A DNA stretch of 64,000 bases, taken from positions 2,485,285 to 2,549,284 of the forward strand of contig CAWAJM010000001.1 in NCBI GenBank assembly GCA_963782445.1. Reading direction: 5' to 3'. A model generated the notes under the pieces. It had not been told where the DNA came from. It was given only the letters and a program-made list of their open reading frames with translations, and searched no databases. Below are positions 1-64,000 of this stretch, piece after piece (positions within the stretch are counted from its first letter, which is position 1; each line of letters opens with the position of its first letter). The stretch is from an uncultured Gammaproteobacteria bacterium (lineage in GTDB: Bacteria > Pseudomonadota > Gammaproteobacteria > Steroidobacterales > Rariloculaceae). A program made the translations under genes and the position numbers.

Positions 1-31
1 GGCCGCCGCCCCAGTGCGGGACCCCGAGCCT

Positions 32-619
32 TCAGACGCCGGGCAACATGCGCTGCAGGACGCCGTCCCGGCGCACGAAGTAATGCCACAGCGCGGCCGC
101 GACATGCACAGCCACGACGCCGAGCAGAACGTTCGTGAGCAGATCGTGCACATCCCCCGCCTCGTGGGCCCAGCGCATCGTATGGTCGGCCAGAGCCGGC
201 AGCGGGATGATCCCGAAAAGCCGCAGCTGATAGCCGAAAAACCCAGCCGCCGCCCAGCCGAGCACGGGAATGGCGATGAGCAATGCGTAGAGCACAAGGT
301 GCGTGAGCGCGGCGAGGACGCGCTCCCACGCGGCCATCGGCGCCGGCGGAACCGGGCGGACGATGCGCCATGCGAGGCGTACGAGCACGACGAGCATGAT
401 CAAGGCCCCGATGGACAGGTGCCAGGCGACGAGACCTTCCTGGGGAACGCCGGGCCGGATGTGCGGCATGGTCCAGCCGATGAGGATCTGGGCCGCGACG
501 AGAAAGAACACGAGCCAATGCAGCGTGCGCGCGGCCGTTCCGTAGGCCGCTTCGCGCGTGGACGGGCCCTGCGAAAGTGTCGAACCGCCCTGGCCGAGGT
601 CGCGTGTCGTGGTCGTCAT
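32..619 (-). CDS. Cytochrome b561 family diheme membrane protein
   Basis: Four hydrophobic segments with His ligands in typical positions (ARTLHWL, WHLSIG, LTHLVLY, DVHDLL, HVAAALWH); C-terminal 'RDGVLQRM'. Confidence 0.9.
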   Translation of the reverse strand: MTTTTRDLGQGGSTLSQGPSTREAAYGTAARTLHWLVFFLVAAQILIGWTMPHIRPGVPQEGLVAWHLSIGALIMLVVLVRLAWRIVRPVPPAPMAAWERVLAALTHLVLYALLIAIPVLGWAAAGFFGYQLRLFGIIPLPALADHTMRWAHEAGDVHDLLTNVLLGVVAVHVAAALWHYFVRRDGVLQRMLPGV

Positions 620-770
620 TGGCGCTTTGCCCTGCCTATTCGGGTCGTTTTCGTTGGGGCCGCGGTATCATCGCCGCGAAACGAGCGCAGGTAAAGACCG
701 CGGGCGGACGTGCGCCGCCTGGCGATCGCCCCAAGGCCCCGCTCGGCCGGCACCGACCCTGGTCGCAACC

Positions 771-1568
771 ATGGATGCAGCGCGATTCTTCAGCACGGGC
801 TGGACCCGGTTCCCCTTCGACCCGGCCGTCGCCGCCTGGGCCGCCGCGGCGCGCCCCGTCGCCGAGGCCTGCGCCGCGGCCCCCGAAAACCGCGCGCGCT
901 GGCTGCGTTGCGGCGGCACCTGGTTCGTGGGTGTCAATGCATTGCCTAACGATGCGTCCGGTGCCGTCCCGAGTGCGGGTGTGCCGCCGCTCGCCGGTGC
1001 CCCCGTCCGTTTCGTCGCCGAGGCGCTCGGGCTCGGGGCCTTCGCCTGGGACCGCGCGCAGGTCTCGGTCTGCTATGCCGGCTACCCGTTGCCCTCCCCC
1101 GGGGAATCGCCGGCCGCGTTCCGTTTTCGCCGCGACCGCGATGCCGCTCATGTGGACGGCGTCACGCGCTACGACGGCCGCCGTCGGCGGCTCGGCGAAA
1201 GGCACGGCTTCATCCTCGGCCTGCCGCTGGCGGACGCGCCGGTTGGCGCGTCCGACTTCGTGGTCTACGAGGGCTCGCACCAAATCGTGCGGCGCAGCCT
1301 GCAGGCGCGGTTCGAGGGGCTGGCGCCCGAGCGATGGGCCCGCGAGGACTTGACCGAGGCCTACGCGGCCGCGCGGCGGGCATGCTTCGAGACGTGCCGT
1401 CGCGTGACGGTTCACGCCGGCCCCGGCGAAGCCTACCTCGTCCATCGGCTCGCGCTGCATGGCGTCGCGCCCTGGGCCGGGGCGGCTCGCGGCGAGCGCG
1501 CGATCGCCTATTTCCGCCCGGATCCGTTTCCGGGCGCCCGACCCGCATGGTGGCTCGAGCGGCCCTGA
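771..1568 (+). CDS. Hypothetical protein, probable Fe(II)/2OG dioxygenase-like (PhyH-like) fold
   Basis: ATG at 771 (MDAARFFSTGW); HxD motif (AAHVDG) and a distal His (LALHGV) in a beta-rich C-terminus. Confidence 0.6.
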   Translation: MDAARFFSTGWTRFPFDPAVAAWAAAARPVAEACAAAPENRARWLRCGGTWFVGVNALPNDASGAVPSAGVPPLAGAPVRFVAEALGLGAFAWDRAQVSVCYAGYPLPSPGESPAAFRFRRDRDAAHVDGVTRYDGRRRRLGERHGFILGLPLADAPVGASDFVVYEGSHQIVRRSLQARFEGLAPERWAREDLTEAYAAARRACFETCRRVTVHAGPGEAYLVHRLALHGVAPWAGAARGERAIAYFRPDPFPGARPAWWLERP

Positions 1569-1715
1569 CTCGGCCGCGCGGCGCCGGCGCCGGCCGACGC
1601 TCGGATTAGACGGTGGCCCTCCGAATGCGCCCGTGCCGGGCGCCAGGGCGTATCATGGGCCGCGACGGATCGGCGCGGGGCACCTCGCCGGCCGCGGTGA
1701 CCCCGGGGGAGACCA

Positions 1716-3398
1716 ATGCAAAGAACCGTGCGACCTTTTCTATTTCTGCTTCCGCTCGCGGCCCTGGTGGGCGGGCCCGGCACCGCCGCGGCCGCGGGCC
1801 CCTGCGATTGGGCGCGCGACGTGCGGCTCGTCAACGGCAAGATCCATACGATGGACGCCGAGGACCGCGTCGTCGACGAGGTCACGATCCAGGAAGGCCG
1901 CTTCGCCTATATCGGGCCCGCGCCCAAGGGCCGGCTCGATCCGTGCACGAAGGTCGTGGACCTGCACGGCCGCACGGTCGTCCCGGGCCTCATCGACAAC
2001 CACAACCACTTCGCCCTGTTCAGCCGCCGCCCGGGCTACGACGTCATGGTCGAGACGGCGACGAACATCCCGGAGGCCATGGCCCTGCTCGCGCAGCGCG
2101 CGAAGAAGGTGCCGGCCGGTGCCTGGGTCACGACGATCGGCGACTGGACACCGCGCCTGTTCGCCGAAAGGCGCGCGCCGACGCTGGCCGAATTGGACCG
2201 CGCCGTTCCGAACCATCCGGTGCTGTTCGCAACGTTCGGACCCGCCGTCACGAATACGCTCGGCAAGCAATTCTTCGCGGCTCACGGCATCACGGTCGGC
2301 ACGAACGGCGCGCTCGCCGGTCCGGCCGCCACCAAGGCCGTGAACCTGCTGCGCGACATGCAAACGCCCGAGGACAGAGTGCGCAGCGCGCGCTACGCCC
2401 AGTCCTACGTGCTGCGCTACGGCCTGACGACAAGCGTCGACATGGGCGTCTTCGCCCGCCCGGGCAGCCCGGATCTGCAGGACAGCGCCACGCTCGACGG
2501 CATCGCGAGCGCCAATCCCTGGACGGCCTACGCGCAGATCCTCGCGCTCGACCACCGGCACGAGCTCGACGAGCGCGTCCGCCTGTTCATCATCTCGATG
2601 GACAAGTCCAAGGCGCTGCCGATTCTCAAGGCGCGGCTGCTCAATGTCTTTCCCAACTTCGGCGACGACATGCTGCGCGTCTCCGGCATCGGGGAGTTCG
2701 CGACTCCATGGATATTCGCTTACAACTGGAAAGCCGGGCAGCACCCGGACAACTACGAGGCCGCGCTGCAGATGGTTGCGAAGCACGGGTGGAGCTATCA
2801 GCAGCACACCTTGTCGCTCGCGGAGGTCCAGTTCACGGCCCGGACGTACGAGAAGGTCAACGCCGTCACGCCCATAGCAGGTCTGCACTGGTCCATCGCG
2901 CACGTGCCCAGCATCGACCCTGCGACGCTCAAGGCGATGAAGGCCATTGGCGTGGGCATGGCCCTGCACGGCTGGAAGTACTTGCAGGGCGCCGAGGGGA
3001 CGCCGGCGGGCCAACCCGCGGGCCCGCCCTATCGCACGATTCTCGAGAGCGGCGCGCATGTGGGCGCCGGCTCCGATGCGGGCGATATCGCGATGCTCGA
3101 TCCCTGGTTCAACATCTATTACATGGTCACGGGCAAGGACTGCACGGGCGCGCTCATCAACGCGGGCGAGCAGGTCACGCGCGAGCAGGCATTGCGTATG
3201 TATACGGCCGACAACGGCTGGTTCTTCCGAGAAGGCGACGCACTCGGATCCATGGAGACCGGTAAGCTCGGGGATCTCGTCGTGCTGAGCGACGACTACT
3301 TCGATCCGCAGCGCGTCTCGAACGAAGGTATCAAGCGGCTCGAGTCGGTGCTCACCGTCGTCGGCGGACGCGTCGTCTACGACGCGCTGCCCCGATAG
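1716..3398 (+). CDS. Secreted amidohydrolase-3 (YtcJ-like) family protein
   Basis: Signal peptide; 'LVNGKIHTMD', 'DLHGRTVVPGLIDNHNH', 'GAGSD', 'GSMETGKLGDLVVLS', 'LTVVGGRVVY'. Confidence 0.9.
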   Translation: MQRTVRPFLFLLPLAALVGGPGTAAAAGPCDWARDVRLVNGKIHTMDAEDRVVDEVTIQEGRFAYIGPAPKGRLDPCTKVVDLHGRTVVPGLIDNHNHFALFSRRPGYDVMVETATNIPEAMALLAQRAKKVPAGAWVTTIGDWTPRLFAERRAPTLAELDRAVPNHPVLFATFGPAVTNTLGKQFFAAHGITVGTNGALAGPAATKAVNLLRDMQTPEDRVRSARYAQSYVLRYGLTTSVDMGVFARPGSPDLQDSATLDGIASANPWTAYAQILALDHRHELDERVRLFIISMDKSKALPILKARLLNVFPNFGDDMLRVSGIGEFATPWIFAYNWKAGQHPDNYEAALQMVAKHGWSYQQHTLSLAEVQFTARTYEKVNAVTPIAGLHWSIAHVPSIDPATLKAMKAIGVGMALHGWKYLQGAEGTPAGQPAGPPYRTILESGAHVGAGSDAGDIAMLDPWFNIYYMVTGKDCTGALINAGEQVTREQALRMYTADNGWFFREGDALGSMETGKLGDLVVLSDDYFDPQRVSNEGIKRLESVLTVVGGRVVYDALPR

Positions 3399-3410
3399 CG
3401 AGGCGCCGCC

Positions 3411-3986
3411 CTACTTCAGCACGGGGAGGGTCTTCCACTCCGAGAAGCCGAGCAAATCGACGACGCCGTCGGTCGCGACCTCGCTCTCGGAGCGCTCGAC
3501 GAAAGCGGCCTCGTCGCGAATCGCTACGCCGAGGCCGCCGGCCGTCTCGATGAGACGCGAATGCCCCGCGAGCACGAGCGGCCGGGCCCGGGCGAGCTTG
3601 ATAGGCACGGCGTTGCGCGCACCGACCGCCGCGACGAGCGCAAAGCGCTCGTTCTTGCCGGCTTCGACGACGGCGTTGTCCCGAACGAGCGTCACGGCCC
3701 TGCCCGCGCGCAGATGGGCGGCCACCTCATAGCGGAGCGTCAGAACGTAAAGCTTCTCGGCCGGTCCCGTGATGCGCACGCACGGGCCCAGCGCGCCTCG
3801 CGTGCTGACCTTGATATCCGCGAAGAGTGGAAAGCTGATCTGCAGCGGCTCCCCGTTGCTGACCTTGTTGAACGCCAGCACGGAAAACACGAGATCGCGC
3901 ATGACCTGCTGCTCCTGGTCGGTCTGCATGACCAGGATATCGAGATGGTCCGAGATCGTCGTCGAGGAGATGACAGCCATAGACAA
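3411..3986 (-). CDS. Divergent Cas6f/Csy4-like (RAMP-fold) protein, solitary
   Basis: About 190 aa (TTG at 3986 or ATG at 3980). Motifs are collinear with Cas6f: 'DHLDIL', 'SVLAFN', 'LQISFPLFAD', 'LGPCVRITGPAEKL', C-terminal 'GVVDLLGFSEWKTLPVL'. The catalytic His and Arg-rich helix are not evident. Recognised by eye only. Confidence 0.5.
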   Translation of the reverse strand: MSMAVISSTTISDHLDILVMQTDQEQQVMRDLVFSVLAFNKVSNGEPLQISFPLFADIKVSTRGALGPCVRITGPAEKLYVLTLRYEVAAHLRAGRAVTLVRDNAVVEAGKNERFALVAAVGARNAVPIKLARARPLVLAGHSRLIETAGGLGVAIRDEAAFVERSESEVATDGVVDLLGFSEWKTLPVLK

Positions 3987-4124
3987 CAGTTCGCTTGCTT
4001 CGCGAGGCCGTCAACTTTACTCGAATCCGGCGCACCAGCCCAAGCGTTGAGGCGCCGCGCGACACAACTGATTGCGAAAACGCGTGCGCCGAGCGGCGCG
4101 GCCGAGGCGGCGGCTCGCCGGTCT

Positions 4125-4325
4125 GTTCAGCTCTGCAATCGCTACGAGAACCCGCGTGACGGGTCGGTGCCGCGCAACTCTTTCGGTGAATGGTTCTGGC
4201 TCGAGGGCGGGAAGATCCGCAACATCCGAACCGCCATGTGTTACCCGCCGCCGGAGCGCCCCGTTCCGAACTGGCCGCCCTACGACGGCGACTTTCCGCT
4301 CCCGGCGGCCGTCATCCCGCGCTAG
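4125..4325 (+). pseudogene. 3' remnant of a secreted NTF2/SnoaL-like protein gene
   Basis: 'NSFGEWFWLEGGKIRNIRTAMCYPPPERPVPNWPPYDG' resembles the C-termini of 11676-12605 (EFFAIKAGMIQEIHAV...GW) and 37459-38508 (EVFKIHNHKIGPIEAL...GW). No start codon or 5' part. Confidence 0.5.
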
Positions 4326-4461
4326 CAGGCAGCAACGGCGCAATCGGCGGCGCCGGATCGCGCTCCAGAATGTGTCACTCGTTGCAAATCCGGTGACTTC
4401 CGCCGGGGCGCGCCCGCAGGGGGCGCTGGCCGCGGCGCTGCGATTCGACATAACCCCAGGC

Positions 4462-4477
4462 TGGCATGCCGCATGCA
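4462..4477 (+). promoter_or_regulatory. Candidate sigma-54 (-24/-12) promoter
   Basis: TGGCATGCCGCATGCA has exact GG-N10-GC spacing, about 65 bp upstream of the ATG at 4543. Confidence 0.45.
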
Positions 4478-4542
4478 ACGCGGAGACCGGGCGACGCACG
4501 GCGCCCCGCCGGAAGAACAACACGAGAAAACCGGAGAGGCGC

Positions 4543-4914
4543 ATGAACGGAAGTGTCCTCGCTGCAATAGGCATCCTCCTCCTCGGGCTCGGGCCGCTCG
4601 CCCGTCCATCGCAACTCGGCGCGCACCGAACTGACCGTCTGCCGACCGCGACGGCCGAAACGGGGCCCGCGGTAAGTGCACGCGCCGCGGGCACTGCGGC
4701 CAAGGCGGACGAGGACCGTTCGCTGGCCGCCCTGTTCGCTGTGCCGCGACGCAAGCTCCTCAAGCTGCTCGCGGTTTGCCTGTTCGGCTTCGCCTCCTGT
4801 GCCCGGCTCATCCGGCGCGCAAGGCGCCCTGCGCCCCCGGCGGCCGGCTCGCGAACCGTCGTCGAGCGCGCGCGCAGCACGGAACATCGGCTCCGCCGGA
4901 GGGCCGCATCCTGA
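4543..4914 (+). CDS. Small hypothetical exported/membrane protein
   Basis: RBS GGAGAGG; N-terminal hydrophobic segment, Ala/Thr-rich linker, second hydrophobic segment followed by an Arg cluster. Confidence 0.5.
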   Translation: MNGSVLAAIGILLLGLGPLARPSQLGAHRTDRLPTATAETGPAVSARAAGTAAKADEDRSLAALFAVPRRKLLKLLAVCLFGFASCARLIRRARRPAPPAAGSRTVVERARSTEHRLRRRAAS

Positions 4915-4997
4915 TCGATGCGGGGCGCGTGTGACGGTCGTCACACTTGGCCGTCCCCGAGCCGGCCACAATGCGTATGCAGGCAGGGAGGACACGC

Positions 4998-5646
4998 ATG
5001 AACGTTCGCCGCATGGGATGTATCGCATTGCTCGCGCTTCTCGCGGCCGGGGCCGGTGCAGCGGCGGCGGAATCCGCCGGATCACGCGCCGGCGCACGGC
5101 TGGAGACGCCATCACGAGCGCCATGACCGCGACGACCGCCACGGCCGCCGCGACGGGGACGACCGGCACGACCGGGACGACGCGCCTCGGGACAGCGACT
5201 ACGTCGGCTACACCGGCGCCCATTGGCAGAACGACTACGACATCCTCTCCGGGCAGTGTAATCGCGCAGCCGTTGCAACCGTCGTCGGCGGCGTCGTGGG
5301 CGGCGTTTTGGCCGCCCACGTCAGCGCGCCGGAGCACCGCACGGTCGCCACCCTGATCGGCGCCGCAGCCGGCGCCCTCGTCGGCCGAAAGATCGGTCAC
5401 GAGCTCGACGAAGCGGACCGCGGCTGCTTCGGACATGCGCTCGAGATCGGCCGGCCGGGGCGCCGGGTCGTTTGGGCGAACCCGGCCGATGGCGTGCGCT
5501 ACGAAATGGTGCCGGGTAACCGGCAACCGAGGAACGGCGTAACCTGCCGGGCATTCACCCTCGTGGCGATCGCCGGCGGCGCTCGCTCGACCCGCACCGG
5601 CCTCGCCTGCCAGGCCTCCGAGGGGGTTTGGCGCGTCGCCCAGTGA
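4998..5646 (+). CDS. Glycine-zipper / 17-kDa surface-antigen-like protein with His/Asp/Arg-rich N-terminus (+1 frameshift near 5070)
   Basis: RBS GGAGG and ATG at 4998, then a signal peptide; continues in the +1 frame as PPDHAPAHGWRR...GGVVGGVL...GAAAGALVG...CRAFTL...ACQASEGVW. Confidence 0.75.
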
Positions 5647-5662
5647 CGCAGGCAGATGCCGG

Positions 5663-7229
5663 TCAGTGCCCTGCCCGCATCACCGCACCTCGCCCGTGCG
5701 ATCGGGGCCGCGACAGCCAGACGAGACCGGTCAGCAGCAGGAATACCCACGCGGAGCCCCAGAAGACGTCGTTGGTGGCCATCATGAACGCCTGCTGCAT
5801 GACCAGGTCGGCGAGCCGTTGGTTCGCCTGGGCCAGCGAGAGGCCCTGCGCCTGAAGCTCCGCGAGCCAATGGTGCAGCGATGGATCGTAGGCGCTCAAG
5901 CGCGCGGTCAGCCGGTGGTCGTGGAGCGAAGCCCGATGATCCCATAGGGTGACGCTGATCGAGGTGCCGAAGCCGAGCGCGAGCTGGCGTACGAAATTGA
6001 ACAGGCCCGAAGCGCTCGCGATTTCGCTGCCGTGCAGCCCCGTCAACGACAGCGTGATCAGCGGAATGAAAAAGCAGGCCGTGCCGATGCCCCAGGGCAG
6101 GCGCTGCAGAAAAATGTGGCCGAAAGAGACCTGCGTCGTGTTGTGGCCGGCCGCGAGCGAGATCGCGGCGAAGACCAGGAATCCGCAGGTCACGATGAGG
6201 CGCACGTCCACCTTGTCCGCGAGCCGCCCGACCAGCGGCGAGAAGACGACGCCGAGGATGCCGAACGACGCCGTTGCGAGACCCGCCGTCGTCGGCGTGT
6301 AGCCGAGCTGCGTCTGCAGCCAAAGCGGGAACAGCACGATGGCGCTGAAGAACGTCATGTACCCGAACGTCATGGCGATGGTGGCCACGGCGAAGTTGCG
6401 CCGTTTGAACAGGCGCAAGTCGACGATCGGGCGCTCCTCGCTCAGCTCCCAGAGCACGAAGAAGCCCAGCATGACCGCCGCGCCGATGCCGAGGACGATG
6501 ATCGTCGTCGACTCGAACCAAGCCTTGTCGTTGCCCTGATCGAGCATGATCTGCAGGCACGAAACGCCGACGACGAGCAGGCCGAGCCCAACGGCGTCGA
6601 TGCGCTCCCTGCGAATGGCCGTCTCGTGGCCGCGCAGCAGCGCCCAGGTGACCCAGGCCGCGACGAGCCCGATGGGCACGTTGATATAGAAGATCCACGA
6701 CCAGTTCAGGTTATCGGTGATCCAGCCGCCGAGTATCGGGCCCGCAACGGGACCGACGACGGCCGTCATGCCCCAAATGCCGTTGGCGAGGCCATGCTGC
6801 TCCCGGGGATAGTTGGCGAGCATCAGGCTCTGCGACAGCGGAATCATCGGGCCCGCGACCGCCCCCTGCAGGGCGCGGAACACGAGCAGCATGGGAAACG
6901 TGACCGAGAAGCCGCACAGCCACGAGAACAGCGTGAACAGCAAAGTGCAGAGCGCGAACAGCTTTACTTCGCCGACCTGCCTCGCGAGCCAACCGGAAAT
7001 GGGCACCGCGATGGCGTTGGCGACGGCGAACGACGTGATGATCCAGGTGCCCTGATCGGCGCTGACGCCGAGCGTCCCGGCGATCGTCGGAATGGAGACG
7101 TTTGCGATCGAGAACGTCGAGGACGTTCATGAAAACCGCCAGCGCCAGCGCGAGCGTCACGATCGCGCGCTGTGCCGGCGGCAGCGGCACGCGACCGCTA
7201 CTGGCTGCGCCGGCCCTCGTCTCCCTCAT
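5663..7229 (-). CDS. emrB: DHA2 family MFS efflux transporter (EmrB/QacA), +1 frameshift near 7113
   Basis: 'LAVFMNVLDV' joins 'SIANVSIPTIAG' after removing one base; 'FRALQG', 'GPILGGWITDNLNWSWIFYINVPIG', 'LQIMLDQG'. Confidence 0.85.
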
Positions 7230-7382
7230 CGCGGGAAACGATACCCCGGGCCCGAGGCAGCGGTCCAGAAGGCTGGGTTCGGCGCCGCTACCGTCCCGAG
7301 ACGCGGCGGTTGCGGCCGGGCCGATCGGCGTTAAGATCGACGTTGGGGGATTGCCGCGCACGGGCGCCGTCGAGGGGGGACG

Positions 7383-8195
7383 ATGGGGAGAGACATTCGC
7401 AGCGGCCTCGGAGGCCGCCGGCGCTCGGGGTTCAGTGCCCTCGGGCTGCTTGCCTGCGTCGTCGCGGCGGCCGCGCCGCTACGTGCTCAGCAGCATGCCG
7501 GCGAATACGAGGAGGCCGATATCGACTACGGGGCTCGGCTCTACGCGGGCCGCTGCATCACCTGTCATGGGGAGCGCGGCGATTCCATTCCGGGCATCAA
7601 CCTGCGCAGCGGCGTCTTTCCGAAGGCGCCGACGGACCGCGAGCTCTCCGATATCCTGCGTGACGGCATACCCGGCACGGCCATGGTGCCGACGGGCTAC
7701 AACGACACCGAGCGCAATGCGCTCGTGGCCTATCTCAGGAACATGAGCCGTGTGGACCTCGAGGGCCTGCCGCAAGGCGACGCGGCCCGCGGCCGGGCGC
7801 TGTTCGAGGGCAAGGCGCACTGCAACGGCTGCCACCGCGTGAACGGCAAGGGCCCGCGCACGGCGCCGGACCTCAGCGACATCGGCGCGACACGGACGGC
7901 CGGAACGCTGCAGCGCGAACTGCTCGACCCGTCGGCCGCGATGCAGCCCATCAACCGTCCCGTGCACATCGTGACTCGGGGCGGCAAGGTCGTCGACGGG
8001 CGCCGGCTCAACGAGGATACCTGGACGCTGCAGCTCATCGACGACGACGGCGACCTGGTGGCGCTCGACAAGGCCGATCTGCGCGAGTACCGCGTGCTAA
8101 CGGAATCGCCGATGCCGTCCTATGCCGAGACGCTGACGGACGCGGAGCGGGCCGACGTGCTCGCCTACCTGCTTTCGCTCAAGGGGGCCGAATGA
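7383..8195 (+). CDS. Diheme c-type cytochrome, putative partner of the downstream PQQ dehydrogenase
   Basis: Signal peptide; two CxxCH motifs (CITCH, CNGCH); 'SPMPSY'; stop overlaps the next start. Confidence 0.85.
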   Translation: MGRDIRSGLGGRRRSGFSALGLLACVVAAAAPLRAQQHAGEYEEADIDYGARLYAGRCITCHGERGDSIPGINLRSGVFPKAPTDRELSDILRDGIPGTAMVPTGYNDTERNALVAYLRNMSRVDLEGLPQGDAARGRALFEGKAHCNGCHRVNGKGPRTAPDLSDIGATRTAGTLQRELLDPSAAMQPINRPVHIVTRGGKVVDGRRLNEDTWTLQLIDDDGDLVALDKADLREYRVLTESPMPSYAETLTDAERADVLAYLLSLKGAE

Positions 8196-9853
8196 TGTCA
8201 CGCCTATCGACCGCCGCGCTCGCCGTGCTGCTCACGGCTCCGCTCGCCGCCGAGGCGCAGCTGACGGCGGCGCGGCTCGTGCACGCGCAGGCCGAGCCGC
8301 AGAACTGGCTCACGTACTCGGGCGGCTACCAGAGCCGGCGTTACAGCTCGCTGCAGCAGATCAACCGCCGCAACGTCGATGACCTCGAGCTCAAGTGGGT
8401 CTTTCAAGCCAGCTCGCTCGAAAACTTCGAGACCTCGCCGCTCGTCGTCGACGGCATCATGTATCTCACGGAAGCGCCTGACACGGCCGTGGCGCTCGAC
8501 GCACGAACCGGCAGAGTCTTTTGGCGCTATCAGTACGACCCCGACGCCGCCGGACGCCCCTGTTGCGGGCGGGTGAATCGCGGCCTCGCGATGCTCGGCG
8601 ATACCCTCTACATGGCGACCATCGATGCGAAGCTCATCGCCCTCGACGCGAAAACGGGCCGGCCGCTGTGGCACGTCCGAGTCGCCGACCCGGCCGCGGG
8701 CTACTCGATGACGCTGGCGCCGCTCGTCGTCAAGGACAAGGTCATCCTCGGCGTCGGCGGCGGCGAATTCGGCATCCGCGGATTTCTCGCGGCCTACGAT
8801 GCCGCGACGGGCAAAGAGATATGGCGCTTCTACACCATCCCCGCGCCGGGGAAGCCCGGCTCGGAGACGTGGCAGGACGGCGGGGACGCCTGGAAACACG
8901 GCGGCGGCCCGATCTGGGTCACGGGCTCGTACGATCCCGCGCTGAACCTGACCTACTGGGGCGTCGGCAACCCCGGTCCCGACTGGGCCCCCGCGCAACG
9001 GCCGGGGGACAACCTCTTCACGTGCAGCGTCGTCGCCCTGGATGCGGACACGGGCCGGCTGGTCTGGCACTTCCAGTTCTCCCCCCACGACGGCCATGAC
9101 TTCGACTCGACGCAGGTGCCGGTGCTCGTCGACCTGCCGACCCACGAACCTTCGAGCGGCAAGCTCATGCTCTGGGCCAACCGCAACGGATTCTTCTATG
9201 TGCTCGACCGCGTAACCGGCAAGTTCGTCCGTGGAAATCCGTTCGTGAAGGTCAACTGGGCTTCCGGCCTCGACGCGGCGGGCCGGCCGATCCCGACGCC
9301 CGTGCCCGCGGGGCAGGCGACCTACCCGGGCAATCAGGGCGGCACGAACTGGTACTCGCCGTCGTACAGCCCGCGAACGGGGCTCTTCTACGTGCAGGCC
9401 TGGAAGGGCTACTCCACGGTCTACAAGGCCGACACCGAGCTTACGCCCTACCAGGAAGGCAAGTCCTTCGTGGGCGGGTTTCCCTCGGGGCCCGTGCCCG
9501 GGCGCACGAATCTGCCCGGCATCCGCCGCGGGCAGATCAACGATTGGACCGACGCCGTGGGCTACGGCGAAGTGCTCGCAATCGATCCGCTGACGGGCGA
9601 GGACAGGTGGCGGTTCAGGACCACGAACGTCTCGACGAGCGGTGTCCTGACGACGGCGGGCGACGTGCTTTTCACGGGCACTCGAGACGGGTACTTTTAT
9701 GCGCTCGATGCCACGAACGGGCGGCTCCTGTGGCGCGTCACGGTGGACGGCCAGGGCGCGAACGGGCCGATGTCGTACGCCGTCGGCGGCCAACAGTATG
9801 TGGCCGCGGCCTCCGGCCATGCGCTGTTCGTGTTCGGGCTCAGGCAACATTAG
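8192..9853 (+). CDS. PQQ-dependent dehydrogenase, methanol/ethanol family
   Basis: Signal peptide; 'NWLTYSG', 'ETSPLVVDG', vicinal Cys 'PCCGRVNRG', 'GGEFGIRG', 'YWGVGNPGP', 'SPHDGHDFD', 'GGTNW'; beta-propeller repeats. Confidence 0.93.
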   Translation: MMSRLSTAALAVLLTAPLAAEAQLTAARLVHAQAEPQNWLTYSGGYQSRRYSSLQQINRRNVDDLELKWVFQASSLENFETSPLVVDGIMYLTEAPDTAVALDARTGRVFWRYQYDPDAAGRPCCGRVNRGLAMLGDTLYMATIDAKLIALDAKTGRPLWHVRVADPAAGYSMTLAPLVVKDKVILGVGGGEFGIRGFLAAYDAATGKEIWRFYTIPAPGKPGSETWQDGGDAWKHGGGPIWVTGSYDPALNLTYWGVGNPGPDWAPAQRPGDNLFTCSVVALDADTGRLVWHFQFSPHDGHDFDSTQVPVLVDLPTHEPSSGKLMLWANRNGFFYVLDRVTGKFVRGNPFVKVNWASGLDAAGRPIPTPVPAGQATYPGNQGGTNWYSPSYSPRTGLFYVQAWKGYSTVYKADTELTPYQEGKSFVGGFPSGPVPGRTNLPGIRRGQINDWTDAVGYGEVLAIDPLTGEDRWRFRTTNVSTSGVLTTAGDVLFTGTRDGYFYALDATNGRLLWRVTVDGQGANGPMSYAVGGQQYVAAASGHALFVFGLRQH

Positions 9854-9880
9854 CCGCGGCACGGCCGCGGGGAGTCATTC

Positions 9881-10615
9881 ATGCAGCTTTCCTTGGTTCT
9901 CGGTTTAGCCCCTCTATTCATCGCACTCGCCGCTTGCAGCCAGCAGGGCAACGAGGGCGCACCTGCAGCCGCAGCGCCGCCCGCGGCCCACGAGCCCGCT
10001 GCGGACAGTTCCGGCGCCGACGCGCAGGCCGCCGCGAGCCCGCTCGCGCATGCGTTGGAGCCGCTGCCGGGCAAGGCGGGCCAGACGCCGGCGCTCACGC
10101 ACGCCGTCAAGGTCGTCCTGCAAACGACGGCCGGCGACGTGACGGTCGAGGTGTATCCGGAGGCCGCGCCGAACGCGGCGGCCCGCTTCCTCGAGCTCGT
10201 CAAAGCCGGCTACTACGACGGCACGCCCATCTCCCGCGTCGTGCCGGGCTTCGTGGCTCAATTCGGCGTGAATTGGCGCGACGGCTACAAGAGCTGGAGA
10301 ACCAAGACCTTCGCCGACGATCCGAGCCTGTTCTCGCTCGAGCGCGGCACGCTCGCCTTCGCTAAGGCGGGCCCAAACACGAACTCGACCCAGGTCTTCA
10401 TCAACTATGCCGAAAACAACCAGCTCGCGAGCCCGCAGTACAACTTCACGGTCTTCGGCAAAGTCGTGAACGGCATGGATGTCGTGGACAAGTTCGTGCA
10501 GGTCGGCGACCCTAGCAACGGCTTGAACCAAGATAGGTTGTGGAACGACGGCGCCGCCTACCTCGATTCGCTGCCCGTCAAACCGACGATGATCGAGCGC
10601 GCCGTCGTGCAGTGA
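9881..10615 (+). CDS. Cyclophilin-type peptidyl-prolyl isomerase (lipoprotein)
   Basis: Lipobox LAAC; 'GYYDGTPISRVVPGFVAQFG', 'GTLAFA', 'TQVFIN', 'VFGKVVNGMDVV'. Confidence 0.9.
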   Translation: MQLSLVLGLAPLFIALAACSQQGNEGAPAAAAPPAAHEPAADSSGADAQAAASPLAHALEPLPGKAGQTPALTHAVKVVLQTTAGDVTVEVYPEAAPNAAARFLELVKAGYYDGTPISRVVPGFVAQFGVNWRDGYKSWRTKTFADDPSLFSLERGTLAFAKAGPNTNSTQVFINYAENNQLASPQYNFTVFGKVVNGMDVVDKFVQVGDPSNGLNQDRLWNDGAAYLDSLPVKPTMIERAVVQ

Positions 10616-10631
10616 AAGGCACTGGTAAGGC

Positions 10632-11642
10632 ATGAAATTCGGCATCTTCGACCACATCGACGATGACGGCGCGGATCCCGGCGAGCAGCTCGCAGACAGG
10701 CTGCGCCTCGCCGAGCTCTACGACCGGCTCGGCTTCTACGCCTATCATGTGGCGGAGCACCATGGCACGCCGCTCTCGCGCTCTCCGTCGCCCAACGTAT
10801 TCCTTTCGGCCGCGGCCGCTCGCACCACGCGGCTGCGGCTCGGGCCGCTCGTCTATGTGCTGCCGTTGTACGATCCGTTCCGGCTCGCCGAGGAGGTCGC
10901 GACGCTCGATCGGATCAGCGGCGGCCGCCTGGAGATGGGCGTCGGCCGCGGGGCGTCGGACCTCGAGAGCGCGATATTCGGGCTCGATACCCAGCGCGAG
11001 CGGTTCCAGGACGCCTTGGCCGTGCTGCTCAAGGCGCTCTCGTCCGAGCGCTTCAGCCACGCAGGGCCCTACTATCGGTACGACGACGTAACGATGGCCG
11101 TCCGCCCCATGCAGCAGCCCCACCCGCCTTTATGGACGGGCATCAGCCGTCCCGAAGCCGCCGAGTGGGCCGCGGCGAACGCCATGAACGTCGTCGCGCT
11201 CCTGCCCGCGGCGGCCGTCCGGCCCGTCACGGATCGCTACCGCGAGGCATGGGCGCGGCTCGGTAAGGCCGAAGACGCGCTGCCCTGCCTCGGCCTGAAC
11301 CGGCCGCTCGTTCTCGCCCAAACCGAGCGCGAGGCCCTCGAGGTCGCGCGGCGCGCTTACAGGCGCTGGAAACGCAACCTCGACTGGCTCTGGGACAGGA
11401 AAGGCGTCGCCTCGAGTCTGGCCAAGGTTCTGCCCGACGAATTCGACGCGTTTCAACGGCTCGGCGCCGGCTTCGCGGGCACGCCGGCCGCGGCGCGCGA
11501 GTTCTTTGCCGCGGAGATCGAAGCGGCTGGCGTCAACTATCTCAACGTCGGCGTCGCCTGGGGCGCGACGACCTTCGCGGAGGCCGCCCGCACGGCGGAG
11601 CTGTTCGCCGAGGAAGTCGTGCCGGCGCTGGCGGCGCTCTGA
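10632..11642 (+). CDS. LLM (luciferase-like) flavin-dependent oxidoreductase
   Basis: 'MKFGIF', 'VAEHH', 'AAARTTRLRLG', 'RLAEEVATLDRISGGRLEMGVGRG', 'RPMQQPHPPLW'. Confidence 0.92.
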   Translation: MKFGIFDHIDDDGADPGEQLADRLRLAELYDRLGFYAYHVAEHHGTPLSRSPSPNVFLSAAAARTTRLRLGPLVYVLPLYDPFRLAEEVATLDRISGGRLEMGVGRGASDLESAIFGLDTQRERFQDALAVLLKALSSERFSHAGPYYRYDDVTMAVRPMQQPHPPLWTGISRPEAAEWAAANAMNVVALLPAAAVRPVTDRYREAWARLGKAEDALPCLGLNRPLVLAQTEREALEVARRAYRRWKRNLDWLWDRKGVASSLAKVLPDEFDAFQRLGAGFAGTPAAAREFFAAEIEAAGVNYLNVGVAWGATTFAEAARTAELFAEEVVPALAAL

Positions 11643-11675
11643 GGGACGCGTCCCCGGGCGCCGTCGACGCGCGCG

Positions 11676-12605
11676 TCAGTGCGCGGCCGTCCTCCAGCCG
11701 CCGCGGCCGGGCCCATAGCCGGGCTTCCAGCCCGTCGGCTCGGAATCCGGCAGATTGAAGAGCACGGCATGGATCTCCTGAATCATGCCGGCCTTGATGG
11801 CGAAGAACTCGGCCACGAGCCGATCGTTGGCCGTCGCGCGGCTCTGGCTCTTCCTGCCGTCCTTGAGGCCGAAGCGGACGATCGACAGCACGATGCCGCG
11901 CTCGGTGTCGACGACCGGATAGCGCCGATCCCAGAGGTTGCGGCCGATGAACGCGCCGCGATCGAAGCCCTCGGCCGTCGAAACGTAATGGCCGTCGCGC
12001 ACGAGGCCCGTCGTCTGCAGCCCGTTCTCGAAGCGGCGCGCATCCGGCAGCAGCTTCGCGGGATGGTACGCTTCCGTGCCGTTCGTCTCGAACGCACGCC
12101 AATAGCTCTCGGCCGCCGCGACGAGCCCATAGTAGGAATCGCGGTCCGCGGGCCGGATCGTGAGCTGCAGCGCCGGATCGACCTGTTTGAGATTGTCGGC
12201 GTCCCAGAGCCGGTCGGCGTCACCGCGGTTGGCCTTAATGGTCTCGACTTCCGTGACGCGCCCGTCGGCCACCTTGAGACGGACCATGAGAATCGTCTTT
12301 GTGCCGTCCTCGTTCTCGACGACCGCTTCGGTACCGGTATCTCCGCGCGGCTCGTTGACGATGTCCCATCGATACACCGTGCGCTCGACGCCGGGCCAGA
12401 ACGCCTTCGCCAGACTCATCTCGCGGCCGTTCTCGGTGACCTTCGCAGCCGCCGCGAGCGGCACCATGGCCGGATCGTCATGCACGAGTCCGTCGAAAAA
12501 CGCATCGACGAAGCCCGTCAGGCACTGCCGATCGCAGCGCGCCTGCGCGCTCGCGCCGTTCGCGAAGATCGCCCCCGCTGCCGCGACGACCGCGGCCGTC
12601 TTCAT
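11676..12605 (-). CDS. Secreted hypothetical protein with tandem NTF2/SnoaL-like domains
   Basis: Signal peptide; 'CDRQCLTGFVDAFF', 'TENG', 'RFENG', 'RRYPVVDTERGIV'. Paralog of 37459-38508. Confidence 0.75.
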   Translation of the reverse strand: MKTAAVVAAAGAIFANGASAQARCDRQCLTGFVDAFFDGLVHDDPAMVPLAAAAKVTENGREMSLAKAFWPGVERTVYRWDIVNEPRGDTGTEAVVENEDGTKTILMVRLKVADGRVTEVETIKANRGDADRLWDADNLKQVDPALQLTIRPADRDSYYGLVAAAESYWRAFETNGTEAYHPAKLLPDARRFENGLQTTGLVRDGHYVSTAEGFDRGAFIGRNLWDRRYPVVDTERGIVLSIVRFGLKDGRKSQSRATANDRLVAEFFAIKAGMIQEIHAVLFNLPDSEPTGWKPGYGPGRGGWRTAAH

Positions 12606-12765
12606 GAATTTCACGCCACTCCCCCGAAGCCACGTCCTGATCGAGGAAGGCTACCACATGCGAGAGGAACGCGAGCATGATGATAAGCTGGCAGCGCGAG
12701 CCGCACGCGCCGACCGGAACGGCCGTACGGCTCGCCTCGCCCCGCGGCCAGCCAAGGAGTCCTCC

Positions 12766-13305
12766 ATGCGCGAGCTCAGCTTCGGCCAACCCGACGATGG
12801 GATCGTCCAAATGGCTTATACGGTCGCGGACATCCGCGCGGCCATCGAGAAGTGGATTGCCCGTCTCAACGTCGGCCCCTGGTTCCTGCTCGAGCACTTC
12901 ACCGGCGAACATGCCGTCTACCGCGGCCAGCCGTCCCAGGCGGACGTGAAAATCGCGATGGCCTTCGCCGGCCACATGAACGTCGAGCTCATCGAACCCA
13001 ACGACGCCCACCCTTCGGTGTATCGCGAGGCCATCGAGGCCCGCGGCCACGGCTTCCACCACTGGGGCGTCGCGAGCCGCGACGTGGATGCCAACGTCGA
13101 GCGCTATCGCCGCATGGGCATGGAAGTCGCGTTCCGCGCCGGCGTGCCCACGGGCGGCGAAGTCGTCTACATGGACGCACGGGGCGCGCTGCCCGGTTTC
13201 GTCGAGCTCATTCCCGCGACGCCGCTCATGGAGGAGGCCTTCGGGCGCTTCCACCGGGCGGCCGTCGACTGGGACGGCCGCGAGCCCGTCCGGGCGTTCC
13301 TCTAG
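12766..13305 (+). CDS. VOC (glyoxalase/epimerase) family protein
   Basis: RBS AAGGAG; 'QMAYTVADI', 'ELIEP', 'GFHHWG', 'FVELI'. Confidence 0.85.
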   Translation: MRELSFGQPDDGIVQMAYTVADIRAAIEKWIARLNVGPWFLLEHFTGEHAVYRGQPSQADVKIAMAFAGHMNVELIEPNDAHPSVYREAIEARGHGFHHWGVASRDVDANVERYRRMGMEVAFRAGVPTGGEVVYMDARGALPGFVELIPATPLMEEAFGRFHRAAVDWDGREPVRAFL

Positions 13306-13422
13306 CCGGCACGCCGGTCGCCCCGCTCATGGTCCTCCGATGCATCGGCCTGGAAACGGTAGTGGTGGGCGGGTCTCATGCGGCCGACCCCGCGACGAAA
13401 CATAGGAGTAGGAGAACCGAGA

Positions 13423-14184
13423 ATGACGAACCTCCATCGCGCCGTCCTCGCTGCCCTGGCCCTGCTGCCCCTGCAATCCGCGTGGTCCGGACCGCCGTTC
13501 TTTACGGACGATCCCGTGCCGCTCGACTACCGTCATTCCGAGGGCTACGTCTTCTCGACGTTCGCTTCCGGACCGGACGGCAAAGAGATCGCGGCGCCGG
13601 CCTTCGAATACAACCACAGTCCGGCTCCCGAGGTCATGATCCACTCCGTCGTGCCGTTTCTGGAGGAGCGGCCCGACGGGCTCGGTCACGCGTACGGACT
13701 CGGGGACGTCGAGCTCGGCGTCAAATATCGGTTCCTCGACGAGACGGACAAGCGCCCGCAGATCGGAATCTTTCCGTTCCTCGAGCTGCCGACCGGGGAC
13801 GCTGCGGCCGGCACGGGCAACGGCCGGGCCTGGGGCATGTTTCCCGTCTGGCTAGAGAAGAGCTGGGGACAATGGACCACGGATTTCGGCGGGGGGCGCG
13901 TATTCAACTCGGCGCCGGGGCAACGCGACTACGATTTCGGCGGCGCTCTGCTCTTACGCAGGCTGTCCGACCGCCTGATCCTCGGCGGCGAGGTGTTCGG
14001 GCAAGGCGCGGCGTCCGAGGACGGCCGCGGCACGACGCTCGCGACCTTCGGCGGCTACTACACGCCGCACCTTCAGTGCGGCGGCTGCCAGGTGCTGTTC
14101 GACGCCGGCCACAGCATCGCAGGCGAAAGGAACGAGACTCTCTATCTCGGGCTGTATTGGACCTGGGGACCGCCCAAGTCCTAG
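13423..14184 (+). CDS. Putative outer-membrane beta-barrel / transporter-like protein
   Basis: RBS; signal peptide; 'GPPFFTDDP', 'GLGDVELGVKYRF'; amphipathic strands ending in an aromatic-rich strand (YLGLYWTW). Confidence 0.7.
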   Translation: MTNLHRAVLAALALLPLQSAWSGPPFFTDDPVPLDYRHSEGYVFSTFASGPDGKEIAAPAFEYNHSPAPEVMIHSVVPFLEERPDGLGHAYGLGDVELGVKYRFLDETDKRPQIGIFPFLELPTGDAAAGTGNGRAWGMFPVWLEKSWGQWTTDFGGGRVFNSAPGQRDYDFGGALLLRRLSDRLILGGEVFGQGAASEDGRGTTLATFGGYYTPHLQCGGCQVLFDAGHSIAGERNETLYLGLYWTWGPPKS

Positions 14185-14221
14185 CGTCCGGGTCAAGATG
14201 CCGGAGCGGCGCCGGGTAGCC

Positions 14222-16094
14222 TCAGGGCAGCAGCCCGAACTCCGCTACCCCGCTCCGCGTGCCGACGAATACTCTGCCGTCGGCGATCGTCGGCGTGATG
14301 AATTTGTTGCCCGAGCCGAAATGGTCGCGGCCGTTCGCCGCCTGATTGCTGTTGTAGAGCTCGTGCGCCAGATTGGTCGCGTCGTAGGCGTGCAGGACGG
14401 CAGGGTCCGTGTTCTCGTGCGCCCAGACGATGCCGTCGACCGAGCCGTCGGCCGAGACGGCGGGCGCCGTGCCGGGGTACGGAAAGACCGTGCTCGTCTG
14501 CGAGCTCGGCAGCGTCGCGAGCTTGGCATCGCTCACATCGAAGGCCTTCAACGTGCCGTGGACGTCGCCGTAGTAGACCGTGCCGTCGAAGTAGGCCGGC
14601 GTGGACCAGATGCCGCCGGGCAAGACGCCGCCGAGCTCCTGCCAGATGTGATTCCCCGCGGGATCGAAGCGCCCCATCGAGTCGCGATTCACGACGTAGA
14701 TATTCCCGTCCTTGCCCGCCCCGACCGCCAGGTGACGCGTCGTCCCGGATGCGTCCGCGAGATCGGGCAGCAGCATGATGCCGCCGGAGCCGAGGTCCGT
14801 GTCGGCCTGCGACTCCGCGACCTCGTTGGCCATCGTGAAATAATCCGCGACGGCGAGCATGCCGCCCGCCGTCGTCAGCTTGAGAAACGAATTGCCGTAA
14901 TCCTGCCCGCTCGGAAAGCCGGCGCCGTCGAGCGTCGTCTCGAAGGCCCCGTTGGCCGTCAGCACGTAGACGTTGCCCGCGGCGTCCGCCGCCGGGCCGC
15001 CGCCGCTCATCCAAATCGCCGGGCCCCCGCCGCCGCTGTTCGGGGCAACGTCGAGCACGGCGGCGCGGGCGAGCGTCTGCTGATCGTAGGCGATGATCCA
15101 GCCCGTATAGGGCGCGATGTCGCAGTGCGAGGTCCAGGTCGTATAGATACGGCCGCCCGACGACAACAGCGCGGCGCGCTCCTCGTACTGTCCGGGGGCG
15201 AACGTCGTCGTGCCGCCCTGCGCCGTCGGGAACATGGCCGCGATCTCGACCGGCCCGCCGAATAGCTCGGCGCCCGTCGCGAACGTCCAGCGCATGCAGA
15301 CGCTGGTGATACGCCGAGCTCGCATCCTTCGACATCGCCACGACGTAAAGCGCGCCGCGGCTGCGGTCGATGACCGGCGTCGCCGTGATGCCGATTTCCG
15401 GAACGACCTGTCCGCAGCCGCGCGTGTCGCTCGGCGTCTCCCCCGCACCAAGCAGCGACACGCGCCACAACGTCGCGCCCGTGTCCGCGTCGAACGCATA
15501 GACCGTGTCGTGCTCCGTCGCCGCAAAGACAACGTCGTGGGTGCCGCCGCCGATCGCAAGCTTGGAGAGATAGAGCGGCTGCGCATCGACCTTGCCGTCC
15601 ACGTCGAGCACGCGCAGCAGGCCGAACGTCGAGGCGTCGACATTCGCCGGCTTGAGCACGACTTCGGCGAGGTTTTGCCCGGTGCGCGTGACGTCGTTCT
15701 TGTAGGTCACAACGTCGGCGGGCGCGGCCGGGTCCGTCACGCTCAGGGTCGCGGTCGCGCTCGAGACGCTGCCGGCGGCATTGCTAACGTCGACCGAAAA
15801 CGTGGCCCCGTCGTCGGCCGCCTCAGCAGCCGGTGCAACGTAGACCGAAGCGGTGGCCCCCGATAGGGCCGCCCCGTCCCGCTTCCATTGATAAGCCAGA
15901 GGGGGCGTACCCCTGGCCGTAACCGTGAACGTCGCCCGCGCCCCGAGCGGGACGCGCTGATCCGCGGGCTGGGCCGTGATGGCGGGCGGCGTCCCGGCCG
16001 CCGGGCGCTCGCCGCCCCCGCCATGACCGCCGCCGCAGCCGGCGAGCGCCGCCGCGAACAGCGTGGCGCCGAGACGTAAGAGCCGTCGATCCAT
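14222..16094 (-). CDS. Lipoprotein with Ig-like domain plus PQQ-like beta-propeller (+1 frameshift near 15282)
   Basis: Lipobox LAGC; Ig motif 'PAITAQP...LAYQWKRDG'; 'VDAQPLY', 'GITATPVID', 'HALDV|ATGAELFGGP', 'DTDLGSGG', 'KFITPTIADGRVFVG'. Confidence 0.8.
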
Positions 16095-16234
16095 GGCGCG
16101 CTCCGCAAGCAGGCCGGGCCTTCAGGATTAGCGCGGCGGGCGGCCTTTGACAAGCTCGCGGCGCCCCGCAGCCTCGAGCGCGGACGCGTCGCTATATCGC
16201 TATACCGCCACCAGCGGCCTGTAACAGCTGGCCA

Positions 16235-17377
16235 CTAGAGGTCGAGCACGGAGCGATCGACATCGGCGAGCCGCGTGCGGCCCGCCATGGCCATGGCCGC
16301 CTCCAGTTCCCTGCCGATCGTCTCTATGACGGCCTCGACCGACCGGCGTCCGCCCGCGGCGAGCGCAAAGGCCCACGCGCGTCCGAGCAGGACCCCGTCG
16401 GCGCCGAGCGCGAGCATGCGCAGCACGTCGACGCCGTTGCGCACGCCGCCGTCGACGAGCACGGAAAGCTTCCGGTCCACGGCCTCGACAACGTCGGGCA
16501 AGGCCCTGACGGTCGAACGCACGCCGTCGAACTGCCGGCCGCCGTGGTTCGAGACGACGATGCCGTCCGCGCCGAGCGCGACGGCCTGGCGCGCATCCTC
16601 CGGATCGAGGATGCCCTTGATCACGAGCGGACCCTTCCACTTCGCGCGGATCCAGTCCAGATCCTTCCAGGTGACGCTCGGGTCGAAGTTGCTGCCGAGC
16701 CAGCCGATGTAGTCCTCGAGGCCGCTGTTCTCGCCGAGCACGGCGAGCAGATTGCCGAGCGAGTGCGGGCGGCCGCGTACGCCTACTTCGTAGCACCACC
16801 GCGGCCTTCCCAGCGCCTGAACCATGCGCCTGAGCCGCCCCGCGAGCCCCGCGCTGCCGGCCAGTCCCGTGCGGTAATCCCGGTAACGAACGCCGGGTAC
16901 CGGCATGTCCACGGTGAAGATCAGCGCCGAGCAGCCGGCCGCGGCGGCCCGGTCCAGTAGATCGTTCATGAAGGCGCGGTCGCGGATCACATACAACTGG
17001 AACCAGAACGGCCGCTGCAACGCGGCCGCGACTTCCTCGAGACTGCAGATCGAGACGGTCGACAGACAGAACGGCACGTTCGCGCTTTCGGCCGCGAGCG
17101 CCGCCTGCATCTCGCCGCGCTGCGCGAACATTCCGGAGATGCCGATGGGGCCGAGGCCGAAAGGCCGGGACCACTCGTGCCCGAAGAGCTGCGTGCGCAC
17201 GTCGATTTTGGAAACATCGTTCAGCACGCGCTGGCGCAATTCGATGCCGCGCAGATCCTCGACGTTGCGCCTGAGCGTATGCTCGGCGTAGGACCCGCCC
17301 GCCACGTACTCCGCCAGAAAGCGCGGCAAGCGGCTTGCAGCGACGCGTGCTATTTCGTCGGATGACCGAAGCCTCAT
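16235..17377 (-). CDS. lldD: FMN-dependent L-lactate / alpha-hydroxy acid dehydrogenase
   Basis: 'FWFQLYVIRDR', 'FTVDMPVPGVRYRD', 'VIKGIL', 'VVSNHGGRQ', 'DGGVRNGVD', 'LGRAW'. Confidence 0.92.
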   Translation of the reverse strand: MRLRSSDEIARVAASRLPRFLAEYVAGGSYAEHTLRRNVEDLRGIELRQRVLNDVSKIDVRTQLFGHEWSRPFGLGPIGISGMFAQRGEMQAALAAESANVPFCLSTVSICSLEEVAAALQRPFWFQLYVIRDRAFMNDLLDRAAAAGCSALIFTVDMPVPGVRYRDYRTGLAGSAGLAGRLRRMVQALGRPRWCYEVGVRGRPHSLGNLLAVLGENSGLEDYIGWLGSNFDPSVTWKDLDWIRAKWKGPLVIKGILDPEDARQAVALGADGIVVSNHGGRQFDGVRSTVRALPDVVEAVDRKLSVLVDGGVRNGVDVLRMLALGADGVLLGRAWAFALAAGGRRSVEAVIETIGRELEAAMAMAGRTRLADVDRSVLDL

Positions 17378-17556
17378 GGAACCCTCGTATCGTCGCCGGC
17401 GGGGGTGCGGCGAGCGCGAAAGGTAGCACGCAGAGCCGCATGCATAAACCGAAGCCGGGGCCGCGCCAGCCGCATGCCGGCGCACGCCCGGCGCGGGCCC
17501 CGCTATACTCCGCGGTGCCATCGCGGCATCGACCGAACCTGCCGGAGCCGAGCGCC

Positions 17557-18207
17557 ATGTACATACCGCCGCATTTCGCGGAAACGCGAATCGAAGTGCT
17601 GCACGGACTTCTCAGGGCGCATCCGCTCGCGACGCTCGTCGTCGCGGTCGGCGGCGACGTCGCCATCGATCATCTGCCGCTGCTGCTCGTCGGCGAGGCG
17701 GCGAACGGGACGCTGCACGGCCACCTGCCGCGAGCGAATCCGGTCTGGCGGGCGCTCGACGGCGATACGCCGGCCGTCGCTGTGTTTCACGGGCCCGAGG
17801 CCTATGTGACGCCCTCCTGGTATCCCGCCAAGCAGGCGCACGGCAAGGTCGTACCGACCTGGGACTACGCAGTCGTCCACGCCCGCGGCCGCCCGCGCAT
17901 CGTCGACGATCGCGACTGGCTGCTCGCGCACGTGACCGCGCTCACCCGCGAGCACGAGGCGGGGCAGCCCCTGCCGTGGCAGGTCTCCGACGCGCCCCGG
18001 GATTACGTAGAGCGAATGCTCGACGCGCTCGTCGGCCTCGAAATGCCCATCGAGACCCTCACGGGCAAATGGAAGGTCAGTCAGAACCGCGAGGCGCCCG
18101 ACAGGCAAGGCGTCGCGGCCGGCCTCCGCGCGCGCGGCGACCGGCGCGCGCTGGACGTGGCCGACCTCGTCGTGGAACGCGGCACGGGCCGCAGGCTCAA
18201 GGACTGA
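17557..18207 (+). CDS. FMN-binding negative transcriptional regulator (PaiB family)
   Basis: 'MYIPPHF', 'YVTPSWYP', 'VPTWDYAVVH', 'GKWKVSQN'. Confidence 0.9.
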   Translation: MYIPPHFAETRIEVLHGLLRAHPLATLVVAVGGDVAIDHLPLLLVGEAANGTLHGHLPRANPVWRALDGDTPAVAVFHGPEAYVTPSWYPAKQAHGKVVPTWDYAVVHARGRPRIVDDRDWLLAHVTALTREHEAGQPLPWQVSDAPRDYVERMLDALVGLEMPIETLTGKWKVSQNREAPDRQGVAAGLRARGDRRALDVADLVVERGTGRRLKD

Positions 18208-19889
18208 TATAAGGCTCGCTCGGCAGCTGCGATTCCGGCACCGACGGCTCGTGCACGTGCGCCTCGACCTTCTCGGTCGACAGCCGTTGACCGGAGGCCA
18301 GCCACATGACCAAGGCCGAGAAGACCGCGATGACGGGGATGGCCCAGCCGAGACCGACCACGCCGAGGTTGCCCGCGCCCGCGGCCGGATCGGGATAGGA
18401 GCCGAGCCAGCCGATCGCGGCGAGGCCCGCGAGCCAGGCGACGACCCAAAGGCCGGACCGGAGCTCGAGCGGCGGAGTCGTCTTGGCGTTCTTCCACTCG
18501 TGCAGCCCCAGCACGATGTAGCCGATCAGCACGGCGAGATACAGCTTCCAGGTCGTGTCCCAGCCCGACCAGTAAACGATGAGATTCGAGGACAGGAATG
18601 CGAGGTAAGCGAAAACGTGCGCCCCGGGCAGCCGGAACGGCCGCGCCTGGCCGGGCAGCTGCCGGCGCAGCGCGAGCAGGACGATGGGCCCGGAACCGAA
18701 AGACAGCACGGTCGCGGACGTGACGAAGCCGACGAGCTTCTGCCACCCCGGGAACGGCAGCAGAAAGACGACGCCCACGACGAACGTCAAAATGACGCTG
18801 ACCCACGGCACACCGCGGTCGTTGACTTCCGAGAGGGCCTTGAAGGTGTTGCCGTTACGGCCCATGCCGTAGGACACGCGCGCCGTGATCGTGGCATAGA
18901 TCAGGCCCGTGTCGGCGGGTGAGATGAAGGCATCGAGATACAGCAGCACGGCGAGCCACGTGAGGCCCATGACCGTGGCGAGCGCCGCGAGCGGCCCGTA
19001 CGTCGCGGCGATGTGGTTGAGGCCGCCCGTGAAGCTCGTGCCGATGTGGGCCCAGCCGTTCGCGAGGGCCGAGCTCGGCAACGCACCGATGAAGGCGATC
19101 TGCAGCGCCACGTAGATCGCGCCCGTGATCAGCACGGAGCCGATGATCGCGATGGGCACGTTGCGGTGCGGATTGCGCGTCTCGCCGGCCAGCTCGACGC
19201 CCTGCCGGAAGCCGAGGTAGGAGAACACGATCCCGGCCGTGGCGATCGAGGAGAAGACGCCGGCCCAGCCGAAAGGCATGAAACCGCCCCTCGCGCTCGT
19301 GTCGAAGTTCGCGCCCTCGAACGCCGTCACGGCGAACGCAATGATCACGAGAACGATGATGACGAGCTTCCACCACACGAGCGCGTTGTTGAGCCTCGCG
19401 AACCAGCGGATGCCGACGACGTTGACGAGACTGAAGAGCCCGAGCAGGGCCACGGCCACGAGGAAGCCCGGCACCGTCAGAACGGGGGTACCGTCCTGCA
19501 GGCGCTGCAGCCAGGGAAGGTAGTTCGTCGAATACTGCAGGGCCGCGAGCACCTCGATCGAACGTCGTGGAGGCCGCCGCGATCCACGTGATCCAGCCGA
19601 ACGTGTAGCTCGCGAACGAACCGAACGAGAACTGCGGAAACCGGACGACGCCGCCGGAGACCGGAAACATGGCGCCGAGCTCTGCGTAGCACAGACCGAT
19701 CAGCATGATCATGACGCCGCCGATGGCCCACGCCAGAATCGCCGCGGGACCGGCGATCTGCGCCGCGTTGAGCGCTCCGAAAAGCCAGCCCGAGCCGATG
19801 ATCGAGCCGACCGCCGTGAACAATAGGCCGATGATGCCGATATCGCGCCGCAGCCGGTGGTCGTCCGCGGCATGGGGGGTCGCAGCCAT
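18197..19889 (-). CDS. APC family amino acid permease (+1 frameshift near 19561)
   Basis: 'GSIIGSGWLF', 'YAELGAMFPVSGG', 'FSYLGFRQGVELAGETRNP'; many TM helices; frames join as 'STT-SIEVLAALQY'. Confidence 0.88.
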
Positions 19890-20080
19890 GCAGTCCGTCA
19901 CTCCGTAGCGTGGGTGCCCGGAATGGTACCCCAGAAAGCCGTCTTGCATCGGTAACTTGCCCTATTTTTCCACGGCCGCTGCCTTGCGGGCCGCCGCCCA
20001 GGCAAGAGGCCTGCCTCACGTCCTATACTGGGCGAAGCCGGCGCCGGCCGATCAGCCACCCGAACGGAACCCTGCCGAAG

Positions 20081-21961
20081 ATGAGCGAAGCCGACCCAAG
20101 CTTGGAGCAACCCCAGGAACCCGAGGCACCCGGGACCCCGACGACCGGCGCCGAGGACGTGCGCTGGGATCTCTCCGATCTCTACGAAAACATCGACGAT
20201 CCGCGCATGGTCGCCGATCTCGAACAGCTCCTGGGCCTGGCGGAAGCGTTCGAGGTGCAGTTCCGGGGACGGCTGACGGAGCGTCTGGGCCAGGCCCTCA
20301 TGGCGCAGGCCGAGATGAGCTGCATCGCCGATCAGCTCATGGGCTATCTGTTTCTGCGGCGCAGCACCGACGCCGCGAACGCCCAGATCCAGCGGCGCCT
20401 GGGCCAGGTTCAGGAGGCCTGGAGCCGGGCCGACGCCGACCACCTGAACTTCTTCGAGCACGAGCTCGTCGCCATCGACGACGCGACCTACGAGGCGATT
20501 CTCGAGCGCGACGAGGTCGCCAGGCACCACCGGCCGCTGCTCGACCACATGCGGGCCAATCGGCGCTACCTGCTCGAGGAAAACGTCGAGCGGGCACTGA
20601 CGCTGCGCTCCCCTTTCGGGCCCTCGGAGTGGACGGACTTTGTGGCCGAGCTCGAGACGGAGCTGCGTTTCGAGGTCGACGGCGAGCACAAGACGCTGCC
20701 CGAGATCCTGCACGTCATTACCAATGACGGCGACGCCGACAGGCGCGCACTCGCCCTGCACGTCTTCAGCGAGGGCCTGACGGCAAGCCGCTTCGACCGA
20801 ACGATGGCGCGAACGCTGAACGTCGTGCTCGGGGCCAAGGCCGTCGAGGATCGCGAGCGCGGCTACGAAAACCCGATGTCGGCGCGCAACATCGGCAATC
20901 GGATCGACGATTCGACGGTCGAGGCGCTGCACGAGGCCGTGGCCGACCTCGGCGCGAGACAGGCGCGCCGGTACTACAGGCTATTGTCGGCGCATCTCGG
21001 CGTCGCACCGCTCAAGTGGTCGGATCGCAATGCACCGCTTCCCTTCGCCGACAGGCGCGTCGTCGGCTGGAACGACTGTCTCGAAACGGTTCTCTCCGCT
21101 TACGACTCGTTCAGCCCTACGCTGAGCGAGCAGGTGAAGCTCATGCTGGACCGTAAATGGGTCGACGCCCCGCCCTACGCAGGGAAGACGGGCGGCGCCT
21201 ACAACATGTCGCTGCTGCTGCCGCCGGACGAGCCCCGCGCCTACAATTTTCTGAATTACCTCGGCTCGACGCGGGACGTCATGACCGTCGCCCACGAGCT
21301 CGGCCACGGGGCCCACGGTCTGCTCGCCGCGCGGGCCCAGGGCGCGCTCATGTATCGCGCACCCATGGCCTACGCGGAGACGGCCTCCATCTTCGGCGAG
21401 ATGACCACGTTTCGTTACCTGCTCGAGCGCGCCGAGAGCGACGAGCAAAGACTCGCCCTGCTAATGAGCAAGAGCGCGGACCACATCAACACCGTCGTCC
21501 GCCAGATTTCCTTCTCGAACTTCGAGCAACGCATCCACGCCGCGCGCCGCGAGGGCAAGCTCACGGTCGACGATCTCAACGCCGCCTGGATGCAGGTCAC
21601 GCGCGCGTTCTATGGCGAGGACGGCGACCTGTTCAGCTATGCGGACACCGAGAACCTCTGGAGCTACGTCACCCACTTCCTGCGGCCGTTCTACGTCTAT
21701 GCCTATGCTTTCGGCGAGCTCTTCACGCAGTCGCTGTTCGCCGTGCGCGAGCGCTTCGGGGGCGAGTTCGAGGGCAAATACCTCGACGTGCTGCGCGCGG
21801 GCGGCAGCAAGAATGCCGTCGAGCTCATGGCGCCCTTCGGGCTCGATCCCCGGGACCCCGAGTTCTGGCGCCGCGGCATCGAGGGCAGCATCGGCACATG
21901 GCTCGACGAAGCCGAGGCGATATCGGGCCGTATGGGCGTCGCCGTGGCGCTCGACGCCTGA
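20081..21961 (+). CDS. pepF: M3 family oligoendopeptidase F
   Basis: 'WDLSDLY', 'GKTGGAY', zinc motif 'AHELGH', 'AETAS', 'FYVYAYAFG'. Confidence 0.9.
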   Translation: MSEADPSLEQPQEPEAPGTPTTGAEDVRWDLSDLYENIDDPRMVADLEQLLGLAEAFEVQFRGRLTERLGQALMAQAEMSCIADQLMGYLFLRRSTDAANAQIQRRLGQVQEAWSRADADHLNFFEHELVAIDDATYEAILERDEVARHHRPLLDHMRANRRYLLEENVERALTLRSPFGPSEWTDFVAELETELRFEVDGEHKTLPEILHVITNDGDADRRALALHVFSEGLTASRFDRTMARTLNVVLGAKAVEDRERGYENPMSARNIGNRIDDSTVEALHEAVADLGARQARRYYRLLSAHLGVAPLKWSDRNAPLPFADRRVVGWNDCLETVLSAYDSFSPTLSEQVKLMLDRKWVDAPPYAGKTGGAYNMSLLLPPDEPRAYNFLNYLGSTRDVMTVAHELGHGAHGLLAARAQGALMYRAPMAYAETASIFGEMTTFRYLLERAESDEQRLALLMSKSADHINTVVRQISFSNFEQRIHAARREGKLTVDDLNAAWMQVTRAFYGEDGDLFSYADTENLWSYVTHFLRPFYVYAYAFGELFTQSLFAVRERFGGEFEGKYLDVLRAGGSKNAVELMAPFGLDPRDPEFWRRGIEGSIGTWLDEAEAISGRMGVAVALDA

Positions 21962-21962
21962 G

Positions 21963-23264
21963 GTGCGTAGGTCCGATCCCGAGAGTGCGTCGGTCGGGCT
22001 CACGGCCGTCGAGCTCGCGACCCGCCTGCGCAACGGCCGCCTGCGCGCCATCGAGCTCACGCAGGCCTGCCTCGCACGCGTCGAGGCAGGCGACCCGGCC
22101 CTGCACGCCTGGGTCGCCGTCGATGCCGCGCTAGCCCGCCGCCGCGCGCGCGAGCTCGACGCCGGCCCGATGCGCGGCCCGCTCCACGGCTTGCCGATCG
22201 GCATCAAGGACATCATCGATACGCGCGATCTGCCGACGGAATACGGCTCGGCGATTTACCGCGGTCACCGGCCCGAAGCCGACGCGGCCTGCGTCGCTCT
22301 GGCCCGCCAGGCAGGCGCCGTCGTGCTCGGCAAAACGGCAACCAGCGAATTCGCCGGGCCGTCGCCCGCCGCCACCGTCAACCCCCATGCCGTGACGCAC
22401 ACGCCGGGCGGCTCCTCGAGCGGCTCGGCCGCCGCGGTAGCCGCCGGCATGGTGCCGCTCGCCGTCGGTACGCAGACGGCCGGCTCCGTGATCCGGCCCG
22501 CGAGCTTCTGTGGGATCGTCGGCTGCAAGCCGAGCTACGGCCTCATCGCCCGCGACGGCGTCAAACTCGTGGCCGAAAGCCTCGATACGGTCGGCGTCTT
22601 CGCCCGCACGGTCGCCGACGCCGCCCTGCTGCTCGGCGTGCTCGCGGACCGGCAGGCCCTGCTCGAGCTGCACCACCTACCGAATCCGCCCAAGGTCGGG
22701 GTCTGCCGCAGCCACGCCTGGCACCGCGTCGAGCCGGCGGCCGCGGCCGCCTTCGTCGAGGCCGAGCGGCGGCTCGCCGCAAGCGGCGCAGCCGTCGGTC
22801 GGGTCGAACTGCCCGCGTCGTTCGCGGGCCTCGCCGCAGCGCACGCGACGATCATGGGCTACGAGTGGGCCGCGAATCTCGCCGCCGAGCGGCATCGGCA
22901 CGCGGACGCCCTGACGGCCCGCCTGCGCGCCGACCTCGAGGCGGGCGCGCGGATTTCGGCTGCCCGGTACGCGGCCGCGAAGCAACTCGCGCAAGCGTGT
23001 CGGCTCGAGCTCCCGGACTGCATGGCCGACTGCGACGTGCTGCTGACGCCGAGCACGCCGGGCGAGGCGCCGGCCGACCTCACGACCACGGGCGATCCCG
23101 TCATGAACCGCGTCTGGACGCTGCTGCACGGACCCTGCGTCAACGTGCCCTTCGGCTTCGGCCCGCACGGGCTGCCGCTCGGCCTGCAGGTCGTGGGGCG
23201 CCGCGGCGCAGATGCGCAAACGCTCGCGGCGGCCGCCTGGATCGCCGACTGCCTCGCGGCCTGA
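21963..23264 (+). CDS. Amidase signature family enzyme
   Basis: 'GPLHGLPIGIKD', 'GKT', 'PGGSSSGSAAAV', 'GTQTAGSVIRPASFCG'. GTG start is approximate. Confidence 0.9.
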   Translation: MRRSDPESASVGLTAVELATRLRNGRLRAIELTQACLARVEAGDPALHAWVAVDAALARRRARELDAGPMRGPLHGLPIGIKDIIDTRDLPTEYGSAIYRGHRPEADAACVALARQAGAVVLGKTATSEFAGPSPAATVNPHAVTHTPGGSSSGSAAAVAAGMVPLAVGTQTAGSVIRPASFCGIVGCKPSYGLIARDGVKLVAESLDTVGVFARTVADAALLLGVLADRQALLELHHLPNPPKVGVCRSHAWHRVEPAAAAAFVEAERRLAASGAAVGRVELPASFAGLAAAHATIMGYEWAANLAAERHRHADALTARLRADLEAGARISAARYAAAKQLAQACRLELPDCMADCDVLLTPSTPGEAPADLTTTGDPVMNRVWTLLHGPCVNVPFGFGPHGLPLGLQVVGRRGADAQTLAAAAWIADCLAA

Positions 23265-23313
23265 TTGGCCGCTCGACGGCGAACGGCCCGCGCGCCGTGC
23301 AGCGTCGAGCGGA

Positions 23314-23652
23314 TCAATCAGCCAGCATCAAAGGCTCGCGCAGCCGCAGAATCTGCTTCGCGTCGTCCGCGTCCACGATCTCGAACGCCTCGAGCCCGGC
23401 CGGACCGCGGGCCGCGTGAATCTGCTTCGGATGCCGGATCATGTGATCGGCGCCGTCGAGATCGATTTGCAGGAGGTCGTCCTTGGGATCGTAGGCGACG
23501 CCGAGTAAGCGCGTCCATTCCGCCTCGACCTGATCGCCGAGCGACAGCGACGCCACCTCGACATGAGCCTGTTTGCCGACGAGCTGCTTCGAGACCCGAT
23601 CGAAATAGTCCTTCCATGCGGCCTTCTCGAGTCTCTCGGTCTTCACGGCCAT
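23314..23652 (-). CDS. Conserved hypothetical protein (DUF5335-like)
   Basis: 'W..YFDRVSK.L', 'LGDQVEAEW..LLGVAYDPKDD', 'DHMI.HP'. Confidence 0.75.
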   Translation of the reverse strand: MAVKTERLEKAAWKDYFDRVSKQLVGKQAHVEVASLSLGDQVEAEWTRLLGVAYDPKDDLLQIDLDGADHMIRHPKQIHAARGPAGLEAFEIVDADDAKQILRLREPLMLAD

Positions 23653-23782
23653 GGGTCTCTCCTCTACACGACAGCGCCGATGCGCCGGAATGCGCCGGGC
23701 CGGCCGCGCCGCCGCAGCGGCCGCGCCCGGCTCCCCTGCCGACGTGCAAGCGGCGGGCCAGCAGGCCACCCGGCCGGCCGCG

Positions 23783-25132
23783 TCAAGGCGCGTAGGAGAT
23801 TCGATAGATGACGTTGGCGCCATCGTCGCTGACGAGCAGCGAGCCGTCCGCCGCCTCGGTGATGCTGGCGGGCCGGGCCCACGCCTTGCCGTCGGTCACG
23901 AATCCGACGAGAAAGTCCTGGTACTCGCCGGTCGGCACGCCGTCTTTCATGATGACGCGCACGACCTTGTGGCCCGTGCGGTTCTGGCGGTTCCAGGAAC
24001 CGTGGAAGACGGCGAAACCGTCGCCGACGTACTCGGCCGGGAACGCGGAGCGGCCCTGCCTAGCGGTATAAAACGCCAGGCCGACCGACGCCGAATGCGC
24101 CTGATACGGCACGTCGGGCGTGAGCGTCTTGCCGGCCAAATCCGGACGCTCGCCCTTGTGCCGCGGGTCCTCGTGGTCGCCCATGTAGTACCAGGGCCAG
24201 CCGTAGAATCCGCCCTCCCGAACCCGGGTCGAGTAGTCGGGCACGAGGTCGTCGCCGAGCAGGTCGCGCTCGTTGACGGTGCACCACAGATTGTCCGTGC
24301 CGGGCTGAAAGGTAAGCCCGACGCAGTTGCGAATGCCCGTCGCAAACGGCTTGCCCGGGGCCTTCGAGCCCACGTCGAACACGAGGACGTTGGCTCTGTT
24401 CGTCTCGTCGTCCCAGGCCGCGCCGACGCCGTGCCCGGCCTCCCAGGCCTCGATCTGAGCGGGCGTCTTTTTCGGCATCTGCTCGGCCACGTTCGAGCCC
24501 GAACCGACCGCGACGAACATGCGCTTGCCGTCGGGCGAAAACGCGAGGTTGCGCGTGAAGTGGCCGCCGCCGGCCTTCGGCGCGAGCTGCGGCACGACGA
24601 CCTCGGCAGGCCCGCGCGCCCGCGTGTCCCCGGCACCATACGGAAACCGCAAGACGCGATCGTTCTCGGCGACATACAGCCACTGCGGGTGATCGCCGGC
24701 CGGATAGAACTGCATGCCGAAGGGCAGCTTCAGGCCCTCGGCGAACACCTCGGCGCCGACGACGCCCGCGCCGTCGGCCGTCGGCCGCAGAACCTTGATG
24801 CGGCCGGCCTGCGTCTCGGCGACGAAAATGTCGCCGTTCGGTGCGATGCGCATGATTCGCGGACCCTGCACGGCCCGCGTGAAGACGTTGACCTCGAAGC
24901 CGGGCGGGAGCCGAAGCTGCGCGTCGGCCGGCTTAGCGACGACGCGCGGAAAATCCCGGCCGATGGGCGTCGCGAACGGCGGCGGCAGCTTGGCAACGTC
25001 GATGCGGTGCATGCGCCCGGGAAAGTCGTTCTTCCAGTCGTCGGCCGGATCGGCGCCGGCGCGGGACGAGAGCAAAGCGGACGCGCCAATCGCGAGCAGG
25101 AGCGCGGCGCCTGCGTGAGGTCGAATCAGCAT
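23783..25132 (-). CDS. PQQ-dependent sugar (glucose/sorbosone) dehydrogenase
   Basis: Signal peptide; 'GIRNCVG', 'VNERDLLGDDLVPDY', 'GFYGWP', 'HGSWNR', 'VSDDG'. Confidence 0.9.
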   Translation of the reverse strand: MLIRPHAGAALLLAIGASALLSSRAGADPADDWKNDFPGRMHRIDVAKLPPPFATPIGRDFPRVVAKPADAQLRLPPGFEVNVFTRAVQGPRIMRIAPNGDIFVAETQAGRIKVLRPTADGAGVVGAEVFAEGLKLPFGMQFYPAGDHPQWLYVAENDRVLRFPYGAGDTRARGPAEVVVPQLAPKAGGGHFTRNLAFSPDGKRMFVAVGSGSNVAEQMPKKTPAQIEAWEAGHGVGAAWDDETNRANVLVFDVGSKAPGKPFATGIRNCVGLTFQPGTDNLWCTVNERDLLGDDLVPDYSTRVREGGFYGWPWYYMGDHEDPRHKGERPDLAGKTLTPDVPYQAHSASVGLAFYTARQGRSAFPAEYVGDGFAVFHGSWNRQNRTGHKVVRVIMKDGVPTGEYQDFLVGFVTDGKAWARPASITEAADGSLLVSDDGANVIYRISYAP

Positions 25133-25293
25133 CGGTACCTCCTATCGAACCCGACGGTTCGGACGTTCGTTGGGCCGATTGTGGCACATTAGAGGACGGA
25201 AAATCCCACGCTGCCGAGGGCGGCACGCGAACCGCGGAGCGGCGGCGCGGCAGCCGCCGCGCGCCCGGGCCGCCGCAGAGGTAAGGCGCAACG

Positions 25294-25327
25294 AAAACGG
25301 CCGCGCGGAATCGCTTCCGCGCGGCCG
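25294..25327 (-). terminator. Rho-independent terminator of the 25350-26504 gene
   Basis: Perfect 13-bp stem (25298-25310 / 25315-25327) with 4-nt loop, followed by TTTT on the minus strand. Confidence 0.65.
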
Positions 25328-25349
25328 CGACGCTCGCAGGTCCCCAGAC

Positions 25350-26504
25350 TTAACGGGGCCGGCCGCCCCCGAACTCGTAGGTCAGCTCTTTGCACGGGTG
25401 CCGCTCGAACGGCGTCTCGGAGAGATAGACCGTATCCGAGCCCGTGTAGGGCTTGGCCAGATAGACCGGGTCCTCGGCCGTATACGTCCGCGTGATGGAC
25501 CCGTCCTTCGGATTCAGCGTGAAACGCTCGACGACGTGCAGCTTGTCGCTGTTGCGCGTCGGCGGCACGAGCACGCCGGGCTCGAAGCCGACGGTGTCGA
25601 CCACGAGCGTATTGCCTTCCCAGTGACCGATCGAATGCCCCGCATAGGTCGGCTTCAGGTCCGACGGATGCTGGTCCATGTCCATATGGACGCGGCGCGT
25701 GAAGCTGTAGAGACCGTAGTCGATGTCGACGACGCGCTCGCCGTCGGCCGTCGTATGCTGAGTGATGCGATTGACCGGCCAATCGAACGTCCAATCGAAG
25801 ATGACGCTCGTCGGCTTGCAGGCCAGCCGCGGGTTGTCCTTGGGCGACCACATCTTGAATGCCTTCGCGGCGGCCTTACCGGCCTCCGTATAGACGGGCC
25901 GCTCGGGCCGCGGATACTGGGCGCGGATCTGCTCGAGCGTGATCTTACCGGTGCGATACGCCTCGATGAGGTGCTTCGGCACGAGCGCGCCATTGCCGCC
26001 GCTCGGCGGCACGGTCAGCACGTCTTCCTCGACGGCCCAGTCGCCCGAAATGTTTGGCGCGCCGGAGGCCAGCGTCGCGGGACGATTCGCCGTATCCACC
26101 TTCTGGGCGTGCGAAAACTGCTCGTTGCGATCGATCTTCGTGCTGCCGCCGAGGTTGATGCTCTCGAGATAGCACGAATGCGGATCCTGACGATGCGGGT
26201 GACCCTGCACGTTCACGTGCGTGCCGGGCACGAATAGGCCCACGTTCCAGCCGGAGCGCTTGATCAGCGTGGCGGCGCGCATTTCGCAGCGCATCGAGAA
26301 CTTCGTCCCGTCGGGCTTGATCGTGTCGAAGTACAGATAGGAGTGCGGATTCACGAGCTCGAAACGCGTGAGCGTTCCTGAATACTCCGTGACCTTGTCC
26401 ATTTGAAACTGGCCGAACCCGTGATGCGCCTGCGCCGCGCCCGCGAAAGCCAACGTGATCGCTGCAGCGACGGCAGACCGCCGAATGAGTTCTCTCGAGC
26501 TCAC
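25350..26504 (-). CDS. Secreted conserved hypothetical protein (DUF6152-like N-terminal domain)
   Basis: Signal peptide ending 'AQAHH'; 'NPHS', 'GHSIGHWEGNTLVVDTVGF', 'LHVVERF'. Confidence 0.75.
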   Translation of the reverse strand: MSSRELIRRSAVAAAITLAFAGAAQAHHGFGQFQMDKVTEYSGTLTRFELVNPHSYLYFDTIKPDGTKFSMRCEMRAATLIKRSGWNVGLFVPGTHVNVQGHPHRQDPHSCYLESINLGGSTKIDRNEQFSHAQKVDTANRPATLASGAPNISGDWAVEEDVLTVPPSGGNGALVPKHLIEAYRTGKITLEQIRAQYPRPERPVYTEAGKAAAKAFKMWSPKDNPRLACKPTSVIFDWTFDWPVNRITQHTTADGERVVDIDYGLYSFTRRVHMDMDQHPSDLKPTYAGHSIGHWEGNTLVVDTVGFEPGVLVPPTRNSDKLHVVERFTLNPKDGSITRTYTAEDPVYLAKPYTGSDTVYLSETPFERHPCKELTYEFGGGRPR

Positions 26505-26804
26505 AATAACCCCCTTAAAAATTCGCCTCTGTGTGACAAGCCGCGAACCCAGCCGACGAGGCGCCAGGTGCGCAGCCGAGGTAGATTCTTGGCGGCGGCC
26601 GGGTCGGCCGCTCGTATACCCGCGCAGCCTACCCTACTCCCGCCCGTTCCGCGACTGGATCGGGGCCTTCGCGGCCCCCGCCGACGCTTCAGAAATGTGA
26701 AGATCGCGAGCCGCCCCGAGGCCGCGCCGCGCCCGGCATGCTTTATGCTGGTGCCGGACGCGGGCCGCGGACGGGCCCGCGGTTACGCACCGAGGAACGA
26801 TGTC

Positions 26805-27674
26805 ATGGCCGACGAACGCAAGCGCCTTCCCGGCAACGCGGAGGGGTTGTTCTACGTCGATTCGACGTGCATCGATTGCGGCGTGAGCCGTCACTATGCG
26901 CCGGACGTGTTCGGCGACGACGGCCGCCATGCGTTCGTCATCCGCCAACCGCACTCGCCGGCCGAACGTCTCAAGGTCGAGATGGCATTGCTCGCCTGCC
27001 CCGTGGCCTCGATCGGAACGGCGGCGCCCGTCGACCTTACGGCGGCCCGCGAGGCGTTCCCGCACGAGCTCGCACCGAACGTCTTCGTCAATGGCTACAA
27101 CTCGCGCAAGTCCTTCGGCGCACACAGCTACTTCATTCGCGCCGGGGGCGGCAATTGGCTCGTGGACTCACCGCGGTATACGCGTCACCTCGTGGACCGC
27201 TTCGAGCGCGCTGGCGGGCTGCGCTGGATCTTCCTGACGCATCGCGACGACGTCGCCGACGCGGCGCGCTTCGCGCAGCATTTCCGAGCCGAGCGCATCA
27301 TCCACGAGCGCGACCTCTGCGCGCAGCCGGATGCCGAGATCGTCGTGCACGGCGAGGGTCTGCGCCTCGACGATGCCGAGGTCATCGCGACTCCCGGGCA
27401 CACCGAAGGCCACGCCGTGCTCCTATGGCGCGGACAGTATTTGTTCACGGGCGACCACTTTGCATGGGTGCAGAGCGAGGGCCGGTTCCGTTCGTTTCCA
27501 AGCGTGTGCTGGTACTCCTGGGAAGCCCAAACCGAATCCGTTCGCAAGCTCTCGGCTTGGCGGGACGTCCGCTGGATCTTTCCCGGCCACGGCATGTGGC
27601 ATCCGGTGGACCCCGGCCGGTTCCCGCAGGTCATCGCGGAGGCGGCAGACTGGATGGCGGGCCAGGAGGCGTAG
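26805..27674 (+). CDS. MBL-fold metallo-hydrolase with N-terminal ferredoxin-like domain
   Basis: 'YVDSTCIDC', 'ACPVASI', 'FLTHRDDVAD', 'TPGHTEGH', 'FTGDH', 'PGHG'. Confidence 0.88.
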   Translation: MADERKRLPGNAEGLFYVDSTCIDCGVSRHYAPDVFGDDGRHAFVIRQPHSPAERLKVEMALLACPVASIGTAAPVDLTAAREAFPHELAPNVFVNGYNSRKSFGAHSYFIRAGGGNWLVDSPRYTRHLVDRFERAGGLRWIFLTHRDDVADAARFAQHFRAERIIHERDLCAQPDAEIVVHGEGLRLDDAEVIATPGHTEGHAVLLWRGQYLFTGDHFAWVQSEGRFRSFPSVCWYSWEAQTESVRKLSAWRDVRWIFPGHGMWHPVDPGRFPQVIAEAADWMAGQEA

Positions 27675-27711
27675 CGACGACCGCGGCGCCGCCGGACGCA
27701 GGCCGGCCGAG

Positions 27712-30255
27712 TTAAGCCTCGGCGACCGCTTCGAAACCCGCGCGGCGCGCGAGCAGCTCTGCGAAGGCGTCGGGATGACAGGGCTTGCTGAAGTGGAAAC
27801 CCTGCATGTGATCGCAACCGCTTTCGCGGAGAAACGCGCACTGCGGAGCCGTCTCGACGCCTTCGGCCACGATCTTGACGCCGAGCGTCTTGCCGAGCGA
27901 GATCACGGCCTCGGTAATCGCCGTGTCCTCGACGCTGCCCGGGATGTCGCGGATGAACGAACGGTCGATCTTGAGCGTGTCGATGGGAAAGCGCTTGAGC
28001 TGCGAAAGCGAAGAGTAGCCGGTGCCGAAATCGTCGATCGCGAGCCTGACGCCGAGACGCTTGATGCCGGCGATGCGCTCGGCCACCTGATCGAGATCGT
28101 GCATGATCACGCCCTCGGTGATCTCGAGCTCGAGAAAACCCGGGGCCATCCCGGTCTGCTCGAGGACTTCGGCGATATCGCAGAGCAGATTGGGGTCCTT
28201 GAATTGCCGCGGCGAGAGGTTGACCGACATGACCACGGCGGGCAGGCCTTGACGCTGCCATGCGACATTCTGCTCGCAGGCGGTGCGCAGCACCCACTTA
28301 CCGATCGGCACGATGAGCCCCGTGTCTTCGGCAACGGGAATGAACTGCGCGGGGGATACGGTACCGAGCTGGGGATTCCACCAGCGCAGCAGGGCCTCCG
28401 TGCCGACGATCCGGCCGGTCGCGAGGCACACTTGGGGCTGGTACTTCACCGAGAACTCCGTCTGCTCCAGCGCACGGCCGAGCTGGGCCTCGAGGATCAG
28501 CCGCTCGACGGACATCGGGCTCGTCTCGGGCGAGTAGAACTGGTAGTTGTTCTTGCCTTCTTCCTTCGCGAGATACATGGCGACGTCCGCGTGCTTCATG
28601 AGAGACAGGGCATCCACGGCGTCGTCGGGAAACCGCGCGATGCCGATGCTGGCCGTGACGCGGCACTCCTGCTCCATGATGGTCACGGGCTCGATGACCG
28701 CCGCGAGGACCTTTGCGGCGACGTCGGCCGCCGCCGGGGCACCGCAGTCCTTGAGCAGCACGACGAACTCGTCGCCGCCGAGCCGCGCCACCATGTCGGA
28801 CATTCTGACGCAGCGGCTCAGCCGCGCCGACATCTCGCGGAGCAGCTGGTCGCCCGCCTCGTGGCCCAACGAATCGTTGATCACCTTGAAGCGGTCGAGA
28901 TCGATGAACAGCACGGCACACTGGCCGTCTCGACGGCGCGTCGTCTCGATCGTGTGATTCAACAGTTCGCCGAAGGTCGCGCGGTTCGGCAGGCCGGTCA
29001 TGTCGTCGTGCGTCGCGAGATATCTGATGCGAGCCTCGGCGATCTTGCGCTCGGAGATGTCCTCGACAATCGAAATGTCGTAGAGCGGAGCGCCTTCGGC
29101 GTTACGTTTGAGCGTGCTCTTGATGCGGACCCAGATCGTCTCGCCGTCCCGCCGGACGTAGCGTTTCTCGGTCGTCAGGGAATCGATCTCATTGGCATGC
29201 AGCCGCGTCCTGTCCTCGGTCGTCACGTCAACGTCCTCGGGGTGAGAAACATCCCTAATCGTCAGGCCCAGAAGCTCGTCCATCCCGTAACCGAGCATGT
29301 CGCAGAGCTGCTTGTTGGCCCACATGAACCGGCCTTCGAGGTCCACGTGGGCGATACCGATCGCGGCGAGCTCCACCGTGCTCGAGTAGCGCTCCTCGCT
29401 GTCGCGCAGCTGAGTCTCGAGCTCCCAGCGTTCCGTCACGTCGCGGATCGTGCCGATCACCGAACGCGGCCGCCCGCACTCGTCCCCGCGAATCTCGATG
29501 CGCAGCTCGACGACCTTGCGGCGGCCCCCGCCGAGCACCAGGCGAATCCTCACCGGCTCCAGGCGGACATTGCCGACGTTGACGTTGCGCGTGCCCTGGA
29601 TCAGCATCTCGCGATCGTCGGGGTGGACCCTGCAGATGAAGTTGTCGAACGAGGCCTCGTGCACCTCGGGGTCGAGATCGAGGATGCGGAACAGCTCGTC
29701 GGACCACCAGTTCGCATTCGTGGCGAGGTCCCATTCCCAGTTGCCGATCTTGGCCAGCCGCTGGGCTTCCTTGTAGCGTGACTCGCTGAGCCGCAGGGCC
29801 GTCTCGATGGCCTTGCGCTCGGTGATGTCCTGCAGCGTCCCCGATACGCGTACGGGCCGCCCGTCGGCGCCGAGCGTGACCTCGCCCTGAATGTGGACAA
29901 TCTTCTCGGTGCCGTCCCGGAGGCGCAAGCGGATGTCTATGCCGGGCCGGCCCGTGTTGGCCATGACCTTCTCGACGGACTCCTCGAGACGCCGGCGGTC
30001 CTCCGGATGCGTCATCTCGCGAAACAGCCCGTACGAGGGTGCCTCGGCCGCGGGATCGACGCCGAAGATGCGGTACAGCTCGGCCGACCACCAGTTGCGG
30101 TCGCGGACGAGGTCCCATTCCCAATTCCCGATCTTGGCGATGCGCTGTGCTTCGTTGAGGCGGGCCTCGCTGCGGGCGATCTGCTCCTCGGCGCCCACCG
30201 GCTCCCCCGAGATGTCTCCAGTGGATATTCGGCCGGACTGTGGGAGAACGATCAT
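27712..30255 (-). CDS. PAS(x3)-GGDEF-EAL c-di-GMP turnover protein
   Basis: Two PAS_3 repeats ('AKIGNWEWDL') plus a third PAS; intact 'RLGGDEF', 'EALLRW' and 'IDDFGTGYSSL'. Start uncertain (30255-30381). Confidence 0.92.
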   Translation of the reverse strand: MIVLPQSGRISTGDISGEPVGAEEQIARSEARLNEAQRIAKIGNWEWDLVRDRNWWSAELYRIFGVDPAAEAPSYGLFREMTHPEDRRRLEESVEKVMANTGRPGIDIRLRLRDGTEKIVHIQGEVTLGADGRPVRVSGTLQDITERKAIETALRLSESRYKEAQRLAKIGNWEWDLATNANWWSDELFRILDLDPEVHEASFDNFICRVHPDDREMLIQGTRNVNVGNVRLEPVRIRLVLGGGRRKVVELRIEIRGDECGRPRSVIGTIRDVTERWELETQLRDSEERYSSTVELAAIGIAHVDLEGRFMWANKQLCDMLGYGMDELLGLTIRDVSHPEDVDVTTEDRTRLHANEIDSLTTEKRYVRRDGETIWVRIKSTLKRNAEGAPLYDISIVEDISERKIAEARIRYLATHDDMTGLPNRATFGELLNHTIETTRRRDGQCAVLFIDLDRFKVINDSLGHEAGDQLLREMSARLSRCVRMSDMVARLGGDEFVVLLKDCGAPAAADVAAKVLAAVIEPVTIMEQECRVTASIGIARFPDDAVDALSLMKHADVAMYLAKEEGKNNYQFYSPETSPMSVERLILEAQLGRALEQTEFSVKYQPQVCLATGRIVGTEALLRWWNPQLGTVSPAQFIPVAEDTGLIVPIGKWVLRTACEQNVAWQRQGLPAVVMSVNLSPRQFKDPNLLCDIAEVLEQTGMAPGFLELEITEGVIMHDLDQVAERIAGIKRLGVRLAIDDFGTGYSSLSQLKRFPIDTLKIDRSFIRDIPGSVEDTAITEAVISLGKTLGVKIVAEGVETAPQCAFLRESGCDHMQGFHFSKPCHPDAFAELLARRAGFEAVAEA

Positions 30256-30587
30256 GGCTGCCGTAACGAAACGCGAGGTTCGCAAGGCTAGCAGCCGGGA
30301 AAGACCCGCGACTGTGAGGGGATGCAAGCGGAACGCGCGAAGGGCGTGATCGGGATCACGTTTCGAGCGGTCTGCACGCATACGGGGCAGCCGCCGCGCC
30401 GCGGCGTCCGCCGTCCGGCGGCGCGGAGCCCGCGACCGCGGCGCGGCGGACGGCCCGCGGTCCGGCGCACGGCCCGGGGTGCCGCCAACGAGGCCTGCAT
30501 CCCCGGCTCGGTCCTAGTACACTTCGCAACTTCGTTATGTGCGATGGAGCACGCCCCTCGAGCGTGCGGCACCGAGGACCACCCCCG

Positions 30588-31307
30588 ATGAGCAAGTCTG
30601 CTGAGGCGAGAGAAGACGCCGCGCTCGAGATTCGATTCGGCCCCGTCGACTTGGCGCAGGTGCGCCTGCGCACGACGGATCCCGGCGCAATCCTCGACGA
30701 CCTGACGGGACGGGTCGCCACGGCGCCGCGCTTCTTCGACCGCACGGCGGTCTCGCTGGACCTCTCGATGCTGCCCGAGGAGCCGGCGGCCGACGCCTTG
30801 AAAGCGGTCCTGGAGGCCGTGCGCCGTGCCGGCATGTTGCCCATGGGACTCGTTCAGGGCCCGGCCTTCGTCGACGCGCTGGCGCGCGCGCTCGAGCTGC
30901 CCGTGCTGCCGCCGCAACGCCCGCGCGAGCGGCCCGCGGCGATCCAACCGGCACCGCGGCCCGCCGAGCCCGAGTCGCGCGCACTCATGCACCACCAGCC
31001 GATCCGTTCCGGGCAGCGCGTCTACGCGCGCAATCGCGACCTCGTCGTCACGGCGACGGTCGGCGCCGGCGCCGAGGTCATGGCGGACGGTTCGGTGCAC
31101 GTCTACGGCGCCCTGCGAGGCCGCGCGATCGCGGGCCAAAACGGCGACGCCACGGCGCGCATGTTCTGCCAGGAGTTCCGCGCCGAGCTCGTCTCGATCG
31201 CGGGCGTGTTCCGCGTCTTCGAGACCTTGCCCGCCGAGCTGGCCGGTCACCCCGTGCAGGCGTGGCTGGACGGCGAGGACTTGCGCTTCGAGCGCATCGG
31301 CGCCTGA
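30588..31307 (+). CDS. minC: Septum site-determining protein MinC
   Basis: 'IRSGQRVYA', 'GAEVMADGSVHVYGALRGRAIAG', 'AELVSIAG'. Confidence 0.95.
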   Translation: MSKSAEAREDAALEIRFGPVDLAQVRLRTTDPGAILDDLTGRVATAPRFFDRTAVSLDLSMLPEEPAADALKAVLEAVRRAGMLPMGLVQGPAFVDALARALELPVLPPQRPRERPAAIQPAPRPAEPESRALMHHQPIRSGQRVYARNRDLVVTATVGAGAEVMADGSVHVYGALRGRAIAGQNGDATARMFCQEFRAELVSIAGVFRVFETLPAELAGHPVQAWLDGEDLRFERIGA

Positions 31308-31341
31308 CCGCTCCGAACACCATCTTTCAGGAGATCCTGCA

Positions 31342-32154
31342 TTGACCGAGATCATCGTCGTGACCTCAGGCAAGGGCGGCGTCGGCAAGACGACGACCTC
31401 CGCCAGCATCGCCTGTGGGCTTGCAAACCAGGGCAAACGCGTGGCCGTGCTCGACTTCGACATCGGCCTGCGCAACCTCGACCTGATCATGGGCTGCGAA
31501 CGCCGCGTCGTCTACGACTTCGTCAACGTAATCAACGAGGAGTGCACGCTCAAGCAAGCGCTGATCAAGGACAAGCGCATCGACACGCTGTTCGTCCTGG
31601 CCGCGTCCCAAACCCGGGACAAGGATGCGCTGACGAGCGAGGGCGTGCGGCGGGTCCTCGACGAGCTCATCGAGGACGGCTTCGACTACATCATCTGCGA
31701 TTCGCCCGCGGGCATCGAGAAAGGCGCTCATCTAGCCATGTACTTCGCCGACCGCGCAATCGTCGTCGTGAATCCCGAGGTCTCGTCGGTGCGCGACTCG
31801 GACCGCATCCTGGGCCTGCTCGCGAGCAAGACGCACCGGGCCGAGAAGGGAGACGGCGCGGTCAAGGAGCACCTGCTCCTAACCCGATACAGCCCGCGGC
31901 GCGTCACGACGGGCGAAATGCTCAGCGTTGCGGACGTCCAGGAGATCCTCGGCATCGACATCCTCGGCGTGATTCCGGAATCCCAGGACGTGCTCTCGGC
32001 TTCGAACGCCGGGACGCCGATCATCCTGAACGACCAAAGCAACGTCTCAGGCGCCTATCGGGACGCGGTTTCGCGCCTCCTCGGCCAATCGGTGCCGCTA
32101 CGCTTCATCGAAGAGCAGAAGAAGGGATTCTTCGCTCGCATGCTCGGGAGTTGA
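31342..32154 (+). CDS. minD: Septum site-determining ATPase MinD
   Basis: TTG start after AGGAG; 'TSGKGGVGKTT', 'DIGLRNLD', 'DSPAGIE'; C-terminal membrane-targeting helix 'KKGFFARMLG'. Confidence 0.97.
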   Translation: MTEIIVVTSGKGGVGKTTTSASIACGLANQGKRVAVLDFDIGLRNLDLIMGCERRVVYDFVNVINEECTLKQALIKDKRIDTLFVLAASQTRDKDALTSEGVRRVLDELIEDGFDYIICDSPAGIEKGAHLAMYFADRAIVVVNPEVSSVRDSDRILGLLASKTHRAEKGDGAVKEHLLLTRYSPRRVTTGEMLSVADVQEILGIDILGVIPESQDVLSASNAGTPIILNDQSNVSGAYRDAVSRLLGQSVPLRFIEEQKKGFFARMLGS

Positions 32155-32155
32155 C

Positions 32156-32422
32156 ATGGGCCTGCTCGCACTCTTCCAACGCAAACCCGCATCCGCGCAG
32201 ATCGCGAAGGAACGCCTGCGCATCATCGTCTCGCAGGAACGCAGCGCCCGCGACGGGCCGGACTACTTGCCGCTGCTGCGCCGCGAGCTCCTCGAGGTCA
32301 TTCGCAAATACGTGAACGTCGATCCCGAAGCCGTCCAGATCAATCTGGAAAGCGAGGATGGGCACGACGTCCTGGAGCTCTCCGTCGCGCTGCCCGAGAA
32401 GCAGGAGAAGCAGCAGACCTGA
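32156..32422 (+). CDS. minE: Cell division topological specificity factor MinE
   Basis: 'SAQIAKERLRIIV', 'ELLEVIRKYV'; follows minD. Confidence 0.97.
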   Translation: MGLLALFQRKPASAQIAKERLRIIVSQERSARDGPDYLPLLRRELLEVIRKYVNVDPEAVQINLESEDGHDVLELSVALPEKQEKQQT

Positions 32423-32446
32423 TCGGCGCTCGAGACCGCGGCGCGT

Positions 32447-34189
32447 CTATCGCGCCCAGGCGACGGGCCGCGGAACGTGCATCGTGACGAGCACGATGGG
32501 CCGACCGCCCGTCGGCTCGATCTGGTGCGGCGTCTGCTCGGGCACGAACACGAAGTCACCCTTCGCCAAGGCCTGCGAGCGGCCGCCTTCGATCGAGGGC
32601 CCGCTCAGATTGTAGGGGTTCACGCGTCGCACATTCACGATCCGGCCGCCCGTCACGAGAATGCCCGTGCCGTCGAGCACGTACATGAGCTCGGCATCCT
32701 TCTCGTGCAGGGCCGCCGGCGCCAATGCGGGGCGGTATTCGATCAGCGCTCGGTAGGGGGCGAGCGAGAGAATCGGCTCGGCGACGAGCGGCTGCCCGTC
32801 CTTGCGGTCCGCCTTGGCCTTCTCCACGAGCGCCGCCACGTCGCCGGCGGATATGAAGCTGCGCAGCGCCGCCGGCACGGCTTGCCGTGCGCTGCCGGGC
32901 GCTGCCGCGTCCACGTGCAGCACGGCGCCCTCCTTCTCGTCCGTCAGGAGATAAAGCGAGCCGTCCGGCGCCTCGCGCACGTCGCGCAGCCGCTGCCCGA
33001 GCTCGGTCAACATGCGCTCCTGACCGACGGGCTCACCGGCCCCGTCGAGGCTGACCCTGAGCAGCGCGTGCGTCATCGTGCCGATCAAAATGTTGCCGCG
33101 CCAGGCCGGGAAGCGGTTGCCGCGATAGACGGCGAGGTTTCCCGGATTGATCGACGGCGCCCAGTACAGCACGGGGTCCTGCATGCCCGGCACGCCGTGT
33201 GAGCCCCGGGCCACGCGTTCGCCGTTGTAGTGCGCGCCTTCCGTCACGAGAATCCAGCCGTAATTCTTCCCGGCCTCGATGCGGTTCAGCTCGTCCCCGC
33301 CGCGTGGGCCGAACTCGGTCGACCACAGCTGCCCGCTCGCGCGATCGAACGTGAGGCCCGTCGGGTTGCGATGGCCCAGCGTGTAGATCTCGGGCCGGTA
33401 TCCCGGCTTGCCGACGAATGGGTTGTCGGCCGGTATCGTGCCGTCGGCGCGGATGCGCAGGATCTTGCCCAGGTCGGAGCCCGGATCCTGCGCCTTTTCG
33501 CCCCAGTTCCGGTCGCCGCTCGCGACGTAGAGCGTCCCGTCGGGGCCGAATGCCATGCGCGCGCCGTAGCTGCCGTCCGCCGGCCCCTGACCGCAGCAGC
33601 GATGGTTCGCGGCGGCCATGGCCGGGCCATACCACTCGGGCGCGACGAAGATGTCCTCGACCTGCTCCAGCTTCGGCCCGCCGTCCCAGCGGGCTCTCGC
33701 GACGGCCAGCGTCGAGACGGTCGGATCCTCCGGGCTCGGCTTCGAGTACGAGAAGTAGATCAGCCGGTTGTGCTCGAAATCGGGATGCAGGACCACATCC
33801 ATGAGTCCCCCGATGACGGCGGCCCGGATGGACGGCAGGCCCGCAATGGGCCGCGGATCGAGCGTACCGCCGCGAATCACGCGTAGGCGTCCCGGCCGCT
33901 CGGTCACGAGCATGCCGCCGTGGGGCAGGAAGGCCAGGCCCCAGGGATGATCCAAACCCTTCGCGACGACCGTGACGTGCAAGCGCGCGCGCTCGGTCTC
34001 GAAATTCCATGGGCCGTTGCCGAGCGGCTTCGTGACGGGGCGTCGCGGCTCGCGCCGCGGGGCGCGTTGGGCGCCGGTTGGCGGAGGCGCCGCCTGCGGC
34101 GACTGCGCGCCGGCCGGGGCGGCGGCGCCGGCGAGCAAGCCGGCGAGGAGCAGCACGGGCATCGGTCTCGATGCGCGGGAGCGCTTCAT
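32447..34189 (-). CDS. PQQ-dependent aldose sugar dehydrogenase (YliI-like) fused to a C-terminal cupin domain
   Basis: 'GLDHPWGLAF', 'TERPGRL', 'GKILRI', 'GHRNP.G', 'GPRGGDELN', 'NYGW'; then cupin motifs 'LHEKDAE' and 'GDFVFVP..TPH'. Confidence 0.88.
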   Translation of the reverse strand: MKRSRASRPMPVLLLAGLLAGAAAPAGAQSPQAAPPPTGAQRAPRREPRRPVTKPLGNGPWNFETERARLHVTVVAKGLDHPWGLAFLPHGGMLVTERPGRLRVIRGGTLDPRPIAGLPSIRAAVIGGLMDVVLHPDFEHNRLIYFSYSKPSPEDPTVSTLAVARARWDGGPKLEQVEDIFVAPEWYGPAMAAANHRCCGQGPADGSYGARMAFGPDGTLYVASGDRNWGEKAQDPGSDLGKILRIRADGTIPADNPFVGKPGYRPEIYTLGHRNPTGLTFDRASGQLWSTEFGPRGGDELNRIEAGKNYGWILVTEGAHYNGERVARGSHGVPGMQDPVLYWAPSINPGNLAVYRGNRFPAWRGNILIGTMTHALLRVSLDGAGEPVGQERMLTELGQRLRDVREAPDGSLYLLTDEKEGAVLHVDAAAPGSARQAVPAALRSFISAGDVAALVEKAKADRKDGQPLVAEPILSLAPYRALIEYRPALAPAALHEKDAELMYVLDGTGILVTGGRIVNVRRVNPYNLSGPSIEGGRSQALAKGDFVFVPEQTPHQIEPTGGRPIVLVTMHVPRPVAWAR

Positions 34190-34415
34190 GGTTCGTTCTC
34201 CGGCGCGCGGGCAGCGCCTTTTTTCGGACTCTACCTGCGATCCGCGCCGCCGGCCACTTCAGTGCCCGGCCGCCTCGAAGCCGGACCGCGATCGCACTGC
34301 ACGGCGCCGCGGCGCGAGGCGGCGGGTCCGGCGCCGCGGGGCGGTGGGCGTTCACCGCAGGCGAGGCCTTGGCTCGATCCCTGCAGTGTTCGTGAACCGA
34401 CAGGAGGTCGATACC

Positions 34416-34754
34416 ATGCACAGGCTGCGTATCCTCGTCGCTGCCGGGATCGTTGCATGCGGCGCGGTCTTACTGCCGACTCGAGACGTCCATGCCGTCG
34501 CATCCTTCCGCTGCTCGGGGGCGCTGATCGTGCCCGGCATGACGGCCGGAGAAGTGCTGGCGAAGTGCGGCAAACCGACGTGGCGGGCCTTTAACGCCGC
34601 GCCCGTCAGGGCACGCGGTCTGCGCGGCACGCACATTTCGGGCTTCTCGAGCATCGAGTACTGGACGTATGATCGGGCGCCGGGCGAGTTCGCCGTGCGG
34701 CTGCGCTTCGCGGACGGGCGCCTCGAGACGATCCATCTGCTGTACGTCCGGTAG
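34416..34754 (+). CDS. Small secreted protein (DUF2845-like)
   Basis: RBS AGGAGG; signal peptide; 'FRC', 'EVLAKCG.P', 'EYWTYD', 'LRFADGRL'. Confidence 0.75.
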   Translation: MHRLRILVAAGIVACGAVLLPTRDVHAVASFRCSGALIVPGMTAGEVLAKCGKPTWRAFNAAPVRARGLRGTHISGFSSIEYWTYDRAPGEFAVRLRFADGRLETIHLLYVR

Positions 34755-34980
34755 CGCCCCGCCGGCCGCGGCCGCAAGGCGTCTTGCGGGAACTGGATTT
34801 GAAATCGGAGTGCAAAAGCTGCTGCCCGGAGGCCGCGGACCGGGCCGCGCAGCGGGCCCGGGCCGGCCAGTCGGCCCGTAACGGCCGCCCGGAGGACTTG
34901 CGTGGGCGGGTGGCGCTTGTCAGGATCAGCAGCTGGCCGACTGGGCCGCATCATCAACCAACAAACAAATGGGCAAAGCC

Positions 34981-35559
34981 ATGAAACATCTTCTGCTCGG
35001 TGTCCTGTGCTCCAGCGTCGTCGCCATGCCTGCATTCGCGGCGCTCCGGGAGGGCGACATGGCCCCGAAGTTCGAGGCCAAGGCGTCCTTGGCAGGAAAG
35101 GCATTCGAGTACAACCTCGCCGATGCGTTGAAGAAGGGGCCCGTGGTCGTTTACTTCTATCCGTCCGCCTACACGCAGGGTTGCGACATCGAAGCCCACA
35201 CGTTCTCCGAGAACATGGCCAAATTCAAAGCCGCGGGCGCCAGCGTGATCGGCGTTTCGCTGGACAGCATCGACCGGCTCAACGACTTCTCGGCCGATCC
35301 GAAGTATTGCGCCGGCAAGCTGCCCGTGGCCTCCGACTCGGCGGGCTCGATCGCGAAATCCTTCGAAGTCGGCGTGCACGCCGGCCGCGCCGGGCTCAAG
35401 GACGTGCGCGGCGTCGAGATCGGTCACGGCTTCGCCGACCGGACGACTTTCGTGCTCGCCCCGGACGGCAAGGTGGCCGCGACTTTCTCCGGGATTTCGC
35501 CCGCCGAGCACGTCATGAAGTCCCTCGAGGCGGTCAAAAAGCTCGACCACGCCCACTGA
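34981..35559 (+). CDS. Periplasmic peroxiredoxin (BCP-like)
   Basis: Signal peptide; 'VVYFYP.AYT.GC', 'IGVS.D', 'RTTFV'. Confidence 0.9.
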   Translation: MKHLLLGVLCSSVVAMPAFAALREGDMAPKFEAKASLAGKAFEYNLADALKKGPVVVYFYPSAYTQGCDIEAHTFSENMAKFKAAGASVIGVSLDSIDRLNDFSADPKYCAGKLPVASDSAGSIAKSFEVGVHAGRAGLKDVRGVEIGHGFADRTTFVLAPDGKVAATFSGISPAEHVMKSLEAVKKLDHAH

Positions 35560-35655
35560 GGCGCGCCTTCGAGTATCATCGCGGCGGGGCGCATCCTGCG
35601 CCCCGCCGGCCCGCGCGTTCCCGCGCCGATCCGCAAACCTCCGCATGCAAGCCGA

Positions 35656-36618
35656 GTGAAGACCTTGTCGTCGAGTCTTGCCAAGCTCTCGATCGAGCAG
35701 ATCCGCGAACGCTATGCGCGTGAGGACCTCTCGGTCTCGCCGCAGCTGCTGAACAAGCTCAAGCGCGATCCGCGCCGCGGCGTCCGCCGCCTCTATGAGA
35801 CGCTGCTGAAGCGCTACGAGCGCGAGCGGGCCGAAAAGCTCCGCCTCGACGCCATGTTGAACTTCGAACGCGTTTTGTGGCGTTCGGGCGTCGGCCGCAT
35901 TGCCGGCGTTGACGAAGCCGGCACGGGACCGCTCGCGGGCCCGGTCGTCGCGGCCGCGGTCGTATTCCCGCCGCACACCGAGCTTGCCGGCATCGACGAT
36001 TCCAAGCGCCTCGACGCGACGCAGCGCGCCGAGGCAGAGCGCGCGATTCGGGCAGCGGCGGCCGGCGTCGGCGTCGGCGTCGCCGAGGTCGAAGAGATAG
36101 ATCGCATTAACATCTATCAAGCCGCGCTGCTCGCCATGCGGCGCGCCGTCGAGGCACTCCCCGAGGCCCCGGAGCACGTGCTAGTCGACGCCCGCAGCAT
36201 TCCGGGCATCCCGATCCCGCAGAACGCCTTCAACAAGGGCGACGGCATGGACTTCTCGATCGCCGCGGCATCGATCATCGCAAAGACGCATCGCGACCGG
36301 CTCATGGACGCGCTCGCCGTACGCCATCCCGGCTACGGCTTCGAGCGTCACAAGGGTTACGGCACGCCGGAACACCAGGACGCCATCCTCCGGCTCGGCC
36401 CGTGCCCCATTCACCGGCGCTCGTTCGCTTTCCTGCGCGAGCTTCGCGGGGAGTACTCGGCCTTGTTCTACGATCTCAAGCAGCGCCTCGAGACGGCCGC
36501 CGACGCAGACGCGCTCACCGCCTTCGAAACCGCGTTCGCGGCCTGCCGCGAGGCGCTCGCCGACGACGAGCAGCGCAAGCTGCGGCTCGTGCTTACGCGC
36601 CGCTGGAAGGCAATCTAG
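35656..36618 (+). CDS. rnhB: Ribonuclease HII with N- and C-terminal extensions
   Basis: 'AGVDEAG.GPLAGPVVAAAV', 'DDSK', 'INI', 'KGD', 'SIAAASIIAK', 'KGYGT', 'HRRSF'. Confidence 0.93.
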   Translation: MKTLSSSLAKLSIEQIRERYAREDLSVSPQLLNKLKRDPRRGVRRLYETLLKRYERERAEKLRLDAMLNFERVLWRSGVGRIAGVDEAGTGPLAGPVVAAAVVFPPHTELAGIDDSKRLDATQRAEAERAIRAAAAGVGVGVAEVEEIDRINIYQAALLAMRRAVEALPEAPEHVLVDARSIPGIPIPQNAFNKGDGMDFSIAAASIIAKTHRDRLMDALAVRHPGYGFERHKGYGTPEHQDAILRLGPCPIHRRSFAFLRELRGEYSALFYDLKQRLETAADADALTAFETAFAACREALADDEQRKLRLVLTRRWKAI

Positions 36619-36819
36619 CGCCGCTGCAATAGCGGCCGGCGGCGCGGTGGTACCCCACGCAGCGCGAGTAATCCGGCCGATCTACCAAAAATTCTCCTCG
36701 CCAGTCGGCCTCGTCGCGGACTTTAATGGCCGCGTGCCCGCTGGCCCGAGGTGCGCAAGGGCCGCCGCGGTCGGCGTTCGGCACATGCACGGAAAGCCGA
36801 AGGACAAGGAGGAAGTCCA

Positions 36820-37035
36820 ATGAGGGAACTGACGACGGTCGAGCTCGAGCTTGTCGGCGGCGCCGGCACGGTCGCGGATACGGGCAAAAGTCTGGCTTCG
36901 TTCGGCACGGCGCTCGTCGGCGTCGGCGGCATCATGGCGCTGGTTCCGGGGGGCCAGGTAGCGGGGCTCTTCGTAGCCCTGGACGGTGCCGTCTACGTCG
37001 GCGCGGGCCTGCTCCTGCAGATGATGGGCTCCTAG
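36820..37035 (+). CDS. Double-glycine-leader bacteriocin / class II microcin-like precursor (71 aa)
   Basis: RBS AAGGAGG; leader MRELTTVELELVGG followed by a 57-aa Gly/Ala-rich hydrophobic core with glycine-zipper-like spacing. Confidence 0.8.
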   Translation: MRELTTVELELVGGAGTVADTGKSLASFGTALVGVGGIMALVPGGQVAGLFVALDGAVYVGAGLLLQMMGS

Positions 37036-37057
37036 GCCGCGGGTTCGGAGCATTGCA

Positions 37058-37088
37058 GGGGCCGGCGGCGGCGCCCGCCGCCGGCCCC
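37058..37088. repeat. Perfect 14-bp GC stem-loop between the precursor and putative immunity genes
   Basis: GGGGCCGGCGGCGG-cgc-CCGCCGCCGGCCCC. Confidence 0.8.
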
Positions 37089-37102
37089 GCCCGGAGGGCC
37101 GC

Positions 37103-37357
37103 ATGCGCAAGGAACCGATTCCGTGGCTCGTCGCGGGCTACGCGCTGGCCGTGGTCGTCGCGGAGCTCTTCGGCGTACCCGGCTGGCTCGCGCACTTGCA
37201 CGTCATGCCTTGGGCGGGGCTCGCCGCCGGCATGGCCGGCTGGCTGGCCTACGAGAATGCGAGCCGGCCTTGGCGCCTCGCGTTGCTGGCGGGGCTGCTT
37301 GCCGTGTTCATGCTCTCGGTGCTCGTCATGCGGCACCGCATCCTGGACTCGCTCTAA
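37103..37357 (+). CDS. Small (84 aa) multi-pass membrane protein, candidate bacteriocin immunity protein
   Basis: RBS GGAGG; about three hydrophobic helices; directly downstream of and co-oriented with the precursor. Confidence 0.6.
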   Translation: MRKEPIPWLVAGYALAVVVAELFGVPGWLAHLHVMPWAGLAAGMAGWLAYENASRPWRLALLAGLLAVFMLSVLVMRHRILDSL

Positions 37358-37458
37358 GCGCAACGCGAAGCGTTCCAGCGCTCCCGCGGACGGGCCCGGC
37401 GACAGCGATGTTACCCTTGCAAGCCTACGAAGCGGATAAGGCTTTCAGGGGGTTCAAG

Positions 37459-38508
37459 ATGAAGTCGGCAATAATACTGAGCGGCTGCGCCATGGCAGCC
37501 GCAGGCCTATCGCTCGCCGCGGGCGTCGCCCGGGCACAGCCGGGGGTCGAATGCACGCGCGCATGCCTCGAAGGCTATGTCGATCGTTATTTCAAGGCGG
37601 TCATCGACGACGACCCGAGCGAGGTCCCGCTCTCCATCAACGTCAGGTTCACGGAGAACGGGCAACGGCTGCCGATCGGCGAGGGCCTTTGGAAAAGCAT
37701 GAAGGCGGCGGGCAAGTACCGGCTCTTCGTCACGGACGTGCCGGCCGGCCAGGTCGGCCTCATCACGACCGTCGAGGAGGACGCCCGCGATCCGGACAAG
37801 TCCATGCCGGCGGCCATGGCCCTACGCCTCAAGATCGTCGACGGCAAGATTGCGGAAATCGAGCAAATGGTCTTGCGCGATGCAATGACGGCGAAACGCA
37901 TCGAGGCCATGGGCGGCCCGCGCGACGCGTTCCTGACCGCGATTCCGCAGAGCCAGCGCATGTCGCGTCGAGACCTCATCGTGACGGCCAACGCCTACTT
38001 TTCGGGCATGCAGCGCAACGACGGCAAGGGCAATTATCCCTTCGCCGACGACTGCGACCGCTATGAGAACGGGGCACATACGACGAACGTCAAGCCGCGA
38101 GCCGGGCAGCAAGTGCCCGATCCGGCAACGGCGACGAGCTATTCCGCGACCTGGACCTGCATGCAGCAGTTCAAGTCGGGACTCCTACACTTCGTCTCGC
38201 GGATCCGCGATCGGCGCTTCGTCGCCGTCGACCGCGAGCGCGGTATCGTCATGGCCATCGGCTTCTTCGATCACATGGCCGGCGATACGCGCACGTTCGA
38301 GACGCCCAACGGCCGCACCGTCACGGCCGGCCCCACGCAGCCGTGGACGTGGTACATCTGCGAAGTGTTCAAGATCCACAATCACAAGATCGGGCCCATC
38401 GAGGCGCTGCTCGAACATCCGCCTTACGGCATGCTCTCGGGCTGGAGCAGCTATGCCGACGGGATGTCGGACCGTCCTCAGGACGTGACGGGGTACCCGG
38501 AGCAGTAG
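37459..38508 (+). CDS. Secreted hypothetical protein with tandem NTF2/SnoaL-like domains
   Basis: Signal peptide; 'CTRACLEGYVDRYF', 'FTENG', 'RYENG', 'RRFVAVDRERGIV'. Paralog of 11676-12605. Confidence 0.78.
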   Translation: MKSAIILSGCAMAAAGLSLAAGVARAQPGVECTRACLEGYVDRYFKAVIDDDPSEVPLSINVRFTENGQRLPIGEGLWKSMKAAGKYRLFVTDVPAGQVGLITTVEEDARDPDKSMPAAMALRLKIVDGKIAEIEQMVLRDAMTAKRIEAMGGPRDAFLTAIPQSQRMSRRDLIVTANAYFSGMQRNDGKGNYPFADDCDRYENGAHTTNVKPRAGQQVPDPATATSYSATWTCMQQFKSGLLHFVSRIRDRRFVAVDRERGIVMAIGFFDHMAGDTRTFETPNGRTVTAGPTQPWTWYICEVFKIHNHKIGPIEALLEHPPYGMLSGWSSYADGMSDRPQDVTGYPEQ

Positions 38509-38580
38509 GCGTCTGTGCACGGCGGCGGTCCGCCGCGAGCCCGAACCGAGCGGCTCGGGCCCGCGGGACCGCCCTCCCCC

Positions 38581-41247
38581 TTACTGGAAGTTACGCCTCA
38601 GCTGCAGTTCCCACATGCGCGGCTGTCCCGGCGAGCCCAGCGTGTTCTGGCCGCCCGGCGCCGCGAAGCTGTACCAGTAGAACTTGTTCATCAAGTTCGT
38701 GATCTCGAGCGCGACCGTCCAATCCTGGCTGCTCGTCTCGTACGTCAGCCTCGTGTTGTAAAGGCTGTACGCCGGAATGATGTTGATCGCGGGATTCGGC
38801 TCCTGGCCCGGCGCGGAGTTCGTATCGTGGGACGTATACGTCCAATCGAGCCGCGGCGTCAGCGTAGAGCCCCCGGGCAGATTGATCGCATACTGTAGTC
38901 CGCCGCTCATGGTCGTCGTCGGCTGGATCAACGAATCCGGATTGCGGTAGCCGAGCTCGTTCGGGTTGCTCACGTCCGACGTGAACTTGTTGTAACCGAC
39001 CGAGAAGTTCATCGACAGGTTCCCGACAGGATTGGCCGTTGCCTCGAGCTCGACGCCCTTGACTTTGCCCGGTGCGCTGAAGAACGCGAACCAGTTCCAG
39101 CCGTTCTGTCCGGCTAGCGGCGTGCCGGGCGGGCAGATGCCACCGAGCGGCCCGAACACGGGTGTGCCGGGATCCGGCGAGTTGAACGGCGTGCACTGGG
39201 CCGCGTTGGTCGTCACGACGCGCGGATTGTAGTCCATGTAGAACACGTCGCCATTGAGACGCAGGCGCCGGTTGATGAGGTCCCCCTTGTAGCCGGCCTC
39301 GTACGACGTGACCTGCTCCTGCGGGAACGGCTGCAACTGCCCCGGCGTCCAGGGCCGCGGCTGGAAGCCCGCCGAGCGAAAGCCCGTCGAGATCGTGCCG
39401 TAGACCATACCCGCGCTCGGGAAGTCGTAGTTGACGCCGGCCGTCCAGTCGTAGCGCCCGGCCGAGCTCACGGCGGGCTCCGGAATCTGCAGGAACACGC
39501 CGTGATCGAACGTGTACTCTTTTTTCTCGTTCGTGTAACGCACACCGGCCGTCACTGAAAGCCCCTGCGTCACGTCGAAGACGCCGTGTACGAACGCGGA
39601 TTCGTTCGTCGTGTGGAAGGAGTCGTTCTGACTGAATTCGGGGATGATCCCGAGATAGTTGAATGGCTGCAGGTGGACGCGGCCGCCGAGGTGCGAGTGC
39701 GCGTCGTAATAGAACACGCCCGTCGTCCAGTCGAGCTTGTTGCGGATCGCGTTGCCGCTGAACTGGACCTCCGCCGTGCGCTGCTTGTGGTCGAGGATGT
39801 TGAACGTCGTCGTCAGGTCGAGCGGCGTGCCGTCACCGGTCGTGAACACGGTATGGTAGGAACGATACGAGCCGACCCACTTCATGTGGATGTTGTCGGT
39901 CAGGTCGTATTCGACCGTATTCGCAAGCCCCCAGGACTTGCTGTGGTCGTGGTCCGGCCAGGTCTTGTGCTCGATCGGGTCCTGATAGGTCTCGAAAGAC
40001 TGATAGCTGTGCTCCGGCCGGTCGAAGCGGGCGCCGATGCCGTCGATGCCCATGGCCGGCAGGATCTGCCCCGAAACCATGAACGGATCGAGCGGAAACG
40101 CCCGCGGCTCCTTCTCGACCGCGCCCCAGGCCTCGCTGTTGTCATCGAGGTAGTCGGTCGTCAGCATGACGTCGAGGCGCTTCTTCGGGTTGTAGCGCAG
40201 GCTCACGCGTGCACCCTGCTTGTCGATGCCGCGATCCTCGCCGATTTTGCAGCCGTCCCGCGCCGCGCCCGGCTGATACTCCGGATAGGAGAACGCGTTG
40301 TCGGCCGCGCTGCCGGGCGTGACCATCACGGGCGCGTACATCGGCGTTCCGAAAGGCGACAGCTTGGGCGTCCCGTCGGTGTTCGTGATGAGCTGCGCGC
40401 CGCCGATACCGTCGCCGATACCCGCGAGCTGCGGCGTGCCCTCGGCCTTCATCTCGCATGTGAAATCGAGCCGGTCGATGTAGCCGGCACGGTGCTTCGA
40501 CATGCCGACGGCGCGCAGTGCGAGCTTATCCCCGAGGATCGGGATGTCGAAGCCGCCCCGCAGATTGACGCGGTTGTAGTTGCCGTAGGTCGTCTCCACG
40601 TAGCCCGTGTTGTCGCCCTGCGGCTTCTTCGTGATCAGGCGAATGGCGCCGCCGAGCGAGTTCTTGCCGAACAGCGTGCCCTGCGGGCCGCGGAGCACCT
40701 CGACGCGGTCGATGTCGGCGAGGTCGAAGGCAGAGCTTGCGAGGGTGCCGAAGTACACGTCGTCGATGTAGATGCCGACGGCCGGCTCGGTCGCGTAGAT
40801 ATAGTCCGAGGCGATGACGCCGCGGATGCCGATCGTCGGGTTCTGGCCGCCGGGCCGGATGTAGGCATTCGGGACGACGGCGCCGATCTGATCGACGTTG
40901 GTCAGGTTCCGGACCTTGAGGTCCTGGGAGGTGAATGCCGAGACCGCGAGCGGGGTCTGCTCGAGACTTTCCGCGCGGAACCGGGCCGTCACGACCACTT
41001 CCTCGATGTGCCCCCCGCCGCTCGTGGCCGAAGAGCTCGCGGAGCCCGAACCACTCGCCGCGTCGGAGCCGTTCGACGTTTTCGAGGACGACTTTGCGGC
41101 GCTGGACGACGCCTGCGCACTCGCCCCCGTGGGCTCGAGCGCGAGAAGCACGGCTGCGGCGACGGCACCGACCGCAATGACCGGCGCGCTAGTGTGATGA
41201 GCTCGGCGTCGAACGACGGCCGACCTCCTCCGTTCCAAGGTCTTCAT
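38581..41247 (-). CDS. TonB-dependent receptor
   Basis: TonB-box region 'IEEVVVTAR'; plug 'RVEVLRGPQGTLFGKNSLGGAI'; beta-barrel C-terminus 'PRMWELQLRRNFQ'. Confidence 0.95.
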   Translation of the reverse strand: MKTLERRRSAVVRRRAHHTSAPVIAVGAVAAAVLLALEPTGASAQASSSAAKSSSKTSNGSDAASGSGSASSSATSGGGHIEEVVVTARFRAESLEQTPLAVSAFTSQDLKVRNLTNVDQIGAVVPNAYIRPGGQNPTIGIRGVIASDYIYATEPAVGIYIDDVYFGTLASSAFDLADIDRVEVLRGPQGTLFGKNSLGGAIRLITKKPQGDNTGYVETTYGNYNRVNLRGGFDIPILGDKLALRAVGMSKHRAGYIDRLDFTCEMKAEGTPQLAGIGDGIGGAQLITNTDGTPKLSPFGTPMYAPVMVTPGSAADNAFSYPEYQPGAARDGCKIGEDRGIDKQGARVSLRYNPKKRLDVMLTTDYLDDNSEAWGAVEKEPRAFPLDPFMVSGQILPAMGIDGIGARFDRPEHSYQSFETYQDPIEHKTWPDHDHSKSWGLANTVEYDLTDNIHMKWVGSYRSYHTVFTTGDGTPLDLTTTFNILDHKQRTAEVQFSGNAIRNKLDWTTGVFYYDAHSHLGGRVHLQPFNYLGIIPEFSQNDSFHTTNESAFVHGVFDVTQGLSVTAGVRYTNEKKEYTFDHGVFLQIPEPAVSSAGRYDWTAGVNYDFPSAGMVYGTISTGFRSAGFQPRPWTPGQLQPFPQEQVTSYEAGYKGDLINRRLRLNGDVFYMDYNPRVVTTNAAQCTPFNSPDPGTPVFGPLGGICPPGTPLAGQNGWNWFAFFSAPGKVKGVELEATANPVGNLSMNFSVGYNKFTSDVSNPNELGYRNPDSLIQPTTTMSGGLQYAINLPGGSTLTPRLDWTYTSHDTNSAPGQEPNPAINIIPAYSLYNTRLTYETSSQDWTVALEITNLMNKFYWYSFAAPGGQNTLGSPGQPRMWELQLRRNFQ

Positions 41248-41835
41248 GAGAACGACTCCCCCTTCTACTCGTCAAGGTCTCGGTTGCAGGCAATGGCGCC
41301 GCGCTCGGATGGGCGGGCGCCCTGGAGACTGTTTTTCGTTGCGCCCGGACCCTGCCGGACTCTGCGGCGGTCCAGGCAGACCGCGGTCATCCGTCGGGCG
41401 GGACGGGCGATGCCGGAACTGCGGCGCACGCAGGCGGCCGGCGACATCGACCAGAGGCGAAAGCACGCACAGCGAATCGCCGAAGCGCCGCGCTCAAGGG
41501 GCGCTGAAATCGAACCGCGACGGGCCCTAAGCATAGGATCAGCTTGAGCAAGCCGCGGGGCGCAAGAGACGGTCGATGTTGCACACGATCTACGGAGTGT
41601 AGGAAACACACAACGTCCGGTCAATTCGGTCGTTGCTATTCCACATCGTATTGATGCTATTTATTTCAGGGTTTTTACCCCTATTGTACGTTCTTAGCTA
41701 CAGCCATACGCGGGACATGATGGCAAAAAGTCACTGCCCCGACGGGTGGCATGGCCACGGCGGCGGGGGCGTGAAGGGGGGCATGACGAGGCGTCGCCGC
41801 CGGCAGATTCGCGGGCGGCGAGGTCGCCGGAATCT

Positions 41836-42039
41836 CTACAGCCTCACGAAGTAAGGCACGGTGAGCAGGGCGATCCCGATTGCGACGAGCACGAGGGTGT
41901 TGGCGACGAAGTACGGAAAGACCATGAGCGCGACGCCGCACAGCAGCGGCACGACGGCGCGCTGGCGTTTTCCGTAGACGAAGAAACCGAGGCCGATCGA
42001 ACCGAACAACAGGCCCCAGAGCAGCGACGCTTCGCTCAA
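41836..42039 (-). CDS. Small conserved inner-membrane protein (67 aa)
   Basis: 'LLWGLLFGSIGLGFFVYGKRQ...LMVFPYFV'; TTG start inferred. Confidence 0.7.
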   Translation of the reverse strand: MSEASLLWGLLFGSIGLGFFVYGKRQRAVVPLLCGVALMVFPYFVANTLVLVAIGIALLTVPYFVRL

Positions 42040-42259
42040 GACAAGGCCCTCTGCCCGATGGGCACGACCGGGCCGACAGCCGCCGCCGTGCGCGGCGGGC
42101 GGCAGAAGTGCTTGCGCAGCACCATGGTCGCGGTCTCCTCGTTCGGCCTTGCGGACCCCGGGGCGGGCCGGGGGGGACCGCCTCGCGGCGGCTTCCCGGA
42201 TATTACACCGCGACCCGGAACGTGTCTCCGCCGCGGCCCCGGGCAGCGCCGGCGGCGGC

Positions 42260-42820
42260 TCAGCCTTCCCGGACCATGATGGGCCAGGCTGCGCGCAGGT
42301 AACCGAGCATGGACCAGATCGTGAGAGCGGCGGCGACGAACAGCAGCGCAATGCCGATCGGATAGAGTTTCACGGCTCCGATCGGCTCCCTGTAGAGCAT
42401 GAGACTGATCCCAATGATCTGCAGCGTCGTCTTCCACTTGCCGAAGAACGTGACGGCGACGCGCGCGCGCGCACCGATCAGCGACATCCACTCGCGCAGA
42501 GCGGATACCGTGATCTCGCGGCCGATAATGATGCCCGCGACGATCGCAAGCCAGAAAGTCGGGTTGCCCTGGACGAGCAGCACGAGCGCCGTCGAGACGA
42601 TAAGCTTGTCCGCAACCGGATCGAGAAACGCGCCGAATTTCGAAGTCTGATTGAGCCGCCGCGCAAGATAGCCGTCGAAATAGTCCGTGATCCCGGCAAG
42701 CGCGAACAGCACCCCCGCGGCCGGCCTGGCCCAATGCACGGGCAGGTAATAGACGATGACCACGAGCGGAATCGCGACGATGCGGAACCAGGTCAGGGCA
42801 TTGGGCAGATTAAAGACCAT
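42260..42820 (-). CDS. pgsA: CDP-diacylglycerol--glycerol-3-phosphate 3-phosphatidyltransferase
   Basis: 'NLPNALT..R', 'TDYFDGYLAR', 'GAFLDPVADK', 'RE...SALREW'; follows uvrC. Confidence 0.96.
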   Translation of the reverse strand: MVFNLPNALTWFRIVAIPLVVIVYYLPVHWARPAAGVLFALAGITDYFDGYLARRLNQTSKFGAFLDPVADKLIVSTALVLLVQGNPTFWLAIVAGIIIGREITVSALREWMSLIGARARVAVTFFGKWKTTLQIIGISLMLYREPIGAVKLYPIGIALLFVAAALTIWSMLGYLRAAWPIMVREG

Positions 42821-42857
42821 CGTTTGCTTCCGCTTGAGTACACCGGGCGGGCCGCCG

Positions 42858-44735
42858 CTACTCGACATGAAAGTGCTCATAGATCGACTGCGCGAGCTGG
42901 CGCGAGATGCCTTTGACGCGCGCAAGATCGTCGACGCCCGCGCGCGCGACGGCCTGCAGGCCGCCGAACTGCCGCAACAGCTCGCGCCGGCGCTTCGGCC
43001 CGAGGCCGCGAATCTGCTCGAGCGGCGATGTCGTGCGCCGCTTCTCGCGCCGAGCCCGATGTCCCGTGATCGCGAAGCGGTGCGCCTCGTCGCGCAGCTG
43101 CTGGACCAGGTGCATTGCCGGCGACGCCGGCGGCAGCGCAAGCGCGTTCTGGCCGCCCGCGACGAACAAGCGCTCGCGGCCGGGCTTGCGCCCCTCGCCC
43201 TTGGCAACGCCCACGAGCTTGACACCCTCGATCTCGAGGCCCTTCAACACGTTCTCCGCCTGGGTCAACTGGCCTCGGCCGCCATCGATGAACAGCACGT
43301 CCGGCAGCGGCGCCTCGCCGCGCTTGAGCCGCGCATAACGCCGCTCGAGCGCTTGCGTCAGGGCGGCGTAGTCGTCGCCGGCAGTGACTCCGGTGATGTT
43401 GAAGCGCCGGTAGTCGGATTTCAACGGTCCCTCGGAGCCGAACACGACACACGAGGCGACGGTCGCCTCCCCCGCCGTATGGCTGATGTCGAAGCACTCG
43501 AGCCGGATCGGCGGCGCGTCGAGGTCGAGCACCTCGGCCAACGCCTCGAGCTGCCCCTCGACGGTGGCGGCGGCGTTGAGGCGCAGCTCGGCGCCGTGCC
43601 GGGCATTGGTCACGGCCATGTCCACCCAGCGGCTGCGGTCGCCGCGCAGCCGCCAGCGGACCTCGACGCGATGCCCTGACTGCTCGCCGAGCATGGCCGC
43701 GATGGCCTCGGCCTCCGGGACCTCTCGGCTCACGAGAATCTCCCGCGGGGCCTCCCGGCCGCCGTAGTACTGCAGCAGGAACGCGCGCGCCACCTCCTCC
43801 TCGCTCGAGCCCGGCGCGACGCGCGGGAAGAAGTTGCGGCTGCCGAGCGAGCGCCCTCCGCGGAAAAACATGACGGCGGCGCAGTGCACGCCGTTGACCT
43901 CCGCGAAACCGATCGCGTCGAAGTCGGCGGCCGTGCCCGACATGAGCTGCTGAGACTGCACGCGCCTGAGCTTCGCGAGCTGATCCCGGTAGCCGGCCGC
44001 GAGCTCGAACCTGAGCTCCTCCGAGGCGCGCTCCATGCGCTCGGCGAGACGGTCGATGACGGCGTCGCTGTGGCCTTCCAGGAACAGCATCGCGTTCTCT
44101 ACGTCGCGGGCATAGTCCCCCTTCGAGATCAGCCCGACGCAGGGCGCGGAGCAGCGCTGAATTTGGTACTGGAGACAAGGCCGCGTGCGGTTCGCAAAGT
44201 AGCTGTCCTCGCACTGCCTGAGCTTGAAGAGTTTCTGCAATTCGCTGAGCGAGGCGCGCACGGCGCCCGCGCTCGGATAAGGGCCGAAGAGCTTGCCCTT
44301 CCTGGTGCGCGGCCCGCGGTAGAACGAGAGCCGCGGAAAATCGCTGTCGGTGTCGGCATGAATGAACGGGTAGCTTTTGTCGTCGCGCAGCACCACGTTG
44401 AAGCGCGGCCGATGGCGCTTGATGAGGTTGTACTCGAGCATCAGGGCCTCGGTCTCGGTGCGCGTGACCGTGACCTCGACATCGGCGACGGCGCGCAGCA
44501 GCGCGATCGTCTTCGCATCGTGCGCCCGGCCCCGAAAATAGCTGCCGACGCGCCGGCGCAGGTCCCGGGCCTTGCCGACGTAAATGACCTCGCCGGCCGC
44601 ATCGAGCATGCGATAGACGCCGGGCCGGTGCGTCAGATGCCGCAGCAGCGCGCTCGGATCGAAGGCCGGCTTCGCCGCGGGGGTCATCTCCGCGGCCGGG
44701 CCGTCGACATGTTCGGACTCGTTGGGCTCGTTCAC
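42858..44735 (-). CDS. uvrC: Excinuclease ABC subunit C
   Basis: GIY-YIG 'PGVY...IYVGKA', 'ECFDISH', 'DGGRGQ', 'RDEAHRFAI', C-terminal HhH motifs. Confidence 0.97.
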   Translation of the reverse strand: MNEPNESEHVDGPAAEMTPAAKPAFDPSALLRHLTHRPGVYRMLDAAGEVIYVGKARDLRRRVGSYFRGRAHDAKTIALLRAVADVEVTVTRTETEALMLEYNLIKRHRPRFNVVLRDDKSYPFIHADTDSDFPRLSFYRGPRTRKGKLFGPYPSAGAVRASLSELQKLFKLRQCEDSYFANRTRPCLQYQIQRCSAPCVGLISKGDYARDVENAMLFLEGHSDAVIDRLAERMERASEELRFELAAGYRDQLAKLRRVQSQQLMSGTAADFDAIGFAEVNGVHCAAVMFFRGGRSLGSRNFFPRVAPGSSEEEVARAFLLQYYGGREAPREILVSREVPEAEAIAAMLGEQSGHRVEVRWRLRGDRSRWVDMAVTNARHGAELRLNAAATVEGQLEALAEVLDLDAPPIRLECFDISHTAGEATVASCVVFGSEGPLKSDYRRFNITGVTAGDDYAALTQALERRYARLKRGEAPLPDVLFIDGGRGQLTQAENVLKGLEIEGVKLVGVAKGEGRKPGRERLFVAGGQNALALPPASPAMHLVQQLRDEAHRFAITGHRARREKRRTTSPLEQIRGLGPKRRRELLRQFGGLQAVARAGVDDLARVKGISRQLAQSIYEHFHVE

Positions 44736-44788
44736 TCGGGGCGGACCTGGCTCTCATCGTTCGACAACGGCCGACCGTGTAGATTCTG

Positions 44789-46129
44789 TCAGCTGTCGGC
44801 GGCCTCGCCCATATGGCGGATCACGGCCGCCCCGAAACCGCGCGTACCGACCAGCGTGGCGCCCGGAATCAGGTGCTCCATGCGCTCGGGCACCGGCTCG
44901 CGGCGAGCCGGGATCTCCGCCCGCATCGACTCGCGTATCAGCGCGAGGTCGAACGTGAGCTCCTTGGCCGCGATCGTGCGCGCGATGCCGTTGAGCACGA
45001 AGTCGGCGGCCTCGTCCCAGCCAAGGTAGCGCAGCATCATCTCGCCCGACAGGATCAGCGAGCCGGGATTCACGCGGTCCTTGCCGGCCACGTCCGGCGC
45101 GGTCCCGTGCGTGGCCTCGAAGACCGCGCAGCCGTCGCCGATGTTCGCGCCCGGCGCGATGCCGATGCCGCCGACCTGCGCGGCCAGCGCGTCGGAGATG
45201 TAATCCCCATTGAGGTTCAGCGTCGCGATGATGTCGTAGTCGCCCGGGTTCAGGACGATCTGTTGGAGGAAATTGTCCGCGATGACGTCCTTGATGACGA
45301 TCCAGCGTTTCGTTCGGGGATTCTGGAACGAGAGCCACGGGCCGCCGTCGAGCTCGCGCGCGCCGAACTCGTCGCGCGCCAGCTGGTACCCCCAATTACG
45401 GAATGCCCCCTCCGTGTACTTCATGATGTTGCCCTTGTGCACGAGGGTCACGGAGCGGCGGTCGTAGCGGATCGCGTATTCGATGGCCTTGCGCACGAGG
45501 CGCTGGGAGCCCTCGCGCGAGACGGGCTTGATGCCCAGACCCGAGCTCGACGGAAAACGTATCTGGGTGACGTTGAGCTCGCGCTGCAGGAAATCGATGA
45601 GACGCTGCACCTCCGGGGAGCCGGTCGGCCATTCGATGCCGGCATAGATGTCCTCGGTGTTCTCGCGGAACACGACCATGTCGACATGGTTAGAGACTTT
45701 CGACGGCGTCGAGGCGCCGGGAAAGTAGCGGATCGGGCGCACGCAGGCGTACAGATCCATGCGCTGGCGGATCGCGACGTTGAGCGAGCGGATGCCCCCG
45801 CCGACGGGCGTTGCGAGCGGCCCCTTGATCGAAACCACGAAATGCTCGAGGGCTTGGAGCGTCTCCTCGGGCAGGTATTCCCCCTCGCCGTAGCGCTCGA
45901 CGGCCCGGCCGCCCGCGTAGACCTCCATCCAGGCGATGCCGCGCCGGCCGGCATACGCCTTCTCGACCGCCGCGTCGAGCACTTCGCGCATGACCGGCGT
46001 CACGTCAACGCCGATCCCGTCGCCCGTGACGTACGGGACGATGGGCCGCTCCGGCACGGCAATCGAGGTGTCGTTGTTGATCGTGATGGGCTCGCCGTCG
46101 GCAGGCGGAACGATGTGGTCGTAGCGCAT
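44789..46129 (-). CDS. icd: NADP-dependent isocitrate dehydrogenase
   Basis: 'GDGIGVD', '[17 protein letters not shown]', 'FRENTEDIY', 'HKGNIMK', 'NLNGDYISD', 'EATHGTAP'. Confidence 0.96.
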
Positions 46130-46411
46130 GATTCAATCCACCACAGTCAAACATCCAAAAGAGCGGTCAGGGCCATTCTTCGCCAGCACCAACGTCACCG
46201 CGGCTGCAGCGCGATGCGCGCCGACCGGCCGACGTTGCCGAGGTCGCGGCTCGATGAGGCGCTCGAGCGACCGTGCGCGCAGGACAGCGCGCATTCGGGG
46301 GCAGGGACGCCCGCGTCGCTCGAACGCCCTCATCGAGCCGCGGCCGGCATCGTCCGCCGAGGCCAAAGCGCGCGCAGCGAGCCGCAGTCGCACCAACGAT
46401 CCCGTCCCGGG

Positions 46412-46439
46412 CGAAAAAAGGGCCCCGACCCCTTTTTCG
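46412..46439. repeat. Single REP-like palindrome; probable terminator of the DAHP synthase gene
   Basis: CGAAAAAAGGGCCCCGACCCCTTTTTCG, a variant of the unit at 50187-50240 and 62146-62225. Confidence 0.65.
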
Positions 46440-47786
46440 TTACATCCGCCCCGCGATGAGCATCGCGATCTCCATCGCCTGCTCGTAATTGAGCCGAGGA
46501 TCGACCTGCGTCTTGTACGCGCGCGCCAGATCCGACTCCTTGAGGCCGCGCGCCCCGCCGATGCATTCCGTGACGTTGTCGCCCGTGAGCTCGAGGTGCA
46601 CGCCGCCGAGGTAGCTGCCGGCCTCGCGATGGATGCGGAATGCGGCCTTGAGCTCGCCCAGGATATTGTCGAAGCGGCGCGTCTTGAAGCCCTCGGCCGT
46701 CGTCTCGGTGTTGCCGTGCATGGGATCGCAGACCCAGAGCACCTGCGAGCCCGTATTGCGGACGGCCTTGATGACGCGCGGCAAATGCTCCTCGACGTGC
46801 TTGACGCCGAAACGCGTGATCAGCGTCAGGCGCCCCGGCTCGTTGTTGGGGTTCAAGACATGGATGAGCCCCTGCAGATGCTCCGCGCTGACGCCCGTGC
46901 CGATCTTCACGGCCATTGGATTCGCAATGCCGCGGAAGTACTCGACGTGCGCGCCCGAGAGGTCGGCCGTGCGCATGCCAATCCAGGGATAGTGCGTCGT
47001 GAGGTTGTACCAGCGCTTGCGATGCGGCAGAAACCGGGTCTGAGCCTGCTCGTACGGAAGGTGCAGCCCTTCGTGCGAAGCATAGAAATTAACGCGGTGC
47101 GTGCGGTGCATGGGCTCGCCCGAGATCGCCTCGAAGAACTCGAGCGAATCGGAGACCTGCTTGACGAGCTCGTGGTATTCGGCGGCGGCCGGCGATTCGC
47201 CGACGAACCGCAGGTCCCAGTTCTCCGGATGGTGCAGGTCGGCGAAGCCGCCGTCGATAAGCGAGCGCACGAAGTTCAGCGTCAGCGCCGCCCGTTCGTA
47301 TCCGCGCAGCATGCGCTTCGGATCCGGCTCGCGGGCCTCGGGCGTGAACTCGTTGCCGTTGATCGTGTCGCCGCGATAGCTCGGCAGGGAGACGCCGTCG
47401 CGCGTCTCGTAGTCGGCGCTGCGCGGCTTCGCGTACTGGCCCGCCATGCGGCCGACGCGGATCAGGGGCTTCTTGAGACCCACGAGCATGACGAGCGACA
47501 TCTGCAGCAGAATCTTGAGCTGCTGGACGATGTTCTCCGAAGTGCACGCGTCGAAGCTCTCGGCGCAGTCCCCGCCCTGGAGCAGGAAGGCCTCGCCGCG
47601 CTGCGCGGCCGCGAGCTGCCCCTTGAGCGATTCGACCTCCCAGCTCGTCACGACCGGGGGCAGCGCCGAGAGCTGGGCCAGGGCCGTCGCGAGCGCGTTC
47701 GGGTCCCGATAGGTCGGCTGCTGGGCCGCCTCCCGGGTCTGCCAGCTGGCGGGATGCCAGCCCGTCGTGTGGGGGAGCTGCGTCAT
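46440..47786 (-). CDS. Class II DAHP synthase
   Basis: 'LLQGGDCAESF', 'GRMAGQYAKPRS', 'SYRGD', 'SHEGL', 'CDPMHGNT', 'GGVHLE', 'DPRLN'. Confidence 0.95.
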   Translation of the reverse strand: MTQLPHTTGWHPASWQTREAAQQPTYRDPNALATALAQLSALPPVVTSWEVESLKGQLAAAQRGEAFLLQGGDCAESFDACTSENIVQQLKILLQMSLVMLVGLKKPLIRVGRMAGQYAKPRSADYETRDGVSLPSYRGDTINGNEFTPEAREPDPKRMLRGYERAALTLNFVRSLIDGGFADLHHPENWDLRFVGESPAAAEYHELVKQVSDSLEFFEAISGEPMHRTHRVNFYASHEGLHLPYEQAQTRFLPHRKRWYNLTTHYPWIGMRTADLSGAHVEYFRGIANPMAVKIGTGVSAEHLQGLIHVLNPNNEPGRLTLITRFGVKHVEEHLPRVIKAVRNTGSQVLWVCDPMHGNTETTAEGFKTRRFDNILGELKAAFRIHREAGSYLGGVHLELTGDNVTECIGGARGLKESDLARAYKTQVDPRLNYEQAMEIAMLIAGRM

Positions 47787-47920
47787 GGCGCGCACTATAC
47801 AAACCGGTCTCCGGCAGTGCAAAAGCACGGCAGAAGCGTGGCCGAGCCCCACGCGGCGAGGCTTGCCTCACGCTACGGCGCGCATTACTCGGCCGGACTC
47901 CTGGGGTATGATGCCGTACG

Positions 47921-49381
47921 ATGGTCTCACGGTTTCGCCTGCCCCGTCCCCGGGGACGAGCCGCCATGCTGGCCGCAGCCGCCGCGGCCGCGCTGCTGGC
48001 AGCGGCCGGCGTCGGCGCTCAGCGCGGTGCCGCCCGGGGCCCGCCCCCCGGGCACGAGCGCCCGACCGTACTGCTGCTTTCGCTGCAGGATGCCATCGGC
48101 CCCGCGACGGCCGACTACGTCACGCGCGGGATCGCCCGGGCCGAGGCCCACCGCGACGCGCTCGTGGTGCTTGCGCTCGATACGCCCGGCGGCCTCGATA
48201 CGGCGATGCGGCGCATCGTTCAGGCGATCCTGACCTCGACGGTGCCCGTCGCCACCTTCGTTTATCCGCCCGGTGCGCGCGCCGCGAGCGCCGGCACCTA
48301 CATTCTCTATGCGAGCCATGTCGCGGCCATGGCGCCGGCGACGAACGTCGGCGCGGCCACCCCCGTCCAACTCGTCGGGGCCTCCGCCCCGTCGCCCCCC
48401 GGCACCGACGGTGAGCAGCCCTCCGCGGGCGGCGGCTCAGGCGCCCCCGCGCCGCGCTCGACGGAAGAGCGCAAGGTCATCAACGACGCCGCCGCCTATA
48501 TCCGCAGTCTGGCCGAAAGACGCGGCCGCAATGCCGAATGGGCGGAGGAAGCGGTGCGCTCCGCCGCGAGCCTTACGGCCAAGGCCGCGCTCGACAAGCA
48601 CGTCGTCAACGTCGTAGCCGAGGACGTACCGAGCCTGCTGCGCCAGATCGACGGCATGAGCGTCTCGCTGCCGGAAGGCACCGCGACGCTGAACACGCAG
48701 GGCGCCAACGTCGAGCGCTTCGAGCCGAACTGGCGAACTCGCCTGCTCGCCGTGCTCAGCAACCCGACGATCGCCTACATTCTGCTGCTCGTCGGTCTCT
48801 ACGGCCTGCTGCTCGAAGGCCTGCATCCCGGAGGCGTGCTGCCCGGCGTGCTCGGCGGCATCGCGCTGCTGCTCGCGCTGTTCGCCTTCCAGATCCTGCC
48901 CGTCAATTACGCCGGGCTCGGGCTCATCGTGCTCGGCGTCGTCCTCATGGTCGCCGAGGCCTTCGTGCCGAGCTTCGGCGCACTCGGCTTCGGCGGCATC
49001 GCCGCCTTCGTGCTGGGCTCCGTGATCCTCATGGACAAGAACGTGCCCGGCTACGAGATCTCGCGTTCGCTGATCGTCGCGCTCGCGACGGCGGGCGGCC
49101 TTGCCGTGCTCGGCACGGCCTGGCTCGCCGTGCGGGCGCGCCAGCGGCCGATCGTGAGCGGCGCCGAGGAACTCACGCACGAACCCGCCGCGGCGCTCGA
49201 AGACTTCGACACCGAGGGCGCCGTTTGGATTCACGGCGAGCGCTGGCGCGCGTGCACGAGCGTCCCGATTCGCAAGGGCCAGCAACTCCGCGTCACGAAG
49301 GTCGAAGGGCTCCTCCTGCACGTCGAGCCTGCGGACGCGGCCGTGCCTCAGAGAACGAGTCGGACCGCGAAGCGCCCCTGA
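47921..49381 (+). CDS. nfeD: NfeD family membrane-bound serine protease
   Basis: 'LDTPGGL', 'RAASAG', 'K..NDAAAY'; TM bundle and C-terminal OB-fold 'GERWRA'; paired with an SPFH gene. Confidence 0.92.
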   Translation: MVSRFRLPRPRGRAAMLAAAAAAALLAAAGVGAQRGAARGPPPGHERPTVLLLSLQDAIGPATADYVTRGIARAEAHRDALVVLALDTPGGLDTAMRRIVQAILTSTVPVATFVYPPGARAASAGTYILYASHVAAMAPATNVGAATPVQLVGASAPSPPGTDGEQPSAGGGSGAPAPRSTEERKVINDAAAYIRSLAERRGRNAEWAEEAVRSAASLTAKAALDKHVVNVVAEDVPSLLRQIDGMSVSLPEGTATLNTQGANVERFEPNWRTRLLAVLSNPTIAYILLLVGLYGLLLEGLHPGGVLPGVLGGIALLLALFAFQILPVNYAGLGLIVLGVVLMVAEAFVPSFGALGFGGIAAFVLGSVILMDKNVPGYEISRSLIVALATAGGLAVLGTAWLAVRARQRPIVSGAEELTHEPAAALEDFDTEGAVWIHGERWRACTSVPIRKGQQLRVTKVEGLLLHVEPADAAVPQRTSRTAKRP

Positions 49382-49429
49382 GACGTCGAGGGCGGACAAG
49401 CTTCTGAAGCGAAAGAGGACAAGGTAGCT

Positions 49430-50182
49430 ATGGTGGGAATCGAAGTACCGATCATCCTGGGAGGCATACTCGTTCTGCTGCTGTTCAGCGCGATCCGCGT
49501 GCTGCCCGAGTTTCAGCGCGGGGTAGTGTTTCAGCTCGGCCGTTTCTGGAAGGTCAAAGGGCCGGGCCTCGTCCTCGTGATCCCCGGCATTCAGCGGCTC
49601 GTGCGGGTAGACCTGCGGACCGTCGTCATGGACGTGCCGACTCAGGACGTCATTTCGCGCGACAACGTCTCCGTCAAGGTCAGTGCCGTGATCTATTTCC
49701 GCGTCGTCGATCCCGAACGGGCGATCATCCAGATCGAGAATCGGGTCGAGGCGACGAGCCAGCTCGCGCAGACGACGCTGCGCTCCGTGCTGGGGCAACA
49801 CGATCTCGACGACATGCTGGCCGAGCGAGACAAGCTCAATGTCGACATTCAGACCATCCTCGATTCGTCGACGGAAGCCTGGGGCATCAAGGTCACGATC
49901 GTCGAGATCAAGGACGTCGACCTCGACGAGAGCATGGTGCGCGCGATCGCCGCGCAGGCCGAGGCCGAACGCGCGCGGCGCGCCAAGGTCATTCGCGCGG
50001 AAGGCGAGTTTCAGGCCTCCAAGCGGCTCGCCGAAGCCGCGGGCGTGCTGGCCGCTCAGCCGCAGGGCATGCAGCTGCGTTTCCTGCAGACGCTGACGGA
50101 GGTCTCGAACGAGCGCAACTCGCACACGGTCGTGCTGCCGATTCCGATCGACCTCATTGGCTCGCTCCTGGGCAAGGAGTGA
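49430..50182 (+). CDS. SPFH / band-7 (slipin, stomatin-like) protein
   Basis: 'RGVVFQLGR', '[11 protein letters not shown]', '[10 protein letters not shown]', 'QAEAER', 'QLRFLQTL'. Confidence 0.93.
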
Positions 50183-50186
50183 CCAA

Positions 50187-50240
50187 AAAAAGGGGTCAGA
50201 GCCCTTTTTCGGCTCCGAAAAAGGGCTCTGACCCCTTTTT
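50187..50240. repeat. REP-like inverted doublet; probable bidirectional terminator
   Basis: Perfect 26-bp arms AAAAAGGGGTCAGAGCCCTTTTTCGG / CCGAAAAAGGGCTCTGACCCCTTTTT with a 2-nt spacer, between convergent genes. Confidence 0.85.
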
Positions 50241-50241
50241 C

Positions 50242-53200
50242 TTACTCCTTACCCATCGCACGCCGCCAGGCCTCCTCGAGCCGCTTCGCCGAGACGGGCC
50301 GCCGCGTGCCGAGCGCTTGCGCGAACAGCGAGACCCTGAGCTCCTCGAGCAGCCAGCGGTACTCGACGACGGCATCGGGCCAGGGCCAGTTCGGGGGCTG
50401 GCGGCTGCGCCAGACGTCGAGCCGCGCGGCCGCCTGCGCGACGGCCGCCTGGTGCTCCGCGTCCTTGGGCGCGCGCTGGCCGAGCTTCTCGAGCCGCTGC
50501 GCAGCCGCCCGCAGGTAGCGCGGCAGCTGCACGCGCCACTCGGGCGGCGTCTCGGTCAGGAAGTGCGGATGGACGAGCCCGTCGAGCTGCGCGCCGATGT
50601 CGTCGAGCGCGCGCTCGGGCACCGCGCCGCGCGCGGCGCGCTCGAGACGCCGCACGAGATCGCGGTAAGGCGGCAGCACTTCGCGTAGCAGGCCGCCGAG
50701 GTGCTCCGCGGCCGGAACGAGGCCGGCGCGCCCCGCGTCGAGGCAAGCAGCGAAGGCCCGCGCCGTGCGCGGCGGCGGGTCGAGCGCGAAGGCTTCATCT
50801 GCCGCCGCCGTGAGCACGTCGTCGACGAGCGCCTCGCCCGGGCCGATGCCGTGATAAGACAGCACGAGCGCACGATCCCCGAGCACGCTGCGGCGCACGA
50901 GCTCGGCCTGCTGCGGCAGGTTCTTGAGCAGGAGCCGGCGCACGCCGGCACGGTGCAGCGCGACGGCCGCAGGGCCCGGCGGCAGGAGGCGAAGGTCCAC
51001 GCGCCCGTCCGCCTCGACGAGCGCGGGATAGAGCGCCAGCGAGGCCGAATAGTCGCGGACCACCACACTGTCCGGCAGATCCGGCACGTCCCAGCGCGTC
51101 ACGTTCTTGCGCATCCAGCCGCTGCCCGGCCCTTCCGCCGCCGCGTTGCGTGTCTCGGCCGCCGCACCGAGATCGGCCGCAAACCGCCGCTGCAGAGCGG
51201 GCAGGTCCCTCCCCGCACCGAGCACTCGCCCGTCGGCACCGAGGACCTCGACGCGCAGTCGGTACTCGCGCGGAATCGCGGCAGCCGCGAACGTCCTCGC
51301 GTCGAGCTCGGCGCCGCGACGCAGCGCGAGCGCCTCGGCGAGCGCGGCCGCGAGACTCTCGCGGCCGCGGCGCGCCTCGAGATCCGGCAACAGCTCGGCG
51401 ACCGTGTCCGGCAGCGGCACGAGCCGCCGCCTCTGCTCCTTGGGCAGGGTCCGGAGCCATGCCGTGACCTTGGCCGGCAACCAGCCCGGCACGAGCCACT
51501 CGAGCGGCTCCGGACGCAGCGCGCCGAGCAGCGGCAGCGGTACCGCGAGCGTGAGGCCGTCGCGCTCGGAGGCCGGATCGAAGACGTAGCTCAGCGCGAG
51601 CCGGTGACCGGCGACCTCGATATCGTCCGGATAGGCCGAGGCATCGAACTCGGCCGGATCGCGCGTGGCGATGTCCTGCACGCTCATCTCGAGGCGGGCC
51701 GCATTCTCGGGCCGCCGCACCCAGCGGCGCAGCGCCGCGCGGTCCGCAATCTCCGCCGGCAGACGCGAGGTATAGAACTGCTCGAAAGCGCGTGGACCGG
51801 CGAACAGATCCCGCGAGCGCCGCCGCGCCTCCCATTCGAGCAGCTCGTCGCGCAGCCGCCGGTTGTGCGCGAGGAACGGCAAACGCTCGCCGAGCTCGTC
51901 GGCGGCGAGCGCCTCGCGGATGAACAACTCGCGCGCGGCCGCCCGATCGATGCAGCCGAAATCGACGCGCCGGTCGCGCGCGAGCACGAGCCCGTGCAGC
52001 GAGACGACCTCGAGCGCGGTGACCCGGCCGCGCCGCCGATCCCAGGCGGGCTCGCGATACTCGCGCTTGAGCAGATGCGCGGCGGCATCCATGACCCAGG
52101 CCGGCTTGATCTGCGCGGCCGTGCGCAGGTAGACGCGCTCGGTCGCGACGCGCTCCGCCGCGACGATCCACCGCGGCCGGCGCTTTGCGAGCGCGCTGCC
52201 CGGAAACAGCCCCGCCCGCGCCTGCTGCATGCCCTCGTAAACGCCGCGATCGGTGTGCTCGGCGACGAAGTCGACGAAACCCGCGAGCACCGCCCGGTGC
52301 ACGGCCTCGTAGCTCGCGTCGCCGCGCCCGACGCGCCAGCCGAGCCCGAGCGCAAGCTCCTTGAGCTGATGGTGGACGTCGTCCCATTCGCGAAAGCGCG
52401 TGGACGAAAGGAAGCGGGCCGCACACCATTTCCGGAACACCTTCTCGCCGCGCCGGCGCTCGGCGGAGTAGGCCCGCCAGAGGTTGAGCCGGGTGACGAA
52501 GTCCGAGCGCGCGTCGTTGAACTCGGCCTGGCGCTCGCGTGCCGTGCCGAGCTGCTCGGCCGGCTGCTCGCGCGGATCGACGACGCTGAGCGCGGCCGCG
52601 ATGACGAGCCCCTCGCGTAACGCGCCGCCGCGCTCGGCCACCTGCAGCAGACGTGCGAGGCGCGGGTCGAGCGGCAGCCGCGCCATGAGGGCGCCGTCCG
52701 GGGTCAGGCGGCGCTCCGCATCCATGGCGCCGAGCAGGTGCAGCAGGCGATACGCGTCGTTGACGGCCCGCGTCGGCGGGGGGTCGATGAACGGAAAATC
52801 GTCGACGTGACCGAGCCGCAAGGCCTCGAGCCGCAGAATGACGCCCGCAAGGTCCGTGCGCAGGATCTCGGGCTCCATGAAGTCCGCGCGGCCCCCGAAA
52901 TCCCGTTCGTCGTAGAGACGGATACAAACGCCGGGCGCGAGCCGCCCGCAGCGGCCGGCACGCTGCACGGCGCTGGCCTTGGCAACGGGCTCCACGCCGA
53001 GCGACTGCATGCGGTGTCGGGGCGAGTAGCGGCTCACGCGCGCGAGCCCGGAATCGACGACGAACCGAATGCGCGGCACCGTCAGCGAGGTCTCGGCGAC
53101 GTTCGTGGCCAGCACGACGCGCGGCGCGGGACCCGGCTCGAACACGCGATGCTGCCGCGCGGCCGTGAGACGCGCGTAGAGCGGCAGGATCTCGTACCCG

Positions 53201-54150
53201 GCCGGGCCTGCGGCCTTGAGCTCGCGCTCGGCGTCCCGAATCCAGCGCTCGCCGGGCAAGAACACGAGTGCATCGCGCGCGCGCCCGCCGCCGTGCTCGG
53301 CCAGATCGACGCCCGCGAGCTCGCGGACGGCGGCCGTCACAGCCTGCGGCAGATCCTCGTCCCTGCCCGGCGGCCGGTAGCGCAGCTCCACGGGAAAGCT
53401 GCGCCCCTCGATCCGCAGGATCGGAGCGCCGCCGAAGTGCGCGGCGAAGCGCTCGGGGTCGATCGTCGCCGAGGTCACGACGACTTTGAGGTCGGGCCGC
53501 TCGGTCGCGAGCCGCTGCAGATAGCCCAGCAGGAAATCGATATTGAGACTGCGCTCGTGGGCCTCGTCGACGATGAGCGTGTCGTAGCGGCGCAGGAAGC
53601 GGTCGTGCCGGATCTCGTTGAGCAGGATGCCGTCGGTCATGACCTTGACCAGCGAGCCGGGGTCGGTCTCCTCCGTGAAGCGCACCTGATAGCCCACGGT
53701 GCCGCCGAGCGGCACGCCGAGCTCCTCGGCGAGGCGCGTCGCGACCGCGCGCGCGGCGATCCGCCGAGGCTGCGTGTGCCCGATCGTTCCCGCAATGCCC
53801 CGCCCGGCCTCGAGACACAGCTTCGGCAGCTGCGTCGTCTTGCCGCTGCCCGTGTCGCCGCAGACGACGATGACGCGGTGCGCAGCGAGGGCGGCGAGGA
53901 TCTCGGCACGCGCACGCGAGACGGGCAGCGCCTGCGGATACTCGAGCGTATAGCGCGCCGTGCGCCGTTTCTCGATCAGTGCCTCGGCCTCGGCGAGCCG
54001 GGCCTCGAGCTTGCCGCGCAGGACCGAGGCCGGCAGCCCGCCGCGCTCGCGGCGCGCCACGGCGGCCTGCAGCCGCGCGAGGTCGGCTCGATCGGCCAGC
54101 GCGACCGACGCGATGCGCGCGGCCAGCGCCTCGTCGCCCGCCGCGCTCAA
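50242..54150 (-). CDS. hrpA: ATP-dependent RNA helicase HrpA
   Basis: 'GDTGSGKTTQLPK', 'TQPRRIAAR', 'DEAHERS', 'SAT', 'TNVAETSLT', 'QRAGRCGR'; C-terminal 'LEELRVSLFAQ'. Confidence 0.95.
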   Translation of the reverse strand: MSAAGDEALAARIASVALADRADLARLQAAVARRERGGLPASVLRGKLEARLAEAEALIEKRRTARYTLEYPQALPVSRARAEILAALAAHRVIVVCGDTGSGKTTQLPKLCLEAGRGIAGTIGHTQPRRIAARAVATRLAEELGVPLGGTVGYQVRFTEETDPGSLVKVMTDGILLNEIRHDRFLRRYDTLIVDEAHERSLNIDFLLGYLQRLATERPDLKVVVTSATIDPERFAAHFGGAPILRIEGRSFPVELRYRPPGRDEDLPQAVTAAVRELAGVDLAEHGGGRARDALVFLPGERWIRDAERELKAAGPAGYEILPLYARLTAARQHRVFEPGPAPRVVLATNVAETSLTVPRIRFVVDSGLARVSRYSPRHRMQSLGVEPVAKASAVQRAGRCGRLAPGVCIRLYDERDFGGRADFMEPEILRTDLAGVILRLEALRLGHVDDFPFIDPPPTRAVNDAYRLLHLLGAMDAERRLTPDGALMARLPLDPRLARLLQVAERGGALREGLVIAAALSVVDPREQPAEQLGTARERQAEFNDARSDFVTRLNLWRAYSAERRRGEKVFRKWCAARFLSSTRFREWDDVHHQLKELALGLGWRVGRGDASYEAVHRAVLAGFVDFVAEHTDRGVYEGMQQARAGLFPGSALAKRRPRWIVAAERVATERVYLRTAAQIKPAWVMDAAAHLLKREYREPAWDRRRGRVTALEVVSLHGLVLARDRRVDFGCIDRAAARELFIREALAADELGERLPFLAHNRRLRDELLEWEARRRSRDLFAGPRAFEQFYTSRLPAEIADRAALRRWVRRPENAARLEMSVQDIATRDPAEFDASAYPDDIEVAGHRLALSYVFDPASERDGLTLAVPLPLLGALRPEPLEWLVPGWLPAKVTAWLRTLPKEQRRRLVPLPDTVAELLPDLEARRGRESLAAALAEALALRRGAELDARTFAAAAIPREYRLRVEVLGADGRVLGAGRDLPALQRRFAADLGAAAETRNAAAEGPGSGWMRKNVTRWDVPDLPDSVVVRDYSASLALYPALVEADGRVDLRLLPPGPAAVALHRAGVRRLLLKNLPQQAELVRRSVLGDRALVLSYHGIGPGEALVDDVLTAAADEAFALDPPPRTARAFAACLDAGRAGLVPAAEHLGGLLREVLPPYRDLVRRLERAARGAVPERALDDIGAQLDGLVHPHFLTETPPEWRVQLPRYLRAAAQRLEKLGQRAPKDAEHQAAVAQAAARLDVWRSRQPPNWPWPDAVVEYRWLLEELRVSLFAQALGTRRPVSAKRLEEAWRRAMGKE

Positions 54151-55625
54151 GCCGCGCCTTCCGGCCGGACCGCTCGCTCGCGCTCCCGTCCGCGCCGGCC
54201 CTCCGGCCCGTCGGCCTCCGAACCGCCGTCAGAACCGCCCTCCCTATCCCCCGGCCGCCCTTCCATGCCCGCCCGGCCGAGCTCGACGCGCAGCTCGGCG
54301 CCGCCGAGCGCCGAACGGCCCACTGCGAGACGGCCGCCATAGAGTTCCACCGTCTCGCGGACCACGGCGAGGCCGATACCCTGCCCCGGCACCGACTCGT
54401 CGGCGCGTGCGCCGCGCTCGAGCAGCCGCTGCGCCTGTTCGGGGTCGATGCCCGCGCCGTCGTCGCCGATGGCGATCTCGAGCCGGCCGCCGCGCGTGTC
54501 GGCCTGGATCTCGACACGCTCGCGGCAATACTTGTATGCGTTATCGAGCAAGTTGCCGAGCAGCTCGGTCAGGTCGCCGGGATCGCCCCGAAAGACGGCA
54601 TCCTCGGCCACGCGCCGCCGGCAGACAACGCGCTTGTCCCGGTACACCTTGTTTAGCGTCTCGACGAGATCGCGCACGATCGGCCCGACGGCGACGGGTT
54701 CGACGCCGAGCCCGGTCGCCCCGCTGGCCCGCGCGCGGCGCAGCTGATAGGAGACGCGCTGATCCATGCGCGCGAGCTCGCGGCGCAGCGCCGCCGCGGA
54801 CTGGCCCTCGCCCGGCGATTCGGAGAGCAGGCTTTGCATGGCCGCGAGCGGCGTCTTGAGGCTGTGCGCGAGATCGTCGAGGGTGTTGCGGTAGCGCACG
54901 AGCCGGCGCCGCTCCGTCTCGATGAGCGCGTTGAGGTTGGCCGCGAGGCCCGTGAGCTCGGCCGGGTAGGCGCCCGTGAGCCGCAGCCGGCGGCCGGCCT
55001 CGACTTCGCGCACCTGCCGCTCGAGCCTGCGCAGCGGCCGCAGGACCCAGCGTAGCAGCCCCGTGAGCACGGCGAGCATGAGCAGCGTGACGCCGGCGAA
55101 CCAGCCGATGAGGTTGCGGCGGTAGGACCGCTCGCGCGCAAAGTACGGCTCGAGCGAGACGGCCACGCCGAAGTCATAGGCGCGCGGCGGAGCGTCGCTC
55201 GAGAACTCCCAAGTAATGCCCATGACCAGCGCCTCGAGCGGCGGGAAACCCTTCGGATGCAGCGTTACGTAGCGCTGCTCGCCGGGCGCCGGCAGCGGCC
55301 CGACGGCCAACGTGCGGTTTAGCATGGATTGCGACTGCCAAAGCGGTCGGCCGTCCGCATACCAGAGCATGCCGTAGAGCCCGGAATCGGCCACTTGATA
55401 CTGGGGATTGTCGACTTCGGGCGGCATCGCGAGGTCACCGCCGGGAGTCGGGTCCGCGAGACCGATGAGCCCGAGCAGTTGCACCTGAAGCAGCTCGTGG
55501 CGGGCGAGCTCCGTGCTGCGCCGAAATGCGAGATCGAGACCGGCGATCGTCACGGCGAAGAGCACGATCAGCGTAACGCTGATCCATAGCAGCACTCGCG
55601 CGCGAAGGGAGCGGACGAGCGCCAC
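54147..55625 (-). CDS. phoQ: PhoQ-like sensor histidine kinase
   Basis: Two TM segments, HAMP, 'RYRNTLDDLAHSLKTPLA', 'GNLLDNAYKY', 'DDGAGI', 'GQGIGL'. Confidence 0.8.
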   Translation of the reverse strand: MALVRSLRARVLLWISVTLIVLFAVTIAGLDLAFRRSTELARHELLQVQLLGLIGLADPTPGGDLAMPPEVDNPQYQVADSGLYGMLWYADGRPLWQSQSMLNRTLAVGPLPAPGEQRYVTLHPKGFPPLEALVMGITWEFSSDAPPRAYDFGVAVSLEPYFARERSYRRNLIGWFAGVTLLMLAVLTGLLRWVLRPLRRLERQVREVEAGRRLRLTGAYPAELTGLAANLNALIETERRRLVRYRNTLDDLAHSLKTPLAAMQSLLSESPGEGQSAAALRRELARMDQRVSYQLRRARASGATGLGVEPVAVGPIVRDLVETLNKVYRDKRVVCRRRVAEDAVFRGDPGDLTELLGNLLDNAYKYCRERVEIQADTRGGRLEIAIGDDGAGIDPEQAQRLLERGARADESVPGQGIGLAVVRETVELYGGRLAVGRSALGGAELRVELGRAGMEGRPGDREGGSDGGSEADGPEGRRGRERERAVRPEGAA

Positions 55626-55628
55626 CGC

Positions 55629-56339
55629 TCAGGCCGGTTGCGGGCCCGCGGCGTCTCCGGGCACCCCGCGCGGCAGGGTCAGGCGATAGCCGCGGCCGCG
55701 CAGCGTCTCGATGGGCTTGCGGACGCCGTCCGGATCGAGCTTTCGGCGCAGCCGCCCGACGAAGACCTCGATGACGTTGCTGTCGCGCTCGAAGTCCTCG
55801 TCGTAGAGCGCCTCGGTGATCTGCGTCTTCGAGACGACCTCGCCGGCGTGCAGCATGAGGTACTCGAGCAGCTTGTACTCGAAGCCCGTGAGCTCGAGCG
55901 GCGTGCCGTCGAGGGTGACCTGCTGGGCCCGCGTATCGAGCGTAACAGGGCCGCAAACGAGCGCGGACTGCGCCCAGCCGCCGGCCCTGCGCACGAGCGC
56001 ATCGACGCGCGCGAGCAGCTCCTCGACGTGGAAAGGCTTGACGACATAGTCGTCCGCGCCGAGTTTCAGCGCCTCGACCTTGTCCTGCCAGCGGTCGCGG
56101 GCCGTGAGCACGAGGACCGGCAAGTCCTTGCCCTCGGCGCGCAACGCGCGAATGACCTCGACACCCGAGAGCTTCGGCAGACCGAGGTCGACGATGGCGA
56201 CATCGACGGGATATTCGCGGGCTAAGTAAAGTCCTTCGTCCCCGTCCTCGGCGCGCTGGACGTGGTAGCCGGCTCGCTCGAGCTGGGCCGCGAGCGAGCG
56301 CGCGAGCGTCGCATCATCCTCTAGGAGCAGGAGGCGCAT
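55629..56339 (-). CDS. phoP: PhoP-like OmpR-family response regulator
   Basis: 'LLEDD', 'VDLGLP', 'LTARDRWQDKVE', 'KPF', 'RDSNVIEVFVGRLRRKL', 'TLRGRGY'. Confidence 0.82.
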   Translation of the reverse strand: MRLLLLEDDATLARSLAAQLERAGYHVQRAEDGDEGLYLAREYPVDVAIVDLGLPKLSGVEVIRALRAEGKDLPVLVLTARDRWQDKVEALKLGADDYVVKPFHVEELLARVDALVRRAGGWAQSALVCGPVTLDTRAQQVTLDGTPLELTGFEYKLLEYLMLHAGEVVSKTQITEALYDEDFERDSNVIEVFVGRLRRKLDPDGVRKPIETLRGRGYRLTLPRGVPGDAAGPQPA

Positions 56340-56361
56340 AGCGAATGTCCGGGGGAGCGGT

Positions 56362-56760
56362 TCACAGGAAGGCGCCGGTCTCGGCATCGATGCGCACGGT
56401 ATGCACGCGGCCGTCCGGTCCCAGGATGCGGATCTCGTAGACCGTGCGCCCGCCCTGCTTCACGGTCTCTGCGCGCACGACGCGGCCCTTGTAGCGGCGC
56501 TGAGCCCGCGCCGTCGCCTGCGCGAGCGTCAGGCGACCGCGCTGCGCCGCATAGGCTGCAGGCGGCGCGGCGCCCCGCACCTCGAGCGCGGGCGCGCGAA
56601 CGCGAGCGGCTGCATAGTCCGGAACGGCCAAGGCCGCCGCACACGCGAACGCGGCCGTCCAGGCGACGGCCCAAGCGGCGGCAGCGGCCCTCGCGGGGCG
56701 GCCGTTCAACGTCCGTGCCGCGGCCGCGCCGCGCGGGTCTCGCAAGGCTTTTCGCTTCAC
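56362..56760 (-). CDS. PepSY-domain exported protein
   Basis: 'LTLAQA...GRVVRAE...VYEIRIL..DGRV..VRIDAETG'; start approximate (GTG at 56760). Confidence 0.75.
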   Translation of the reverse strand: MKRKALRDPRGAAAARTLNGRPARAAAAAWAVAWTAAFACAAALAVPDYAAARVRAPALEVRGAAPPAAYAAQRGRLTLAQATARAQRRYKGRVVRAETVKQGGRTVYEIRILGPDGRVHTVRIDAETGAFL

Positions 56761-56899
56761 GCTCGGATTCCGACTCGGGTATCTGTAAAGGGACCACGGT
56801 TTCGATTTCGAAGCTTGGATAGCGGCATCGGCTTCGTCAAGGCGTCGGCGCGGACGCGGTCCGCGCCGACGCTCTCCTGGCTCATCGTCGCAATCGACG

Positions 56900-57664
56900 T
56901 CAGCCGCCGACGATGCCGATGCTGAGCCGGAGCCAATCGCCCGGCCGCTCGTCGGCGTGCATGTGATGGCGACGACCCGCGTACTCATAGGTCACGTCGT
57001 AACCGCGGAGGCGGTTCTCGACGTGCCGGGGCCCGACCACATGGCACCGCCTGACCGTCTCCTCGTGCACGGTCTCGGGGTGCTCGGCCTCGTGCCGCAG
57101 CGCCCGGTCGTGGGCAACGGCCGAGCCCGCGAGAGCACCGAGGACCGTCATGGCGTCGCGCCCGCTGCCCGCACCGAACTGACGGCCGATCGCGGCGCCG
57201 ACGATGCCACCCGCGAGCGTCGGTCCCGCGACCCCGTAAGGCAAGCCGCCCGCGGCGACCTGTACGGTCTCGTTGTGGCATTCCCGCTCGGGCTCGCCCA
57301 CGAAGACACGCTCGAAGATGGGCCGGACGGCGACGACGCGCGCCTCCACGAATGCAGCCCGACGGCCATGATCGTAGCGGTCGTGCCAACCGTAGCGGTC
57401 GTCACGATCGCGGCGGTGCCCAGGGCCGCGATGGTCCCAATCGCGCCGGTCGTCCCAATCGCGCCGGTCGTCCCGATCGCGCCGGTCGTCCCGATCGTGG
57501 CGGCCGTCCCGATCGTGGCGGCCGTCCCGATCGTGGCGGCCGTCCCGATCGAACCGCCCGTGACGATCGTGGCCGTGCGCGTAACCGCCCCCGTCGTGAG
57601 CGAACGCGCCCGTCGATGCGAGGAGCCCCAGGGCGACCAAAGCGGTCATCGACTTGTTGAGCAT
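56900..57664 (-). CDS. Glycine-zipper 2TM (YcfJ-like) exported protein with His/Asp/Arg repeats
   Basis: RBS AAGGAGG; signal peptide; 'GGIVGAAIGRQFGAGSGRDAMT', 'GYDVTYEYAG'. Confidence 0.85.
   Translation of the reverse strand: MLNKSMTALVALGLLASTGAFAHDGGGYAHGHDRHGRFDRDGRHDRDGRHDRDGRHDRDDRRDRDDRRDWDDRRDWDHRGPGHRRDRDDRYGWHDRYDHGRRAAFVEARVVAVRPIFERVFVGEPERECHNETVQVAAGGLPYGVAGPTLAGGIVGAAIGRQFGAGSGRDAMTVLGALAGSAVAHDRALRHEAEHPETVHEETVRRCHVVGPRHVENRLRGYDVTYEYAGRRHHMHADERPGDWLRLSIGIVGG
57434..57551. repeat. In-frame 18-bp tandem repeat (about 6.5 units)
   Basis: GTCCCAATCGCGCCGGTC x2, GTCCCGATCGCGCCGGTC, GTCCCGATCGTGGCGGCC x3, then a partial unit. Confidence 0.9.
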
Positions 57665-57713
57665 TGCCGGTTCCTCCTTCTACTCACCGGGGTCCTTGCG
57701 GACCTCGGGGCGA

Positions 57714-57747
57714 AAGATAGGCCGGCAGCGCTGAATCGAAGCTGAAT
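57714..57747 (-). promoter_or_regulatory. PhoP/OmpR-type direct-repeat box with downstream -10 element
   Basis: Minus strand ATTCAGC-N4-ATTCAGC (11-bp period, 57730-57747), then TATCTT (57714-57719), upstream of the ycfJ-like/PepSY/phoP/phoQ cluster. Confidence 0.6.
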
Positions 57748-57769
57748 GCGTGGACGACCGAGTGCGCGC

Positions 57770-58579
57770 CTACCCTGCCTTCTCGCCGGCTTCCTTGGCC
57801 TCCGTCCAGTAGGCCTCGAGCTCGGCCAGCGAATGGGATTCCCAACCGCGTCCAGAGCCGCGGACCCGCTCCTCGACGTGGCCGAAGCGCTGCTCGAACC
57901 GCCGGCAGGCTCCGCGCGCGGCCTGCTCGGGATCGACGTTGAGATGCCGGCAGACGTTCGCGACCGCGAACAGCACGTCGCCGACCTCGTGCTCGAGATG
58001 CTCGCGATCGGCCTGTGCCGCTGCCTCGTCGAGCTCGGCCAGCTCTTCCTCGAGCTTTGCCCTCGCGCCCGCGAGCTCGGGCCAGTCGAAACCCGCGCGC
58101 GCCGCGCGCCGCCCGAGCTTGACGGCGCGCGTCAGCGCAGGCAGCGCGGCCGGCACGCCTTCGAGCGCGCGGGGCTCACGGCCAGCCGCGGCTTTTTCCG
58201 CGTGTTTCACGGCCTCCCAGGCCTCGGTCTGGGCGGCCGCATCGGGGACGACCGCGTCGGCGAAGACATGCGGATGGCGCCGAATCATCTTCTCGCAGAT
58301 GTGGCGCGTCACGGCGGCGAAATCGAAAGCGCCCTGCTCCTCGGCGAGCCGCGCATGGAACACGACCTGGAACAGCAGATCGCCGAGCTCGCCGGCCAGC
58401 TCCGCCAAATCGCCCCGCTCGATGGCCTCGGCGACCTCGTAGGCCTCCTCGATCGTGTAGGGGGCGATCGTCGCGAAGCTCTGCTCGAGGTCCCAGGGGC
58501 AGCCACGGCGCGGGTCCCGCAGCGTAGCCATGATCTCAAGTAATTTCTTTATATCGCCTGTATCATTCTGATTCGCCAT
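57770..58579 (-). CDS. mazG: Nucleoside triphosphate pyrophosphohydrolase MazG
   Basis: 'LRDP..GCPWD', 'EEAYEV', 'ELGDLLFQVVFH', 'RRHPHVF', 'EVGDVLF'. Confidence 0.95.
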   Translation of the reverse strand: MANQNDTGDIKKLLEIMATLRDPRRGCPWDLEQSFATIAPYTIEEAYEVAEAIERGDLAELAGELGDLLFQVVFHARLAEEQGAFDFAAVTRHICEKMIRRHPHVFADAVVPDAAAQTEAWEAVKHAEKAAAGREPRALEGVPAALPALTRAVKLGRRAARAGFDWPELAGARAKLEEELAELDEAAAQADREHLEHEVGDVLFAVANVCRHLNVDPEQAARGACRRFEQRFGHVEERVRGSGRGWESHSLAELEAYWTEAKEAGEKAG

Positions 58580-59255
58580 CGAGAATAAGCCCTCTAAACG
58601 TCATGAGCATGGCCGCCGTAGCGCCCCAGATCCGGTGACCCTCGAACGCGAGCTCGTAGGTTCTGAAGCGCGTGCCGAGCCGTTCGCGATAGCCGATGCG
58701 AAACGCGTCCGCGGTGAGTAGCAACTCGAGCGGCACCTCGAAGACGGCCGCCACCTCGCCGGGATCCGGGCGCGGCCGGAAGCGGCCGGCGACGAAACCG
58801 ACGACGGGCGTGACGCGAAAGCCGGTGCCCGTCAGATAGGTACCAAGATTGCCCGCGACCTCGACATCGGCGGAAGCGAGCCCGACCTCCTCCCAGGCTT
58901 CCCTGAGCGCGGCGGCGACGGGCGCCTCGTCCGGCCCCGCAAGGCGGCCGCCCGGCAGGCTGACCTGCCCCGCATGGTGGCGCAAATGGCCGGCGCGCTC
59001 GGTCAGGAGCACCGTCCAGCCCGCGGTCCGATCCACGAGCCCGAGCAGCACCGCCGCATCGCGCGCGGGCTGCTCGAGCTGCGAACGCAGCTCGGCGGAA
59101 ATGGGCCCTTCGGCCTGAGCCAGCATGCGCTCGAGCGGGGTCGCGGCCGCGGGAACGCGCTTCAACGCGCGCAGGACGCGCGCGCGCAGCCCGGCGCCGG
59201 CGGCGGCCGGCGCCCGCCGCGTTCGGCCGGCCGGCTCCGAATCAGCCTTTGACAC
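58563..59255 (-). CDS. nudL: CoA pyrophosphatase (Nudix)
   Basis: 'AAVL', 'LLT.RA.HLRHHAGQVSLPGG', Nudix box 'ALREAWEEVGL', 'IWGATA'. Confidence 0.9.
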   Translation of the reverse strand: MSKADSEPAGRTRRAPAAAGAGLRARVLRALKRVPAAATPLERMLAQAEGPISAELRSQLEQPARDAAVLLGLVDRTAGWTVLLTERAGHLRHHAGQVSLPGGRLAGPDEAPVAAALREAWEEVGLASADVEVAGNLGTYLTGTGFRVTPVVGFVAGRFRPRPDPGEVAAVFEVPLELLLTADAFRIGYRERLGTRFRTYELAFEGHRIWGATAAMLMTFRGLILDGESE

Positions 59256-60624
59256 CGCCCTTCGTAAGCTCTGCCGGATCGAGCAGCTTCTCGAGCTCGG
59301 CCCGCGCCAGATCCGTCTGCTCGGCCGCGACGTTGAGGATGGGCCGACCCTCCTTGTAGGCCTGCTTCGCGACGGCCGCGCCCTTCTCGTAGCCGATCAC
59401 GGGATTCAGCGCGGTCACGAGAATCGGGTTGCGGTCGAGCGCCTCGCCGAGGCGCTCGCGGTTGACCGCGAAGCCTTCGATGGCACGGTCGGCCAGCGCG
59501 CGCGCGGCGTTCGCGAGGAGTTCGATGCTCTGCAGCAGGTTGTGGGCGATCACGGGGAGCATGACGTTGAGCTGGAAATTGCCGGACTGGCCGGCGACCG
59601 CGATCGTCGCATCGTTACCGATGACCTGGGCCGCGACCATGGCCGTCGCCTCCGGAATGACCGGGTTGACCTTGCCGGGCATGATGCTGCTGCCGGGCTG
59701 CAGCGCCGGCAGCGCGATTTCGCCGAGGCCCGCGAGCGGACCGCTGTTCATCCACCTGAGATCGTTCGCGATCTTCATGAGGCTCACGGCCGTCGTCTTG
59801 AGCTGACCGGACAGCTCGACGGCCGTGTCCTGCGAGCTCAGCGCCTCGAAGTAGCTATCGGCGGGCCGGAACGAAATGCCCGTGCGCTGCGCGAGTGCCA
59901 CCGCGAAGCGCACGCCGAACTCGGGATGGGCGTTGATCCCCGTGCCGACGGCCGTGCCGCCCTGCGCAATTCCCGACAACCGCGCGAGCACGCCGGCGAC
60001 GCGCTGGTAGTCGTTGCGGATTTGCGCGGCCCAGCCGCCGAGCTCCTGATCGAAACGCACGGGCATGGCGTCCATGAGATGCGTGCGGCCCGTCTTGACG
60101 ACGGCCGCGAGGCTCCGGGCCTTGCCTTCGATGACGTTGGCGAGATGGTTCAGTGCCGGCAGCAGCTGCTCCGTGACGCCGAGCGCGGCGCTGACGTGAA
60201 TGGCCGTAGGGACGACGTCGTTGCTGCTCTGGCCCATGTTGACGTGATCGTTCGGATGCACGGGCTGGCCGAGGGCCTGGGAGGCGAGCCGCGCGATGAC
60301 CTCGTTCGCGTTCATGTTCGAGCTCGTGCCCGAGCCAGTCTGAAAGACGTTGACCGGGAACTCGGCGTCGTGGCGGCCGGCCGCGACCTCGAGGGCGGCC
60401 TTCTGCACGGCCTCGGCGGTCTCGGCCGGCAACAGACCGAGGTCGCGGTTCGCCTCCGCCGCGGCCCACTTGATGAGACCGAGCGCGTGCACGAAGCGCG
60501 GCGGCATCGGTAAGCCGCTGATGGGAAAATTCTGGACGGCCCGCTGCGTCTGCGCGCCCCACAACGCATCGGCCGGCACTTCCAGCTCGCCCATGCTGTC
60601 CCGCTCGATCCTGAACTCTGCCAT
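59242..60624 (-). CDS. fumC: Class II fumarate hydratase
   Basis: 'RIERDSMG', 'QTGSGTSSNMNANEV', 'GRTHLMDA', 'GSSIMPGKVNP'. Confidence 0.95.
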   Translation of the reverse strand: MAEFRIERDSMGELEVPADALWGAQTQRAVQNFPISGLPMPPRFVHALGLIKWAAAEANRDLGLLPAETAEAVQKAALEVAAGRHDAEFPVNVFQTGSGTSSNMNANEVIARLASQALGQPVHPNDHVNMGQSSNDVVPTAIHVSAALGVTEQLLPALNHLANVIEGKARSLAAVVKTGRTHLMDAMPVRFDQELGGWAAQIRNDYQRVAGVLARLSGIAQGGTAVGTGINAHPEFGVRFAVALAQRTGISFRPADSYFEALSSQDTAVELSGQLKTTAVSLMKIANDLRWMNSGPLAGLGEIALPALQPGSSIMPGKVNPVIPEATAMVAAQVIGNDATIAVAGQSGNFQLNVMLPVIAHNLLQSIELLANAARALADRAIEGFAVNRERLGEALDRNPILVTALNPVIGYEKGAAVAKQAYKEGRPILNVAAEQTDLARAELEKLLDPAELTKGGVKG

Positions 60625-60758
60625 GCCTGATCCTCGAAAAAAGAGTGCTCCGAGCCGCGCGAGAGCGGCCGCCCGAATCGCATGTTTTCTGGTCGGAGAT
60701 CCCCGACTAACCGTGTATCATGCGCACTCCGTCAATCGTTGTATAGGGCAAGTCCGAA

Positions 60759-62130
60759 GTGGAGCTGAGTACGCTGACCGCGCTGTCGCCGCTCGACGGT
60801 CGCTACGCTCAGAAGGCCGCGCCGCTGCGCGAATACCTGTCCGAGTATGCCTTGATCCGTTATCGGGTCCTCATCGAGGTACGCTGGCTGCAGCTGCTCG
60901 CCGACGAGCCGACGCTCGCCGAGATCCAGCCCTTTCCGGCCCCGGTCAAGGACGTTCCTGAATCGGGTCGTCGACGAGTTCGGCACGGACGACGCGCAGC
61001 GCGTCAAGGCACTCGAGCAGCAGACGAATCACGACGTCAAGGCCGTCGAATATTTCCTGCGCCACAAGCTCGAGGGCGTAGCGAGCGCGAGCGGCAATCT
61101 GATTCCGTTCCTCCATTTCGCGAGCACGTCCGAGGACATCAACAATCTCTCGTACGCGCTCATGCTGCGCGATGCGCGTCGCTGGGTGCTGCAGCCGCTC
61201 ATGAAGTCGCTGACGACCGAGCTGCGCGTCCACGCGCACCGCTACGCCGAGCTGCCCATGCTGGCTCGCACGCACGGGCAGGCCGCGACGCCGACGACGC
61301 TCGGCAAAGAGCTCGCGAACTTCGTGTACCGCATGGACCGGCAGATCGAGCTGTTCGCCCAGGTCGACGTATACGGTAAGTTCAATGGGGCCGTCGGCAA
61401 CTTCAATGCGCATTTCGTCGCCTACCCGGAAGCGGACTGGCGCGGCATCTCCGAGCGCTTCGTGCGCTCGCTTGGGCTCGAGCCCGCCTTATACACGACG
61501 CAGATCGAGCCGCACGATTGGATCGCCGAGTACTGCCAGGCACTGATTCGCTTCAATACGGTCGTCGTCGATCTGTGTCGGGACCTGTGGGGCTACGTGA
61601 GCCTCGGCTACTTCCGGCCCCGGCCCGTCGTCGGCGAGGTCGGCTCCTCGACGATGCCGCACAAGGTCAATCCGATCGAGTTCGAGAACGCCGAGGGTAA
61701 TCTCGGCGTAGGCAACGCCCTGCTCGAATTCCTCGCGGGCAAGCTCCCGCTTTCGCGCTGGCAGCGCGACCTCACGGACTCGACGGTGCTGCGCAACCTG
61801 GCCGTCGGCATCGGCCACGGCCTCATTGCCTGGGAGTCGGCGCAGCGCGGCCTTGCCAAGCTCGACGCGGATGCGGAGCGCATCGCGGCCGATTTGGACG
61901 CCTGCTGGGAAGTGCTCGCCGAGGCCGTGCAGACCGTCATGCGCCGCTACGGCATCCCCGACGCATACGAGCAGCTCAAGTCGCTGACGCGGGGTCGGCG
62001 TATCACCGAAAGCGCGCTGCGCGAGTTCATCGGGTCGCTGAGCCTGCCCGAGGCCGAGCGCGCGCGACTGCTCGCGATGCGCCCGGCCGACTACGTGGGG
62101 CTCGCGGCTGCATTGGCGCGGGAGGTTTGA
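60759..62130 (+). CDS. purB: Adenylosuccinate lyase (+1 frameshift near 60955, probably a sequencing artefact)
   Basis: 'LSPLDGRY', 'TNHDVKAVEY', 'TSEDINN', 'RTHGQ', 'GSSTMPHKVNPI', 'SRWQRDLTDS'. Confidence 0.95.
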
Positions 62131-62145
62131 TAAGCGGTGATAAGC

Positions 62146-62225
62146 GGGGTCAGAGCCCTTTTTCGCCCCCCGGAAGCCGCGATGGTCCGCCGCGGCGCGG
62201 TGGGGCGAAAAAGGGCTCTGACCCC
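62146..62225. repeat. REP-like inverted doublet with 32-nt spacer
   Basis: 24-bp arms GGGGTCAGAGCCCTTTTTCGCCCC / GGGGCGAAAAAGGGCTCTGACCCC downstream of purB. Confidence 0.85.
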
Positions 62226-62433
62226 TGCCGTCTCCTAACGCTGGTTTTCCAGACAAAACGTAGATTTGCGGCATTCCCTGAACGGAAAACGTGACGTGCG
62301 GCACACGCCCCTGAGAACCTGTTAACTAAACTCAACGTCACGATCTGGGCCGCACGTGCCGAGCGCAACGCTCCGACGCGACAACAAGGTGCGGGACACC
62401 GACAAGGGGCAGACCCAAAGTCAGCAGGGCGAC

Positions 62434-62943
62434 ATGGCACACGTTATCGAACAATCGAAGCGCCGGAGCGTCCGGCAAGTGCTCTCCACCCGAGAGGAGG
62501 TCCGCGCCGCCGTTGCGGAAGTCACTCGTTTGGCCGACCGCTCGCTCGCGATCCTGACGCAGAACCTCGAGCCCGAGATCTACGATCACGACGACTTTCT
62601 CGAGACGCTGAAGCGTTTCGTCCTGGCCCGTCCGTTCGCTCGCGTCCGCGTGCTGATCGCCGATCCGATTCGGGCGATGAAGGACGGCAATCGCTTCGTC
62701 TCCATGGGCCGACGGCTCAACAGCTACATCGAGTTCCGCAACGTCAAGCCCCAGTACCGCAACCACCCGGAGGCCTTCTGCATTGCGGACGAGCACGCGC
62801 TCGTCTACCGCGCGCGCGCCGAGACCTGGGAGGGCATGTCGGACACTTACCAGCCGCTCGTCGCGCGCCGCTATCTCGACATGTTCGACGAGCTTTGGCT
62901 CGCCTGCGAGGTCGAGCCCGAGCTGCGCCAGCTTCATTTATAA
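62434..62943 (+). CDS. Conserved hypothetical protein
   Basis: 'RSLAILTQNLEPEIYD', 'VRVLIADP', 'FDELW'; host-like codon usage. Confidence 0.7.
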   Translation: MAHVIEQSKRRSVRQVLSTREEVRAAVAEVTRLADRSLAILTQNLEPEIYDHDDFLETLKRFVLARPFARVRVLIADPIRAMKDGNRFVSMGRRLNSYIEFRNVKPQYRNHPEAFCIADEHALVYRARAETWEGMSDTYQPLVARRYLDMFDELWLACEVEPELRQLHL

Positions 62944-62979
62944 TCGGTCGGCCGGAAGCCAACGGAGCCAGAGAGGCCG

Positions 62980-63456
62980 ATGCAGCGCAACATCGACGTG
63001 ACGGTCGCGGCCGTCATCGAACGCGGTCAGCGCTTCCTCATGGTCGAGGAATGGGCCTGCGGGGCCCTCGTCTTCAATCAGCCGGCAGGCCACCTGGAGC
63101 CCGGCGAGTCCCTCCTCGAAGCCGTCGTCAGGGAAACACGCGAGGAAACGGGCCACGACTTCCAGCCCTTGCACTTGCTCGGCGTCTATCTCTGGCGCAA
63201 CCCCGAAACGGCCGCGAGCATTCTGCGCGTGACGTTCGCAGGCAGCGCAAGCCCGCCCGCCGCGCCGCCCATGCTCGACGACGGGATCGTGGCCGCGCAC
63301 TGGCTCACGCGAAATCAGCTGCTCTCGCGTGCCGATCAGCTGCGCAGCCCCATGGTCCTGCAGTGCATCGACGACTACCGCGCCGGCGTGCGCTATCCGC
63401 TCGACTGCCTCAAGTACCTCTACGCGGGCGTCGAAGGCTGCGTCCGCCGCGCGTAG
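62980..63456 (+). CDS. nudJ: Nudix hydrolase NudJ
   Basis: 'VTVAAVI', 'FLMVEE', 'NQPAGHLEPGES', 'RETREETG', 'RSPMV..CIDDY..G.RYPL'; upstream of mnmA. Confidence 0.9.
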   Translation: MQRNIDVTVAAVIERGQRFLMVEEWACGALVFNQPAGHLEPGESLLEAVVRETREETGHDFQPLHLLGVYLWRNPETAASILRVTFAGSASPPAAPPMLDDGIVAAHWLTRNQLLSRADQLRSPMVLQCIDDYRAGVRYPLDCLKYLYAGVEGCVRRA

Positions 63457-63508
63457 CGGCGGCTGCGGGCGGAGATCTCGGCTTAGGGCTCCGTGACCTC
63501 GGTGGCCC

Positions 63509-63628
63509 GGCGGAGGTCTCGGCGTAAGGGCGGTGTCGGGACCGCTGTGAATACGTCCGTGTACGCTTCGTAAGCGCCATCCCTGGCGCTTACGATCCCG
63601 ACACCGCCCTTACGCCGAGACCTCCGCC
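63509..63628. mobile_element. MITE/REPIN-like nested palindromic element (120 bp)
   Basis: Perfect 33-bp inverted arms (63509-63541 / 63596-63628) enclosing a perfect 12-bp hairpin (63568-63595). Confidence 0.65.
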
Positions 63629-63835
63629 TGGAGACGTGAGTGGCCATCGAGAGCTCCGCAGGCGCACGGCTTGGCGTCTTCGCGTCGGCACTCCACGAGC
63701 GTGCGCAATCGCGTCGTCACACAACCGTTCTCTCCGCGCGGATTTCGCATGATCCATGGATGGCAACCGATGTCTCAGAGGAGGCTCGTGCATACGGGCG
63801 CCCCGCGCCGAGAAGATTGTCCGTAAAATAGGGGC

Positions 63836-64000
63836 ATGTCCGGCGAGCGCGTCATCGTGGCCCTATCCGGCGGCGTCGATTCCGCCGTCGCGGCCCTGCT
63901 CCTTCGGAACGCGGGCTACGCCGTCGAGTGCCTGCACATGACGAACTGGGAGGACGACGGCTACTGCGACGCAGCCGCCGAGTTCCAGGATGCCCGCCGC
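63836..64000 (+). CDS. mnmA: tRNA 2-thiouridylase MnmA (5' part, runs off the window)
   Basis: [23 protein letters not shown]...[11 protein letters not shown]. Confidence 0.93.

Follow-up and report, generated by a model that had tools for sequence, protein, structure and literature searches.

Cas6f, or Csy4 (PF09618, TIGR02563), is a crRNA-processing enzyme represented by P. aeruginosa Csy4 (PDB 2XLK/4AL5). Its catalytic pair is formed by His29 and Ser148 (PMC9850488, PMC5965381), and its hold on the repeat hairpin comes from an Arg-rich helix (10.1101/706143). In I-F3 CAST (TniQ-Cascade; 6PIF, 7U5E, 9VTP), Cas6 is an active, crRNA-bound Cascade subunit encoded in a tniQ-cas8-cas7-cas6 operon, and in V. 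cholerae a pocket between two Cas6 helices (L20, Y74, M78, Y83, F84) docks TniQ (10.1101/706143), a precedent for a helical face docking a non-Cas protein. Diverged RAMP proteins have also been described away from arrays. HRAMP, ARAMP and Streptomyces I-E plus STAND NTPase are lineage-restricted, array-less and thought to be exapted (PMC8730458, PMC12669027), and these are reported as multi-gene assemblies that combine Cas5/Cas7 with nucleases or NTPases. The trans-acting Cas6 of type III systems is reported to be encoded, or to act, apart from its effector while remaining active and serving arrays of the same genome.

The gene described here resembles Cas6f/Csy4 in length, predicted two-domain fold, SFP strand, LG-x-x-x-R strand, G-loop and terminal TVP motif. 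Unlike Cas6f, its family carries Val in place of His29 and Leu in place of Tyr176, has the Arg-rich helix replaced, includes a predicted new helix (residues 141-149), is nearly neutral in charge, shares about 12-21% identity with Cas6f and stands without operon, array or repeat. The cas8f, cas5f and cas7f genes and the I-F array or repeat that mark type I-F systems in any variant, CAST included, were not found. In contrast to the operons of the HRAMP/ARAMP type, in which Cas5/Cas7 homologs are joined by a nuclease, the present case is a lone Cas6-derived gene that has no conserved neighbor, in a genome where the RAMPs model drew a blank, and unlike the trans-acting Cas6 of type III it has no detected array to serve. 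Although of likely Cas6f descent, the family appears to lack the functional features of membership in Cas6f and in type I-F systems.

The gene and its family

The window, a 64,000-nucleotide stretch of DNA from an uncultured gammaproteobacterium, contains an open reading frame at 3411-3986 on the minus strand. A preliminary description had pointed to this frame as one of about 190 codons with motifs in Cas6f order, lying convergent to an amidohydrolase gene, and both observations were verified, the motifs being present in the order quoted. Homologs begin at the ATG at 3980, which is therefore the likely start codon and gives a protein of 189 residues (3411..3980, minus strand); the start chosen earlier, a TTG at 3986, would add two residues. 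GC content by codon position is 0.68/0.43/0.86 and the minus frame is the best coding frame of the six. On its codon statistics, its 432 homologs and a dN/dS of 0.09 against the closest genome, this is a real gene. The convergent gene at 1716..3398 on the plus strand (Amidohydro_3, PF07969, E 1e-56) ends 12 bp away, stop to stop. Among the loci compared this neighbor is kept only in the closest genome, and we rejected the amidohydrolase as a functional partner. Upstream of the gene, TAAAGT at 4014..4019 (minus strand), 33 nt before the ATG, is a putative -10 box and a weak call; the hexamer is also present in the closest genome, and a promoter/terminator consensus scan at the gene found no full promoter. 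Further upstream and divergent from the gene, positions 4122-4325 of the window (plus strand) hold an apparent 3' gene remnant, 48 residues of which are 50% identical to G000:C1:4394953-4395096 of the same genome (E 3e-4), with no counterpart in the other fetched loci.

Searching for homologs yielded 432 proteins among 3,051 candidates. The 120 best of these 432 comprise the window protein and 119 others at 68-82% identity, and the homologs among the matches listed are all unnamed or hypothetical. The gene thus belongs to an uncharacterized family of more than 400 proteins at about 60-82% identity. Genome loci came from uncultured Gammaproteobacteria in 20 of 22 cases, the other two being betaproteobacterial MAGs at about 60% identity. 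Of the 85 genomes of the host family, 25 carry the gene, always in single copy and all within two genera (6/10 in its own genus, 19/23 in the second genus and 0/52 across the other twelve genera); no paralog was found in its own genome. A search across 400 genomes of the class returned only this genome and one 16-bit match (in G421), treated as chance. When 1.84 billion representatives were searched exhaustively, 24 matches came back, namely family members, fragments, frameshifted forms and one protein of 2,394 residues with eight short matching stretches, and the most distant intact member was 52% identical. The family gene was not found in the viral contigs, phages and plasmids searched, and we rejected a reading as mobile-element cargo. 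A fusion search produced one match among 7,992 candidates (P0212), rejected as a fusion protein because its N-terminus looks non-coding; this lone rejected match is weak evidence against fusions.

The family is under purifying selection. Nei-Gojobori dN/dS has a median of 0.27 over 2,534 pairs from 78 coding sequences, falls to 0.15 over 112 close pairs and to the value of 0.09 given above for the closest genome (G009), and invariance reaches at least 98% at 60 of the 189 positions among 176 members. Inheritance looks partly vertical, with exchange possible, because the gene tree and RpoB agree on shallow sister pairs but part ways at deeper nodes (rho 0.22, Mantel p 0.049, 17 genomes). If the gene were a remnant in decay, left by a type I-F operon since lost, this could account for its being missing from 8 of the 32 other genomes of the two genera, one of them rated 100% complete, and for the split matches in two genomes, where G486:C19:113282-113867 and G487:C6:118015-118577 each hold adjacent halves of one gene rather than two copies, through a frameshift or an assembly error. 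Purifying selection largely refutes this reading: with such dN/dS values, so many invariant positions and an intact frame in hundreds of sequences, decay is extremely improbable. Exaptation rather than decay is supported by the single copy, the purifying selection and the occurrence in two genera.

Relationship to Cas6f

The window protein itself had no notable match in Pfam or NCBIfam and did not reach the curated cut-off of PF09618 or TIGR02563; likewise, a query of the ESM Atlas with the window sequence was uninformative. At the level of the family, a PADLOC scan of 111 members matched only four models, all of them Cas6f (up to 17 members, best E 0.0049), and NCBIfam TIGR02563 (cas_Csy4) matched 17 of the 111, sub-threshold. 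We collected 22 genuine Cas6f proteins as a comparison set and built an HMM from them. All 183 family sequences exceeded 5 bits (median 15.1), whereas the highest score was -1.2 bits among reversed copies and 2.6 bits among shuffled ones, and the same HMM ranked the window gene first of 4,196 predicted proteins (E 0.03), the runner-up being only 1.4 bits lower. Profile-profile comparison of the family with Cas6f (hhalign) gave E values of 3e-5 to 7e-4 at a probability of only 26-51%, and the Cas5f, Cas7f and reversed controls stayed at E >0.1. In the ESM Atlas, a family member falls in a 71-member cluster, 18% of which carries PF09618, and the neighbors of this cluster are Cas_Csy4 clusters (0.90, 206 shared features). 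Cas6f motifs, among them SFP, LG-x-x-x-R and G-x-x-x-x-x-G-x-S-x-x-x-T-x-P, are collinear across both domains with identical spacing. These tests of ancestry agree in pointing to Cas6f but, taken one by one, are weak, and the family members are kin rather than independent tests.

Structure prediction pointed the same way for one of the two domains. In an AF2 model from a family-only alignment, residues 12-100 (3681..3947, minus strand) adopt a ferredoxin fold with pLDDT mostly 70-85, and residues 103-189 stay below 50. With this model, Foldseek placed Csy4 at the top (E 6.9e-3). In VIA, too, Csy4 came first (Z 9.0, rmsd 3.4, 90 aligned), but level with other ferredoxin folds, aIF2-alpha and designed proteins among them. 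An N-terminal ferredoxin/RRM domain of the Cas6f type is thus predicted to be present. A second model, from an alignment of 60 family and 22 Cas6f rows, reached a pLDDT of 86.7. All 13 of its Foldseek matches at E<=0.001 were Cas6f-containing entries, and in VIA five I-F Cas6 chains scored Z 10.6-13.9 with the next at 8.5; the best scores (Z 13.9 and 13.6) went to I-F3 CAST Cas6. The C-terminal domain matched Cas6f (Z 13.9, rmsd 3.2, 152 aligned) only with the Cas6f-assisted alignment, and for the last 30 residues the support is from sequence. Because the 22 Cas6f rows bias this model, its C-terminal fold indicates compatibility with Cas6f and is not proof of it. The fold search proposed at the outset thus led to Csy4 unaided for the N-terminal domain, and matched Cas6f over both domains only with Cas6f rows in the alignment. 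A fold search of BFVD gave no match at E<=0.001.

Could the likeness to Cas6f be convergent, in an otherwise unrelated ferredoxin-fold protein? No match passed any curated cut-off, the unbiased Z-scores are matched by those of aIF2-alpha and designed ferredoxin folds, and the 24 matches among 1.84 billion representatives contain no intermediate sequence bridging to Cas6f. In addition, the NCBIfam PdxR (MocR-like) model matched 51 of 111 members (best E 3e-4) over a 40-residue stretch. Membership in MocR/PdxR was not borne out, with a score of 12 bits over 40 residues, where the cut-off of the 448-position model is 320, and no full-length HTH plus PLP-binding domain; we rejected a PdxR identity and, since PLP enzymes headed none of the fold searches, took the match to reflect a local resemblance in a helix. 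Against convergence stand the collinear motifs in both domains with their identical spacing and the equal length, the negative reversed, Cas5f and Cas7f controls, and the Atlas placement. We regard convergence as very unlikely, and we are confident, though not certain, that the protein descends from type I-F Cas6f. A PDB sequence search with the family profile returned one match, regarded as chance.

CRISPR context and neighborhoods

The preliminary description had called the gene solitary, without cas genes or array in the window. This now extends to the whole genome, which is 100% complete in two contigs. The Pfam models Csy4, Cas1, Csy3 and RAMPs found no match there, with positive controls, nor did home-built profiles of Cas5f, Cas7f, Cas8f and Cas1 (best E 0.27), and an array scan found no CRISPR-like array. 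The best I-F-like repeat scored 16.1 bits, compared with 17.8 in the reversed-genome control and 33-49 for true repeats. The array scan flagged two tandem repeats outside the window that are not CRISPR, one of short units at 48-bp spacing (G000:C1:1848656-1850012) and one of a 17-bp unit (G000:C1:2409844-2409962). Across the family, no I-F-like repeat was found in 563,584 bases of family loci and no array-like repeat in 98 loci (duplicates included). Cas7f (Csy3) was found in none of 23 carrier genomes and any Cas1 in six, and canonical Cas6f over the cut-off in none of 34 genomes (the two genera plus two betaproteobacteria); since most carrier genomes are incomplete MAGs, these cas results are to be read as "not found" rather than "absent". 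Weak PF09618 matches in the 34-genome scan (best E 0.007), below the cut-off and away from the family gene, were treated as chance. A TniQ search gave no match, but its control likewise matched nowhere.

Divergent Cas6f proteins that do carry the His (PF09618 E 2.5e-15 and 1.4e-8) are encoded at two fetched loci, L149 (G202:C114) and L150 (G305:C1), both of I-F type, seemingly complete and accompanied by arrays; the L150 protein is missing most of the Arg-rich segment.

Neighborhoods of the homologs vary, and no cas operon was found among the neighbors scanned. Across 88 loci there is no general neighbor, the largest neighbor cluster (20/88) being a loose superfamily, and sub-clades differ in carrying hydrolase, peptidase, ankyrin or tannase genes. 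PADLOC on 148 of 262 neighbor-cluster representatives found no core cas gene; its matches were generic ankyrin, kinase and HTH/CARF-type ones and a few others, scattered. One of these scattered matches, Csa3-like, occurs at a single locus (L059:127-507, minus strand, E 2.5e-11), about 1 kb from a family member. In both betaproteobacterial loci (L016:515-2184, L017:4985-6549) the gene follows, 54 bp downstream and in the same orientation, a pair encoding an ECF sigma factor and an RseA_N anti-sigma factor, with fasciclin and cytochrome bd genes nearby. A stress-response link is possible for this branch only. As this is one gene with no conserved partner, the term "system" used for it earlier overstates the case.

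The gene seems to be transcribed on its own. In 37 of 77 loci a TAnnnT box stops 3-8 nt short of the start, at exactly 6 nt in 29 of them, compared with 155 of 4,196 genes in the own-genome background; the 77 loci are kin, however, and not independent. The placing of this box suggests that the family gene has its own, often leaderless promoter. Flanks compared by eye showed no shared motif besides the -10 box.

These surroundings bear on the idea that the protein is a trans-acting defense accessory, either as a decoy that lures away the anti-CRISPR proteins or RNAs of phages or by modulating CRISPR systems, whether incoming or resident. Its CRISPR ancestry and the Cas1 found in six carriers would fit, and phage repeat-mimic RNAs are reported to target Cas6f (PMC11656645). 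However, with Cas7f in none of the 23 carriers and any Cas1 in only six, the role of CRISPR modulator proposed earlier is weak. The want of canonical Cas6f matches, the metabolic neighbors with no core cas gene among the representatives scanned, and the negative search of viral contigs, phages and plasmids also speak against a defense accessory, and slow evolution would be unlike that of an arms-race gene. Such a role is improbable. It is highly likely that the gene is domesticated and independent of CRISPR.

Retained, lost and new parts of the protein

The catalytic histidine of Cas6f is gone. His29 is invariant in all 22 Cas6f proteins, and a register scan aligns it with Val31 (codon 3888..3890, minus strand), which is the best register for 13 of the 22; the gap-free spacing from this position to the proline of SFP is identical to that of the family in eight. 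The residue is Val in 162 of 176 members, and a His anywhere in positions 25-39 occurs in one of 176. N38 and L35 were rejected as equivalents of His29, their mean scores being lower than that of V31. The histidine had been described as "Ala/absent"; absent is right, and the residue is Val rather than Ala. Leu177 is found in 176 of 176 members where Cas6f has Tyr or Phe176. R102, present in 22 of 22 Cas6f proteins, has no conserved counterpart in the family. In Cas6f, R102 and Q104 read the hairpin, and F155 and Y176 also have roles; these positions are conserved among the 22 Cas6f proteins.

Where Cas6f has its Arg-rich RNA-binding helix, the family has a variable linker (residues 116-132; 3585..3635, minus strand). 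This is the least conserved part of the protein (conservation 0.43), with pLDDT <50 at 121-127 even in the Cas6f-assisted model, and its 8-24 residues compare with a basic segment of mostly 35-45 in Cas6f, so that the helix, earlier called "reduced", is replaced outright. Median net charge is +1, about neutral, against +5.5 for Cas6f. Next comes a predicted element of strand RPLVL, tip G139-H140-S141 and conserved helix (residues 133-151; 3528..3584, minus strand), of uncertain register and predicted as an insert in the counterpart of the Ser148-bearing hairpin of Cas6f. Depending on register, the Ser148 position falls on H/Q140 or S141, and MAFFT puts the hairpin elsewhere; position 140 is Gln in 35 of 176 members. 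The helix, at 141-149, is predicted by the Cas6f-assisted model to be new. The G-rich loop and terminal TVP motif, by contrast, are retained (residues 172-187; 3420..3467, minus strand, by sequence alignment with Cas6f, with Leu177 at the Tyr/Phe176 position): G172, G178, S180, T184 and P186 are at least 98% invariant at Cas6f spacing.

Judged from these substitutions, canonical nuclease activity is probably lost, a conclusion we hold with good confidence. Some Cas6 enzymes do cut without His, the S. solfataricus Cas6 among them being reported to lack a conserved one (PMC5965381), and, in this family, the segments from which Cas6f builds its active site contain or adjoin many invariant polar residues. 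The protein might therefore still be an endoribonuclease acting on host RNAs through an active site that has been relocated or rebuilt without His; R28/D29/N38 together with H140/S141, D175 and K183 would be one such combination. Yet His29 maps to a hydrophobic Val, position 140 is not constant, Tyr/Phe176 has become Leu throughout, and H29A is reported to inactivate Cas6f (PMC13478208), so that a rebuilt nuclease is unlikely.

The most conserved long segment of the protein is a near-invariant helix-helix-strand (residues 73-100; 3681..3764, minus strand; mean conservation 0.94 over 176 members), with Y78, T81, R83, E85, H89, R91, R94, T97 and R100 as conserved residues, and it is a candidate partner-binding face. 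Invariant basic and acidic residues are balanced, with ten Arg/Lys to nine Asp/Glu among the 176 members. By position, not by residue-by-residue alignment, the TniQ-docking pocket of V. cholerae Cas6 would roughly coincide with this near-invariant region. Its standing as the most conserved long segment, the balanced charge, the loss of the RNA-reading helix and the TniQ precedent together lead us to favor a protein partner, or a second copy of the protein itself, docking on the alpha1/alpha2 face. Our preferred explanation, held tentatively and a little short of probable, is that of a stand-alone derivative of I-F Cas6f that is predicted no longer to cut or grip repeat RNA and would act as a non-catalytic module binding a host protein or itself.

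On this explanation, an ancestor of the two genera would have captured cas6f from an I-F locus, the rest of which was then lost. The captured gene would have gained its own, often leaderless promoter and been remodeled, keeping the two-domain scaffold and G-loop while new invariant residues arose on alpha1/alpha2 (R28, D29, N38, Y78, T81, R83, E85, H89, R91, R94) and around the old active site. With crRNA processing lost, the scaffold may have been reused as a binder whose near-invariant helical face docks the host partner, either a protein or a second copy of itself.

The ten invariant Arg/Lys and the retained G-loop count against this explanation, as they fit RNA binding too. A nuclease-dead Cas6f derivative could still be mainly an RNA binder, a post-transcriptional regulator that would hold a host RNA in its G-loop pocket and with its new arginines. 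The G-loop is retained, as are, by prediction, the RRM fold and hairpin strand, and the gene appears to have its own promoter, all of which would suit such a regulator. On the other hand, the major-groove helix has given way to a variable linker, net charge is about neutral, an I-F-like repeat was found in neither the genome nor the family loci, and the window has no Rfam match and the flanks no shared motif beyond the -10 box. Overall this reading seems rather unlikely, and the main ligand would, on balance and by a modest preference, be a protein or the protein itself rather than RNA. For binding in the Cas6f manner in particular, as proposed earlier, support is lacking because the reading helix is gone, the charge is near neutral and no I-F repeat was found; the protein is probably no longer a CRISPR-hairpin binder. 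Of the original proposal of an exapted, probably nuclease-dead RAMP protein, the descent, the solitary setting, the loss of His and the exaptation are supported; the hairpin binder is not supported, the modulator is weak and the system an overstatement.

In the literature searched, mostly non-subscription papers without the supplements in which such a family could be listed, we found no description of a solitary or domesticated Cas6, or of a lone Cas6 in ordinary cell physiology. The array-less CRISPR derivatives in the literature surveyed keep several Cas proteins and a presumed defense role. In the present case a lone enzyme of crRNA processing seems to have departed from CRISPR altogether, shedding its catalytic and RNA-reading parts, and it is near-core and slowly evolving in two genera. 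Weak Cas_Csy4 labels in metagenomes accordingly need not signal a CRISPR system. The family offers a small, testable case of Cas protein domestication and of what a Cas6 scaffold can do without crRNA. It is possible, if clearly short of probable, that a lone Cas6f has here been domesticated as a CRISPR-independent, non-catalytic housekeeping or regulatory adaptor, which would link a host RNA or protein complex through its new surface.

Follow-up and report, generated by a model that had tools for sequence, protein, structure and literature searches.

Among the described systems closest to the locus analysed here are the class II microcins, whose leaders of 15-18 aa end in GG or GA and whose cores have masses of about 5-10 kDa. 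In the accessible text of PMC10233263, the 10 classical members have cores of 60-90 aa, and GA is a recognised form of the double-glycine motif, with cleavage after the Ala. The class IIa system of MccV (CvaC, Cvi, CvaA, CvaB and TolC) is described there as a 15-aa leader ending in GG or GA, a hydrophobic core of 5 kDa, an adjoining small membrane protein, and a C39-ABC transporter (CvaB, triad Cys32/His105/Asp121) working with an MFP and TolC, the precursor, immunity, transporter and MFP genes being in close proximity. Class IIb (MccE492, H47, M and I47) is chromosomal, with exporter-shared tailoring genes and a modified C-terminal Ser (PMC10233263). Acyl groups on ribosomal peptides are described elsewhere. 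The ligase-carrier-hydrolase sets NosI/NosJ/NosK and LclJ/LclI/LclK are tied to acyl-S-Cys in thiopeptides, and the nosiheptide and lactocillin study, in its accessible text, reports that transfer to the precursor was not observed in vitro (PMC5585349). The fatty-acylated RiPPs (selidamides, lipolanthines, goadvionins, lipoavitides and aphotorhaptins) are listed in the accessible part of a 2026 paper as N-acylated by GNAT-type enzymes, the selidamides using Gly-Gly leaders (PMC13647313). The described PBP-type thioesterases (SurE, Ulm16) use Ser to release a non-ribosomal peptide thioester by head-to-tail cyclisation (PMC11735501, accessible text), and Caulobacter CdzCDI combines type I-secreted small hydrophobic peptides with a small transmembrane immunity protein (PMC5380434, accessible text).

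We analysed a peptide cassette in a window of 64,000 nt, the whole stretch of DNA under study, together with the genome from which it comes (G000). Since named records grouping with same-family genomes bear the label Ca. Rariloculaceae, the window likely derives from that gammaproteobacterial family. By itself the cassette adds another pair to the class II microcin-like ones, which are now known to occur widely (PMC12219008, accessible text). The unusual element is the exporter cluster to which it points, apparently an undescribed acyl-transfer variant of microcin systems.

A two-gene cassette with a double-glycine-type leader

The strong ribosome-binding site, the 71-aa ORF and the co-oriented 84-aa ORF of the initial annotation proved correct in sequence and position (Table 1). 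Its description of the 71-aa ORF as hidden inside a longer called ORF is true for a longest-ORF caller, which gives an enclosing 94-aa frame from a GTG at 36751, but not for the public protein collection, where the 71-aa form is present. The AGGAGG lies 7 nt upstream of the precursor ATG, and the final 23 nt 5' of that ATG are identical at the orthologous locus of G009, a genome of the same genus. Both cassette genes are real and under purifying selection: codon comparison with the G009 orthologues gave a dN/dS of 0.20 for the 71-aa gene (Fisher p 9e-6; 0.19 for its core part) and 0.21 for the 84-aa gene (p 2e-6), against 3.5 and 4.5 in shifted and opposite control frames; rnhB gave 0.13 against its orthologue.

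Table 1. Features of the cassette and its flanks (positions in the window).
Feature	Position	Strand	Basis
Flank: ribonuclease HII gene rnhB, outside the cassette	35656..36618	+	NF000594 above cut-off
Shine-Dalgarno AGGAGG of the precursor gene	36807..36812	+	Sequence; conserved in G009
71-aa precursor ORF	36820..37035	+	
15-residue double-glycine-type leader ending Gly14-Ala15	36820..36864	+	Exporter-adjacent register, matrix score, homologues
56-aa hydrophobic core (GTVAD...QMMGS) plus stop	36865..37035	+	
GC-rich intergenic hairpin	37058..37088	+	Similar stem in G009
GGAGG ribosome-binding site of the 84-aa gene	37093..37097	+	Sequence; conserved in G009
84-aa membrane protein, candidate immunity protein	37103..37357	+	
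Flank: 349-aa protein with signal-peptide-like N-terminus, outside the cassette	37459..38508	+	

G009 carries the same four genes in the same order, with identities of 85% for the 71-aa and 82% for the 84-aa protein. At the same site in the congener G002 the flanks are present and both cassette genes absent; since rnhB and the 349-aa gene are 133 bp apart there and 840 bp apart here, the two genes were gained or lost as a unit. The 71-aa gene was found in 2/85 family genomes and the 84-aa gene in the same two only. Occurrence of the 84-aa gene independently of precursors, which the initial annotation had named as an argument against its own reading, is therefore not what the family genomes show. 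A recent horizontal arrival of the cassette is unsupported, the codon GC3 of the two genes (0.86 and 0.91) being equal to that of the flanks. Metagenomes supplied two further homologues of the peptide at greater distance (53% and 50% identity), and a profile search added no further one among 1089 candidates; for the loci of these homologues (P0005 and P0006), a metagenome scan gave one leader-only match (L066) and a genome scan none. No convincing paralogue of either cassette protein was found in the genome itself.

Neither protein matched the family libraries above cut-off. The Pfam MccV match of the precursor lies below it (E 0.028), and the ESM Atlas clusters nearest to the peptide are double-glycine class II bacteriocins (score 0.90). 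The 84-aa protein is strongly hydrophobic in two segments and basic in its C-terminal tail. A scan for promoters and terminators gave nothing on the + strand, and no sensor kinase or regulator was found adjoining the cassette. The intergenic hairpin is statistically weak (z = -2.2 here, -1.0 in G009); it could serve to adjust how much is made of one product relative to the other. As to the flanks, the RNase HII is of the long N-terminal form and has a helical-looking C-terminal extension of ~55 aa conserved in G009 and G002; the 349-aa protein is secreted-looking and has no family in Pfam or NCBIfam; its DNA finds matches in 9/9 congeners, and it has several paralogues.

The register of the leader was set by the 15-residue leaders of peptides beside C39 exporters in relatives, which have the form MR-x-L-[TS]-x-x-E-L-x-x-V-[SAG]-G-[GA]. 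Gly14 and Ala15 are invariant across 4/4 close homologues. C39 cleavage is predicted after Gly14-Ala15, giving a predicted mature core of 56 aa that starts GTVAD and has a mass of 5267 Da; in this register, the 57-aa core starting AGTVAD that had been proposed earlier is off by one residue. The double-glycine-type leader itself was recognised correctly, as judged from the exporter-adjacent register and from its matrix score. With a matrix built from 24 other leaders, to which homologues of this peptide contributed two, it scores 40.1 bits and the next best of 9,840,538 six-frame positions of the genome 16.6; with a broader matrix (40 leaders) it scores 32.5 and the runner-up 20.3. A degenerate DNA pattern for the leader was found at 27 places in 20/85 family genomes and its reversed control at none. 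Because of the 40.1 against 16.6 bits and the empty reversed control, occurrence by chance is excluded. The search for other ORFs with this leader, suggested at the outset, gave no other in the genome with the matrices or with a looser DNA pattern (one match), and the leader of the 71-aa precursor is the sole double-glycine leader found there.

The core contains no Cys, ends in Gly-Ser (LLLQMMGS) and has a net charge of -1. Its predicted structure is a helical hairpin with a VPGGQ turn (pLDDT 86); a fold search with this model gave nothing at E <= 0.001, the weak rows being generic hairpins.

A distant exporter within a ligase, carrier and Cys-enzyme module

By tblastn, the exporter, HlyD, ligase, carrier and hydrolase described below are absent from the window, in agreement with the earlier reading that it holds no transporter, HlyD or modifying enzyme. 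Export in trans, also proposed in that reading, is well supported by the gene content: the genome search that it recommended returned a single full-length C39-ABC transporter at C1:1.768 Mb, ~750 kb from the cassette (PF03412, E 1.7e-33), with an adjoining, divergent HlyD gene, and a TolC gene is present on C2 above cut-off. The triad of the transporter is intact (C26/H99/D115) and spaced as in CvaB. A second PF03412 match (C1:459639, 267-aa frame) is weak, its frame being shorter than a transporter needs. In a quick tree, the exporters of G000, G009, G003 and G006 group as one clade (SH-aLRT 99). No leader was found beside them in the fetched DNA, the contigs of G003 and G006 being short, and all four genomes carry a similar peptide and membrane gene away from the exporter (4/4). 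In G003 and G006 the peptide is followed by a four-helix membrane protein, on contigs apart from the exporter; its similarity to the cassette peptide has a profile probability of 90% with the leader included and is weak for the core alone (E 0.02-0.09). From this gene content it is very likely that the cassette peptide is a substrate of the one full-length C39-ABC exporter of its genome.

The exporter cluster of G000 spans ~C1:1,764,900-1,773,950 (L003:6943-15937). The exporter is flanked by a module of an AMP-ligase, a phosphopantetheine carrier and two beta-lactamase-fold proteins (Pfam AMP-binding, PP-binding and twice Beta-lactamase), a set found again in other members of the genus and of the family. 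Next to the cluster, G000, G009 and G003 have an Opp-type peptide importer. The solved structures nearest to the ligase are acyl-CoA synthetases, and a PPTase is present in the genome above cut-off. Both beta-lactamase-fold paralogues look cytoplasmic, retain the fold and the motif Lys, and have GCxxK in place of the family SxxK, that is, Cys for the catalytic Ser. Their best PDB sequence match is SurE (6KSU; GSVTK against GCVTK), and in a fold search an esterase (IS11) ranked first, level with SurE (model pLDDT 64). Among 103 aligned homologous domains the nucleophile column holds 47 Cys, 55 Ser and 1 gap, with Cys in 47/47 of the full Cys-type family members aligned; the Cys forms make up one side of a branch with support 96 (FastTree; 58 of 103 rows). 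Cys-type enzymes occur in 22/85 family genomes and in 0/399 other genomes drawn from the class.

All four module genes (ligase, carrier and the two hydrolases) are intact in G000, and their dN/dS values against G009 are 0.23-0.40. Their dN is 0.23-0.38 and their dS 0.9-1.4, deeper than the 0.5 of the cassette, so that the module dN/dS partly reflects older history. The second hydrolase of G009 is frameshifted near residue 350, and a small module gene kept in G003, G006 and G009 is absent from G000. A His-to-Ile change in the third motif of the first G000 hydrolase was considered as a correlate of Cys-less peptides and rejected, the Cys-ended G003 and G006 sharing it. A conserved uncharacterised protein of ~128 aa was seen in module loci of two phyla (L039:11143-11589, L177, L178, L103 and L104) and is absent from G000 by tblastn. 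Seen in G000 only, between HlyD and the first hydrolase, is an ORF without family that has a signal-peptide-like stretch (L003:8403-8978, minus strand).

Related enzymes also occur in other settings. A second, stand-alone CxxK gene is present in G000 (C2:152823-154304, L174) and in G009 (C1:4918518, L175); that of G000 is divergent from a TonB-receptor-like gene split over two frames and has no precursor nearby. In G017 a Cys-type pair lies beside a peptide importer, and the 16 kb there contain neither a ligase nor a carrier nor an exporter. The enzyme of Thermodesulfobacteriota loci accompanies an ABC exporter, AMP-ligases 22-26% like that of G000, a carrier and sometimes stand-alone condensation domains. 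The loci L102-L106 and L110 (labelled mostly Desulfatiglandales) combine an exporter, AMP-ligases, a carrier, a CxxK enzyme and stand-alone condensation domains with up to four Tyr-rich double-glycine precursors, possibly a ribosomal/non-ribosomal hybrid pathway. No description of a ligase/carrier/Cys-hydrolase module was found in the open-access literature searched; the supplementary microcin lists of PMC12219008 and PMC9746304 could include related peptides.

Terminal residues of related precursors and a proposed acyl relay

Among the best 80 of 117 that were kept from a scan of species genomes, full-length Cys-type loci numbered 27 and partial Ser-type loci 52. Double-glycine precursors were present in the fetched DNA of 20/27 Cys-type and, among the best 80 of 117, of 0/52 Ser-type loci; four of the seven Cys-type loci without one are on contigs under 11 kb. 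About 40 precursor sequences were gathered, Cys-ended and Ser-ended natural variants among them. In genomes with Cys enzymes, 20/26 unique gammaproteobacterial precursors have Cys as the last or penultimate residue, whereas in genus g13, where the Cys enzyme was found in 0/17 genomes, 0/9 precursors do, a contrast of three genera with one that is not an independent test. Most of the g13 precursors are nonetheless related in core sequence, and the background of a terminal or penultimate Cys in the genome of the cassette is 12/1322. Left out of this count were L087, with an early stop after 9 core residues and a frame behind it that ends without Cys, and two Cys-ended peptides of G002, where the enzyme was not found in a 450-contig assembly; G027 and G039, whose second hydrolase is absent and whose two precursors are not Cys-ended, were not pooled. 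In other phyla, 2/10 precursors end in Cys. Several relatives' precursors end in Cys-Phe or Cys-Val. The G020 in-cluster precursor has Ser exactly at the terminal-Cys position of its homologues, alongside an apparently complete ligase and hydrolase pair. Of the homologues of the cassette peptide, one close one ends in Cys, and P0006 is without Cys, like the peptide itself (P0001) and its orthologue (P0003).

The arrangement of peptide and membrane gene in the cassette is the family norm, since in module loci a membrane protein of 58-84 aa comes next after 13/18 gammaproteobacterial precursor rows, and a rhomboid-type protein after 2/18. Other arrangements were also observed. Peptides of 37-39 aa ending YY[AV][WF]C occur in four congeners (L061-L064, L057, L058 and L065); the exporter-side copy is followed by a rhomboid protease gene, a candidate for proteolytic immunity, and three genomes have an extra solo copy elsewhere with no membrane gene called behind it. 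In genus g13 (L073-L080, L083) a two-Cys glycine-rich precursor is followed by a proline-rich double-glycine peptide, a pair that in G021 lies beside an exporter without the module and may be a two-peptide system. In L091 and L093 (also L068, L069 and L082), two or three different cassettes, each a precursor plus a membrane gene, stand in tandem between hydrolase and exporter, spaced by ~1.1 kb.

We propose the following mechanism. The product of the 71-aa gene is likely the precursor of a class II microcin-type bacteriocin; it would be cut after Gly14-Ala15 and exported through the C39-ABC transporter, HlyD and TolC. Before export, the ligase would activate a carboxylic acid, probably one of fatty or otherwise hydrophobic nature, and load it on the phosphopantetheine carrier, a PPTase being present in the genome; the Cys enzyme would then pass the acyl group by thioester exchange to the C-terminal Cys of the peptide. 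A Cys nucleophile keeps the thioester level needed for S-acylation. By analogy with the Nos and Lcl sets, such a relay from ligase through carrier and Cys enzyme to terminal Cys is, taken jointly, probable for the family. In the cassette peptide Ser71 would substitute for the terminal Cys, and if the relay holds this substitution is somewhat favoured. In competing cells, the 56-aa hydrophobic hairpin would insert into the inner membrane. The 84-aa protein, which likely protects the producer, would block this insertion; that pair of steps is jointly quite likely. As a whole (a microcin-type precursor, exported in trans, likely acylated by the exporter-side enzymes, with the 84-aa protein protecting the producer), the proposal is a tentative one, held with a little under even confidence.

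An uncertain step in it is acylation of the cassette peptide itself, the core having no Cys and ending in Gly-Ser; judged from the sequences, it is possible rather than probable. Counted in its favour were that this is the sole leader-bearing peptide found for an intact set of module genes, the Ser of the G020 precursor and the Cys-ended close homologue; counted against it were the G009 frameshift, the small module gene missing from G000, the stand-alone Cys-type enzymes and the greater depth of divergence in the module than in the cassette. The earlier label 'unmodified' is nevertheless doubtful: it was read from the window, whereas a conserved module of ligase, carrier and Cys hydrolases surrounds the exporter. 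The surroundings of an orphan precursor do not suffice to call it unmodified.

The main alternative, which we regard as unlikely yet worth serious weight, is that the label was right: the cassette would encode a class IIa-like microcin that carries no modification and is exported in trans, together with its immunity protein, and the module would acylate only Cys-ended relatives, being idle, decaying or otherwise used here. Size, leader, adjoining small membrane gene and exporter all fit class IIa (PMC10233263, accessible text), P0001, P0003 and P0006 are Cys-free, and both the frameshifted G009 hydrolase and the gene missing from G000 are consistent with decay. This alternative has to accommodate, however, four module genes that are intact in G000 with a dN below full relaxation, a genome in which no other leader-bearing substrate was found, and G020, where ligase and hydrolases are likewise paired with a Gly-Ser-ended peptide.

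The peptide might instead be no toxin at all. Secreted as a signal, or serving as a structural peptide that aggregates at the surface, and with the 84-aa protein for a receptor or chaperone, it would fit the peptide importer beside the exporter, the net charge of the core, the three solo copies in the related genus peptide family without a membrane gene called behind them, and the reported capacity of microcins to promote biofilm (PMC13188072). We consider this improbable: no sensor kinase or regulator adjoins the cassette, cores and partner proteins are diverse between species, and the recurrence of a small membrane or rhomboid-type protein behind the precursor is a toxin-plus-immunity pattern. 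It is quite improbable that the peptide is a microcin whose Cys enzymes, instead of donating an acyl group to it, trim or transpeptidate its C-terminus, or protect the cell by hydrolysing peptides that arrive or are imported. Although the fold includes D-peptidases, ClbP and esterases, several relatives end in Cys-Phe or Cys-Val, stand-alone copies lie beside a TonB-receptor-like gene and a peptide importer, and an Opp-type importer adjoins the cluster in three genomes, this would leave unexplained why ligase and carrier are kept beside the enzyme in two phyla at 22-26% ligase identity and why Cys, suited to thioester-to-thioester transfer, is conserved in place of Ser.

Returning to the acyl relay, the cassette could belong to a class II microcin of a third type. 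Its double-glycine peptides would receive an acyl group, likely a lipid, on a Cys or Ser at the C-terminus, from a ligase-carrier relay whose last member is a SurE-like transacylase of beta-lactamase fold with a Cys nucleophile. A single hub for tailoring and export would serve interchangeable cassettes of peptide and immunity protein scattered over the chromosome, the one described here being the hub's sole client in its genome; this reading, too, is put forward tentatively. If the module acylates peptides, it would provide a new microcin modification beside the class IIb siderophore and a new GNAT-free route to ribosomal lipopeptides, and the SurE/beta-lactamase fold would have a natural branch that uses a Cys nucleophile and works on ribosomal substrates.

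Comparison with known systems

Among fatty-acylated RiPPs, the likeness lies in the acyl group proposed on a ribosomal peptide; the predicted site here is instead a C-terminal Cys or Ser, and no GNAT was found among the 10 exporter-cluster ORFs scanned. The Nos and Lcl sets share with the module an adenylating enzyme, a carrier and a hydrolase-fold enzyme directed at acyl-S-Cys on a ribosomal peptide (PMC5585349, accessible text). Their transferases are alpha/beta hydrolases of thiopeptide pathways, whereas the enzymes here have a beta-lactamase/PBP fold with a Cys nucleophile and an otherwise plain double-glycine substrate. The PBP-type thioesterases are the best sequence match and among the top fold matches of the Cys enzymes, which have the beta-lactamase/PBP fold with its motif Lys; unlike the described members, the module enzymes lack the catalytic Ser, having Cys in its place, and are located with ribosomal precursors.

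CdzCDI, to which the initial annotation compared the cassette, resembles it in combining a small hydrophobic peptide, secreted by a type I system (a prediction for the cassette), with a small transmembrane protein that confers immunity in Cdz and is an immunity candidate here. The comparison is weak: the Cdz toxin consists of two peptides with an extended GxxxGxxxG zipper, whereas the cassette encodes a single peptide with one GxxxG and no extended zipper, its G/A/V/I content is 54% against 75% for CdzC/D, and its exporter does not adjoin it.

With class IIb microcins the cassette shares a chromosomal location, tailoring-type genes at the exporter and a core ending in Ser. It differs in having no Gly/Ser-rich octapeptide siderophore tail and, among the annotated exporter-cluster ORFs, no siderophore-attachment genes; the enzymes there are an AMP-ligase, a carrier and beta-lactamase-fold proteins.

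As to class IIa, the 15-aa leader ending in Gly14-Ala15 and the 5267-Da core fall within the class II ranges, the 56 aa being slightly under the classical lengths, and a C39-ABC transporter with the CvaB triad spacing, an MFP and TolC are all encoded in the genome. In position, size, hydropathy and co-occurrence the 84-aa protein fits a class II immunity protein, its protective role being a prediction. Core homology to a characterised microcin was not found. Tailoring-type genes adjoin the only full-length exporter, unlike the unmodified class IIa systems, and the ~750 kb between cassette and exporter depart from the gene proximity described for the class (PMC10233263, accessible text), which lowers but does not exclude membership; the cinful survey, in its accessible text, scores exporters per assembly and not per locus. 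By the features compared, the cassette is neither class IIb nor Cdz, and would work like a class II microcin, which it matches in sequence in all but gene proximity.
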